Origin: Squalus acanthias
Lineage: Eukaryota
Assembly: GCA_030390025.1 (NCBI GenBank)
Contig: CM059445.1
Span: forward strand, 43,400,001-43,464,000
Length of the DNA stretch: 64,000 nt
Reading direction: 5' to 3'
The notes under the pieces were generated by a model. The model made no database searches and was not told the DNA's origin. It saw only the letters and a list, made by a program, of their open reading frames with translations. Shown here piece by piece: positions 1-64,000 of this stretch. The position numbers and the translations under genes are program-made. How positions within the stretch are numbered: position 1 is the stretch's first letter; each line of letters opens with the position of its first letter.

Positions 1-278
1 GACATTTAACAGAGGTCCCGTCCTCTCAGGTGGACGTAGAAGATCCCATGGCACTATTCAAAGAAGAGCAGGGAGTTCTCCTGGTGTCCTGGCCAACATT
101 TATCCCTCAACCAATGCTATCAATAAAATGTTATCTGCTCATTTATTTCATTGCCGTTTGTGGGACCTTGAAAATTGGTTTGCACTTTACCGTACACTGC
201 AACTTCAAAATACTTCATTGGTCGTGAAGCGCTTTGGGATGTCCTGATGTCATGAAAGGTGCTATATAAATTCAAGTT
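1..278 (+). mobile_element. Deu-domain SINE (SacSINE1/AmnSINE1-like), 3' part, cut by the window start
   Basis: Deu-core-like 'gaggtcccgtc...gatcccatggcactattc...ggtgtcctggccaa' and tail 'aagcgctttgggatgtcctga...gaaaggtgctatataaat'. The same sequence recurs in reverse at 16175, 21100, 38965 and 59960. Confidence 0.75.
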
Positions 279-805
279 GTATCTCTCCCGATTTTCAATT
301 CAATTGATGTCAAAGAAATTAAAATCAGGAGAGATGTGTAACAGGCGGCTGATTCGATATCGCCGGCTTTACACTATTGCTTAAAGTCAAAATTACCCCC
401 ACAGTGTGCAGCCTCAGGTTTGATTCCACAAGGAACATTTGTAGCATGAGTTACCATGGCCCACTTACTCTCACATCCTATTACCTGGCCTTCAAAGTAT
501 TTTCAAAGGGGAAAACCAGATTGTTTAGTCTGCCATTTAGGGAACCTTAAAGGGGAAGGGCATGAAACAAAATAAATTGAAAATAAAATGAAATATTAAA
601 TAAATAGATGACATCCAGTATTCATTTAGCAGTAAGCACTAGGATTATTATAGTTCTAAAGCACAAAGCAGACATTACTCTCTAAATTACTGATTTTTTT
701 TTAAACCACAAAATAAAATTTTAACCACAAGAAGGCATTTCGAAATTGTAACAGATTAGAGCTCCAATGCACAAAGAATAAGGGAAAGCCTCTGTTGTAC
801 ATCTG

Positions 806-2412
806 CTAATGGGACCTAAGGCGGATAAATCCCCTGGACCTGATGGCTTACATCCTAGGGTCTTGAGATAAGTTGCGGTGGGGATTGCGGATGCATTGGT
901 GGTAATTTTCCAAAACTCCCTGGATTCAGGAAAGGTCCCAGCAGATTGGAAAACTGCTAATGTAACACCCTTATTTAAAAAGGGAGGTAGACAAAAGGCT
1001 GGAAACTATAGACCAGTTCGCCTAACATCTGTGGTTGGTAAAATGTTGGAGTCCATTATTAAGGAAGCAGTAACAGGACATTTGGATAAGCATAACTTAA
1101 TCGGACAGAGTCAGTATGGTTTTATGAAGGGGAAATCACGCTTGACAAATTTGCTCGAATTCTTTGAGGACATAACAAACAAGGTGGATAAAGGGGAATC
1201 AGTGGATGTGGTGTGTTTGGACTTCCAAAGGGCGTTTGACAAGGTACCACACAAAAGATTACTGCACAAGATAAAAAATCACGGGATTGGGGGTAATATA
1301 CTGGCATGGGTGGAAGATTGGCTATCTAACAGAAAACAGAGAGTTGGGATAAATGGTTCATTCTCGGGTTGGCAATCAGTAACTAGTGGCGTTCCGCAGG
1401 GGTCAGTGCTTGGACCCCAACTCTTTACAATCTATATTAACGATTTGGAGGAGGGGACCAAGTGCAACGTATCCAAGTTTGCAGACAATACAAAGATGGG
1501 AGGGAAAGCAGTGAGTAAGGAGGACATAAAAAACCTGCAAAAGGACATAGACAGACTAAGTGAGTGGGCAGAAATTTGGCAGATGGAATATAATGTTGGA
1601 AAGTGTGAGGTTATGCACTTTGGCAGAAAAAATCAAAGAGCAAGTTATTATCTAAATGGAAAGAAACTGCAAAGTGCTACAGTACAAAGGGATCTGGGGG
1701 TCCTGGTGCATGAAACACAGAAGGTTAGTATGCAGGTACAGCAGGTGATCAGGAAGGCCAATGGAATCTTGGCTTTTATTGCAAGGGGGATGGAGTATAA
1801 AAGCAGGGAAGTCTTGCTTCAGCTATACAGGGTACTGGTGAGGCCACACCTGGAGTACTGCGTACAGTTTTGGTTTCCATATTTAAGAAAAGATATACTT
1901 GCTCTAGAGGCAGTTCAGAGAAGGTTCACTCGGTTGATTCCGGAGATGAGGGGGTTGACTTATGAGGAAAGGTTGAGTAGGTTGGGCCTCTACTCATTGG
2001 AATACAGAAGAATGAGAGGCGATCTTATCGAAACATATAAGATTGTGAGAGGGCTTGATCGGGTGGATGCGGGGAGGATGTTTCCACTGATGGGTGAGAC
2101 TAGAACTAGGGGGCATAATCTTAGAATAAGGGGCTGCCGTTTCAAAACGGAAATGAGGAGAAACTTCTTCACACAGAGGGTAGTAAATCTATGGAATTTG
2201 CTACCTCAGAGAGCTGTGGAAGCTGCGACATTAAATAAATGTAAAACGGAGATAGACAGTTTCCTAGCTGATAAGGGAATTAAGGGTTATGGGGAGCGGG
2301 CAGGGAAGTGGACGTGAGTCTAGGTTCGGATCAGCCATGATCCTATTGAATGGCGGAGCAGGCCAGAAGCGTCGTATGGCCTACTCCTGCTCCTACTTCT
2401 TATGTTCTTATG
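806..2412 (+). mobile_element. CR1 LINE, 5'-truncated (RT and C-terminal part of ORF2 plus 3' UTR)
   Basis: Starts at KSPGPDG-like codons. The ORF has CR1 motifs NYRPV, DFQRAFDKV, SGVPQGSVLGP and RPHLEYCVQFW. The 3' end reads 'tggcctactcctgctcctacttcttatgttcttatg'. Confidence 0.95.
878..2317 (+). pseudogene. Open 479-aa fragment of CR1 ORF2 reverse transcriptase; catalytic motif reads FADN instead of FADD
   Basis: ORF track 878..2317. No endonuclease domain and no promoter/5' UTR. SKFADNTK contrasts with SKFADDTK in the 62194 copy. Confidence 0.85.
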
Positions 2413-3148
2413 CTAGTAGCCATTTCAGAGTGGCATTGCTGGGCATTTGGGTTGTGGTCACCTGCCAATTATGCTACGTGGTGTAACTGGAGTCTCTCGA
2501 AAAGGAAACAGGAGAAAATATCTTTATTTTAAAAGGAAGTCTCATTAAACTTCAATTCACTCGGAATAATAACATTTAAAAATGCTGTTGTGTGTTTTGC
2601 TCAAGGTGTACTTTGCAATCTACAGCATTAGAAAGCTATAGGAATTAATAGAGAGAGGTTGTAGGTCAGAAAGCATGACAGGATGATGGGTGTTAATGTA
2701 GGCTGGTAATAATCATAGGCGTACCTAGGCTTTGCTTACAATTAATAAAACTACTTTAGAAGTCAGAAGCTGTCCCTGACAAAAACACACCCTCGGTGCT
2801 ATTTACAGCTTTATAAATAGTAAAGAACATCAACACAAAGGTCATGAAGCAAGAACACAGAAATAAATCAAGGTGTTTGTGGCACTGATTTCTTGACGAT
2901 TATTAATGTCTGGGCAAGCAGCTCCCCAGGCAAAAAATGAGGTGACAGATGGGCCGTGATCTGAATGAAAAATCTTCTGTCAAGTTGAATTCATGAGTAA
3001 TTTTATTCTCTGTTGCTTTTCATTCTAACAATCGGAAAATCAACAACAAATATAAAAAGATTAGGAAAGCAAGTTTTACCAAGCATCATACCAATATTTA
3101 ATTAAAAAAAGATTACAATTCTACCAATTTATCATGGTACCTAATTAT

Positions 3149-3812
3149 GGGGCCGATTTCCTGTCACTAGCACCTGAGGAATGCTTATTCCTCAGGAATT
3201 AATGACAGAAATTGTGGACAAAGACCCATGACCCTGGGTCTCTGCCCCCTTTATGGGGGCTCAGGGTTTCCAGGGCTTCAAGAGGGCTGGGGGCAGAGTG
3301 CCTGCCCGTGCAATAGACCCATGGATTACTCGACCATGTAAATAAGGCAGGAGGGAGCATTGCCACCAGCGCCCCCCAACCACCCACACCTAATTTTCTT
3401 TTACTTTTGCCACCCAGGTACCCCTTTGGAGGGGTACCAGAAGAAGCAGGTCTTAGAACCCTAACCCCAAGCTCCTCTCCAATTGGAAGATCAGCGAGGG
3501 GCTGGCACCAGGTAAATCCCTTCTGCGCCTTTTCAGGACTCGGGCTAGAATCAGCTGGAGGCCATCTCATTGCTGTTTTTGGACAGCAGAAGGGCCCGAC
3601 TACAGCAGTTTTGCCAAAGCAACAGCTGACTTTCCTGCTCCACTTCCAGGTGCAGCCAAGAGCAGCTCTGAATCGGGAGTGCGACCATGCCATGGAAATG
3701 ACTCGGGTTACCAGATTCAGGTGCAGAGAGGGCTGGTGCAGCACACTTTGGGTGCATTGCCCCTGTACAGTACCCGAGCAATGGGGGAGGTGGGAGAAGG
3801 AACATCAACCCC
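3149..3812. mobile_element. Old MITE-like element (probably Harbinger-type)
   Basis: Imperfect TIRs ggggccgatttcct / aggaacatcaacccc, flanks TAT/TAG, subterminal hairpin cctgaggaat-gctt-attcctcagg, and a GC-rich block in AT-rich DNA. Confidence 0.45.
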
Positions 3813-5208
3813 TAGATTTCCTCACAATTATTTTGCCTGATATTCCATTAAAGTGTTTAAATTCAATTCAATTATATCCAATTAAAGCCTAAATTCATGG
3901 GAATTCATTTTAACCAAAATGGTTAATTAAACAGTAATTTCACTTTCAGTAACTGCTACATTTTACATTAAAATACTTTTGGTGAAATGTATAATTATTT
4001 GTGCAAACCACATCTTCCACCTAATTTAAGCTGGCGTCTGCAATTAGCACAACCACAAAGCACTCTATTAACGGTAATATATGTCGTCAAAAGCAGCTTT
4101 AATTGAGGAAGTTTCTTAATTGCAGTTAAATTGGCTCAGGAGATTGAAACTGTAGATCCATTGGTGTCAGGTTGGTAAATTATTCATGTAGTTCCCACTT
4201 TCACAGGCAGCTTCTGCTATAAAACAGCCAAAATAGTCACTGGCAAAGCAATCTGTGCTGCACCACAGTAAACCCTTTACTCGTGGCTTGCACCACACTC
4301 AGTACAGTTGCATGTTTAATTAATCTTTATTTGGACTGTAAAACCATTAATTTATGAATAGTGATGCTTTCTTTAACATTCCAGCCTAAGAAATAAAACA
4401 GGCTTCAGTTCATATTTGCTGTGTTATGAATTATTCGCTAACTGGGTTTTGGCCAGCAATCTGACAAAACAACATGGCAGAACACTTCCTCATTATTGGA
4501 ACTGAAAACAATTAGCTGCCAAATTTGGAACTCCCATTGCTCAGAATACTCTAAGGTTAGTCTACCACAAAATTACAGTCAGACGACAAATGCAAAAGAT
4601 GCTTTGGCTTACAATCAGTCTGATCAGTCAATTACTCCAGAAATCAAGTACCAGCCTAACCTATTAGCACACACTACACAAAGCAGTATACTGTTCTTAT
4701 CAAGCCTAGAATGCGAATAGTTTTCTGGTCAGAGAATGTAATTTCACTGTGTAAATCCACTTGAAAATAACAGATTAAATAGTTGTTATGGAAACTGTCA
4801 CTTAAATGCCATCACCTGAACAACTGGAAGTTAGCGGCACATTCAGTACTCCTTCTGGTGCGCAGGTTTGTTGTGAGCTTTCATTTTGAAAGAGTTTTCC
4901 AATATTGGGGTAGAAATCGGTACAGATTGCTCCTGCTTTTGGGCGTAAAACAGGGGGGCAAAGCATACCAATTTAGCAGTGGGACTGCTAGGCAGGCTTT
5001 GGTCCCACTGCTAATTTTGAGGGGCCCTTTTTAAGGCATCCCAGGCGATAGGCCCCTTAATTATGTAAATCAGAAGCCTAACACCTGTTGAAGGACCCCT
5101 AATTCACCAACAAAAGGCAAGTCAATATTGTTTTTTTTTTTAAATGTTCCAGTGGAGCCAGTTTTTCTGCACAAAAATGTGAATATTGAGAATTCAAAAT
5201 GATTATAC

Positions 5209-5284
5209 CTGTAGGCAGAGTGGAAATCACGGTGATGTTGGGGGAAGAGATTGTGATGTAGGTTTTCAGCATACTCAACTCAGT
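5209..5284 (-). other. Candidate host exon (possibly first coding exon MLKTYITISSPNITVISTLPT, phase 1)
   Basis: Minus-strand acceptor tttacttatag|ACTGAG (alternative acceptor at 5446) and donor CTACAG|gtataa in non-repeat sequence. The peptide is not recognised. Confidence 0.25.
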
Positions 5285-6303
5285 CTATAAGTAAATTCGG
5301 AAGAGCGAGGGGTCCTCTTATTTCCCCGAGGTTTACTAGTTCATCTGGTAAAAGGGGTTGCTGTGAAGTGTAATCAGGGAAATGTACTAAAACGGTTCGG
5401 TCATTATACTTGAGGTCTCGATCCAAACTGACTTCCAGTAGATCAGCTAAAGCTATTATTTTAAAAGCAGTTTTGTCTTTTACCTGCTGTTGTTAGAGCA
5501 CCATGCACAATCCGAAGCAAAGATGTTGGGCATGTAAGCTGCTTCCTATGCCACTATGGACAGTGAGTAGAAAATGTACAAAGGGCTGGGTGACTTTTCA
5601 ACTTTCTTTCACTCCCATTGAGAAACTCTCTGGTGGCTATTCAGCACCTCCCTATGACAGTGCAGCTGAGATTGGCAATTCACCATATGGAGAATCAAAT
5701 TTGGATCCTGCCATGACACAGGGATTTAGAACTTCAGTGGATTATATCACCATACTAAACCTCAACTAAAATAAATCACACAGTATCTCCGACGGAATCA
5801 CTTTCCACATTTCAACCTAACAGAATTCTATGGTTCAAGTTCACTGTGTGGAAATTAGCCATAAATTATCAAACATACAGCCAGAATCCAAGGCTGAAGA
5901 TTGGAGATCAGCAGTGCGGACAGAATGTAAATAAAGGACAGGAGAGTGGAGACAGAAACACAGGCAACAGAACAGAAACCAAGGCCCAGGCAAAGCTGAA
6001 AGCTGCATAATATTGCTTTTCTATGAACCAAGGTGATAATGACCAGAAGTATTTTTTAAGGTTAAAAAGCAGTTGCTTAATAATAAATGGAATAATAACT
6101 ATGAAACATGGAGTTAGATTTCTACTGTATTATGTAGTATATACTTATTAAATGGACACTCCCTCTTCACCCATATAAGGTTAATAATTAAATGAGAACT
6201 TACATTAATAAAGGACAGAACTCAAACTCGCTGAAGTTTACTTTTGAAATTTGCCAACTCTATCTTTGATACTGTTTGTCGAATCACTGGACATGTAATG
6301 ATG

Positions 6304-6440
6304 TTAGTGTCAGCTTGGCTCAGTTGGTAGCACTCTCTCCTGAGAGTCAGAATGTTGTAGGTGCGCGCCATCCGTCTGTTCAGGTGGAACATAATAGGCC
6401 TCATTATACTACTAGAAAAAGAATAGAGTTCTCATCAATT
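6304..6440 (+). mobile_element. tRNA-derived SINE head, internally deleted
   Basis: 'tggctcagttggtagcactct...gagtcagaa' A-box/tRNA-like head followed by degenerate Deu-like sequence. Confidence 0.55.
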
Positions 6441-6474
6441 CCATTATTTTACACAGAATTGAAAACAATAAGTC

Positions 6475-6870
6475 TGTAGTTGCCTGTGTCTGTTTTGTCA
6501 TCCTTTTTGAATATGTGCACCATATTAGCTTGTTTCCAATCTACTGGTACCTCCCACTGTCCACTGACACCCTCATAGTAATTGTCAGTGCCTCATAAAT
6601 CTCCTTCCTAGTCTCAACACTAGGATAAATACCATCTAACTCTGGGGAATTATTTGCTTTCAGTCCTTTCACTTATCTAGGACTTCCATCATATTTACAT
6701 TGAAGTCCTGGATTATGCCTCACTACTCTGTTTTTGGGGAGGGCATGTTGTTAATGTACTCCCTAGTGAATACTTGAAGGAAGTAATTATTCAGAATATT
6801 TGCTATCTTGAGCTCGTCTTCAGTTTCAAGCCTGTTTGCATATTTTAATGGCCTCACCTCTTGTCTGACA
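6475..6870 (-). mobile_element. Degenerate CR1 ORF2 fragment
   Basis: Minus-strand translation IANILNNYFLQVFTRE and SP.LDGIYP, the CR1 region upstream of RT. Confidence 0.7.
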
Positions 6871-7108
6871 GTTCTCTTGCCATTGCAGTCCTTGCGATTG
6901 GATGATTCCACCCAGGTTGGTCCTCCCAAATATGTCTCCCAGGTCAGTTTATTTTTAATGAACTGAATCCTTATCTGTACTCAACAAGACAGGAAGTTCA
7001 AAATACCAGGGATTTTTCAAACTCCTGCTGCTCTATTTCTTTTTTTTTTGATCAGACATAGTTCCTTAAAAAACGTGTCTGAAAACTGAACATAAGCCTG
7101 ACTTGTTG

Positions 7109-7445
7109 GCTGAAAATTAAATAAATAAATGATTGTGTTGCAAGTATCAATTGATTTGTCAACTCTCACAAGTTCAGTTTATGTGCTGGCTACACGGTCC
7201 CACACAGACCTTTTAATTCAGTGAGTATTAAATGAATTGAAGTCTCAACCACGTGAAGCCAAAATGTAAATAAATAATTAATCGAGTCCAACCACAAGCT
7301 CCGAAGGCTGAAAATTAAATAAACAAACAGTTGTGCTGCAGGAATCAACTGAATCATCGACTCTTGCATGTTTAATTTATGTGCTGGCTATACGGTTCTC
7401 CTAACATTTTGTGTGAAGTTACATGTAAATAAATTAATTCAGTGC
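7109..7445. repeat. Diverged tandem duplication, period about 198 bp
   Basis: 'gctgaaaattaaataaa...tttatgtgctggcta.acggt' at about 7109-7200 and again at about 7307-7399. Confidence 0.7.
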
Positions 7446-8878
7446 GGGCGCCTGCCCAGCTAGCCAAAATATATATAATGCCAAGAGGTGGACAGTTAAT
7501 AATGACATTCTGGAAGTTTAATTCATTCCTAATACACGTTCTCTTAATTCAAGCACTGTTGTGTGCGGTTTTTTCTTCCCTGCTCTGCTTTCAAGCTATG
7601 TTTTCAACTTTTTTTCTTTCTCTGTCTCTGCTTTTTTTCCAAGTCCCATTGTAAGCTTATTTTCTTTTCCACTCTATTTCTTCAAACCCCGTTGCACATT
7701 GTTTTTTTCCCTCTGGTTTTTAAAGGCCTGTTCACCACACTTCATTTTTAAGGCCTTTCCCCCATTTTTTAAACGGCAATTTCCTACAGAATATCTTTTT
7801 TTTTAAAAAAGGCCTATTCCCCACTGTCTTTTTTGAATATCTTTTCCCTAATATCCTTTTCATTCTTTAACTCCCATTCGCCAGTCTTTTTTCTCCAGAC
7901 ACCAGAACAAGTTCTTAGCATCCCGCTCCACACATCCAACTCCTTACTACTCGATTTTCCTCAAATACGCACTACTCCATTACATCCTCTACCCTTCAAC
8001 TACTCATTACCCCTTTCTCTTCACTATTATACCCTAAGTGCCAACTAACTTCCAAAAATCCGCAATACTCGCCTTCCAATTATTTACTACCCTGCAACTC
8101 CTCACTCCAACCTCCTTAATTACTTCCACACGCTCCCAAATCCTTACAAACCAAACAACCTGCTCCCATAACCAATGTCACAACAGCTCCAATTCCTTAT
8201 AAAGGTGCTTATCTTCTCACTCCCCGTGAGCAATTAGTTAATCACGACAAGCTAACGCACAGGTGCAAAAAGTCTGTAGAAAAGTCTTACAACTTCAGCT
8301 GCACTATTTTTATATGTTGAACCCTATTTTTATTATGGTATTCTTATAAGCTAATATCAACCAGACAAGATTCAGAAGCACTGAGCATTCAGAAGGCAGG
8401 TTGGCACCCATCCATCCAAATATTGATGGACAGTCCATTTTTGAGCAGGCGGTCTGTTTTTCTTTTATTTATACTGCTAGCTGCACTGCACATGTCTGAT
8501 TTTCTGAGTTTTTGTTCTCTGTTTATTTATTGGTGGTTTTTTTGTGGAGATTAAAATACAATATCAAACCGGCACTGATTCAAATGATTCCAGTTGCTGC
8601 AAAACCACTAGGTTCTCAGTGCCAGCAACAAGAAAAGGAGCAGTCTGTCCAGTCTATAGAAATACGGAATAAGAAATGAAAACAGATACCTCACATTATT
8701 ACAGGGAAACAGGCACTTGGTTCCAAATATAGCTTGAAACGAATACTAATAGAAATCAAAATTGTGCTGAAGAATTCACACAAAATATAATGAAAAGCCA
8801 CTAAACAACGAGGAGTCGAGGCACGTTCTCTAAATCTGAAGCATCCAAACAAAGAGCTGGAAATGTGGAAGGATATGT

Positions 8879-10540
8879 GGGCTAGAAATTCGCTATAGCC
8901 AAGGAATGGGCAATGTTTAGACTAAAAATGGTAAATTAGCGCCAGGTGAAAATGGTCTAGACTGCACGCAAAATTCGTCCCCACTCCTCATGAAAAAGAT
9001 TGGAGCCATAAATCTAGTCTAAAAACCCAAGCTCATTGCTGTTACACTGAAAAGATGGACCAATATCAGGTATAGTCTAAACGCAAGTAATGATTGCCAC
9101 AGGTTTTTTTCACTGCTTAAAGGAGAGGTCCATTGATGCTGCAGCACCTCATTCTCAGAATTGTTGGGTATGCAGCTGCCTCAACAACCATAAGAAGGAG
9201 GACAAAGAGAAGGAGCACTTATTTACAAATGCTGATGGCAGATCGCCGCCCCAGGGAGAGCGCCCAGGGGTTTTCCGAGGAAGCTTTGGAGGCATTGGTT
9301 TTAGCGGTGGAGAGAAGGCGGGCGGTCCTGTACCAACTGGCAGGAGGCCCTCGCCACAAGTCTGCCGGACTATGTGGAGGAAGGTGGCACACCACGTCAC
9401 GGGCAGCACTGTGCTCCCCAGGTCCCACACCCAGTGCAGGAGGAAGTTTAACGAGCTCACACGGGTAGTCAGGGTGAGTGAAGGCTTCAACAAATGCTAC
9501 ATATCACCATCTGTACCACAAGCTTCACACACTGCTCAATGTACCACACCCCCAGCACTCACCCACCAACAATCTCTACCTAGCAACACTCACACCCACA
9601 TCTCACACCTTGCACACAATGACAGCTATTCAACTATGGCAGGCACAAGGGTCATTAGTTATTAGAATTCATGTGATATTATTATAGATAAATTTATTAA
9701 TGGTGTTTGGAATATTTTGTGGTCTCCCTCATTTCACCTTTGTGCCCAGGAGGACGCTGTGATACGCCATGAGACAGGGATTGTATGATGGGGATGTAGT
9801 GAGCTACAGGGATCTGGGGTTTCATTCATGTGAATCAGAGTCTGATGAGCCGGTCATGGACAGCCCATCCAGAAGGCCAATTGTCTCACTGCCGCCTCCC
9901 TCCCTCCTGTTCCTCGTCTTCTTCCTCCTCCCTCTGCGCGCATGTTCCCGGCTTCCTCATTGCCTCCGCTCCCTCCACCGTAGATCCTGGAGGGCGAGGT
10001 GGACTGCCAGTACAGCCCCCATGACTTTTAGCAAGTGTTGTAGGTTGAATCTTTCAAGAATAAATTTTGCACTTTTCTACTTGCCACAACACTCCTGATA
10101 CCAAAGAACCTTCAAATCACTAAATAAAACTGTTGCAGTATCAGGAACTAACACACAGGCACTGAAGCTTCACTAACCTGTCAGGTGTAAGTAATTGGGG
10201 CTGATCCCTTTAAATAACGTCCCTGGAGCCGGCTTCCTGGTGCTGCACGCCAGCTCTCCCGGTCAGTGTTTACTGCAGGCGGTGAGGTAAGTGGCGAGAA
10301 GCAATTTGGCAGATCGGGCGTTCAGTGAGCATTGCACACTCACTGACGTCACGATCTCTCTGGCATTGAAGTCCCCGGCGATCGCTGTTACCAGCAGCGC
10401 TACGGGAGGGGGGGGGGGGGGTCCCAATTTGGCATACGCTACTGGATTCGACAGGAGCGGTCGTTACAGCTCTCAACACCGCATTAACGGACTGACGCTA
10501 ACGGGTGGCGCTAAGGAGACAAACTTTTTCCGCTAGAGCC
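8879..10540 (+). mobile_element. Harbinger-derived element with Myb/SANT (MSANTD-type) remnant
   Basis: Left end gggctagaaatt. Translation FSEEALEALVLAVERRRAVLY, then (frameshift) MWRKVAHHVTGSTVLPRSHTQCRRKFNELTR, followed by donor GG|gtgagt at about 9473. A possible convergent nuclease N-terminus (MGAVLAVH...) starts on the minus strand near 10023. The right end is poorly defined. Confidence 0.75.
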
Positions 10541-10544
10541 TTCA

Positions 10545-11420
10545 CTAAATATATGAAAACACATGAAACGCAAGAAGTTGCTGTACTTACCCACTAGATA
10601 CCCATTAAATTTGCCAGAAAAAGTTAAGGCTTGTCCATTCAAGTGTAAGTGAATTTTTAATGTTGTGATAAGTCTTAATTACTGCCAAACAATCTCTCTG
10701 GCACTGAAAACTAACTTTTACATGTGTCGAGTATCATTCCTTCAGATTTTAATTATTATTGGAGAGTTTAAAAAATAAAAAATTTAAATACTTTTTTTAC
10801 TTTTTCTTTCGGTCTCTTTTATCCCTCTCTCTTAATCCCATCTTTCTTTCCCTCTCCTTATGTTGCTTACTGTACCTGATTTGACATTGAATTAAATATT
10901 CTAACTGACACTTCCTGGTTTAGACTCTGCATGTGTCATTAACCATTCTTCAATCTTTTTTAAAAATTAGTTTATGGGATGTGGGTGTCGCTAGCAAGGC
11001 CAGCATTTATTGCCCATCCCTAATTGCCCTTGAGAAGGTGGTGGTGAGCCGCCTTCTTGAACCGCTGCAGTCTGTGTGGTGAAGGTACTCCCACAGTGCT
11101 ACAGTATTAGGTAGGGAGTTCCAGGATTTTGACCCAGCGACGATGAAGGATCGGCGATATACTTCCAAGTCAAGATGGTGTGTGACTTGGAGGGGAACTT
11201 GGAGGTGGTGGTGTTCCCATGCGCCTGATTGGTTAAGAAGGTACACAGCTGCTTGCTCTGTTCACACAGGTCCCAGATCTCCTGTAGAGGGCACTGCACT
11301 GAAATGGCTTTCGAATCACCGCAACTTCCAGTACAAAAACCCGTAGAAAGTCTGTGGGCAAGTGCAAGTGTAATGAAAGGCTGGCACCGTTCATTCACCG
11401 CTGACTGCAAAATCTGGGCC
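10545..11420 (+). mobile_element. MITE family D copy (5'-truncated), interrupted by a LINE fragment
   Basis: Homologous to 35469-36071 and 24827-26200; right TIR caaaatctgggcc ends at 11420. Confidence 0.75.
10965..11225 (-). mobile_element. LINE (L2/CR1-group) 3' end fragment nested in a MITE
   Basis: Minus-strand RSFIVAGSKSWNSLPN, a typical LINE ORF2 C-terminus, followed by a 3' UTR ending in an A-rich tract. Confidence 0.65.
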
Positions 11421-11611
11421 AATGTTATTACTGTTTGATTGAAGTTATAAACATTTTAGCATGGGCAAGTACATAAATTAATGACATAGGACTCCGGATT
11501 AAGATTTTAGGCTCTTTAAGAGCAATGAAGTTACAAGTTGTTTATGATAAATTCACTTACATTAGAGATATAATTGCATATGCTATTTAGACTATGTATG
11601 AGTTTATTATA

Positions 11612-12565
11612 TGAACAATGATGGACAGGTAAAGACCCTCTGGTCAATCCAGCCTGTCCCACACAATTATGATACCTTGTGCATCACATTATATACACTC
11701 TCCACGCGAAACCAGGTGATCTCCTGGGATAGGCGAAAAACCACGTAAAAATCCAGGCCAATTTGGGGGAAATAAAACCTGGGAAATTCCTCTCCGACCC
11801 ATCTAGGCGATCAAAACTAGTCCAGGAGATCACTCTGGCCCTGAATTCCCTGCAGTACCTACGTTTGTAAGAGGTGATCTCTGCCCCAACCAGAAACAGG
11901 TCTAACTCTCACTTGAAGGACTTCAGCGAATCAGCATCCACCGCACGAGACGGCAGCCTGTTCCAGAGGTCCACTATTCCCTGGGAAAAGAACCACCTCC
12001 TGACATCTAACCTAGATCTGGCCTTATACAACTTAAAATTGTGACTCCTGGTCCTCCCTAACCTATCTTAATTGAAACAAACTGTCAACTGGAACACAAT
12101 CTATTCCCTTATCTTATAAACCTCAATCAGATCACCTCTAAGTCTACGCTTCTCTAAAGTATAGAGTCCCAACTCTTTTAGCCTATCTTGATAACTAAGA
12201 TGCTTTAGACTGAGAATTAGTCTAGTGGCTCCTTCTCTGCACCCTTTCCAAAGCCTCAATATCACCCACCATGTGAGGAGACCAAAACTGGACATAGTAT
12301 TCCAACTGAGGCCTGACCAAGGTCTTGTACAAGGACAAAATAGTATGGCTCGTCTTATAATCAATTGTCCTATGAATGCACCCCAACACTATTTGCTAGC
12401 TATTGCTTCACAGCATTGCTCATGTACCTTTAGAGATCTATGCACTAGAACGCCCGAATCTCTTTCTCCACCTTCTTTAATGCTTTTCCCTGAAGGGTGT
12501 ATGAATGTTGAGCATTCGCCCTGCCTACATGCATAACACTGCACTTATCCAAATTAAACATCATT
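11612..12565 (-). mobile_element. CR1 3' fragment (distinct subfamily)
   Basis: ORF 12101..12364 [30 protein letters not shown]; 3' UTR lies toward 11612. Confidence 0.85.
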
Positions 12566-12800
12566 TAAAATGAGAATCTCGTGGTTTTTTTTATTTCCAA
12601 ATCTGGCAGAAGAAATTTCTAGGATGTCATGTGGGGCAATAATGAGGGATGCAGAGGGAATAGTGGCAATCGTTGCCTTTCCCTATGGATTACAAATATC
12701 TAAAAGGAGACTGCATTCAGACCAGCATCTGGAGTCCACCATTTCCGGTCCTGAGGAAACGATTTAACGGAGCAGGAGAGCAACTGGCTGAAAGGCTTAC

Positions 12801-12910
12801 CTGGGTGCCAGGGGAGTGCGCGGTTACTCAACGGATTAGGGTGACTGTCTGTTTGCTGAGTCCACCTCCTCTTACTGCTCTCCCGACTCCAGGGTGATGC
12901 TGTGCAGCTG
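12801..12910 (-). other. Candidate alternative first (non-coding) exon of the host gene
   Basis: Strong minus-strand donor CCCAG|gtaagc at 12801/12800 in non-repeat sequence with several CpGs. No clear acceptor, so the upper boundary is a guess. Confidence 0.35.
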
Positions 12911-13104
12911 TATGACTGAAAAATATTATTGCTCTTGCAATTACTGTACAAGGTTTGATACTGCACTAACCTGCTTACAGCCATAAACTTAGAAGCTTTA
13001 TTTATGGAAGTTAATGTAAATGAAAAGGTCAACAATCTAATCCAACAGGAATTATAAATAGATCAAACTAAGCCAACAAAGAATTTTTTAAAAACTAACA
13101 AGAA

Positions 13105-15205
13105 TTAAGAACATAAGAAATAGGAGCAGTAGGCCATACGGCCCCTTGAGCCTGCTCTGCCATTCAATAAGACCATGGCTGATCTTCTACCTCAACTCCA
13201 CCTTCCTGCACTATCCCCATATCTCTTGATTCCCTTAGGCCTGGATTTTGCTCACCTCGACAGTCCATGGCAGGCGACATCAGTGGCGGGTCCTGACCCC
13301 ACTGCTGGCTCCATCCTGCTCTGTGAAATGAATTTCCATTAATAGGGCTTGTTAAGCCCGTCCAGCGCATTTCCCGGCCAATTAGAGGAAGCGGGACTGG
13401 TGACGTAATTTCATGACGTGTCATCAGCCAGTTTCCTTAAAGGGACCATGGCCAAATTTATTTTGACATTTGTGCTATCAGTGTTCTACAGCATTGAGGT
13501 GCTGCAAACACTGACAATCACAGCACAGAGGCACAGGGCTGCACCCAGGCTCTCTAATGACTCCCTCCATATGCTTATGGAGTCACAGCAGTCAGGGAGG
13601 TCCTCTTCCCTTCCCATGGGCGGAAGAAACCTTCCCAGTGCCGCAAACATTTCAATGATCTCAGTAGATCACGAAACGTTAGTACAAAGCCACATGCTGT
13701 GCCTCTCATCACATCCCCATCACTCTGCCTTCCCTACCCTACTCCTGCACATCCTTACTCACACCAACTTACCTTGCACCTCCACCTATCCCTCTCTATC
13801 TATATTATCACATCCTCATCTCACTAGCCACCCGTCACACTCGCCCTCATCCTAGTGCAATCATACCAACTAACAACACACAAGGGTAGGTACTTGGGTG
13901 TTTTATGCAATGTTCATGTAAAGTTTCTGTTAATGTGGTGTCAAAAATTGAAACCTTTATTTTCAACACTTTGCATTCTTGGACAGATTTGTGTGCACCT
14001 TTGGAAGTGGCTTAGTGAGTTGCAGTGAATGGTGAGACATAACAGTACCCCCCACAATGGTGATGAGTGTGAAAGGAATGCCTTGGGCATTGTAGGGATG
14101 CTTTATGATGTTGGTGTGGGGTGGTGCCAACCTGGCGCATCATGTGGAAGCCAGGGTGTACAGCGTCAAGTGATGTAAATCTGGCCATGGTGAGGCCATC
14201 CCTGGCCTCCCGGGCAGCAATGTGCTCGGGTGCTGATGCCCTCTGTCCTGTGCAGCATCAGTTGATTGCGAAGAGGTTTGGTGTTGTTGTTGGTGCTGCT
14301 GGTGCTGCTGGTGTTGGGGCTGATCATGGTGGGATTCTGAGGACCAAGGTGAGAGAGTATAAAGGGCACCGATGCTGATGGAATAGATGGCATGTGAAGT
14401 AGAGATGACAGAAGCGATCTATCAATGGTGAGAGAGGTAATGAGGTCAGACTGGATGGAGACTTGTGTAAAGACATGCAGCATGCGGAATCTATTGTGAA
14501 AATGCAGTGAGGAACAGCTTGTGGCTGAGGGACGATATCTCTAAGGTAGGAGCTTTTACTTTACATTTGAAGCTGTCAACTCATCAGCTGATTCAATGGC
14601 CACTGAACCCCCGCCTCAGCTTGACAGATGTGGTCCATGACCAGCGTGGACACCATGGGCGATCTGTCAAATGCAAAAGGTAAGCTGAAAATCATTCATA
14701 AGTGGCACTAAACAAGCCACTAATTACCTGAATTGGGTCGCCCACCGCTGCCCGTCAGATCTGGTCAGCACTGACAGACCCGACATCGGAAAAGGTGTGT
14801 GGGAGCGAGTTGACAGTGGGTACCTGACCCGCTGTCAAAAATATCAAATTTCCCACCCGGCCCGCCACCAATCCCGCCTGCTGACCCCCCCGGAAAATTC
14901 CAGCCTTAGTCTCCAAAAATCTATCAATCTCGGTCTTGAATATACTCAACGACTGAGCATCCACAGCCCTCTGGGGTAGAGAATTCCAAAGATTCACCAC
15001 CCTCTGTGTGAAGAAATTTCTCCTCATCTCAGTCCTAAATGGCCGACCCCTTATCCTGAGACTATGACCCCTAGTTCTAGACTTTCTGCATCTACACAGA
15101 CAAGCCTTCCAAGAATTTTATATGTTTCAATGAGATCACCTCTCATTCTTCTAAACTCCAGAGAATATAGGCCCATTCTACTCAATCTCGCCTCAGAGGA
15201 CAGCC
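13105..15205 (-). mobile_element. CR1 3' fragment split by a Harbinger insertion (pieces 13105-13237 and 14906-15205)
   Basis: MRRNFFTQRVVNLWNSLPQRAV and LEFRRMRGDLIETYKIL. The sequence rejoins across the TTA duplication and matches the intact copy at 61335-61800. Confidence 0.9.
13238..14905 (+). mobile_element. Non-autonomous PIF/Harbinger family A, copy 1
   Basis: TIRs ggcctggattttgc / ggaaaattccagcc; TSD TTA (13235-37, 14906-08); Myb/SANT remnant RAAPRLSNDSL on +; probable nuclease N- and C-terminal remnants on -. Confidence 0.9.
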
Positions 15206-15399
15206 CTATCGTCACAATACGGAATCCAACAAGAAATGTTAGCAGTTCGATAACCAGAACGAATTTTATAGTGTCAAACTCAAATGGTGTGGGGCTGCTT
15301 CCTCTGGGAGGTCTCACACCGGTTCTCTCCTCAGTCAAGCAGGAGGCGGACTGTGGGATAATACTGCAACTTTAACATTGCTGAGAAAATGGAAACAAC

Positions 15400-15990
15400 T
15401 TAGTACATAGAAGCACATAGACATTACAACACAGAAACAGCAACCAATCCATGTCAATGTATATCTGCCACACGAGCAAATAGCTCTCATCACATTTACC
15501 CACCCTGTTCCCATATCCCTTCTCCACCATCCACCTATCCAATCTAATCTTGAATGTTGACATCGTTTCTGGCTCAACTACTAACCCTGGAAGTGAATTC
15601 CACAGTGTCACAACTCTCTGGGTGAAGAAGTTTCTCCTGCCCTCTGTTCTAGGTCTCATATTTAATCTTGTACCTACGGCCTCTCATTCTTGATACCTCA
15701 ACTACTGGAAGCAGTCTGCTTCTCTCTACCCTGTCCCATCCTTTCAAAATTTTAAACACTTCTATTATAACACCCTGTAATCAGTGTTGCTCTAAATGGG
15801 GAAAAAAACATTCTTAAGTCTTTTTGTATTTGTATTTCCTTATACAGCATCCTAGTGAATTTAAATTGTACTCGTTCTAAAACCTCAATATCCTTCTCTG
15901 TACTGCACACAGTACTCTAACTGGTAAATGTGTTTGCTGCGAGGTATATTTATTGGGATGTCTTATTAATGTTTTATATAGGCTCATCAT
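15400..15990 (-). mobile_element. Degenerate CR1 3' fragment
   Basis: RRNFFTQRVVTLWNSLP and TFKIRLDRWM on the minus strand. Confidence 0.75.
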
Positions 15991-16172
15991 TACCTCTTGG
16001 CTCTTATATTCTATACCTCTTGTGAAAAACTGTCCTTAAATCCTACTCTGTTTTCACCCTTCTAACAAATTTTTAGTCCAATTTGCTATCCTCCCCCTAA
16101 TTTCATACCCCTTAATCTTCTCCAGTAATATCCCATGTAGTACCTGGTCAGACACTTTCCTAAAGTCCATGT

Positions 16173-16280
16173 AAAAGAAAGAACTTGCATTTATAAAGCA
16201 CCTTTCACAACCTCAGGTCATAACAATGTGGTTTACAGCCAATTAAGTACTTTTGAAGTGTAGTCACTGTTGTAATGTGA
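16173..16280 (-). mobile_element. SINE 3' tail (Deu-SINE type)
   Basis: 'aaagaaagaacttgcatttataaagcacctttcacaacctcagg' is the reverse complement of the tail at 225-278. Confidence 0.65.
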
Positions 16281-16757
16281 CTGGACCAAGGCTAACACCT
16301 AAGCACATTACATCCACAGTATTCTCCCCATCTACCATGGCTGTTACCTCCTCAAAGAATTCTGTGAGGTTTGTCAAGCACATTCACCTCTTCATATTAT
16401 TAATCTATTTATATTGAACATGCTGTTAGATCCAAAACCAATAATATCTTCATATCAGAATTTACAGATTGTCCTCCTTAAAAATGCCTAAACCTTTGTG
16501 TACATAAGCTGGATGAGAATTGTTCTGCTAATTACACTGAGCAGAAGTAACACTTGGAATCCCAACAAAATGTTAATGCATCTTAAAATTAACAGTGTAC
16601 CCAAAAATGAAACTAATTAAAAGGAAGTTCAGAGGAGTTGTCATGGAGAAAGCCATTCAGCATTATTGCATGTATACAATCTAAATAGGTCACATGCCTC
16701 CACTGTGCAGTCTCACCATCTCTTAACCACCTGAGTGCCAAAGACAGTGAAACAATG

Positions 16758-17510
16758 AGGCAGAAATTCCGGTCCCTACGGGTGTGTATGCGCTGTGTAC
16801 TCACCCGTAGGGCCAACGGAAATGCCGGTTTTAGGCATGCACTGAGCATACGCTGGAAACCGGCATTTCCGATCTGTCAAGAAAGCTCTTGACAGATCCA
16901 CTGGCTGCACTGGAGCAGGGCCTCTGTGGGTGGAGAGTTCCGTTTTTTGGAGACCCTCCGCCCACACTTACAATTCTTGCGCCTGTAAAAGCAGGCGCAA
17001 GGCCTGCTTTTACCAGGCTAAGAGTTGAAGAAAGTAAAGAAAAAAATTTTTTCCACTGATTTATCATTTTAAAATACTTTAAAGAAAGGTAAGTTTATTT
17101 TTAGCCCTGTTAAAAACTTTAATTATTTTTTTCAAAAATTTAAATTTTTGTTTAAAATAGTTAATTTATGTAATTTAGAGTCATTTTAAAAATGTGATGT
17201 TTTTTAAAAAATTTATTTGAAGTTTTACTTATGTTTTGGGGGTGATCTCCATTCATAGATTTGACAGGTCTTCCTGTCAAATCTATGAATGGAGATTCCC
17301 TGCTCTGATTGGCTCCCCATGGCCCACGTGATCCCAGGGACGCTGCGAACTACCTGCGCCCCTGGGATACGCGTGCCCTGCACACCGGCAGTTTGAAGAG
17401 GCACAGCAACAGGAACTCTGCGCCTCCCGGGAGCCCTCCGGTCCAGGCGGAGATTTTTCCAAATCGCAGCCCTCTGCCCGCGGGAGGGCTGCGAACGGAA
17501 TTTCTGGGCC
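16758..17510 (+). mobile_element. Palindrome-rich MITE family B, copy 1
   Basis: Ends aggcagaaattccg / cggaatttctgggcc, probable TSD ATG, GC-rich arms around an AT-rich core. Homologous to 30940, 38044 and 48662. Confidence 0.85.
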
Positions 17511-20134
17511 ATGAGAAAACATTATGCTGTATACATTCTGCATTAAAATTAAAATAACCTCCACATTATACTAACAAGATGTGGAGTAGAGTAGAACTAC
17601 ATATGGCACAAGTTTAATCAGTCACTTCATTTCTGGGAACTAAGTTCTGTTCTTTTCTAAAGTGAAAAAACAATAGCTCTCTGTCTTTTTTGGATGTTAG
17701 GGTCACCAGCTCGTGTGAAAGCCCATTTGAAAGGAGAAGATTAGAATTATCAAGTGAATTCTTTCAGAAATGAAGCACTAATAAGTTGCAGGAAAATGGC
17801 ATTAAGAGAATGTTCTCAAAACACAGTATTCATAGCTGTGTAATAATGGACTACTGCAGGAAGACTAAATAATTGAGGAAAAAACTCCAGGGCAGTTTCA
17901 AAATTTATAATTGTTGAATTTTTGGCTTATCTAGGTGAGGAATATTAAGGTCTTCTGGACCCATCTTTTGTTTCTATACTTGCCTCATCATCACCTCATT
18001 TTGCCTTACACCATCATCCCTTTTGTCATTTAGTCACTCCTGCCCTCTACCCTTTTGTTCTTTTCACCACATCAGTCTGGGCTAAGTCCCAGAGGTGAAA
18101 GAAGCTTATGCTAACCTATTATGCTGCCCAGTATTCCAACTCCAGGGCAGTTTCAGTCAGTTTCCTCAGTACATAGAACACAAATACTGCTTGATGCTGT
18201 AAAGGGCCTTCATGAGCTGAAGGATACAAAGTAAAATTTGTGCAGTTTTGATGTTTGTTCTCCTTTGGCACTCAAAGATTAAATATTGTCAATTCATTTG
18301 ATTTACAATTGTTTAGCAGTACAAAATGTAATTTATCCTGAAAACGACCTTCTATTCAACTGAGTAACTGGTTGACCTTGTATTTGTTCTACTTTATAAA
18401 GTAAACTCTAAATCTGAATTAATCACTATGCAGGTCATTTCTGCCTCCTGCACCAAGAATCCTTACATTTTAACATGTAAGGCTGCACTTTTAAAGATAG
18501 TTTATTCATACTGCATAGGGAGTTCATTCATTATTTCTCATTCTGCTGATATGAAAAGGGAAACATTTGCATTTGTTGTCCTTAGTATTGCCAGGGCAAG
18601 GAATATATTTTTTTAAATTTGCATCTAGAGGCAGCATCAAGTTCGCCTACTGTTGGCAATGTAGTGCAATGGAAGGTGCCAAGTAGAGCTGGAAATAAGC
18701 CACATTGTTCTGTTGGCACACCTCATTATCAGCCTCTAAAGAGAGAGAAATATTCTTCCACTGCACCAATATAACATGACTGCTTCTTATGCTCCATATT
18801 CTGTGACTAGTCACAGGTGGATTAATGGGGGGGAGGGAGTATTTAAGTCAATACCTGCGTTCATTAATTGATTGAAGAAAACATAATTCTTTATTACATT
18901 GCTAAAAATAATTATCGGAATAGTTAGTTTCCTGGTGTCTTGGCTAATATTTAAGTCTTTCTCAGGAACGTATGTGAGCTTGAAAAAAATCTGCATTGTT
19001 GAAATCCAAAAATAGACTAACCTCAAGTGGTAAAAATATCAAAAATTAGTGGTCAGAGAAATGCTTTGAAAGAAATTATGCATCTGAATTTAAATATCTC
19101 ATCCAGCAATGGCAGTGAACACATTTACTATTCAAAAGCGTGGCTTGCATTCATCCGATTAATTTATTAAGTGGCTTCTCCTGATGAAAACAATGCAAAA
19201 TATGTGTTTGTCGCTAATATAATAAAGAAACTGAGAGAAACGATCCTGGAGTACTTACTGTAAATGGCAGTAATTCATCTCTCTGGGTTCTGCATATTAT
19301 ATAAATGCTTCCTAAAAATAGATAAACGCTGCTTTTGTTCCAACCTCAGTCAGTTCACAGCTGGAATATAATTGAACAAAGCTCGAGAAGAATTCAATTT
19401 TCAACAGTCCAGTATGCTAAATACCTAAATATTGGGTGAAATTAATGCAGAATTCCTGATGGTATTTCAGCAAAGTTCAACATGTTTTAAGTGGTTATTT
19501 ATTAAGCATATTCAAGCTTACACATTTGCAACAATACAATAAAAGAAAGCTAACAAGAGTAAATATACCAGCTCTACAACTGGACCATATGCAACACCCT
19601 CGACCATGGAGTGGGAAAATACGGTTTTGATCCTGGCCAGGCTGTCCAGCAAAATGGCAAATAGAGACACCACAGGGAAGGAGGGAATCATATTTTATGT
19701 GGGTACACAAATCACTTTGGACTGCTCTTGTGCATCCCCTAGTGACTAGTTATAGTGCGCTACAGGTCTGGAGGCACATCACTTATCACTTCTTTATTCG
19801 CGGATGATGTTGCTGGTGGGGCATCACTCTCAAGAATTAACAAGGTGAAAAAATAGAAATTCTTTAAAATACGTGGAGTGTGAGTGATATTCTCAATGTG
19901 TGTTGGAATGTCACATAGCTAACAATTATTTGTCAACACCTTAATTGAATCAAAAAGAGATAATGAATCACAAAAATGGTATGTCACTGGTCATTCAGAA
20001 TAATCCATTCAAGCAAGGTTTTTTATAATGTACTGCATTTAAGACGATACCAGTTCAGACACATATTTTGCACAAGAATAAAGTCAACCAACTGATCAAC
20101 ATTGAACATTATTTACTCATCACAAGTGCCTAAC

Positions 20135-20275
20135 CATTGATATGGAACTATTTTTCTTGAATGCTTTTCAAAGGATCTTTCCACCAGTGTTCAGTGTGCT
20201 GAATTATACTCATTAACTTTGAGAGAAAACGTCTGGTGAGCAAATTGAATGCACCATTTTTGACTTCAGCTGGTC
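20135..20275 (-). other. Candidate non-coding host exon
   Basis: Acceptor ctgttctttcag|GACCAG; donor ATG|gttagg (or TGA|gtaaat at 20117). Non-repeat sequence with only short ORFs. Confidence 0.25.
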
Positions 20276-21094
20276 CTGAAAGAACAGCTCCCAAGTGCAG
20301 GAGATACAGATAAACACAGCACCTCTGACCAGTCAAGAGATTTTTTTTTACTTGAATTCACACATTTATTTAAATGCATTTTTGATCCTATAGATACGTC
20401 AAACCACCATGCATCTGCAAATGTCTCCAAACCTGATCATAAATAACACAACATAGGTACAAAATTCAAAGAGGTAAACATTCAAATTTTAGATGAAGTT
20501 CCGTGTAATTTCAGAAATCAAGATTTTCACTGGATGTTTCAAGCTACATTACTTCTTTCTTAACCCTATCCTAAATATAGAGGATTTTTATTTCATTATT
20601 GTACTGAAATTTAAATTTATAAATGCACATTCTGGTTTTAAAATGCATTTTCTTCTCCTCTTAAGTACTATTGCAATTAGTGAGTGGGTGGGCAAGTAGG
20701 CGTCCTCCTCCCTGCCAATGATACTTAAGTTTATCAGAGGCTGTATACATAGGCAAGAGGAGTCCAGTTCGAATCACCCTTTTTGTGGAAAAATGCATAG
20801 CCTCCAATCAAGTCCTGTTCTCAATGACACTGCTGTAATTGTGAGCTCAATCTATGAGGATAAAGAAAGATCAATGTCCTACCCCATGAATCACATAGAT
20901 TTATATTCTGTGTAACATTAAACAAGTAATTGTAAACACGGTAATACCTGAAACCATTGGACTGCTTTGGGGTAGCTGGCTGCTCAATTAATTAGAGTGA
21001 TGATACAGAATTGATTCTTTCCTTGTGAAAACAGCCTGTGCTGCCTTAGATGATTTGTTACCATCAATTAGACCAATCTGTGCACAGGGAGGTT

Positions 21095-22950
21095 CCACAA
21101 ACAGTCATGAAATAAATGACCGCTTAATCTGTTTTTGATGTAGTTGGTTGAGGGATAAATATTGGCCAGGACACCAGGAGAATGCCACTGCTCTTCTTTG
21201 AATAGTACCTTGGGATCTTTTACATCCACCTAAACAGGCAGAAAGGAAATTGAGCACCTCTGACAGAGCAGCATTGGCCGGGATTTTGCTCACCTCGGCG
21301 GGTCCGTGGCGGGTCCCAACCCTGCTGCTGGTTCCATCCCGCTCTGTGAAATGAATTTCCCTTGATTGGGCTTGTTAAGCCCACCCAGCGCATTTCCCAG
21401 CCAATTAGAGGAAGCAGGTCTTGTGACGTTATTTGATGACGTGTCATCAGCTGGTTTCCTTAAAAGGACCATGTCCAAATTTATTTTGACATTTGTGCTG
21501 TCAGTGTTCTACAGCACTGAGGTGCTGCAAACACTGACGATCACTGTACAAAGGCAGAGGGCTGCACCCAGGCTCTCCAATGCACGCAGGGAGATCCTCT
21601 TCCCTTCCCATGGGAGGAAGATACCTCCCCAGGACATCAACACAGCCTCGTAGCACATTGCAGAGGAGGGCACAAGCAGGGATGTGGTCAGGAGGACCTG
21701 GGTGCAGTGCCGCAAACTTTTCAATGTTCTCAGTCGATTACGAAACATTAGTACAAAGCCACATTCAACCTCATCCTGCTGTGCCTCTCATCACATCCCA
21801 TCACTCTGCCTTCCCTACCCTACTCCTGCACATCCTTACTCACACCAACTTACCTTGCACCTCCACCCATCCCTCTCTATCTATATTCTCACTTCCCCAT
21901 CTCACTAGCCACCCCTCACACTCACCCTCATCCTAGTGCAATCATACCAACTAACACCACACAAGGGTAGGCTCTTGGGTGTTTTATGCAATGTTCATGT
22001 AAAGTTTCTGTTAATGTGGTGTCAAACATTGAAACCTTTATTTTCAACACTTTGCATTTTTGGACAAATTTGTGTGAACGGTGAGACATAACAATACTTC
22101 CAGCAATGGTGGTGAGTGTGAAAGTAATAGCTTAGTCATTGTAGGGTTGCTTTATGGTGTTGGTGTGGGGTGGTGCCAACCTGGCACATCATGTGGCAGC
22201 CAGGGTGTACAGCGTCAAGTGAAGTAAATCTGGCCATGGTGAGGCCTTCCCTGGTCTCCCGGGCAGCAATGTGCTTAAGTGCTGGTGCCCTGTGTCCTGT
22301 GCAGCATCAGTTGATTGCGGAGAAGGTTGGTGTTGTTGTTGGTGCTGCTGGTGTTGGGGCTGATAGTGGTGGGATTCTGAGGACCAAGGTGAGACAGTAT
22401 AAAGGGCACCCATGTTGATGGAATAGATGGCAGGTGAAGTAGAGATGACAGAAGCATTCTGTCAATGGTGAAAGAGTTCTTCCAATGAGGTGAGAGTGGT
22501 TGGAGAATGGAAAGCCTGCAGAATGTGTGCTGGAAATGGAGTGAGAAAAAGCTTCTGCCTGAGGAAAGTGAAGATCAGTCAGGTGGGAGCTTTTACTGTA
22601 CATTTGAAGCTGTCAATGGCCACTGAACTCACACCTCAGCTAGACAGCCATGGTCTGCGCACAGCGGGGGATCCCGTGGTCATGAAGTTAAAGACAAAAG
22701 GTAAGTGAAAAAAGGCCGTTAAGCATCTGGCAATTAGATGTTAATCATTTTAATTAGGTCCACCGCCGCTGCGGTCGGGTCTGCTCAGCGTTGACAGACC
22801 CGACATTGGGAAAGGTGCGTGGTGGCAGGTTGACAGTGGGTTCCTGACCCGCTGTCAAAAAAAAAACACTTTCCTACCCGACCCGCCACCGATCGTGCCC
22901 ACTGACCCCTCCGGAAAATTCCGGCCATTGACTCAGTACTGAAGTGCAAA
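21095..22950 (-). mobile_element. Deu-type SINE split by a Harbinger insertion (pieces about 21095-21275 and 22927-22950)
   Basis: 'ggttgagggataaatattggccaggacaccagg...ctgacagagcagcatt|gactcagtactg' rejoins across the ATT duplication. Confidence 0.75.
21276..22926 (+). mobile_element. Non-autonomous PIF/Harbinger family A, copy 2
   Basis: TIRs ggccgggattttgc / ggaaaattccggcc; TSD ATT (21273-75, 22927-29); Myb remnant VVRRTWVQCRKLFNVL; minus-strand MGALYTVSPWSSESHHYQPQHQQ. Confidence 0.9.
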
Positions 22951-23599
22951 GTTTGGTCATAGAACACTTCCCTGTGCGTGGCTGGATTTAAACTGATAGA
23001 ACATGCTTTAACACACTTGCCTATTTGTATAGCATAAAGATTCTTAGAAACCACAAAGTACTTATAATTCACTCATTCTCATTCAATGTAGATTAGTAAT
23101 AGCTATTTATGATTTCAAATAATTGAGTCTTTAGTCTCATCAAAACACATTATATGTATATTTATTATGTAGGATGGTCAGAAAAGTACTCTTAATCTAA
23201 ATAATAATGTTACTAACATACTGATTAAAATTTGGCATTTAACCAAAATTGCAACACTGAAATAGTTAATAATATAAGCACTTTATTTTTTAGCACTGAG
23301 ATTACTCTTCACCATTTTAACTAACCTACTTATTCATCCCTAATTGTCTATATAAATGTCACTGCATAATTAAATTTTAAAATACAACAGATCAATTAAC
23401 ACTACTGGCTTTAGACTGTAGTTCAGAGACTGGTTATCAATAATAGTGTCAGCAAAGGACTCTGTATTGTAGAAAAGCTATCTTTAACTGTTGCTGTTGT
23501 ACAAATTCTTAGATGAAAAAAACTTCAAAATACTTCTCCATTTCGACTTAGTTTTTGGTCCGGACCCGGCACTGTGCAGGCAGCGTGCGCCCAACCAAG

Positions 23600-23930
23600 A
23601 CCATAGCAACATAGGAACAGCTAAACATCTAGTTTGCCTTCTACCATCCTGGTAGTTGTATGATACAACAATAATGGAGTTGTTGACTAATTATCAGTTA
23701 GTCGACAACAGACCCAGCATGCCTTGAAGAAAACCCCAGTGGTGGAGAGATTTGGGAACTATAGGTCCAAAGTCACCTGTTCCTCCCACGCATGTTACAC
23801 TTACTACATCTCATGTCTCAAATTACTCATATACTGTATCCCAAAATGTATTTTTCGGAAAGAAGTCTTATCTAATTTGCAATTGAATGATTCAATACTA
23901 ACTGCTTCCACCTGTAAAAGGGGAACATGG
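23600..23930 (-). mobile_element. Old CR1-like 3' UTR fragment
   Basis: Resembles reverse CR1 3' ends ('ttatctaatttgcaattgaatgattcaatactaactgcttccacc'). Confidence 0.4.
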
Positions 23931-24826
23931 CCCAATTTCTACCCCATGAACTCCAATGTATTTTGAATGTACTACTTGCTTTCATAATGCAGGAAATTTG
24001 TTTTACATGTCCCAAGAGAAATTATAATAATCATTTTATGATAATTGCTATTATAGTATATTACACTCTGAAGCTTATTTTAATTATGAAGCTCTCTTTA
24101 ACAGGAACATGCCAGAATATTGTGGGCGAACAGCTACTGTTAAATGTAGGATAGCAAATTCTCTCTTATTTCTGAGATTATGATGCATATTCTTCTCATT
24201 TCTAAACATTTCAGTCGCTGGCATCCAATTTTTTTTAGAAGCAACACAACTAGTGTCTGCGTTCAACAAGCTGTCAAAATCCAGCATCAGAGATCTGTAA
24301 ATGAGCAAACAGAGACACTGGAGAGTGGCACACTACTCTCAAAGTACTCCAAAGCCTGTAGTACTATACTCCAGGTAGTCTCCAGCTGTTGCTAACAATC
24401 AACCCTATTTATCAATTGTCTCGCCCTTATTTTAAGCTTATACTCCTCTGCCTCCACCTCCAACAGAAATCTATGAAGCTGCCTTTCAAAGGAATCCATG
24501 AACCCAGCATTCACTGATGTAGGTAGCAGTTTACACCTTTGTGAGAAGAAATTTAATTTTGCCTGAAGTTTTCCAATTTTAATATCTTGTCCTCACCTCA
24601 GAACAATGTGTTCAGTTGAAATTTAATTTCTTCCACTTTATCAACTACCTTCAATATGTTAAAGGAGCAGTGCCTTCACGAGTAAATGTTTGGCAAACCT
24701 GTTATTCTTTTGTTTCTGAGCATTACACTGAAAAGCATCAACACTTCGCTTATGCACATCACTTCCAAGAATGGCACATTTTTGGCTCCTCCCTCCCCCA
24801 AAAATAAAGGGGTTGCTTAACACATT

Positions 24827-26200
24827 AGCCCAGATTTTGTAGTAGGAATAACTGTGAGGCTATCAGTGCTCACCGTTATTAAGGAGTAAATCAACTTCCG
24901 GCTTCCGCATATGCGCAGCTAAATGCGGAAATCAGGAAGTTGCTGTCCTGCTCCCCCACAAGCTTCGCTACATCGGCATCTCGCCGAGAGATTCGGCATT
25001 CATACACATGAAGGGCGTGAAGTTGCGGTACTTACCCACTAGAGACCCACTAAACATGCCAGAAAAAGTTAGGGCATGTCCATTCAAGTATAAGTGATTT
25101 TTAACAGCGTGATAAGTCTTAATTACTACCAAACAACCTCTCTGACACTGAAAATTTACTTTTACAAGTGTAGAGTTTCATTCCTTCAGATTTTAATTAT
25201 TGTTGGAGATTTTAAAAACTTAAAAATTAAATTATTTTTTTACTTTGTCTCTTTTATCTCTCTCTCTTAATCCCATCTTTCTTTCCCTCTCTTTATTTTG
25301 CTTTCTGTACATGATTTTACATTGAATTAACTATTCTAACTTACACTTCCTGGTTCAGACTCTGCGGGGGAGATTTTCCCAGCCCTGGGGAGGCAGGTAT
25401 GGAGGCGGGACTCCGGGAAAATGGCAGAATCTGGGAGCGGGTACCCATCCCACCCCCAACCCGCCTCCGTGCCATCTTCCCAGGAGGCGGGTACCTCCTC
25501 AAGGCGGGAAGGGGATTAATGCCAATTAACTGCCTGTTGTCAGGTAGTTAATTGGCAGTTTTTTAGCTAATCCCTATTTTGAGCCCTAAAGTGTGGGCTT
25601 CCCAACGGCTCCGAACCTCACCAGGGTCAGCGAGGCAAGCCGTGGGTCTGCGGGAGTCGGAGGGGCCAAAATGTCCAGTGTGCAGGTGAGTGATGAGTGC
25701 AAGTGTGGAGAGGTAAGTGTGTGAGGTGAATCTAAAGTGTTTTAATAAGATTACTTACCTTTGCTTCTTCCTCCAGGCTTCATCCCTTTAGGCTGTGGAG
25801 CTGCCTTATCTCACCGGCAGAGAAAGCAGAATGGCCACTGCATTCTTAAATGCAGCAGCCTTCTGCTTTCTGCTCAGGAAAGCTTTCTAAGTGAGCCTGT
25901 GTCCAAGGTCTCAACTTAGAAGACAGATTGTCAGTGTTTGACAGCTTCACAGAATCTTGACAGATGAAGCGTCATACGCTGATGTCATCTGTCACCGGCT
26001 TTCCCTTAAATGGGCGGGCTTAACAAGGCCAATCAAGGGAAAATAGCGTGGGTTGGCCAGACGTCGATGGAGGCGGGACTAAAACCCGACAAGCAGCTTT
26101 CCCGCCTCCATCACGTCCCCATTGATAAAATCACCCCCTGCGTGTCTCAGTAAGGATTTTTCAAACTGATTGGTTGAAGAGACACGCTGTTGCTTGTTCC
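24827..26200 (+). mobile_element. MITE family D copy (3'-truncated) hosting a family C insertion
   Basis: Left end agcccagattttg; colinear with 35469-36071; interrupted at 'gactctgc|gtgtctcag'. Confidence 0.8.
25366..26138 (+). mobile_element. MITE family C, copy 1 (Harbinger-type)
   Basis: TIRs gggggagatttt / aaaatcaccccc; TSD TGC (25363-65, 26139-41). Confidence 0.9.
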
Positions 26201-27361
26201 CAAAGCAACTCTAATAAGCTGCTGCAGATCAGACGTTGTAATTCAAATACGTTTACACAGGGAGCAGATATAAATTATGACACTCATCTTTATTCTCTAG
26301 AAATGTAAAAGGAAATCAAAGTTCCCTCTGCTGTAACTCCTGGTATCCATTTATGTTGCACAGATTTTGATATAAAATAGCATGAAATCCACAGCAAATG
26401 CAGCATAGACTAATGCCCATGATGTCATGGGCAGGCAATAAAGCACATCGGTTAACCTGTGTCCATTGATAGTTACCCTACATTTTTACCTGAAATATCA
26501 CTGACAGAAAACCCAGTGAGATCCTCAAAGCTGAAAACCAAATCCAGAACAACTTCTACTACGTACAAATCAAATATTCCTGTCACATCAACCCAACTGG
26601 AACAGAGCCGCTAATTGCTCATTGTGCTGGAGATCTCCCTAAACTCAATCCCTCCCAACAAAATAGCACAAAACATGCTTGTTTTAATGAGGGTAGGCAG
26701 TATTTAGTACTGTGTGTCTAGCAAATGCAAACACAACGCCTGTGGAAAAGAGGCCAAGAAATAACTCTATCTGATGACAAGTTGGATGTATCTATAAAGC
26801 AACATAAACAGTCCCCACCTACATCAAGCTAAAAAACAGATTGAGATAAATCAGTCTAAATAGCAGACCCAATGGGAGCAAGTACAAGTAGAACCCTTAA
26901 GTCCTAGGGAAGTGTTGGAGAGGTGTGAGAGGAAAGTACAATTCTAAACATCTTCAGGATGTAACCTAAAATCCTGCCCTACTGGCAAATTACAGATAAT
27001 TAGAATAAAGATACCCAGCTCACTACTGAAGTGCACCCACCAGACTACCAACTGGGATGTCCCAGTGATCTTGATAGATCCTAACCTGGCCAACCATCTG
27101 TGTTTTCTACCAACTGCAGAACCTCAACCACTCAAACAATGTGGATCAAGTTACAGTGGAAGATGGCTCAGTTAGAATATAGAAAAGTTGTAAGATAAAA
27201 GAGTTTAAAAAATACAATACAGTAATGGCATGGTTTCTGACTGCATCACTTTGCTCATAATCTGGTTGCAGGTCGGCAAAATCTAATCAAAGTGCTGCAA
27301 CTGATTCTAAATGTGCAGAGGAACTCTAAAAATAGATACACAATCACAGTGGTTGTAGCTT

Positions 27362-27588
27362 GTTATGTGCGGGTTAGGTTGATTTGGCTATGATAAATTG
27401 ACCCTTAGTGTTAGGGGGGGATTAAATATGTGGGGTTACAGGGGTAGGGTGGGATATGTGTACTGTGGGGATTAAAGCAGGGACAGGGTACTGGATTTGG
27501 ATGATCAGCCATGATCGTATTGAATGGTGGAGCAGGCTCAACGGGCCGAATGGCCTACTCCTGCTCCTAGATTCTATGTTTCTATGTT
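27362..27588 (+). mobile_element. V-SINE (HE1-like) 3' part with CR1-derived tail
   Basis: 'gggttaggttgatttggctatgataaattgacccttagtgt' followed by the CR1 tail 'gggccgaatggcctactcctgctcctagattctatgtttctatg'. Confidence 0.65.
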
Positions 27589-29099
27589 AGCTCATCATTA
27601 GTGCTGTTCACCTAAATAAGTGCTGAAGTGTATCTGATGGAGGGACGGCAATCTGAGTTTTATGCACACGCACTCTGTTTCAGTTAGTTAATTCAGCTGA
27701 TTCCCGCAAACTTTTATCAATGCACTTTGTCACAGAATGACAGATTTGCACCTGTGATTCTCCACACAATGAGTTCCCAGTCTCAACTCGGCAAAGCAAG
27801 CAGATGCCAGGCACTTCCTCACAGTCAGAAGAGGGGAAAAAATAGCGAATGACTCACTCAAGCTGCTCATGTGAGATCCTAGCAGTCAGTTACAAAACAA
27901 CACTGGCAAAGGTCCGGTAGCAAAGTACCTGCCCAGCCTTTTGGCTAGGGGATGGTGCAGGAGCACTTAAAAAAGAGAAAACTTTTAAATGGGGAAGACA
28001 TTGCTTTTACATGTTTTATCAGCATAAGAATTAACAAGAATCCTCTATGAAACAACTTCTTAATGACTTCAAACTGCCAAGGAAATATAAATTAATTCTG
28101 AAATAAAATACATTTCATATTACAGTACTTCATCTATAGATTATAATTATTTTCTTGTAATAAAAGTATTGTTTCAAATTTTAACATTTTATCTACTACA
28201 ATTTACTAATGTAAATATTTCTCGGCAAGAAAGGAGAAGTGATATAAACAGGTGACTAAAGTTATTTTGCTGAAATATATATGCTTGTATTGGCAAAAGG
28301 ACACATGTATAGTGCTTTACAATTATTTTGTCATTTATAAAATAGAATGTACTAAAATGCATTTGTCGCTGACAGTAAAATAATTTAGTGCCAATTACTG
28401 TTTACTGGGCATGCCTGGATATACTACTTTTTTTTACCATTTCCAATGATGGATTTCCTATGCATAACACTTCCACTGAAGGTCTCTCTTTAAATGCTCG
28501 ATTTTGGTTTGTAAATGTATGCACAAAAGATTAACCAAAAAATTTGAATTTAATACATTGAAGATGCCAGAGATTGTTCTTCTAACCAAATGAGGGGGAT
28601 AAATGGCAAACTGGAGCCAGTTTGACTATTCCAAAAGATCTAATGCTGATCTAACTCAGGCATCAGGCTGAAAGCTCTTTGTCTTTACAGTATAATGGTT
28701 GGTGGCAGGTGGCTGGAGCCACAGTGCTGAAGGTAGTTTAAATACAGAAATGATTAATGGTCAATTGGGCAATGGGGAAGTGGAGGCGGCGAGCCCATAT
28801 TCCCTGTCAGCCTTATTAAAGCACAAGACTGTTTACCACCAGCCTTTAAAATATTTATTAAAAATGTTAGCTTGATTAACCATGTCCACTGTGCAAGAGG
28901 GTAGAAAGATGTTAACCAGGTATTTTCATCACAATTGATGCTGAAGTAGGAAAGAAAGGCTTTATATGTACAACTTGTAATCATGTCAGCCTGTCAGACA
29001 ACACCCACAAGTATGTGTCTTAGTTTATAGAGCATTATGTTAAGTAATAAAAAAACCCTAGGAGGTACTTCCGAAAAGGTCATGCCACAGACTATTTTA

Positions 29100-29499
29100 C
29101 AGGAAACTCTTTATTAACCGGCACCGACGGGACCGGCATGGTGCCGGTTTATCGAAAGTACCGGATAACGGAGAGTTATATCTACCGAGGCTATTTTTAA
29201 CAAAGAAAAATAAATAAATCAAGAAATGTGCAGTATACTTCCGACAGCGCCAGGAGGCCGAGTAGTGGCACTTTTGAAAACTACCCCTACTGACTAAATC
29301 GGCGTTCGCGGACTCGGACTTGGGATCGGCAACATTGCCGGTTATTTGAGAGGAGTTTTCGGAGTACTCGGCGTTCGCGGAGACTCGACTGCGACTCGGC
29401 AACATTGCCGGTTATTTGAGAGGAGTTTTCGGAGGATGATTTTTGCCGGTTAAGCGAGAATTCCGGATATTTGGGTGCCGGATAAACAAAAGTTTCCTG
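29100..29499. mobile_element. Tc1/mariner-superfamily (Tigger/pogo-like) MITE
   Basis: TA TSD (29098-99, 29500-01); about 26-bp TIRs caggaaactctttattaaccggcacc / ggtgccggataaacaaaagtttcctg; internal direct repeat of about 67 bp. Confidence 0.85.
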
Positions 29500-29664
29500 T
29501 ACTGCACTCTCCACTCCTGTTTCCAAGCCTGTAGCTGTTTACCCTCTTCTCCGACTAAATTTATAGTTTTCTCCCCTCCTTTTACAGCCACCAACAGAGA
29601 GTTTAGTGCATTACAGTACGTGGGGCAATTATACATTATAGAGAATACAACCAGCCATGATGAG

Positions 29665-29965
29665 TAAGGACAAAAACTAGGGGCCATAGATATAAGATAG
29701 TCACTAATAAATTAAGTAAGAAATTCAGGCGAAACTTCTTTATTCAGAGAGTGGTTAGAATGTGGAACTTGCTACCACATGGAGTGGTTGAGGCAAATAA
29801 CATAGATGCATTTAAGAGGAAATTAGATAAGTACATGAGGGAGAATGGAATAGGATACGTTGATAGGGTGAGGTGAAGTAAGGTGGGAGGAAGGCTCATG
29901 TGCAGCATAGACCTGTTGGGCCAGATGGTCTGTTTCTGTGCTGCAAATTCCAAGTAATTCTATGT
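29665..29965 (+). mobile_element. CR1 3' end fragment
   Basis: 'aaactaggggccatagatataagatag...cagagagtggttagaatgtggaact' (FRRNFF.QRVVRMWN-like) and 3' UTR. Same subfamily as 39225 and 47540. Confidence 0.8.
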
Positions 29966-30939
29966 AAAACGCACAATAAGAAACCTCTGCCTAGATTCCC
30001 AAAATATCTTGCGCACATGTCTTTGCCAAAAAAAGAACTGTTAGAGCTTTCTTACACATGCAAAGCTCCACACTGCACATGATACAACTTGGCTTCTGTA
30101 TTCTCACTTGGGAACAACTGAAAATTTTCTGAAAATGGAACATGCTGTAAACCACCACATATGTAGAATGTTTTTTCCCCCCCCATAATTCACAGTGGCC
30201 CATTCACGTCAGGCAGGCAGTGTCAGGCAAGAAGCAACATGGCCTCAGACTACCAGCCTTAGAAGTTTTGGCAGCCCTGAAGGATTTGTAGAGATGCTGA
30301 AATTACAAGGTAGTAAACATTCCACATAATGATTAAATACTAGCTAAGTTGACTCTACCATACCTAGGTCCCTGAGCAAATGGATGATTTTTTTTTTTAA
30401 GTTTGGTTTTATTGTCTTATTCTTTGCTCTTTTTATCTTCTGAATCTTAATTTTTGACATGAATTTTTTTTTTTAAATAATTATTATTTGGCAAATATAG
30501 TTTTCTTTCAGATGGAATTATATGTGCAAATACAAGACAGAAAATGCAGTAATGTGATAAATGTTAAAAGGGCAATTTTGCATAATAATCATCCTAATCT
30601 GGTGAAGCTAGTCTCAGTGAGTCGCAGCTTTATCGTGGTTTGAGACAGTTAATAAATATTTTATTTTGATTGGTTAATTCCAACTTGTGGTAAAATCATT
30701 ATGGTAAAACCAATCTGTAATTCTAGGTCAGTCAGCTGACCATTTGTAGTACTCTGATTGCTACACAAAAGTCAAAATGGAAGATAAAAGCTAATTGGAC
30801 CTATGAAAGATACATGTCAGGGACTGGTGGTTTACAGAAAAATAAACCTCTTGAATGATGCTGATTGCATGAGTGCCTCAGGAACCAACTTATTTTGGCT
30901 TACCTTTAACAAACTATTGGTTTCAGGGCTACATGTATT

Positions 30940-31685
30940 GGCCCGTAATTTCTGATAGGAGGCATCCGCACGCAGGAAGCCTCCTATCAGGAAAAAATCT
31001 ACGTCCTTACCTGAGGGCTCCCGAGGTCCAGCCATTTCCGCTCCTGGGCCTCTCCTGGTGCGTGCGCGCACACACAGAGGCCCAGGTATCCTAGGGGCGC
31101 AGACGGTTCGCAAGCGCCCCTGGGATCATGTGGGCCAGGCGAGCCAATGGGAGAAGGGAATCCCCTTCATACTTTTGACAGGTAAATCTGTCAAAAGTAT
31201 GAATGGGGATCACTGAAAAAAGACATCAAAACATTAAATAATTTTTTTTTATTACGCTTTTAAAATCAGTTAAATATTTTAAACAAAAATTTAATTTTTT
31301 GAAAAAATAATTTGTTTTTTACGGGGCTAGAAATAAACTTACCTTTTTTCAAAATATTTTTACATTATAAATTAGTGGAAAAAATATATATATTTTTTAA
31401 CTTTTTTAAACTCTTATGCTGGTAAAAGCAGGCCTTACGCTGCTTTTACCAGGCGTAAGATTTTTAAGGGATTTCAGCGGGCGGAGGTTCTGCAGAAAGC
31501 GGAACTCTCCCCCCGCAGAGGCCCTTCTCCAGGGCAGGCGGAGGATCTGTCAAGAGGATTCTTGACAGATCGGAAGTGCCGGTTTTCAGCGCATGCGCTT
31601 CGCATGCCTGAAACCGGCACTTGCGAGGTCCCTACGGGTGTGTACACAGCGCATACACACTCGTAGGGATCGGAAATTACGGGCC
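30940..31685 (-). mobile_element. MITE family B, copy 2
   Basis: TIRs ggcccgtaatttctgat / atcggaaattacgggcc (16 of 17 match); TSD ATT. Confidence 0.9.
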
Positions 31686-31765
31686 ATTATGTTACAATAC
31701 AGTAAACACTGCAAAAGAGCATTCCATCCATTCAGAAACTGTACATCCTAACTTCTGGTTTCATT

Positions 31766-32564
31766 GGGGGCGATTTTGCCAGCCCTGGGGAGGCGTGACT
31801 GCCGGGAAAATGGCAGAAACTGGGAGCGGGTACCCATTCCGCCCCCAACCAGCCTCCATGCCATCTTCCCAGGAGGCGGGTCCCGTCTCCGAGGCAGGAA
31901 GGGGATTACAGCCACTTAACTGACTATTAACAGGTAGTTAACAGGCAGTTAAGAGGATTATCCCCATTTTTCCAGCAGAGGTGCGGGCTTCCCGACGTTG
32001 GGAAACCCCGCCAGGGTCACCTGAGGCGAGTAGTGGGTCTGCGGGGGTGAGAGGGGTTGAAAAGTGCACTGTGGAGGTGAGTGATGGGTGCAAGTGTGGA
32101 GAGGTAAGTATGAGAGGTGAGTGAAAAGTGTTAGAAAAAGTTTACTTACCTTTGTTTCTTCCTCCAGGCTTCAATCGTTGGGGAACCGGAGGCTCCGGCA
32201 TCTCCACGGCAGAGATGATAGAATGGCTGCTGCATTCTCCGATGCAACAGCCATCTGCTTTCTGCTCAGGAAATAGGTTTGGTGGGTCTTGAGTACAAGA
32301 ACTCACCAAACAACAGAGAATGTCAGTGTTTGACAGCTTCTCAAAGCTGTCAAATGATGATAATCCATCTGTCAAAAACGTCATACGCTGACGTTCTCTG
32401 TCACCAGCTTTCCCTTAATTGGCCTGCTAAACCCGCAGGGCGGGCTTAACAAGGTCAATCAAGGGAAAATAGCGTGGGTTGGCCAGACGTCGATGCAGGC
32501 GGGACTGAAACCCGACAAGCAGCAGCCCCGCCTCCAACGCGCCCCCATTGATAAAATTCCCCCC
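31766..32564 (+). mobile_element. MITE family C, copy 2
   Basis: TIRs gggggcgatttt / aaaattcccccc; TSD ATT (31763-65, 32565-67); colinear with 25366-26138. Confidence 0.9.
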
Positions 32565-33619
32565 ATTATTTCTGTAGAGTTTTCTGAAAATAATTCTAAA
32601 ACTAACGAAGCTCACATTCAAATATTTGCTACCATTCACAGCAGATTCATTATTTTTTAATCTGGAAAGCTGTCAAATAAATTTTTGGAATTCATAATAT
32701 TAATAAAATGCAGCCAATATTAAAAGACAGCAGCCATTATAGCCGAGATGTAAGCTAATGGGCAGGTCCAAAGCACATTCAAGAACTATATTTTAAAAAA
32801 GATAATTAAATTCAATACCAATAACGAAAAATATAAATAATCAAATATAATCTGGATATTTACACTAATATTTTTTGCTTTATTAATATTCTTTTTTGTG
32901 GTTTAAAAGGCTAGCGCTAGAAGAAAGAAACTCAAAGAAGCACTCACGAATCTGAACCTTCCCAATACTGCACAATAAAAAACAGACTAATAATATTTAG
33001 TCAGTCAATGTCACAGCAGTGAGCTGAGATTATATATCCATCAAAATTAATTTTGGCCATTCATTCAACTACTTTTTAGAATCCTTATTTGTGTCTAATT
33101 CATTCCTGGTGCACAGTATACATGGCAACTGCATAATCTAAAACAAAAGCAAGAACTCCGCCAAAAATACCCGTAAGCTCATTTCATTAAGGAATCCCCA
33201 AGCGTGCTCAATTAATCTACTATTCTGACCGGTTTCTTTTAGGAGAATCACTCAAAACTGTCTGAAAATGTTGGAAATTAATTGTGCATAGATCATTTTG
33301 TTTTTATAATTCAAACAATAAAAATAAAAAGGGATGTCGGCTATTTATTTAAAGATACATCACAGGCCACGTACAAGGGAAGTGCTGAAGCCTAAGTGTG
33401 ACCATTCTCTACAATATAACCTGTTTTTCTAAGACTGCACTAGAACATTTTCGATTCTAACAGGTGCCACAGCCATTATCTGCATTGCACATAATCCAAG
33501 TTTACAATTATCAGGATCAAACAATGCGAGCGAAGAACTGTAGAAACTCGATTAACATAACCCATCTCAGTGAGCTTCCTGATTTATCTTTTCTATGACT
33601 AGGTTAAATTTTGACCACA

Positions 33620-33790
33620 ACAATAACAACAACTTGCAGGAACATTATCAGACAAAATGCGACACCGAGCCACATAAATACATATTGGGACAGGTGGCCA
33701 AAAGCTCGGTCAGAGAGATAGGTTTTAAGGAGCGACTTAAAAAAGAGGAAGAGGGGTTTAGGGAGGGAATTCCAGAGCTTAAGGCCACAG
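33620..33790 (-). mobile_element. L2-type 3' end fragment
   Basis: LKLWNSLPKPL...FKSLLKTYL.DRAF on the minus strand. A related copy lies on + at about 40740-40935. Confidence 0.6.
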
Positions 33791-34138
33791 ACTCGGTTAT
33801 GGGCACTAGATGGTTTTAAGGACATATTTTCCATCTTTGTGGAGGGGGGGGGGGCGCGCGGGGAGGAACTCAGGGAAAAGGTTGTCTGTCAAACTTCAAG
33901 TTAATGTGCCTGGCAATGAACTATCCGTGGATAAACCACAATACAATGGAAAATATCCCCTAGATCACCCTCAAGAAGTTCTTGCGCATTGAATGTCAAT
34001 CACGGAACAGGCTCCCGAGGTATTTATGTAATGTTTGAAGTGCAATACATGCCCATATGTTGTTATTTATTTTTAAACTATGACCACGTTGACGGCTGGA
34101 TCTTTTTGTCAGACATCCTCAGGCTAGGTGATGCTTAC

Positions 34139-34215
34139 ATTGCCTGTCTGCACCAGGAGGAAAATTGAAAACATTCCATCATTAGCTTCCTTTCTGAGAT
34201 CCCGATCTCTTAAAT
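34139..34215 (-). other. Candidate internal 77-nt host exon (5' UTR or short coding start)
   Basis: Strong acceptor tgtttttgctttacag|ATTTAAG and donor GGCAAT|gtaagc, about 0.5 kb downstream of the candidate first exon. Confidence 0.55.
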
Positions 34216-34749
34216 CTGTAAAGCAAAAACACTCGAGGGGGGACGGGGGAGAAAATGCCTTTTTAAACAGAGTTAGTAATTTCACACCAGCAACAGCAGA
34301 CATTACAGGTTTGGAGACACTTGGCATAGCAGAGTGGTTCTGCACTACACTGATTTTACTGAGGTGCAGCTGTCAGGACAGTTAACACTCAGGACCCAAA
34401 TTTTAATCAATGAATCCAAGAAAACTGAAGGCTTGCCTGGAGCATAAAGTCCTGCTCATCATTCCCAAAATACATGGCACATCGTCATCGACAACCCTTG
34501 TTGGTAAGGGAGAGTAAATCATCCATTTTCATATCAAGCATAATTAAACATATTCCAAATAAACCAACTAATTACATCCAATTATTTTTGCTTTCAAGTG
34601 TATTTCCTTTCAGTCATGTTTTCCATCTTTAAGAGGCACTTGAGTTATTTTTACAAAAGTTTGAGGAAATATGGAAATAGAGCTCTAAAATAATGCAATG
34701 AGAAAATGGAGGAAAAAAAAAGCAGAATAAGGCTGGACAGTCCCAATAC

Positions 34750-35060
34750 CTGGATCTGCTGAAACAGTGAATCATTTCGACTGGTTGCACAAAAAGCTCT
34801 CAATTAACGCCGTCACCCTTTAACCCAGTCCATGAGCGCAGACATGAAAGAAGAACCCGGACAAGCTGCCTTCTCTGCTCGCCAGAGAGTGTGGTCGGGC
34901 TTGTGTGGCAGAGGCGAACAGCCCGCCGTCTCCGGCGCTGGGGGGTGGGTTTGCGAGTGAGTGTGAGGGAGTATTTGTGATCCAAGTGCCTCCCACTGGC
35001 AGAGCTCCACGCCTCTGGAGCAGCGCGCACACACACACACACACACAGAGCTCAGGTAAC
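34750..35060. promoter_or_regulatory. CpG-rich non-repeat region: candidate promoter/first exon(s), possibly bidirectional
   Basis: High GC/CpG without TE hallmarks; minus-strand donor ATCCAG|gtattg at 34750; plus-strand donor CTCAG|gtaaca at about 35056; (CA)n at about 35028-35047. Confidence 0.5.
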
Positions 35061-35468
35061 ACTCAGCACTAACCTCTCGCTATATTCTTCACTGCTGGCG
35101 AAACCCAAAGAGCTGGATGTGCGATCCGATCATTAGATAGATGCAAGTACGCAGATAAACTACAAGAAAGAAGCCGAGATGAGCTGCTCGTGTCCCATTA
35201 TATCTATATACATCGACTGGTATAACCACAATTCGGGGAATTAGAGTGGAACACACACCACACACACACAAAATCCAAAGCCTGCCGTCATTTTCCCTCG
35301 ACCTTTTCTGTATTTAATGTCAGTGCTTATAAGGAAAACTCAGCATGTAAACTTGTTATTATAACTTCCTACCAGTGGAGGAACTGTGCCACTGGCAGGA
35401 GGGCGTCATTATAGCACAAGTTTACCTAGACAGTTTCCATTATAAATGTGGACATAGAAACTTATACT

Positions 35469-36071
35469 GGCCCGGATTTTGCGTTAAGAATAACGGTGAG
35501 ACGAACAGCGCTCACTTATTATGGAGTAAATCGGACAACAACTCCCGGAGTCCGCACATGCGCAGTTAAACGCGGACATCGGGAAGTTGCTGTCCGATTT
35601 ACTCTGCTCCTCCACAAGCTACTCTACCTCGCCAATAGACTCGGCATTGAAATCCACGCAAGGGCATGAAGTTGTTGTACTTACCCACCAAACACGCCAG
35701 AATGCTGGTGCATTCAGGTCTAAGTGAATTTTTAACAGCGTGATAAGTCTTAATTACTGCCAAACAACCTCTCAGGCCCTTATTTTGCTTTCTGTACATG
35801 ATTTTACAATGAATTAAATATCCAAATTTATACTTCCTGGTTTAGACTCTGCGTTTCTCAGTGAGGATTCTTCAGTGTGATTGGTTGAAGAGCCTTGCTG
35901 TTGCATGCCAGCTCACACACGCCACAGATCTCCTGTAGAGGGCGCTTCGCTGGATCAGCTGCCCAATGACAGCAAGTTGCCGCTCAAAAACCCACAAAAA
36001 GTCTGTGGGCAGCGAAAAACATAGTGCACGGCGAGCACCGTTTCTTCACCGCTGACCACAAAATCCGGGCC
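35469..36071 (+). mobile_element. MITE family D, complete copy
   Basis: Perfect 13-bp TIRs ggcccggattttg / caaaatccgggcc; flanks ACT/AAT (near-TSD). Confidence 0.85.
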
Positions 36072-36084
36072 AATGGAATATATA

Positions 36085-36530
36085 AGCCCAGATTTTCCTG
36101 TCAAAATAACAGTGAGGCTAATGGCGCTGGCCATTATTTATGTATAAATGATACAGCAACTTCTGGCGAGGGGCAGACACACAGTTAAACTCAAATATCC
36201 AAAAATTGCTGTCCAAGTTGCGTCGCTCTACCATTAACTTCATGAAAACGGCATCTCGCTGTCTGCCTCACCACTGAAATGGCGTGAAGTTGCTATATTT
36301 GCGCTGTAGATACGAACTAAATTCGCCACAGAAAATTAAGTCTTGTCCATTCCAGTCTAGATATCCTTTAAACGAGATGATAAGTGTTAATTACTGCCAA
36401 ACAACCTCTCTGGCACTGAAAATGAACTATTAGAAGTGTGGAGCCTCATTCCTTCATGTTTTAATGGTTGTTGGAGATTTAAAAATGTAAAATTAAAAAT
36501 TTTTTTTTTTACTTTTTCTTTGTCTCTTCT
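36085..36530 (+). mobile_element. MITE family D-related copy, 3'-truncated
   Basis: Left end agcccagattttcc; shares 'ttaattactgccaaacaacctctctggcactgaaa' with the other D copies. Confidence 0.75.
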
Positions 36531-37399
36531 TCTGCTCGTTGGGAGGGGCAGGTGTATGCAAACAGTATATTTATACACTTTGTAATTTTACTTGATATCT
36601 TTTTTGGTTTATATTGTGATTAAAGTCAGACTGGATTGGTTTTATTATTGTTTGCATTTCTTTGTGTAAATTTAGAATATAAAAAAGGAATGGGGAAAAA
36701 AAAAACCATAATGAACAGATAACGCACAAATCATGAAACCCAAATACTGTAAGTGGAATATAAAGTATTTCCTCAGTTCTTAACAATATTTTCTGTTTAT
36801 CTCGTACCTTAAAGATGCATTTAAACATGAGCCTTGCATGAAGCCAAGTATCTTCATGGATTGTGCATTGGCTCCAGTGGTATCTCTAGGACTGGATAAA
36901 TTTAAATTTAGCTGTCAGCTTGAGGCTGCCTGAGCAATATTACTTTATTATTGTGTAATACAGGTCAGGAATATTAATGTAAACAGTCTCAAGGTTTTTT
37001 TTTTACATTTCAGTAAATAGATTATGGGAAATACTGAAATATGAAAAATAAAATGTACATTTAATACACAAACTAAATTTAACACACTGAAAATAATGAT
37101 CACAAACTCTTGAGCATTGCTCTGATTGGCAAACGATTTCTATAGGAAATGGCATTTAAATAATAGTGTCTAGATTAGCACATTTTAGCATCAGCAGATC
37201 ATATCTAACAATGCCTGTCATTTTTGTGTTCAGCTGGTGACTTTTTTCCCTTGGTTACTGAGGATTGTTGTATGAAAGGATGAATTTTTCTATCAGCACA
37301 ATATAGATTTGCCAAGACTAATTAGCAGTCTTGAACAACATGCAAGTCATTGCATACATAAATTACAATCATCATTCCCAAAGGCAGTTCCTATGGAGT

Positions 37400-37510
37400 G
37401 GAAGAAAAATGAAGAGGGGAAGAAAGAAAGGGTGAGGGGGCGGGGGGGGGGAGAAGAAATGAAGGAGGAAAGGAAGGGAAGGGATGAAGGAAAGGGGAGA
37501 GAGGAAGCGT
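37400..37510. repeat. Polypurine low-complexity tract
   Basis: GA-rich 'gaagaggggaagaaagaaaggg...gaggaag'. Confidence 0.7.
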
Positions 37511-38043
37511 AGTCAAAAGGCAAATGGATGAACGTGCAGTTTGAAACATAAGTGCAAAATGAAAGAAAATGAAAACAAAATTATAGAACAAGAACTGAGC
37601 CAAGACATCACAAGATAATGAAGAACAGAGAACACTTTCACCTTCTTTGACGTAAGAGGAGAAAAGGCGTTTTTGATTTGGTTCTTCATCACTGTTCTAG
37701 TCTTATTAATGAGCTCCAACCTCATTACGGTAAATCAACTTGACAAAGACTAAATATCATAATTTATTCTGACAAATGTTAGAATAATTGAATGTTGATT
37801 TAAAAGGTATGAAACAAGTACACAGTGATAAAAACATTTGAATTCAGTAAGAGGTAAACACAATTCCATTTTGAAATTCACCTCCACTCCACCAGAACCA
37901 ATTCAATTCCATTGCATTCTGATGGCAATCAGCAAAAATAATCTTCCACATAAAAAATGTCTCGAGTTACTGGTGTCACTGAAAAAGTTAATCCTCACAC
38001 CATCAAAACCGCAAAATAAGAAAAGATAACTATAGCAGATAAT

Positions 38044-38805
38044 GGCCCAGAAATTAAACATCGATGGTTGCCACGGGGGTAAGGATTCCCCGCGATCTCG
38101 CACTCCGTGCCTACATTTTTGTTTCGGGCCCACACGAACTTCAGTTTCAGGGCCTCTCCCTGTTGCCGGCGTGCAGTGCTTGCGTGTCCCAGAGGCGCAA
38201 TTAGTTCGTGCGAGCTCTGGGATCACATGATTCAGTTAGAGCCAATGGCAGCACACCATCTTTCATTCATAGTTTTGACAGCAAGGGCTGTCAAAGCTAT
38301 GAATACTACAAGCCCCCAAAAGAACAGCTAAACCTCAATTAAATAAAAAAAAAGCCATCACATTAATAAAATAACTATAGTTAAATAACTTAACCACTTT
38401 AAACAAAAAATTAAATTTTTGAAAAAATTTAAATTCTTTTTAAAAGTTATAAAAATAAACTTACCTTTCTTTAAAGTCTCTAAAAAAGATAAACCTGTTG
38501 AAATTTTTTTAAATAACACTTAATTAACTACTTACCTTGTTAAAAGGGGGTCCTACGCCTGCTTTCTTTATGTGTAATATCTTCACCACTTACCTGCGCG
38601 TTCAAACCTGAAAAAAAAACTAAATGCACTGCGTGCGCGCAGCCTGTAGCGCGCACGCGGTTCACTTAGGAACCGCCCCCTTTGCAATACACGAAGTGCC
38701 GATTTCCCGCGCATGCACAGTGCATGCAGGAAACCGGCAATTCTGGACCTAATACGCGAGAGTACACAGTGCGTACTCTCGCGTATTAGGTCTAATTTTC
38801 GGGCC
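38044..38805 (-). mobile_element. MITE family B-related, copy 3 (divergent)
   Basis: Ends ggcccagaaatta / taattttcgggcc; same layout as the other B copies; perfect 20-bp stem at 38746-38792. Confidence 0.8.
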
Positions 38806-38959
38806 AAAATGGAGATTACTGAGAAAAAGCCGACAGTCAAAATAACCACCATGCAAATAAATAGTAATACTGATACAGGCCAGGAAGACTGGTATTGCTG
38901 GGGATGTTGGGAGTACTGCTGATCTAATGAGAGGTATGGAGATTAACATGGAACAGCAG

Positions 38960-39190
38960 CAACAAGAAAGAAAGAGCTTGCATTTATATAGCGTCTCAGG
39001 ACGTCCAGAAACACTTTACAGTCAATTAAGTACTTTTGAAGTGTAGTCACTACTGTAATGTAAGAAACGCGGCAGCCAATTTGCGAACAGCGAAGTCCCA
39101 ACAGTAATGTGATAATGACCAGATAATCTGTTTTAGGTGTTGTCTGAAGGATACATATTGGTCAGTAGACTAGGAGAACTCCCCCCAGCT
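38960..39190 (-). mobile_element. Deu-type SINE 3' part
   Basis: 'aagaaagaaagagcttgcatttatatagcg...aatgaccagataatctgtttt'. Confidence 0.7.
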
Positions 39191-39224
39191 TGAGACAGGG
39201 CCTCCAATCAAAATTACATTGTTT

Positions 39225-39525
39225 AAACATAGAATTAACAGCACAGAAACAGGCCATTCAGCCCAACTGGTCTATGGTGGTGTTTATGCTCCACTCGAGC
39301 CGCCTCCCACCCCTCTTCATCTAACTCTATCAACACAACCTTCTATTCCTTTCTCCCTCATGTGTTTATCTAGCTTCTCCTTAAATGCATCTATGCTATT
39401 CGCCTCAACTACTCCTGTGGTAACGAGTTCCACATTCTAGTCACGCTCTGGGTAAAGAAGTTCCTCCTGAATTCCATATTTGATTTAAAAGTAACTATCT
39501 TATATTTATGGTCCCTAGTTTTGGG
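39225..39525 (-). mobile_element. CR1 3' end fragment
   Basis: Reverse complement of the 29665-29965 type. Confidence 0.8.
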
Positions 39526-40934
39526 CTCATTTGTCAGAGTAAATTATGACTCGAACAGAAGTTAGAAACGGTTTTTAAAAAATCTCAATTCGAGAAAGAT
39601 CATTGAAATATACCAACATGAACAAAAATAAAATTCTCAATAGCAAAAAGGCTTAAACACAGGAACATTAATACTTTATTAAATATATAATAGCAAAGAT
39701 AAACAAGTTGTAGCCTATCAGCTTGAAAATTTCTCTTCATAAAACCCAAATAATCTCTTACTCTTCCAAATAAAAGATTAATTTCAATGCAATTGTTGGT
39801 ATTTGTCAAACTCAAGTTAACAATCTCTTTTGCAAAGTCCAAAGTCAGCTTCAGGTGACACTTACAACCAGAAAAGAAATGGAACAGTATGTGAAATTTT
39901 ATTGCAGTTCCTTCCCTCCAGCATAATGGGCATGTGGAATCGACTCCTAGCAGTTAATATAATTAGGAATGGGAATAAGGGTTATAAGGATAATTTACAG
40001 GCACTGATGTTGAAAGTCTTCCTGGCAGTTTGAACCAAAATCATAATTGACGAATGTTAGATATTTCCCCAGAAATCAGTGAATCGGTTATTGTTGAAGT
40101 TCTAATCGACAGACTGCTGCAATTCACTGTGTTTAATGATCCCTGCAGGTTTCCCCCAACAAGCTATAAAGTTGTGTCTGATATCATTGTTGACTGAGTT
40201 TCCCTTTTACATAATGACTTCCTGGCACCAAATATATCTAAATATCCTTTCATTTAATATCATACAATCTTTGATTTATCTAGCTCTGAATACAAAGCTA
40301 ATATATACATGGACAGGTACATTTTTAGGCTGGGGTTTCCACTTGTCCACTTGACAGCCTGAAACTTCCCTCTCCTTCATTTGAACAGACAGGAAAATCA
40401 CAGGCTCGTGAGTGCGTAGAAGAAAACCCTGACCCTCACCTTGAATATAAAGTGTTGCAGTGGAACTTTTTAATGGTGAAAGCTTCCTTGCATTGACAGA
40501 ACATCAATCTATGGGCAGTCATATGACTTGAGTATTACTGACATACTGATAGTTTGATTCAATTGAGATAGTGACTAAGCTCAAATTTATTTACAGTAAA
40601 CAGGCAATTTGTCTTGAAATGGCTGCAGTTTGGCTTATAGTCCTGAAAAATGACAATATCTCACTGTACCTCTGCAGACGACTCCAGCCCTATGACTCAA
40701 TCTACTGCTAACACCCCATTCCTCTGACTCTGGTCTAATGTCTATTTTCCCCCTCTCCTTCACCCCAGCATTTGGGTAGTCCTCAGCCGCCTAGGCTCCT
40801 ACTCTGGAATTCTCTTCCTAAACTTATCCATCACTCCACCTCACTCACCTCCTTTAAAAACCTTCTCAAAATTCATCTGTTCGGCCAAGCTTTTGGGCAC
40901 TCTTCCTAACTTTTGCCTACTGGCTCGGTGTCAG

Positions 40935-41420
40935 TTTCCTTATGCCAGAGTTTTCCTCTCATGCAGATACACAAATTTACACACAGCATACTGTGAATTT
41001 TGTAGCTGCATGAACAAGTGCTGAATACCTGCACGTCAGCAGCTGTAGCAGTGTCTGAGGAGCAAGAGACTGATACGAGAGTTTCACAATTTGCTCGCTG
41101 AATGTGCCAATCAATGGAATGTAAAGTTGGAGGCAAAGATTTATTCTTGAGTTAGTGTCGAGAGAACAGATCTTTTTTCTGCTTTATCAGTATGTGGTGC
41201 ATCATAGAGAGATGCAAAAGGCCTACATATCTTTTTTTATTTGAGTTGATCTCATAGCAAGTCTTTCTTGACTCGGTCAACAAAGGTACGGCCATAAGTA
41301 TCTTTTTTATTTTTATAATTCTTTCCAGGTTTTTCTCTTTCCAATGTGGCTCAAAACACCTTTACTATCACAGCCAGTTAATGAATGGAATTTTTATATG
41401 GTCTGTGTCAGATAGGCAAG
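40935..41420 (-). mobile_element. Fossil of an Academ-type transposase C-terminus (XPG-like motif plus Cys-rich finger)
   Basis: Minus-strand FHSLTGCDSKGVLSHIGKRK, then KSLPPTLHSIDWHIQRAN, then CSCS...LCVNLCIC, with stops and frameshifts. Confidence 0.6.
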
Positions 41421-41599
41421 TTATCAGCTGTCACAGATATTAAAATATATAATACTTTATCTTTCACAACAAACCTGAACTACAATTATTGAGTACTAAG
41501 CCACTCAAATATTCTTATCAGAGACATCAAGTAAAATATAAGATGACCTGATTCAATACACAAAAGCAAAAATAGAATACTTTGCAAGATCTGTGCAAG

Positions 41600-42230
41600 G
41601 CAAAGCAGAAGCCATTCAGTGAGGAACAGCACTGCAAGAAGGTTCTGTTTGTTGCGCACTCCAAAATGACATAAATTTCTTAGTAATTTCAGACGTGGTG
41701 GCTCAGGACAAGTGTATATTTATGATATTTTTTGAAAGATGCCTTTATTATGGACAAGAGTTCCAAGAACACATGTGCACTTACGTAATAATATAGATAT
41801 TTAAGCATTACCGAGGCTATTCAGCTCTTTGTGCTTGTGTTGAATTTCAAGAACGATTCTTGGACTTCAGGAATCATGAAGGAGAGTTTTCAATTCTAAG
41901 CACATCATTTTTTTGTCAATGTGCATGATATACCAGAGAAGCTCCAAATAGAAGTTATTGAACTGCAGCGTGCGATACTCTTTTGAAGGACAAGTTTTCT
42001 GATACTGGTGTGAGCAAGTTTCATCAATATCCGACACCAAATTATCCCAAACTGAAGTCCTTTGTATAATGAATCCCTTCCATGTTTGGGATCACGTGCA
42101 TGTGTGAACAAATATTCTCTACCATGAATATCAACAAGTCTAAATCATGTTCTTGATACTCAAGATAATCTCAAAAGAGTAATTGGCTCCAAATGTTGAT
42201 GCACTGGTTAAGAGGTGCCAGGTATTTTTA
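41600..42230 (+). mobile_element. Fossil hAT (Charlie/SPIN/GTF2IRD2-like) transposase C-terminus
   Basis: EFQERFLDFRNHE...PEKLQIEVIELQ, DTLLKDKF and SMFGITCMCEQIFSTMNINKSK (hAT dimerisation region), frameshifted. Confidence 0.75.
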
Positions 42231-43032
42231 TTTTAGTAACATTTGCTGAATGTGGCCCATTCCAAGTGCCAGGATATCTCATCAGATTCACCATATCAAT
42301 TGCATATGACATCCCTGCACTGGAACCTCATGCAAAAATACTATTGTTTACAAGGCAGAGGATCGGGATTGTACATTATGACTGTGAAATCAAAATTCTA
42401 GTAGCATATTCAGAATCTGACACTAAATGGTTACTTATGAATTCAGTTTGGAGAGAGACAAGTACACAGTACAAGGCATCAGATTTTCTTATTTTAAAAG
42501 GCCCTGACACCTTTTTTTCGCCGTTATCAATATGGTGGGCAGCGCATAATACCGTGCTTGCTCTGCCCGCCTTATTGGATGCTTAGGCACCTGTTTTGCA
42601 CCTAAAAAATGTACACAGCACCATCAAATTTCAAGGCCCATTTCTAAACAAGAAAATGTATCTACTGAAGTTATTTCAGGTAATTCAAATTATCTGGAGG
42701 TGTCTTAGGTACGACACTGGTCTTGTTTAACAAAGGAACCTTGTGTGGTGACAAAAAAACAAAAGAATATAAATTGGATTGTCTAAAATAACTGCCAGGT
42801 TAAAGAATAGAATTACTGCGCTCCACAATGTTCTCCAGTTTGCCTTTTCACAAGCCAGAATTCCATCACCACGCTGTCTTCTTTGTAATTCACAGGCATT
42901 ACCAGCCTTTATGTATGTATTTCAAAATCACCAAAGCTACAGGAGTGCTGCCAGGCCATATCATTAGTCCTTTGTCGAGGACTATGATCTTAGAAGCAAC
43001 TGGGTCATAGCATGCAGGATTTCCATATCACA

Positions 43033-44681
43033 GGCCGAGATTTTCCGGGGGCGTTCAGCAGGCGCAATCGGTGGCGGGTCGGGTGGGAAAGTGTTTTTCC
43101 CCCCAGCGGGTCGGGACCCCGCTGTGAACCCGTCGCCACGCGCCTTTCCCCGATGTCGGGTCTGTCAGCGCTGAGCAGACCCGACACTCAGCGGCAGGGG
43201 ACCCAATTCAGGTAATTATGACCTTGTTTAGAGATCATTAAGAATATATTTGAGCTCACCTTTTGATTTTACGTGCTCGCCCATGGGGTCCTCGCTGCTT
43301 GGGGATCACGTCTGTTAGGCTGAGGCAGGAGTTCAGTGGCCACTGAATCAGCTGATGAGTTGACAGCTTCAAATGTAAAGTAAAAGCTCCCACCTTAAGA
43401 GATATCTTCCCTCAGCCACAAGCTCTTCCTCACTGCATTTCACAATAGATTCAGCATGCTGCAAGTCTTTACACAAGTCTCCATCCAGTCTGACCTCATT
43501 ACCTCTCTCACCATTGACAGATCGCTTCTGTCATCTCTACTTCACCTGCCATCTATTCCATCAGCATGGGTGCACTTCATATGCTCTCACCTTGGTCCTC
43601 AGAATCCCACCACGATCAACCCCAACACTAGCAGCACCAAGTACACCAGCAGCAACAACACCACCACCAACCTTCTTCTCAATCAACTGATGCTGCACAG
43701 GACAGAGGGCATCAGCACCCGACCACATTGCTGACCGGGAGGCCATGCATGGCCTCACCATGGCCAGATTTACTTCACTTGACACTGTACACCCTGGCTG
43801 CTAGGTTGGCACCACCCCACACCAACACCATAAAGCATCCCTACAATGCCCAAGCCATTCCTTTCACACTCATCACCATTGCGGGGGGTACTGCTACGTC
43901 TCACCATTCACTGCAACTCACTAAGCCACTTCCAAAGGTGCACACAAATCTGTCCAAGAATGCAAGGTGTTGAAAATAAAGGTTTCAATGTTTGACACCA
44001 CATTAACAGAAACTTTACATGAACATTGCATAAAACACCCAAGTGCCTACCCTTGTGTGTTGCTAGTTGGTATGATTGCACTAGGATGAGTGTGAGTGGT
44101 GGCTAGTGAGATGGGGATGTGATAATATAGACAGAGAGAGATGGGTGGAGGTGCAAGGTAAGTTGGTGTGAGTAAGGATGTGCAGGAGTAGGGTAGAGAA
44201 GGCAGAGTGATGGGGATGTGATGAGTGGCATAGCAGGATGAGGTTAAGTGTGGCTTTGTACTAAAGTTTCATGATCTACTGAGAGCATTGAAACGTTTGC
44301 GGTACTGCACCCAGGTCCTCCTGACCACATCCCTGCTTGTGTCCTCCTCTGCAATGTGCAACCAGGCTGTGTTGATCTCCTGGGGAGGGCTCTTCTGCCC
44401 ATGGGAAGGGAAGAGGACCTCCCTGCGTGCTTGGACTTCCTCCATAAGCATATGGAGGGAGTCATGGGAGAGCCTGGGTGCAGCCCTGCACCTCTGTTAA
44501 GTGATTGTCAGTGTTTGCAGCATCTCAATGCTGTAGAACACTAACAGCACGAATGTCAAAATAAATTTGGACTTGGTCCCTTAATGAAACCGGCTGATGA
44601 CACGTCATCAAATTAGGTCAACAAACCCACTTCCTCTAATTGGCCAGGAAATGCGCTTGGCGGGCTTAACAAGCCCAATCA
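43033..44681 (-). mobile_element. Non-autonomous PIF/Harbinger family A, copy 3 (one end lost)
   Basis: TIR ggccgagattttccg at 43033; reverse-colinear with 13238-14905; ORF 44269..44451 EEVQARREVLFP...AWLHIAEE...RRTWVQYRKRFNAL (Myb/SANT-like). Confidence 0.9.
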
Positions 44682-45224
44682 TTTCAGACAGGGGATTCCT
44701 CCTGCAGGCAGATATAAATGGAAAAACAGTGTTTGAGAATATGTTCTTCACCATTTTATCTGAAAAAGGAGGACTAATGGCATGATTCCTTAAAAAAAAA
44801 GGCAAATGTTAATTTCGCATTGCACTCCATGAAAACTAATTCCTAATGTGAATTTCAAGTGAATCACTGTTCAAAAATAGCATTTACCAGATGGTCTCTC
44901 CAATCTCTGAAGTCTCATTCACTCAAGCTGAAATTCCCTTTTGGTGATGTGGTTGTGTTGCTCAAAACAATAGATACTTGTAAAAAAAACAGCAACTCAA
45001 ACATCTCTTAGGAGGATTTCTATTACCACAAATAATGGCATTCTGAACTCATGATTCCATATGGACTAACTTTTCAAATATATATTTCTAGAATATATAA
45101 TAGTCATAGAATTCTAGCTAAATTAGTAGTTACTTTTAGAGTGGCATTTGATTTAGTTTAAAAAATAAATATTTAAATAAATTGAAAATACATTTTTATT
45201 TGGTAAATTATTGATGGTACATAA

Positions 45225-45300
45225 TCTCACCTCGGAGTAAGAAGGTTGTGGGTTCAAGTCCCACTTCAGAGTCTTGAATACAAAATCTAGACTGACACTT
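45225..45300 (+). mobile_element. tRNA-derived SINE head fragment
   Basis: 'gaaggttgtgggttcaagtcccact' B-box-like sequence followed by 'aaaatctagactgacact'. Confidence 0.55.
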
Positions 45301-46911
45301 CTTTGCTGTGAGACTAATGTAAACAGAATAGTTATGATATAAATTGTTCCCAGTACCATCAGTAGTAATATTCAATAAAGACTGACAGCATACACTAAAT
45401 TGGCAATCACCGACAGAATTTATTTTTCCTAAGTATTGGTGCTCAAAAATGTCACTTTTTCTAACTTATTCAAGACACCTTAACCGTAGTGAAATAAGTT
45501 GTTTTTTTCATCTACAATGATCCTTGCCATCTGATAGGAGAAACGTAAGAGCCACTTGGGGTAGCTTGACCAAGATTTCCCCTCCTTCCCCTTGGCCTCA
45601 GTCTAGTGCATCAATATGCAGAGCAACCGAAATATGTCAACATATTGAAAAGATACCAGAGTGGCTTCCATTTGAAAAAATGGAAGGGAAATTGAACTCT
45701 GATAAAATCATTGAGGAAATTTTTTGCCTTCGCCACATGGGCGGTAATCTGGTGATGTGGATTTCCCCGCCACCCCCAAATATACAGCCCACCCAATTTT
45801 TATTCCATTAATTTTAATAGAATGAAAATCAGATGGGTTCGATAACAGGCAGGCAATCCGCTTCACCAGATTACTGCCTATGCAACGAAGACAAGTATTT
45901 ATCCCATTGTTTTTATTTCACACTCCCCTCCTCAATACTACCCTGATCCTGAAGTGTGTGACACTGCTATAATTACAACCTCGATTATGTTACCAAATCT
46001 ACGGCATCAAAATATACACATGCAAGCAAAATAAACAACTGCACTATTATGAAAACCAGTCTAAAACTCTGAAGCCAGATGTGTTGACGAGTTACATGGG
46101 CACATCACTGTTAGTCACAGTGGTTCACATAAACAAGGAAAGGGAACCTTCAGCAGTTCAGATACATCAATAAAATGTTGAGACTAAATTAAAACCTGCA
46201 TCGTACTCCCAGTTATTTTAGATTGTAATAACTGTAATGGATTGCCACTGTGTTGTTCACAGATAAATAATATGCTGCTGGCCCACCTCACCTAGATGAA
46301 TAAATTAGTCTGTTTCCCCTTTCCCCATATATTCTTCTTGAAGATTTTCCATCTGATTTTTAATCTTTCCCCTGTTCTGTGTTATCTGCAGTACTTTTTT
46401 CTCTATCTTTTTATTTTCCGTAGCAACCTCGTGAAGAGGGAAGGGAGAGAATAATAGATTGTATTTTTCAATATAATATTCCGAGCATTGTACAGCAGCC
46501 TTACTAAGCACAGCTGAGGGAGTTCAGAGAAAAAACATTAAAGCAAGTTATGACATTTGGCTGCTACTGCTACAGTGCCTCGATCACAAGATGTACCATT
46601 TATGAACTGTGAAATTATTTCACAAGGAAATTAAACTGAGATTATAACCTGTGCCTCACACAGTAAGCAATCAATGAGGATGAGAATAGGCTCAGTCAGC
46701 ACCCATCAAGTTAGACTTAGTTTCAGTAAGAGTCAATTATTTTTATTATTCCTACTGTGCTTCGATGCAATAGAAAATTACATCTCTGTTCAAATAATGG
46801 CTTACAATTTGGCCCACCATTCTTCTCCCAAGAATTGGCAGTGATCTGTTCTTGCCAAGTGTAGCAGTGATAAATCATGTCTCTTTCTTACAAAATAAGA
46901 TCATTTAAAGA

Positions 46912-47097
46912 TAGAAATAGAAACATATAGAAACATAGAAAATAGGTACAGGAGTAGACCATTCGGTCCTTCGAGCCTGCACCGCCATTCAATGCGTTCA
47001 TGGCTGAACATACTACCTCAGTACCCCATTCCTGCTTTCTCGCCATACCCCTTGATCTCCCTAGTTGTGAGTGTTATATCTAACTCCCTTTTGAATA
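46912..47097 (-). mobile_element. CR1 3' UTR fragment
   Basis: 'agaaacatagaaaataggtacaggagtagaccattcggtccttcgagcctgc'. Confidence 0.75.
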
Positions 47098-47539
47098 TAA
47101 ACAGTTTTACAAGAAACTTGATGCATTTCCCAAAGAAATTAGAAGTTAAACAGTAATTTTAAGGAAACAATTGTAATACGGGTATCAGTTTGAGGCTTTA
47201 TTACTTAGAATGAAACAGGACCAGTGGACACGAGTTGTACTGCTGCCTGAACACCTCTCTCTGGCCAGGGAAAATACAGAACTGGGTAGTTGGTTCTTTA
47301 CGAACATTAAAAATTCAAAAAATTGAGCTTAAAAATTCGGTTGAACCACCTGGGAACTCTTTAGTTAGACCTCTGCTGGTGCAAAGTTGAGAAGTGCACG
47401 ACTACCTGCTCAAGGTAGGCTCACATTGTTTGACTAAATTAAAAACATGTTGCATCTATTTATCTATATTAATAGGTTCTGTTCGACACCACAGAAGGCA
47501 AGCATGCTAGTTCCACAGCAAATACTGACAATTTAAGCT

Positions 47540-47935
47540 AGTTACATCGAGTCTACAGCACAGAAACAGGACATTTGGCCCAACAGGTCCGTGCCAGTGT
47601 TTATGCTCCACACACGAGTCTGCTCCCTCCCCTCTTCATCTCACCCGAGCAGCATATCCTTCTATTCCTTTCTCCCTCATGTGCTTATCTAGCGTCCCCT
47701 TAAATGCATCTATGTTATTTACCTCAACTACTCCTTGTGTTAGCGTGTTCCACATTCTCGCCACTCTCTGGGTAAAGAAATTTCTCCTGAATTCCCTATT
47801 GGATTTATTAGTGACTATCTTATATTTATGGCCGCTGGTCTTGGTCTTCCACAAGTGGAAACATTTTCTCCACGTCTACCCTGTCAAAGCTTTTCATTAT
47901 CTTAAAGACCTCTATCAGGTAACCCCTCAGCCTAT
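47540..47935 (-). mobile_element. CR1 3' end fragment
   Basis: ORF 47636..47854 REFRRNFFTQRVARMWNTL. Confidence 0.85.
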
Positions 47936-48661
47936 CTCGAGTGGAAATAAATCTAAAGATTAGCTAAGTAAGTTAAACTAACCTGTAAAAATTGAAGTTT
48001 TAAATGAAATGTTAATAAAATTAGGCCGATTGAAGAAGCCGGAGACTCAATTTATCTGTAGCTGGAGTCAGACGTGCCAGCTGTTTAGGCCTACTCAATT
48101 CTATTTTAAAATTTTGTTTCTGAGCCACACAAAAGAACATACCTATTGTATTAAATAAATGACATTCTGGCCAGCAAAATTATCCCATAATGGCAGACTA
48201 TAAAAGGGCACGGTCATGATATTCCATAATGTTTCATATTTCTTATGCACTACCTATAAAATGCACTCTCTCTTTTACTCTCCTCTCCACAGTAAAATTT
48301 ACTGCATATATACCGTGCATTTGTTGCGCACAATAAGCAACTTTCCCCTGGTTTTATTTGGAATATAAAATAGCTGTAAACAATGTCGATCAACAAACGC
48401 TGTACCAACACTCGACAGCAAGTTACAGCACTGTTACTCACCATGTTCAAAGCCTAGGAAATCTTCACAGTCACTGTCTAACTGGAGCTAGGTCAACGTA
48501 ATCCAAAATTCAGAACTACAGAATCCTCCTCCACAGAAACCTCTGACAATTCCTCCAAAGAGTTATCTCCTCTGAATTTATCATCAAATTAAGGTGTTTC
48601 TGGTGACTTCCCTATGATTCCAGAATTTATAACTCACTTGCCACAAATTATTGAAGATCAT

Positions 48662-49364
48662 GGGCTGTAATTTGCGACCCCCCCGGGTGCGTACGCGCCA
48701 GTAGGGGCCGCGCAAGTTCCGGGTTTAGGCATGCGAGAAAAGGGAAAAGGGCCTCCACAGGTGGAGAGTTGTGCTATTTGCCCAACTTCTGCCCAGCAAA
48801 TGCCCGTGAAATTCTTACGCCTGGTAAAAGCAGACGTAAGGCCTGCTTTTACCAGCATAAGAGTTTTACAAAATAGAAAAATAAAATGTTATCACTCATT
48901 TATACTTTAAAAACCCTGTCCAATAAGGTAAGTTTATTTTTAGACCTGTTAAACATATACATTGCTTTTTCAAAAAATTAAATTTTTGTTTAAAATATTT
49001 AATTAAATGGCATTTTAATTAATTTTAAATATGTAATTTTTTTAATTTTTTTATTTCATGTGTTCGTGAATTTTTTTTAACTGATCCCCATTCATACTTA
49101 TGGGGATTCCATTTGTACGGAACTCCCATAAGCATGAATGGGGATTCCCTTCTTTTATTGGTTGGGCCGGCCCACGTGATCCCAGGGGCGCTTGTGAACC
49201 GCATGTGCCCCTGGGATACGTGGGCCTCTACCCGCGGGTACCCGGAGAGGCCCAGGATCGCGAATCTCCATAGCTCCGGACCACCAGGTAAATGCGTAGA
49301 TTTTTTTTTAAAACCGATCGGGGGCATCCGCCCGCGGGAAGCCTCCGACCACAAATTTTGGGCC
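48662..49364 (+). mobile_element. MITE family B, copy 4
   Basis: Ends gggctgtaatttg / caaattttgggcc; colinear with 16758-17510; TSD not clean. Confidence 0.8.
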
Positions 49365-49691
49365 AAGGACTCCAAAGTGCTGGCCATCTCCTTCCATACT
49401 ACACAAATGGTGGACATTCTCATTCTGCCACCTGCAGTGAAGGTAGGCAGGCTTTCCAAACATCCATGTCTTTCACATCTACTTAACAGAAACAACAAAT
49501 GGCTTATTCATGGCTATATCTAGCATTTCAGGAAATTCAGTTCATGGCTCCAGGTATCACAGCAACTGATGACTTTGGTCACAGGCTTTTTCCTTGATGA
49601 CTAACAGTGCTGTAACATACCTCTACACTGGTTTACTGCTCCTGCTCCACAGCAGACTTTGTATTGTACAGCTGTGGCATTTCAGGGAGAA

Positions 49692-49725
49692 TTTAATTAA
49701 TTAATTAATTAATTAATTAATTAAT
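49692..49725. repeat. (TTAA)n microsatellite
   Basis: About eight consecutive ttaa units; self-complementary. Confidence 0.9.
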
Positions 49726-50972
49726 AGAAATTAAAGCCTCAGCTTTAATTGAAGTCTCATAACTGTATTTAATTTCTCTCATTATGCCTCCCATTGCCTA
49801 TTAATGTCATTTCTGCCATTTAACCATCTTCTGTTTTCCACTTAAATACAGGTCTTGCTTTCAAAAGCAAACTAGACGAGTACCTGAGAGAAAAGGGAAT
49901 AGAAAGATATGCTAAAATGAGGCAGATGGAATGGGAGAAGACTCATGTGGAATATAAACAGCAGCACAGACGAGTTGGGTCGAATGGCCTGTTTCTGTGC
50001 TGTATATTCTGGGTAATTCTATTTCCTCTCTCGTGAATGTGTCGTTTTTTTCTGCTTCCAAACCTTTGTTCTGTTCTTTTCAATGCTGTCCATCTGTAAT
50101 TTATTCCAGTTCAGACAAAGGGTCTACATCTGAAACATTAACTCATCTATTCTCTCTACAAATGGTGACTGACCTGCTGAGTGTTTCCATGATATTATCT
50201 TATTATCCTCAAATCAATCAGGTTCTTAAACATTAAACATCAGGTGTCATATGTTTATTAAGCATACAGTACATGCAACAGTACTTGAACATGTACTTAA
50301 AAGGCAGTACTTGCAACAAAACCTGATGGTTTAGTAGGGGATTCAAACGTGTTACATTTCTGAGTTCAGTATCTTAGGCCTTTACAAACCCAAATAAATA
50401 CTCATTACAAACAGCCTGTTTTTAATACATCTCTTACTCCCTCTATGTGACAATCCACATAATTCTGCAGTACATAATTATATAAAAGTTAAAAAACATC
50501 TCCATACAAGGAAAATGTAATTGACTTATCCCTGAACGAGCTTTTTCCATTGAGCGAAGTATAACTCCCTTACTTTGTTATCTTATCGATAGTTTCACTC
50601 TTGTTCCATAATTTCTATTCTACCAAGTGAAATCTTTATATTGTAAGTCTGTCTTTGTTTCTGTATCATTCATACCAATTAAAAAGGATGATGCATGCCC
50701 AGACGATTTCCTTTGCAGAGCTATTTTCCTGCGCTGTGATCGAATGATTCAGTATGCAATGGCACATCTTTAATTAAGCCTCTTATTACTTCATCCTGAA
50801 ACTGAGCCCAATAGCCCATTGGTACTTTCAATTGACTTATACTTGCCTGCTTAACAGGAAAAGGCTAAAGGTTAGCATTACAACAATATAAAGATAAATC
50901 AATAGCAGTGTAACATTCGTAGACTTTAAGGGCTCGATTTTTCCAGGCCCGAGGAGGCGGGATTGGAGGCGT

Positions 50973-51411
50973 TGTGGAAGTGCAGTTTTTGTCTCGGACA
51001 AAATGGTGTCCTTGAATTTAAACTAATAAAATGGCCGACTCTGACTTGTGTGGAAAAGGAAAAAAATCCATTGTTATGTTCTTTTCTGAAAATAACTTTA
51101 AATTCTTAGACTATGCTGTCAGCAAAAGACTGCCTGCACAAAAGAAAACAGGCTTAATATTGAGATAACCAAGCGCTAGTAAAGTAAACAAACCAGGCGC
51201 CTTGACCTTGGTGAGAGAAGTAAAATAGATAGACTCCATTTTATAGAGATTAGCTAGTCTCATTGTAAGGCATTTCTAATGTGTTTTTTCTAGTTGTTAA
51301 CTTAGCTTACCTTAAACAACATGTCATGTGATATTATACTGTATAAGAATACTCCATTTTCTGTGATTCAGCAGTCTGTCATCATAGCTAATTGGGCTAT
51401 GGTTGCAGTCT
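50973..51411 (+). repeat. ERV 5' LTR (439 bp; last 81 bp deleted, including AATAAA and U5)
   Basis: Matches 53621-54059 with one substitution seen (aagCgctag vs aagGgctag); TATA-like 'gtataag' at about 51341. Confidence 0.95.
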
Positions 51412-52054
51412 ACCAAGATTTGGAATACCTATGCAACTTTCATGCGACAACGGATCACATTTTACTGGAATGATCATAAAGGAACTATGTAAGGCTTTGC
51501 AGATTAATCAGCATTTCCACTGCAGTTATCATCCGCAATCCGCGGGACTAGTAGAAAGATATAACGGAATGCTGAAGAATAAACTTTCTAAACTTTGCAA
51601 TGAAACTGGACTAAAATGGGTTGAACTGTTACCCTTAGCATTGATGGTAATGCGAGCAGCAACTAACAGGACAACTGGACTGTCGCCACATGAGATTGTT
51701 ATGGGACGGCCCCAAAGGCTGCCATTCTCAGCACCCTTTACGGTTAAACAAATGGACATTCATAAAATGGATGAAAGTATGCTTAACTATTGCATTGCAT
51801 TAACTAGATGTATTTCCAGCTTTCACCAACAGGTAAAGGAAGCTCAAACGGAACCGGCTGAAGGAAAGTGCCATAACTTGGAACCAGGAGATGACGTCTA
51901 CGTAAAGGTCTTTAAGAGGAAGAACGGTCTGCAGCCACGCTTTGAAGGGCCATATCAAGTACTCTTGACAACAAATACAGCTGTAAAGGTCAAGGAAAGA
52001 CCTACTTGGATCCACGCAGCCCATTGCAAGAAAGTATCAGATAAGGACAGTTGA
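51412..52054 (+). pseudogene. pol: ERV integrase, C-terminal two-thirds (open frame, N-terminus deleted)
   Basis: [29 protein letters not shown] and [10 protein letters not shown]...WIHAAHCK. The HHCC finger and first catalytic Asp are missing. Confidence 0.92.
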
Positions 52055-52079
52055 ATTTGAATTTGAAAAGACTTAAACA

Positions 52080-52787
52080 ATGAAGCTGTTATTTACGTTT
52101 TACCTACTAATCGGACTGATATGTATAGCCTGCCAAGGGAGAGGAAAAGAACCCCGAAAGAAACGAGAATTACATATGAACACCTTTTTGTATATGTCAT
52201 ATAAGTATGCCAAAAAAAGTGGGATAAACGCCTGTTGGGTATGTAGCCATATTCCTACTTATGTGAAAAGAGGAATACCTCTGCGACCGATACCCTTGAA
52301 CCTCACAGATATGGCAGAATGGATAATTAATAAAAATCATACGAAACAGAAAGATACCGCCCTATCCACCTTCGGAAAAATATGGGAACAAAAGTGGTCT
52401 AGCCTAAGAAACGAGTTTAAGGGGGGAGGATATTCGTTAGAAAATTTTAAAGGATGGTACAAGCCGACGTATGATTATACGAAAGAACCTCCTTTTCTAG
52501 CCCTTACCAATACATCGGGAAAGGGCCGACCAATCGGGGATATATGCTGGGAACGCGATCTAGGACAGACTAAAGGGAACAGAGTTAATATGGGGAAAAG
52601 TCGTTGCATACAAAAGTTTATTACGTACAAGGCAGGAAGTTCCATGGAAAGCTGGTGGTTCAATACTACCATTTTGATGAATTTGACTAATAACAGACCA
52701 TGGAATGGGACTAAACGATTGAATACTGACAATCAGATGGGTTTTACCGTTTTCCGCACCAACGTGAACCCTGATCGAGGTGTTTAA
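52080..52787 (+). CDS. env: Truncated ERV envelope (signal peptide plus N-terminal SU, no TM), 235 aa
   Basis: ATG 26 nt after the pol stop; hydrophobic leader MKLLFTFYLLIGLICIAC; RKKR; CWVC (CxxC) motif; sequons NLT, NTS, NTT and NGT; no fusion peptide, CX6CC or TM. Expression unknown. Confidence 0.7.
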   Translation: MKLLFTFYLLIGLICIACQGRGKEPRKKRELHMNTFLYMSYKYAKKSGINACWVCSHIPTYVKRGIPLRPIPLNLTDMAEWIINKNHTKQKDTALSTFGKIWEQKWSSLRNEFKGGGYSLENFKGWYKPTYDYTKEPPFLALTNTSGKGRPIGDICWERDLGQTKGNRVNMGKSRCIQKFITYKAGSSMESWWFNTTILMNLTNNRPWNGTKRLNTDNQMGFTVFRTNVNPDRGV

Positions 52788-53132
52788 GATGATTAAAAGA
52801 TTTGATAGGTTAGGCAAGGTAGTCATACCTGAAGTAAGTATAATGATACAGAAAGAAATAAATAACGAAGAAGAAAAGTATGGTCCCTTCGGGGAGGAAC
52901 TGAGGCGATTGAATAACATACAATTTTGAGGATTAGACAATCTAGACAAAATATACATATAGATATATATATACATTTTTGCATGCTCCCCACTTTCGGT
53001 AAACATTCTTCCACCCACATGGGATCTGCAGGCTAGGGAAAGAGAGAGGACTCCTTTCAACTGCCGGTGACGTCGACCTTGTATATCACTTGGTCCGCAC
53101 TCTGGAGGCTCACGTAAAAGCACTTGTGCTTC

Positions 53133-53278
53133 GGAGAACCCCACAGGTCAGGTATAAACTGTGTGGGTCATGAATCAGTCCTCCTCTATAAGCTGCAGTT
53201 CCCTAGGAGAACCCCACAGGTTAGGCATAAACTGTGTGGGCCATGACTTAGAACTCCTCTATGAGCTGCTGTACCCTA
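53133..53278 (+). repeat. Two-copy 73-bp direct repeat in the ERV 3' untranslated region
   Basis: 'ggagaaccccacaggt.agg.ataaactgtgtggg.catga' at 53133 and 53206. Confidence 0.9.
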
Positions 53279-53620
53279 TCTCCTTAGAGGGTGTATAGCG
53301 ACACCTGAACTGCAGGCTAGTAAAAGCTGCAGGAAAAGTTAGAGAACAGCAGACTAATGAACCACAAAAGTACGCCACAGTCACCAAAACACAACTAAAA
53401 CCCCTACAAGAACATACGCCCAAACACCGAGACTAGACAGAGAAGAAGGACGATCTTAAATAAGGTCAGCCATCAATACAGGTATAATCCCGAGGATGGT
53501 TAAAACAGAAAAGAAGTTGGCATCCCTGACCAAAATCCAAATTTGGTACAGGAACCGACAAGAAAGACCGAAAAAGTTAAATTGAGCTATTTTGTCCTAG
53601 AAGGACAAAAAAGGGGGGAA

Positions 53621-54140
53621 TGTGGAAGTGCAGTTTTTGTCTCGGACAAAATGGTGTCCTTGAATTTAAACTAATAAAATGGCCGACTCTGACTTGTGTG
53701 GAAAAGGAAAAAAATCCATTGTTATGTTCTTTTCTGAAAATAACTTTAAATTCTTAGACTATGCTGTCAGCAAAAGACTGCCTGCACAAAAGAAAACAGG
53801 CTTAATATTGAGATAACCAAGGGCTAGTAAAGTAAACAAACCAGGCGCCTTGACCTTGGTGAGAGAAGTAAAATAGATAGACTCCATTTTATAGAGATTA
53901 GCTAGTCTCATTGTAAGGCATTTCTAATGTGTTTTTTCTAGTTGTTAACTTAGCTTACCTTAAACAACATGTCATGTGATATTATACTGTATAAGAATAC
54001 TCCATTTTCTGTGATTCAGCAGTCTGTCATCATAGCTAATTGGGCTATGGTTGCAGTCTCCTTGCAAGTAAAATATAATAAAAAGCCTTCTTTGACGATA
54101 TTGTTTACAAGAGCCTTTAATCGGAAGTCAAACTTCGACA
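53621..54140 (+). repeat. ERV 3' LTR (520 bp)
   Basis: Follows the PPT; TG...CA ends; AATAAA at about 54077. Confidence 0.95.
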
Positions 54141-55520
54141 GCGTGGGAGGTGGTAAAATCGCAAAAAATGGCGGGCGGGCCCGATCCCACCTCCATGCAA
54201 TTTTCCCAAATGCGTGTTTTCTGACTCTGTTTCCATCCCGCCTCCAAGAGGCAGGATAGACCCTTAACCAGTTAAGTGCCTCTATAATTCCATTTTGACA
54301 GGCCCTCCTCCTGTCCTTGCTCTTTCCCTCTTATTGTGGGCTCTCTTTTCCTGCTATGAGGGACACAAGTGGAGTTTGAGTGAGAATGAAGGAGTGAGTG
54401 TAGAGAATCCATAGCATAGATGCTTAGGAGACAAAGGGCCCTCCCTGTGTGTTGTAAGTTGTTGTCATTGCGTCACAGTGATAGGGAGTGTGAGGGCTGC
54501 ATGGTCGAATAGTTAAGTGAATGTGACCATAGAGAGAGGGAATGGGTAAGGGTGCAGGGATGTCAGTGTCAAGTGGGATGTGGAGGAAGAGGTTGGCAAA
54601 GCTGAGTGCTGGTGAGGAGAGGCGATGGGGATCAGATTGAGGGTGATGAGAAAGTCATACTCACTTTTCCTGTGCGGAGGTGGTCATGAAACCTCTTCCT
54701 GCACTGCAGCCAGGTTCTGCGGCACATAGAGAGGGCATTGACCTCCTGGGCCACTTGCAGCCACACAGCTTTAGTCTGTTGTGGTAGCTTTTTTCTCCGA
54801 GGAAGGGAAGAGCACCTCCTTATTAGATCTTGCTCCCTGCACCAGAGCTTGGAGGGAGGGCTCATCAAAGCGAGGTGCACACTTTTGCTTGCTGGTGGAC
54901 ATGGTCGGTAAATGAAGTCCTTCATACAATGTCCAAAGCGTTTCCAGTCTCCAGAGGAATCAAGGCTGCTTGCAGGCCTTAACTCCAACAGCACTGATGA
55001 GGTCATCGGAGGCGACTTTCTGTATGAAAAGACTCATTGGGTCAGTGGTTCCCACACGCAGGAAATCAATTGCCCAATTAGGGGAAAATCCCACTTTTTC
55101 AACACATCACTTGGGAGTTGGGGTCCTGACACGATTTCCACCTGACACGCCCCTGCCCGCCCACACTGACAAAATTCAGCCCTAACAGTCTGATTATTCC
55201 TTTCCTTGCAATATGCAAAGATACCTTTGAAGGACATTTTGTAAATATATTTCCATACCATCCACACCTAGTGACGTAAGAAAACTACTAGGCACTTGGT
55301 CTAAGTGTTAAACAAAGCTTTAATCAACTGGTTTTCAACATGGAGGTCTAGTTGTGTCCTTCACTAGTTCCTGTCGAGGAATGTCCTAAGCAAGCTGGGC
55401 TCATGCCCGAGTATTTATACTCTCCCTGGACAGCGCCACCAGCAGGCCACCCAGTATTACTTCATACAAGATTCATGTCATTCTTCCCGCCTGAAAGATT
55501 GGAAGTCCGGTGGCTTCTTT

Positions 55521-57914
55521 CTACCGAATTAGCCGGACTAAGAATAGACGCAGTCGTTTGTATTTCCGTTGGAGGCTGGAGGGCACGTCTCCTCGGACTG
55601 TGTTTTGGTCCCTGGGTCGCTTGGTTCGTACCGGCAGGCTGGCAGAGTCCGTGTCGCCTCGATCGACCTGAGAGGGACTGGGGAGATCATGGCTCCAGGT
55701 GCGAGTCCCCACTGGCGCAGAGCTGGCTTCATCCTGTTCAGTAGCCGGTGATTGACCGGCGTCCTGGCTTCGGGTGGCCATCCCGCGGGGAGCGCTCTGT
55801 TCCCAGAGTTGATCCAGCGGAGTAGCTGGCAGATCCCTCGATGTCCCGGGTAGGGAGTCATCCTCGGAGGAGCACGGAGTATCGGCGTCGTTAATACAGA
55901 TCTCTCTATCGATTGGGTCCGTGGGACCGGTTGGGCAGGGAGCCAGATCCCGAAGTGAAACTGTGGACTCCCGGCCATCAGGGTACCGCACGTACGCGTA
56001 TGTAGGATTGACATCCGTTAGTTCCACCTCGTCGACGAGCGGATCACTCTTGGAAGATCGGACGAATCTTCGGAGCAGCATGGAGCCAGGAGCTGCCAAC
56101 CATGATGGTAGGGACGTCCCATGAGTGGAGCGACGCTGGAACCCGAAGAATCGTTCGTGAGGAGTAACATTGGTAGATGTAGAAAGAGACCTGATGGAAT
56201 GCAACGCGTCAGGGAGCATAATTTCCCACTGCTGGTCTGGTAGATTGCGTGACCTCAGTGCAAGACGAACAGCGTTCCAAATGAAAGCGTTGGATCTCTC
56301 AACCTGTCCGTTTCCAATAGGATGATATGGTGTCGTTTTACTTGTGGCGATTCCCCGTTGGGAAAGATAACTTTTGAGTTCGCTTGACATGAAGGAGGGA
56401 CTCCGATCAGAGTGGATGAAATTGGCCGTACCGCAAAGGGAAAAGACCTGATCGAGGCATTTGATCACTGTGGAAGTAAGCATATTGGGACAGGGGAAAG
56501 CGTGAATATTCGTCCACCATAGTAAGCAAGTAGGTGTTTCGCGTTGAGGAAGGCAATGGCCCTTTAAAGTCAATGTTGAGTCGCTACATAGGATGTGTAG
56601 CGTGTATGAGTGAGCCATCTGACGGACGGAAGAATTGCAGTTTTAATTCCGCGCAAGTGGAGCATGTTCTTTTCACGTCTTCTGTCGAAAATGGGAGATT
56701 TTTAGATCGCACAAAGTGCAACAGACGGGTAACGCCCAGATAGTATAAGTCAGTATGAAGATCCGCAAGAGTCGAAGTTGACATGGAAGAGCAGAATGCA
56801 CGCGTAAGGGTATCCGGGGCCACATTCTCCTTGCCGGGTCGATACTATATGGTGTAGCCAAAGGTGGCCAATTCCATCCTCCAGAGCTGTATTTTGTTAT
56901 TCTTGATTTTAGTGCGTTTCCGGTTATCCAGCATAAAGGCCACCGAGCGCTGATCGGTTATGAGCGTGAAATGGCGACGAGCGAGAAAATGACTCCATTT
57001 ACGTACTGCTTCGATGATAGCCGTAGCCTCCTTCTCGACAGGAGGATAATGAAGCTCGCTACCCTGCAAAGTTCTAGACAGAAATGCAACGGGTCGACCG
57101 CCTTGATTCAAGGTAGCCGAGATCGCCACCTCCGATGCATCGCACTTGACCACGAAAGGGAGATTTTCATCGATGGAATGAAGCGCGGCTTTTTCCAGTT
57201 GTTGCTCGAGGAGGTTGAAAGCTGAAATAGCCCTCACTTCGCGCGAAGCAGGGGCTGGATCTTGTCGGAAAAGTGAGGTATCCACTTCGCATAATAGGCG
57301 AACATGCCGAGGGCCCGACGAAGAGAGCTGAGATTCGTAGGAGGAGGGAGCTCCTGAAGCAGACGAAGTCGCTCCGGATCCGGTTTGATGACACCATTGC
57401 CCACCCAGTAGCCAAGGATGTTGACTGATGGTACTGATTTCACAGATTTGGACTCATTTAAGGTTAAGTTGCGACGACGGAGAACGTCAAGAAATTTCTG
57501 GAGGTTGGCATCATGCTCCTTCTGGTGATATTATCCAGATATGGAAAAGTGTCTGTTAAGTTCTCCTGTTTGACTAGGCTATCCATTGCCCATTGAAAGA
57601 CGGCCACCCCATTGGTGACTCCGAATGGAAGGCGACGAAACTGGTAAAGCCGACCATTGGCCTCAAAAACCGTATACTTTTTATCAGAGTCCTTGAACGG
57701 TACTTGATGGTATGCGCTCTTTAAGTCAAAAGTTGAAAATACCTTGTAGTTAGCAAGGTTATTGACCATGTCATCGATGCGTGGTATTGGGTAGGCATCC
57801 AGGTCGGTATGCTGGTTAATAGTTTGCGAGTAATCGATGCAAAGACGTTTCTTGTGCAGCTTCAGAGGATTTTTAACAACGACGACTTGAGCCCACCAGG
57901 AAGATGAACATGGC
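55521..57914 (-). pseudogene. pol: Gypsy RT-RNase H-integrase, frameshifted
   Basis: FDLKSAYHQV, RLPFGVTNG and FPYLDN (RT); CDASEVAI, EKEA and ITDQRS (RNase H); IHSDR and TPYHPIGNGQVERSN (integrase). Confidence 0.92.
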
Positions 57915-59383
57915 TCAAATGATACCGTCAGCTAGAAGGCGAGAGATCTCTGCCTCGATAAAGGATAGGTCATCTTGGCTGAAACGTCGTGATTTAGTGG
58001 CTATGGGCTTACATCGGGGAGAAAGATTGGCAAACAAGGAGGGCTCGTCGAGTGAAGCCGCCGAAAGTGCACAAAACGGTACTTTGGAAATAGTAAGCTC
58101 CGGCTTTGATCCTCCAAACTCGAAAGTGAGTCTTTTGTGTTGTTTCTGGAAATCCTGTCCCAGAAGCACATCACTGCATAGGTTTTTGAGCACCCCGAGC
58201 CGGGTGGAGAAATAAGTGTGGCCATTGAGAATAAGGTCGACAAGACAAAAGCCGGAAGAGTTAGTGGTCAGTGTCGTCCGAGCCATTGCAATTTCCCTGT
58301 CCGAGGGGTAAATACGCAGTTTTAACTTACTGACAGCCTGCTCACTGATGAAACTGTCAAAGCTGCATGAGTCGAGTAATGCACTCAAAATGTGTCCATT
58401 TACCGAAACCTTCGTGGCTGCATGGGACAGGCTTTGGGGGAAAACAGCTGTGATGGGAGGAGGGGCAGTTTTATCCTGGACAGCTGTAACATTAGTAGTG
58501 GCTCTTGGGGGAGCAGCAGTTTTATAGATGACAGCTATAACATTAGTAGTAGCTCTTGGGGGAGGAGCAGTTTTATAGGGAGCAGCTGTAACCCTAGAAG
58601 AGGCTCTTGACGGACATACTTTCGAGAAGTGACCTTTCTTACTGCAATGATTGCAGATTGCATTACGAGCAGGACAAAATTTCCTATAATGAAATGCACC
58701 TTCACAGAAGAAACACTTCCTTTTAGATTGCCAAGATGCCGCTAGGGTAGGGTCGTCATCAGCTAGGATAGAGTCGTCATCAGTGAGGGCTTCCGCCTGA
58801 GGCTTATCGGAGGAGTCACTAAAAGTGATAGCAGCAGTCCGTGCACATGGTAAAAGATAGGCATCTGCATTTTTTTTTTGCCAAGTCCAGAGAATATGCC
58901 TGGTCATAGGCAGCTTGTAACTCGAGGGTTTTATTCTCCAGCAGACGCTGGCGTATGAAGGGAGACGCAATTCCATTAATAAAAGAATCACAAATTAACT
59001 CCTCCTGGTACTGCTCAGCTGAGACAGCCTTGAGATTACAATCTTTGCTGAGCCTGCGAAGCTTTTGAAGGAATTCGTCAAGTGATACCCCGGGTTGTTG
59101 TCGAGTTGTGGCCAGTAGATACCGAGCAAAAATTTTGTTTGGGGCCTTAACATATAGTTGCTGTAGTATTCAGATAGCGGAGTCATAGTTTACACAGTCT
59201 TCGATATAGTCAAACACATAAAGGGGATACATAATTGGCAAGTATCTCTAACTTATCAGGAACATTCTCACCACACGCCCTGAGGTAGTTGCTGAAGGTA
59301 CGATACCAGTGTTTCCATACCTTAGCAGTTGTAGGTGAATTCGGGTCCAAGTCAAGACGAGTGGGTCGGAGTAGTTTCTCCAT
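57915..59383 (-). pseudogene. gag: Gypsy gag-protease, frameshifted
   Basis: Starts MEKLLRPTRLDLDPNSPTTAKVWKHW; Cys/His knuckles CFFCEGAFHYRKFC and CNHCSKKGHFSKVC; protease ALLDSCS. Confidence 0.9.
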
Positions 59384-59959
59384 GATGGATTGATTACTAT
59401 ATCTGGTTCCCTTCAACCGTTTGAGTCGAAGCCGTCTGTTCCCAAAACTACTCAGAGCGTGGAGCAGGTTCAGTTGATTAAATTGACGTAAGAAAACTAC
59501 TAGGCACTTGGTCTAAGTGTTAAACAAAGCTTTAAATCAACTGGTTTTCAACATGGAGATCTAGTTGTGTCCTTCACTAGTTCCTGTCGAGGAATGTCCT
59601 AAGCAAGCTGGGCTCATGCCCGAGTATTTATACTCTCCCTGGACAGCGCCACCAGCAGGCCGCCCAGTATTACTTCATACAAGATTCATGTCACCTAGGA
59701 TCTAGTTTACTACCTAAAATGGCACGTTATATGTGAAAGCCTAATGGGTACAACTAGACAGCCACACCAAAAATATGAGTGCACAGTGAACTGGGCTAGC
59801 AGATTAAAGCATAGTTATCTTACTACAGGTTTTAAAAATAGTGCTGTTAAATCCATAAAGATTTACTTTGTGCATACAGGAAGATCAATCTAATAAAGCC
59901 CTGAAACATCTTGATTGCCATATAGTCATGATGCTTCAATTTAAACTGAAAGAGAAGAA

Positions 59960-60857
59960 CCAACATAGCACTTGATCACATGATGCCCTGATTAGTTTAC
60001 AATCATTTAATACTTTTGAAGTGGAGTCACTGATGCTATCTAGACAAATGCAATAGCTAATTTGCACAGAGCAAGATCTCACAAACAGCAAATAAATAAA
60101 TGACCAGATAATCTGTTTTTGGTCGTGTTGGTTGAGGGATGAAGATCGGCCAGGACACCAGGCAAACGACCTACTCTTTTTCAAATAGTGCCATCGCATC
60201 TTTAATATCCAGTTGAACTGCTGGAACAGATATAATGGGCTCGATTTTGCCATTGGGGACGGGCTGCGGGCGTGTCAGGTGGTCGTCGTGTCAGGATCCC
60301 AACTCTGATGTGAAGTAGGACAAAAGTGCGATTTTGCCCTAATTGGGCACTTGGTTTCCAGTGTGTGGGAACCCCTGGCCCAATGAGCTTTTTCCATACA
60401 GAAAGTCACCTCCGATGACGTCATCAATGCTGCTGGATTTAAGGCCTGCAAGCAGCCTTGCTTCTTTTTCAGCCTTTAAACTTTATGCCCATTGTTCTGA
60501 GCGCTTCCTTCAGCAATTATATCCACCAGTAGACCAAAGTGTGCTCCAAGATTCGGAATCAGAAAGGCCTCTCAAAATAGGATTATAAAGACAATTAACT
60601 GGTTGTTAAGGGTCTTAAGGGCCTATCCCGCCTCTTGGAGGTGGGATGGAAACGGGGTCTGAAACGATGAATGTGGGAAAATTGCTCAGAGGCGGGATCG
60701 GACCCACCCGCCATTTTTTTGCGATTTTGTCAACTCACATGCCTCCAAATCCACCTCCTCGGGCCTGGTAAAATCGAGCCCAATGTCTCATATGAAAGAT
60801 GGTACTTCCAGCAATGCAGCACTCCATCAGTACTGCACTGGTGTCAGCCTGGAGTGA
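59960..60857 (-). mobile_element. Deu-type SINE split by a MITE insertion
   Basis: 'tacttttgaagtggagtcactg...ggccaggacaccagg' on the left and 'gtctcatatgaaagatggtacttcc...cagtactgcactgg' on the right of the insert. Confidence 0.75.
60237..60781 (+). mobile_element. Harbinger family E, short MITE derivative
   Basis: Perfect 12-bp TIRs gggctcgatttt / aaaatcgagccc; TSD AAT; both arms homologous to 50930-55182 in the opposite orientation. Confidence 0.9.
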
Positions 60858-61334
60858 ACAGGAATTCACGTTTATTTTAATTTTGAAGCAACTTTTCACA
60901 GTCACAATTTCTACTTTGAGTCCTTGCAGGTACTGCAAGATTATTGGATTCTGATTGATGGGTTATTCAATCTCACACTGAGCAGTTATTGGATTTTGAG
61001 CTAAAGATAGTGAACTGAAGCCAACACATATCATTTACCACTGCACCACAAATAATAAATCCAAATTAATGGTTAACCTTTTCAGGAATAGACAGAAAGA
61101 TTTATCCTTCATTATTTGAAATAGAAGATAACTCGGTTTTTAGACTGAACATGATTTAATAAGCAAATGGTTTCAGACCAGTGGATAGATTGATTAACAA
61201 TCATAAGGTTTGGACAAACTTGATAATCATGGAACAGGATAAACTCTGATTTTTTTTTTGGTGAATTTTTGTGCTCATCAAAGTGGTAATTGCCAGTTCT
61301 GGGAACAGAACAGGTTTCTACGTTTAACACTCAC

Positions 61335-64000
61335 AACCATAAGAACACAAGAAATAGGAGCAGGAATGGCCATTTGACCCCTCGAGTCTGCTCTGCCATT
61401 CAATAAGATCATGGCTGATCTTCTCCCTCAATTCCACTTTCCTGCCCTATCCCCATATCACTTGATTCCCTTAATATCCAAAAATCTATCGCTCTCTGTC
61501 TTGAATATACTCAACGACTGAGCCTCCACAGCCCTCTGGGGTAGAGAATTCCAAAGATTCACCACCATCTGAGTGAAGAAATTTCTCCTCAACTCAGTCC
61601 TAAATGGCCGACCTCTTATTCTGAAACTGTGACCACTGGTTCTAGACTCCCCAGCCAGGGGAAACATCCTCCCTGCATCTACCCTGTCAAGCCCTGTAAG
61701 AATTTTGTATGTTTCAATAAGATCACCTCTCATTCTTCTAAACTTCAGAGAATCTAGGCCTAGTCTACTCAATCTCTCCTCATAGGACAATCCCCCCATC
61801 CCAGGAATCAGTCTGGTGAATCTTCGTTGCACTCCCTCTATGACAAGTTTATCCTTCCTTAGGTAAGGAGACCAAAACTGTACACAATACTCCAGGTGTG
61901 GTTTCACCAGGGCCCTACATAACTGCAGTAAGACGTCTTTACTCTTATACTCAAATCCTCTTGTAATAAAGGCTAACATACATTTGCTTTCCTAATTGCT
62001 TGCTGTACCTGCATGTTAGCTTTCAGTGATTCGTGTACAAGGACACCCAGGTCCCTCTGAACACCAACATTTCCCAATTTCTCACCATTTAAAAAATACT
62101 CTGCTTTTCTATTTTTCCTACCAAAGTGGATAACTTCACATTTCTCCACATTATATTCTATTTGCCATGTTCTTGCCCACTCACTTAGCCTGTCTATATC
62201 CCCTTGAAGTCTCTTTGCATCCCCTCACAACTTACATTCCCACCTAGCTTTGTATCATCAGCAAACTTGGATATACGACATTTGGCCCCCTCATCCAAAT
62301 CATTGATATAGATTATGAATAGCTGAGGCCCAAGCACTGATCCTTGCGGTACCCCACTAGTTAAAGCCTGCCAACCCGAAAATGACCCATTTATTCCTAC
62401 TCTCTGTTTTCTGTCCGTTAACCAATCCTCAATCCATGCGAGTATATTACCCCCAATGCCATGAGCCCTAATTTTGTTTAATAACCTCTTGTGTGGCACC
62501 TTATCGAATGTCTCCTGAAAATCTAAATACAGCACATGCACTGATTCCCCATATCTATTCTGCTAGTTACAACCTCAAAAAACTCTACCAGATTCATCAA
62601 ACACTATTTCTCTTTCATAAATCATTGTTGATTCTGCCTAATCCTATTATTATTTTCTAAGTGCCCTGTTACCACGTCCTTAATAATAGATTCTAGCATT
62701 TTCCCTACTACTGATGTCAGGGAAGATGACAACCAATGCATCCACTATCTCTATAGCCACTTCTTTTAAAACGCTAGGATGTAGGCCTTTCAGTTCCTCA
62801 TTCTCGCTAGAGCCTTGGTTGTCCACTATTTCCGGGAGATTTTTTGCATCTTCTTCCGGGAAGACAGACACAAAGGGCGTGATCTTGCCAGCCCTGGGGA
62901 GGCGGGTCTGCAGGGAAAATGGCAGAATCTGGGGGCGGGTGCCCAACCCGCCCCCGTGCCATCTTGCCAGGTGGCGGGTAGCCAACCCGCGCCGGGTCCC
63001 ATCTCCTTGGAGGCGGGAAGGGGATTAGTGCCACTTATCTGCCTGTTAACCGGTAGTTAACAGGCAGATAAGGGGATTATCCCCATTTTACCCACACAAG
63101 TGCGGGCTTCCCGAAGGCTCCGAACCCCGCCAGGGTCACCGAGGCGAGCAGTGGCTCTGCGGGGGTTGGAGGGGTGCAAAAGTGCGCTGTGAAGGTAAGT
63201 GATGGGTGCAAGTGTGGAGAGGTGAGTATGTGAGGTAAGTGGAAAGTGTTAGTAAAAGTTTACTTACCTTTGTTACTTCCTGCAGGCTTCAATCGGTGGG
63301 TATGCGGAGAGTCTCGCACCTCCGCGGCAGAGATGACAGATGGCCATTGCATTCTCCAATGCAACAAACATCTAATTTCTGCTAAATAAAGCAGTTTGAT
63401 GAGTCTTGAATTCAATAACTCATCAAACTACAGAGAATGTCTTTAATTTCTCGTTAGCCACGGTTGGACCATTCTTCCCGTGGTGTCTTTATTCCTTCAG
63501 GGAATGTATATTCGTTGCGAATTATGATTTATTTCTTTAAATGTTTGCCATTGCCTTTCTACTGTCATATCTTTTAATCTAGTTTCCCAACCTACCTTAG
63601 CCAACTCGCCTCTCATACCTATGTAGTTTGCTTTGTTCAGGTTTAGGACCCTAGTTTCGGACTTAACTAAATCACTCTCAAACTCAACATAAAATTCACT
63701 GCTCCCCAGAGGCTCCTTTACTACAAGGTTATTAATTAACCCTGTCTCATTGCACAGTACTAGATCTAAAATAGCCAATTCCCTCGTAGCTTCCTTGACA
63801 TACTGATCTAGAAAACTATCTTGAACGCATTCCAAGAACTCTTCCTCTGCACTATTTCTGCAAACTTGGTTTGCCCAGTCTATATTAAAGTTAAAGTCCC
63901 CCATGATTACTCTATTGCCCTCATTACATGCATCTCTAATTTCCTGATTTATACTCTGCCCGACACTACAACCACTGTTAGGGAGCCTATTGATTACTCC
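61335..64000 (-). mobile_element. Long degenerate CR1 (endonuclease end, RT, 3' UTR), continuing past the window end, with deletions and a MITE insert
   Basis: ORFs 63497..63904 (MGDFN, LDLVLCN), 62194..62541 (SGVPQGS, FADD) and 61458..61979; 3' UTR at 61335-61457. Confidence 0.92.
62875..63441 (+). mobile_element. MITE family C, copy 3 (right end lost) inside CR1
   Basis: Starts gggcgtgatcttgccagccctggggaggc; colinear with 25366 and 31766 up to 'cagagaatgtc'. Confidence 0.85.

What the first reader, a model, noticed from the sequence alone, without database searches (positions are those of the whole stretch)
59461..59545. Gypsy element with an LTR-complementary sequence in place of a tRNA PBS, covering its own poly(A) signal
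Seen: on the element strand the 5' LTR is followed by ATTTAATCAACTG rather than TGG... The 12-mer TTTAATCAACTG is the exact reverse complement of CAGTTGATTAAA in the LTR (perfect in the 3' LTR at about 55319-55330; the 5' LTR has a 1-nt insertion). That target contains the likely poly(A) signal ATTAAA. Known: Tf1/sushi-type elements self-prime by pairing the PBS with the first bases of the transcript. Inference: here the target lies roughly 80 nt downstream of the TATA-like TATAAATA, so probably not at the transcript 5' end. One fold-back might both prime reverse transcription and mask the poly(A) signal only in the 5' LTR, which would be a different mechanism from Tf1.
Basis: partly seen in the sequence, partly recalled or inferred. 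Interest (0 to 1): 0.72.

Follow-up and report, generated by a model that had tools for sequence, protein, structure and literature searches.

The report
Self-priming Gypsy lineage outside chromoviruses
This broken jumping gene, hundreds of copies in the same genome and about twenty related families from other sources carry, where a host tRNA normally docks, a short stretch that pairs with the element's own end-repeat, usually across a likely poly(A) signal, so the group most likely starts copying itself with its own RNA.

Summary
Observation confirmed. A decayed 4.4-kb Gypsy element (minus strand, 210/209-nt LTRs, 5-nt target duplication) has no tRNA site. The 12 bases after LTR+A complement LTR positions 151-162 (0 of 5000 shuffles reach 12). 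At least 926 copies in this genome share the 11-nt core pairing. Across 23 chosen family or subfamily representatives, 293 of 299 positions in the 13-nt core pair despite letter changes (permutations: at least 53 mismatches), so a tRNA primer is very unlikely. The lineage lacks a chromodomain and forms its own RT-RNase H clade, apart from chromoviruses and Mag. Self-priming is inferred (about 0.85), not shown. The paired stretch ends on AATAAA/ATTAAA in 16 of 23, so poly(A) masking is plausible but not universal. Whether the primer is the transcript's 5' end (Tf1-like) or lies inside R is open: a conserved GC box and TATA about 90 nt upstream favour internal here, but the 20 other representatives lack that TATA, and RNA contigs mapped no start or end. 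This scan noted the same clade repeatedly on other DNA. I recall unverified Repbase 'self-primed Gypsy' entries. Verdict: new variant of a known mechanism.

The parts
59484..59693 (-). 5' LTR (210 nt, TG...CA)
59660..59665 (-). GC-box-like GGGCGG, shared by the two main subfamilies of this genome
   Evidence: sequence; function inferred
59625..59632 (-). TATAAATA; a start near 59600 (pyrimidine-A, 32 nt after the first T) is predicted, not mapped
59531..59543 (-). PBS-complementary target in the 5' LTR, with a private 1-nt insertion that also breaks the hexamer
59471..59482 (-). PBS-position 12-mer, complementary to own LTR, after a 1-nt A spacer at 59483
55521..59383 (-). gag-pol (gag with two zinc-knuckle-like motifs seen by eye, then protease, RT, RNase H, integrase), broken into several frames by stops and frameshifts
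55481..55492 (-). polypurine tract next to the 3' LTR
55272..55480 (-). 3' LTR (209 nt)
55319..55330 (-). intact 12-nt target; its last six bases (55324-55319) are the ATTAAA hexamer
59694..59698 (-). target-site duplication CTAGG, upstream copy
55267..55271 (-). target-site duplication CTAGG, downstream copy

Best explanation
The primer site of this Gypsy lineage is complementary to a 12-19-nt stretch of its own LTR, and the element most likely primes reverse transcription with that stretch of its own RNA instead of a tRNA. Shown: the pairing, its covariation across families, a 1-nt spacer, a 23-67-nt loop, and a fixed duplex end at ...TAAA. Inferred by analogy with Tf1: the RNA folds back, RT's RNase H cuts just 3' of the paired stretch, and the new 3' OH is extended into U5/R. 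Plus-strand synthesis would then recopy the PBS from the primer, which would explain easy compensation. In this genome's families I put about 55-60% on the stretch lying inside R, some 57 nt after a TATA-driven start. The same duplex would then hide AUUAAA in the 5' LTR only.
For: Own genome: 926 places match both 11-nt cores. Subfamilies change both arms together: A versus B1 at -12/-13, and B2 at -8 (24 of 41 PBS variants at that position compensated, most of the rest look like CpG decay, my count). Relatives: 27 of 33 gag starts with enough upstream DNA show an inverted repeat of at least 10 nt at this place. In 23 chosen representatives there are 6 mismatches in 299 core positions against a permutation mean of 84 and a minimum of 53 in 50,000; positions -6 to -9, -12 and -13 each show 3-4 Watson-Crick pair types. 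Sister families on the RT-RNase H tree differ in compensated form (L149/L031, L034/L039, L032/L037/L038/L035, L066/L151). Predicted core pair probability is at least 0.88 in 22 of 23. Mag-like elements of the same genome have an ordinary TGG-type site. For an internal target: TATA-to-target spacing is 90-92 nt in all 71 LTR hits that carry both motifs, across both subfamilies, with a pyrimidine-A at the expected start distance in most. Pairing persists past -11 (41 pairs at -14 to -16 against 25.7 expected, 0 of 50,000 permutations). The duplex edge is a pyrimidine-purine step in only 1 of 23 (L152 corrected). A canonical hexamer overlaps the duplex end in 16 of 23, with switches between ATTAAA and AATAAA on separate branches.
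Against: No biochemistry. No start, cut or poly(A) site was mapped. No TATA within 140 nt upstream in 20 of 23 representatives. G at -10 in 22 of 23 with A/T at -11 resembles an initiator that would give an 11-nt primer as in Tf1. A long 5' tail on the primer creates a plus-strand stop problem that I cannot solve from sequence. 7 of 23 have no canonical hexamer in the duplex. The hexamer is also predicted to be largely paired without the PBS in some families (unpaired probability 0.05-0.3 in 8 of 23). The upstream hairpin in this genome's LTRs is not significant (z -0.6 to -1.7). Representatives were chosen for a clear pairing and are related, so the permutation test overstates independence. 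Four of 33 starts (L043, L083 second start, L086, L105) show no clear pairing. Most rare PBS variants are uncompensated: 1 of 20 at positions 5, 7 and 9, and that copy is a recombinant or misassembly.
Confidence: 0.8

Rival explanations
1. Plain Tf1-type self-priming, reached independently: transcription starts at or next to the conserved AG, 11-13 nt before the duplex end, so the primer is the capped 5' end. The hexamer is silent in the 5' LTR simply because it sits next to the cap. This is a variant of the best explanation, not an alternative to self-priming.
For: (A/T)G(T/C) at -11 to -9 in nearly all representatives gives exactly 11 nt, Tf1's primer length (PMC7175516, passage). No TATA in 20 of 23. 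A short primer makes PBS regeneration simple.
Against: Pairing extends upstream of the AG far beyond chance and has no common edge. A GC box, TATA and correctly spaced pyrimidine-A are conserved about 90 nt upstream in both subfamilies here. No Tf1-type third duplex between the loop and the region past the PBS is predicted (at most 0.1 expected pairs in 22 of 23).
Confidence: 0.33
2. The primer comes from the 3' LTR copy of the stretch, on the same or a second packaged RNA, rather than from the 5' end.
For: The 3' end of the RNA carries the whole target plus upstream bases whatever the start site, which would explain pairing beyond -11. An earlier AI note (e1-7857552) claims mutation footprints for this.
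Against: The 5' target is only 23-67 nt from the PBS and folds back with high predicted probability. Cutting the 3' copy would shorten the R sequence needed for strand transfer. L036 has a target change in both LTRs with an unchanged PBS, a single case. My test in 95 family-B copies with both LTRs found no informative new variant.
Confidence: 0.12
3. The duplex exists mainly to hide the 5' poly(A) signal or to aid packaging, and priming uses an unknown host RNA or another route.
For: Canonical hexamer at the duplex end in 16 of 23. Structural occlusion of a 5' signal is discussed for HIV-1 (PMC12789967, passage).
Against: The pairing is kept in the 7 representatives without a hexamer in it. 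It always starts 1 nt after the LTR end, where a primer's 3' end must sit. No other primer site is seen.
Confidence: 0.06
4. A host tRNA or tRNA fragment primes at this site, and the LTR match is a relic or chance.
For: None found.
Against: No TGG start. The PBS differs among families and tracks each family's own LTR. No tRNA or other Rfam family matches the LTR-PBS region beyond one chance hit at E 7. The host tRNA set itself was not compared.
Confidence: 0.02

Closest known systems
Tf1/Tf2 (S. pombe), Tj1, Tosmo1-3 and the Tf1/sushi chromoviruses
   Same: PBS right after the 5' LTR is complementary to a stretch of the element's own LTR; no tRNA; similar duplex length. For Tf1 an 11-nt primer cut by RNase H is described (PMC7175516, PMC10085805, PMC4600332, passages).
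   Different: No chromodomain or SH3_Tf2-1 domain in 29 of 29 full-length relatives. Separate RT-RNase H clade. Duplex 12-19 nt with a ragged upstream edge. It ends on the poly(A) hexamer in most families. No predicted third 'pretzel' duplex. The target may not be the 5' end.
TAR lineage of plant Ty1/copia (Houba, Osr-1) and Tcn1 clade
   Same: Self-priming predicted from PBS/LTR complementarity. TAR is a precedent outside chromoviruses (PMC6317226, passages).
   Different: TAR is another superfamily and Tcn1 is a chromovirus clade; both are in plants. I saw no overlap with the poly(A) signal in the passages read.
HIV-1 5' poly(A) hairpin
   Same: Base pairing proposed to suppress the 5' poly(A) signal (PMC12789967, passage).
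   Different: HIV is tRNA-primed and its hairpin is local to R. Here the masking arm is the PBS, present only behind the 5' LTR.
Repbase 'self-primed' or 'Selfy' Gypsy group of marine invertebrates (recalled, from no call)
   Same: As I recall: non-chromovirus Gypsy families described as lacking a tRNA PBS and pairing with their own LTR.
   Different: Could not be checked. Repbase Reports and the 2019 review I had in mind are not held, and searches found nothing. If the recollection is right, the clade-level observation is already recorded there.
Mag lineage (A/B/C clades, SURL)
   Same: Compact animal Gypsy elements with short LTRs and zinc-knuckle gag.
   Different: Mag-like elements of this genome have TGG-type sites and only 25-34% RT identity, and fall in another clade. 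The label Mag rests on my recall of that PBS motif.

Membership tests
Ty3/Gypsy LTR retrotransposon | TG...CA LTRs, target duplication, PPT, order PR-RT-RH-IN, no env | tested here: met
   best solved relative is Ty3 Gag-Pol; 5-nt duplication intact in 91 of 107 copies
Tf1/sushi chromoviruses | PBS complementary to own LTR, no tRNA site | tested here: met
Tf1/sushi chromoviruses | Chromodomain (and SH3_Tf2-1 region) at the integrase C-terminus | tested here: not met
   0 of 29 full-length relatives at E<=0.01; positive control P0216 has both
Tf1/sushi chromoviruses | RT-RNase H nests within the chromovirus clade | tested here: not met
   quick IQ-TREE, 70 rows: the lineage is a 36-row clade (SH-aLRT 100) apart from a 7-row clade (98) holding the chromodomain/SH3-bearing proteins; no bootstrap, no named Tf1 or sushi sequence in the tree
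Tf1/sushi chromoviruses | Self-primer is the first ~11 nt of the transcript | tested here: inconclusive
   only assembled contigs available; promoter motifs and duplex edges point both ways
Tf1/sushi chromoviruses | Three-duplex 'pretzel' structure | tested here: inconclusive
   prediction only: no loop-to-downstream duplex in 22 of 23; a stem begins within 1 nt of the target end in 16 of 23 against 8.8 expected
Tf1/sushi chromoviruses | RNase H-dependent cleavage makes the primer | not testable with these tools
   needs biochemistry
Mag lineage | tRNA-type PBS and RT within the Mag clade | tested here: not met
   Mag identity of the comparators is recalled from their PBS motif
Named animal Gypsy clades (Cigr-1, Tor2, MolGy1-16) | RT groups with the reference elements | not testable with these tools
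   no reference sequences on hand; PMC6238403 text and four of five supplements give names only, one PDF supplement was unreadable and one was cut

The most novel reading that the evidence does not exclude
An animal Gypsy clade evolved self-priming independently of Tf1, using an internal piece of R. One fold-back of the PBS onto AUUAAA both silences the 5' poly(A) signal during transcription and marks the cut that creates the primer's 3' end, coupling full-length RNA production to primer formation.
Probability: 0.3. Interest if true: 0.75.

Novelty: new variant of a known kind. Interest (0 to 1): 0.55.

Why it matters
Self-priming has been shown in Tf1 and predicted mainly for its chromovirus relatives and one plant copia lineage. 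A separate, widespread animal Gypsy clade with the same logic means tRNA-free priming either arose again or is ancient, which bears on whether hairpin priming preceded tRNA priming (discussed in PMC3601003, passage). Such elements would also offer no tRNA site for tRNA-fragment silencing (inference). If the primer is internal and overlaps the poly(A) signal, it is a compact answer to how an LTR element keeps its 5' signal off, and a new primer-maturation problem for RT. Without that twist it is a Tf1-like mechanism in a new clade, possibly already noted in Repbase.

Tried and rejected
RNA data: no RNA holder was listed on record; only assembled contigs, guessed to be RNA. Two layings showed LTR sequence running into flanks and no poly(A) loose end among the rows shown (35 and 7 rows hidden); contigs cannot show starts or ends. 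Search for retro-copied, poly(A)-tailed LTR transcripts: 9 hits at 5 places, none continuing as LTR sequence. Search for non-ATTAAA-type families in this genome: 20 hits against 4 in the control, none self-complementary by inspection of the printed matches. Primer-source test from mutation footprints: among 95 family-B copies with both LTRs, the only target change shared by both LTRs was subfamily B2's, so uninformative. L182, the one compensated singleton, has mismatched target duplications and LTRs differing at 10 sites; set aside. Splice-acceptor reading of the conserved AG (prompted by e1-7882409 and e1-7811049): rejected because the PBS pairs with unspliced sequence through and beyond the AG, and 4 representatives have TG. 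Cap-templated extra base: the next PBS letter matches the genomic base instead. Conserved hairpin upstream of the target: not significant. Chromovirus comparators from this genome: the SH3_Tf2-1 search gave weak hits, those with a readable RT looking retroviral; dropped. Viral contigs gave one weak hit. One search folded a 3' LTR by a coordinate slip and is not used. L152 was mis-anchored and fixed. For L066 the 3' LTR target was used in the pair counts because its 5' copy is decayed. The careful tree did not finish; the quick tree is reported. Literature: no paper describing this clade's priming was found in nine searches. The primary Tf1 papers and two reviews were not held; Butler 2001 and Repbase Reports were seen only as citations or recalled.

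Full report
1. The observation. The window holds a 4.4-kb Gypsy element on the minus strand. It has LTRs at 59693-59484 and 55480-55272 (2 substitutions and one 1-nt indel apart), a CTAGG target duplication and a polypurine tract. Its gag-pol is broken into several frames with protease, RT, RNase H and integrase hits in Gypsy order. After the 5' LTR come one A and a 12-mer that is the exact reverse complement of LTR positions 151-162. The match is perfect in the 3' LTR and interrupted by a private extra T in the 5' LTR. None of 5000 LTR shuffles reached 12 nt. No tRNA gene and no real Rfam match lie there.

2. The family. The genome (3.7 Gb; probably a cartilaginous fish, a guess from recalled repeat types and earlier notes, not tested) holds at least 926 places with both 11-nt cores. 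All 30 fetched copies of the window's subfamily A share the PBS 12-mer. A younger subfamily B1 (LTR pairs about 99% alike; 45 of 150 listed gag hits in frames of 1300 or more codons, my count) has a 13-nt duplex with both arms changed at -12/-13. Subfamily B2 changes both arms at -8: 24 of the 41 PBS variants at that position are compensated, and most of the rest look like CpG decay. Rare variants at PBS positions 5, 7 and 9 are mostly uncompensated decay: 1 of 20 is compensated, and that copy has mismatched target duplications.

3. The clade. The listed RT relatives are 61-79% identical; the named ones are from crustaceans and cnidarians, with single ORFs of about 1210 residues. Of 80 metagenome and 11 genome-contig loci, 33 gag starts had enough upstream DNA, and 27 show an inverted repeat of 10-19 nt at the same place. 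Of the six others, L066 is perfect in its 3' LTR, L095 is a decayed copy of a pairing family, and four are unresolved. I chose 23 representatives (20 from elsewhere, 3 from this genome). In the 13-nt core they show 6 mismatches in 299 positions, whereas random pairing of LTRs and PBSs gives 84 on average and never under 53. The set was chosen for clear pairing and its members are related, so this is not a clean probability. Still, sister families on the tree differ by compensated changes. The spacer is 1 nt (A in 20 of 23) and the loop 23-67 nt. None of 29 full-length relatives has a chromodomain or SH3_Tf2-1 domain (control). In a quick RT-RNase H tree the lineage is one clade (SH-aLRT 100), apart from chromodomain-bearing proteins and from this genome's TGG-site elements. 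The tree has no bootstrap and no named references, so the clade's published name is unknown.

4. How it likely works. A primer's 3' end must pair with the first PBS base, and every pairing family puts its own LTR's ...TAAA there. By analogy with Tf1, whose first 11 bases pair with the PBS and are cut off by RNase H (PMC7175516, PMC10085805, passages), I infer fold-back, cleavage after the paired stretch, extension, and recopying of the PBS from the primer. A stem often starts right after the presumed cut (16 of 23 against 8.8 expected), but the third Tf1 duplex is not predicted. These steps are inferred; only the pairing is shown.

5. Is the target the 5' end? For an internal target: both subfamilies here keep a GC box, TATAAATA and mostly a pyrimidine-A 32 nt on, with the target 90-92 nt after the TATA in 71 of 71 hits carrying both motifs. 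Pairing continues to about -16, well above chance. The duplex edge looks like a start site in 1 of 23. Against: the other 20 representatives have no TATA within 140 nt, a near-invariant (A/T)G(T/C) at -11 to -9 would give an 11-nt primer, and a long primer tail raises a plus-strand stop problem. I put about 55-60% on internal for this genome's families. A 3' LTR-derived primer, raised by an earlier AI note, could not be tested: 95 copies gave no informative variant.

6. Poly(A) masking. A canonical hexamer overlaps the duplex end in 16 of 23, with AATAAA appearing on separate branches. Seven lack it, and two of those have one downstream, outside the duplex. Predicted unpaired probability of these six bases is at most 0.12 with the PBS in 21 of 23, and 0.05-0.93 without it (0.77 for subfamily A). 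So masking is plausible here but is not the clade-wide reason for the duplex. Its use as a signal is unmapped.

7. Literature. I read passages of PMC3601003, PMC6317226, PMC4600332, PMC5341516, PMC10085805, PMC7175516, PMC6238403 (plus a supplement search), PMC3670739 and PMC12789967; a term search of PMC12440569 gave nothing relevant. They tie Gypsy self-priming to Tf1/sushi and Tcn1 chromoviruses, and predict it for TAR copia. Nine searches found no description of this clade's priming. The library lacks the primary Tf1 papers I asked for and Repbase Reports, where I recall self-primed Gypsy entries from marine invertebrates; that recollection is unverified and could make the clade-level point known. 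Supplements I could not read may bear on the clade name. This scan's own notes list the same signature many times (62 findings in at least 11 genomes; more in this genome); they are AI notes and not support.

8. Verdict. Real, clade-wide and not a chromovirus. It works like Tf1 in all likelihood but is not a member of that group. New variant of a known kind; interest 0.55. The internal-primer and poly(A)-masking version has probability about 0.3 and would deserve about 0.75.

Noticed in passing
window 51392-53300: Integrase-like ORF followed by an env-like ORF and repeats; looks like an endogenous retrovirus fragment (label from recall).
   Followed up: no
window 54141-55152 and 60268-60742: Long inverted repeats (76-84% complementary) flank the Gypsy insertion, probably two opposed copies of a host repeat.
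   Followed up: no
window 54632-55033 (-): 133-codon frame with a motif recalling a Myb/SANT-like domain of Harbinger transposons (recalled, untested).
   Followed up: no
window 58456-58608 and 58741-58782: Three 51-nt and two 21-nt tandem copies inside gag, lengthening the linker regions in frame.
   Followed up: no
window 61458-62562 (-): Fragments resembling a CR1/L2-type LINE reverse transcriptase (recalled).
   Followed up: no
L033, LTR and leader: An 18-nt direct repeat is shared between the upstream LTR and the bases overlapping and following the PBS; unexplained.
   Followed up: no
L086, upstream of gag: Divergent member with a possible, different LTR-complementary site lacking the TTAAA end; may mark the edge of the motif.
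   Followed up: partly
L182 (G000:C3218:42600-48300): Copy with a compensated change in the 5' LTR and PBS only, mismatched target duplications and LTRs 10 sites apart: recombinant or misassembly.
   Followed up: yes
L148 (G000:C22:62388600-62394600): Copy inserted in a tandem satellite; its spacer base is C, which extends the pairing by one base toward the LTR.
   Followed up: partly
L151-L161: Animal-type retrotransposons sit in contigs of bacterial metagenome-assembled genomes, most likely host contamination.
   Followed up: no
window 59484-59693, runs X1, X2, X5, X8: LTR sequence is far deeper than internal sequence in contigs guessed to be RNA and runs into unrelated flanks, as expected from solo LTRs inside host transcripts.
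   Followed up: partly
L149 versus L031: This genome's family is sister to a metagenome element on short branches, and RT identity to invertebrate proteins exceeds 70%, which hints at horizontal transfer.
   Followed up: no
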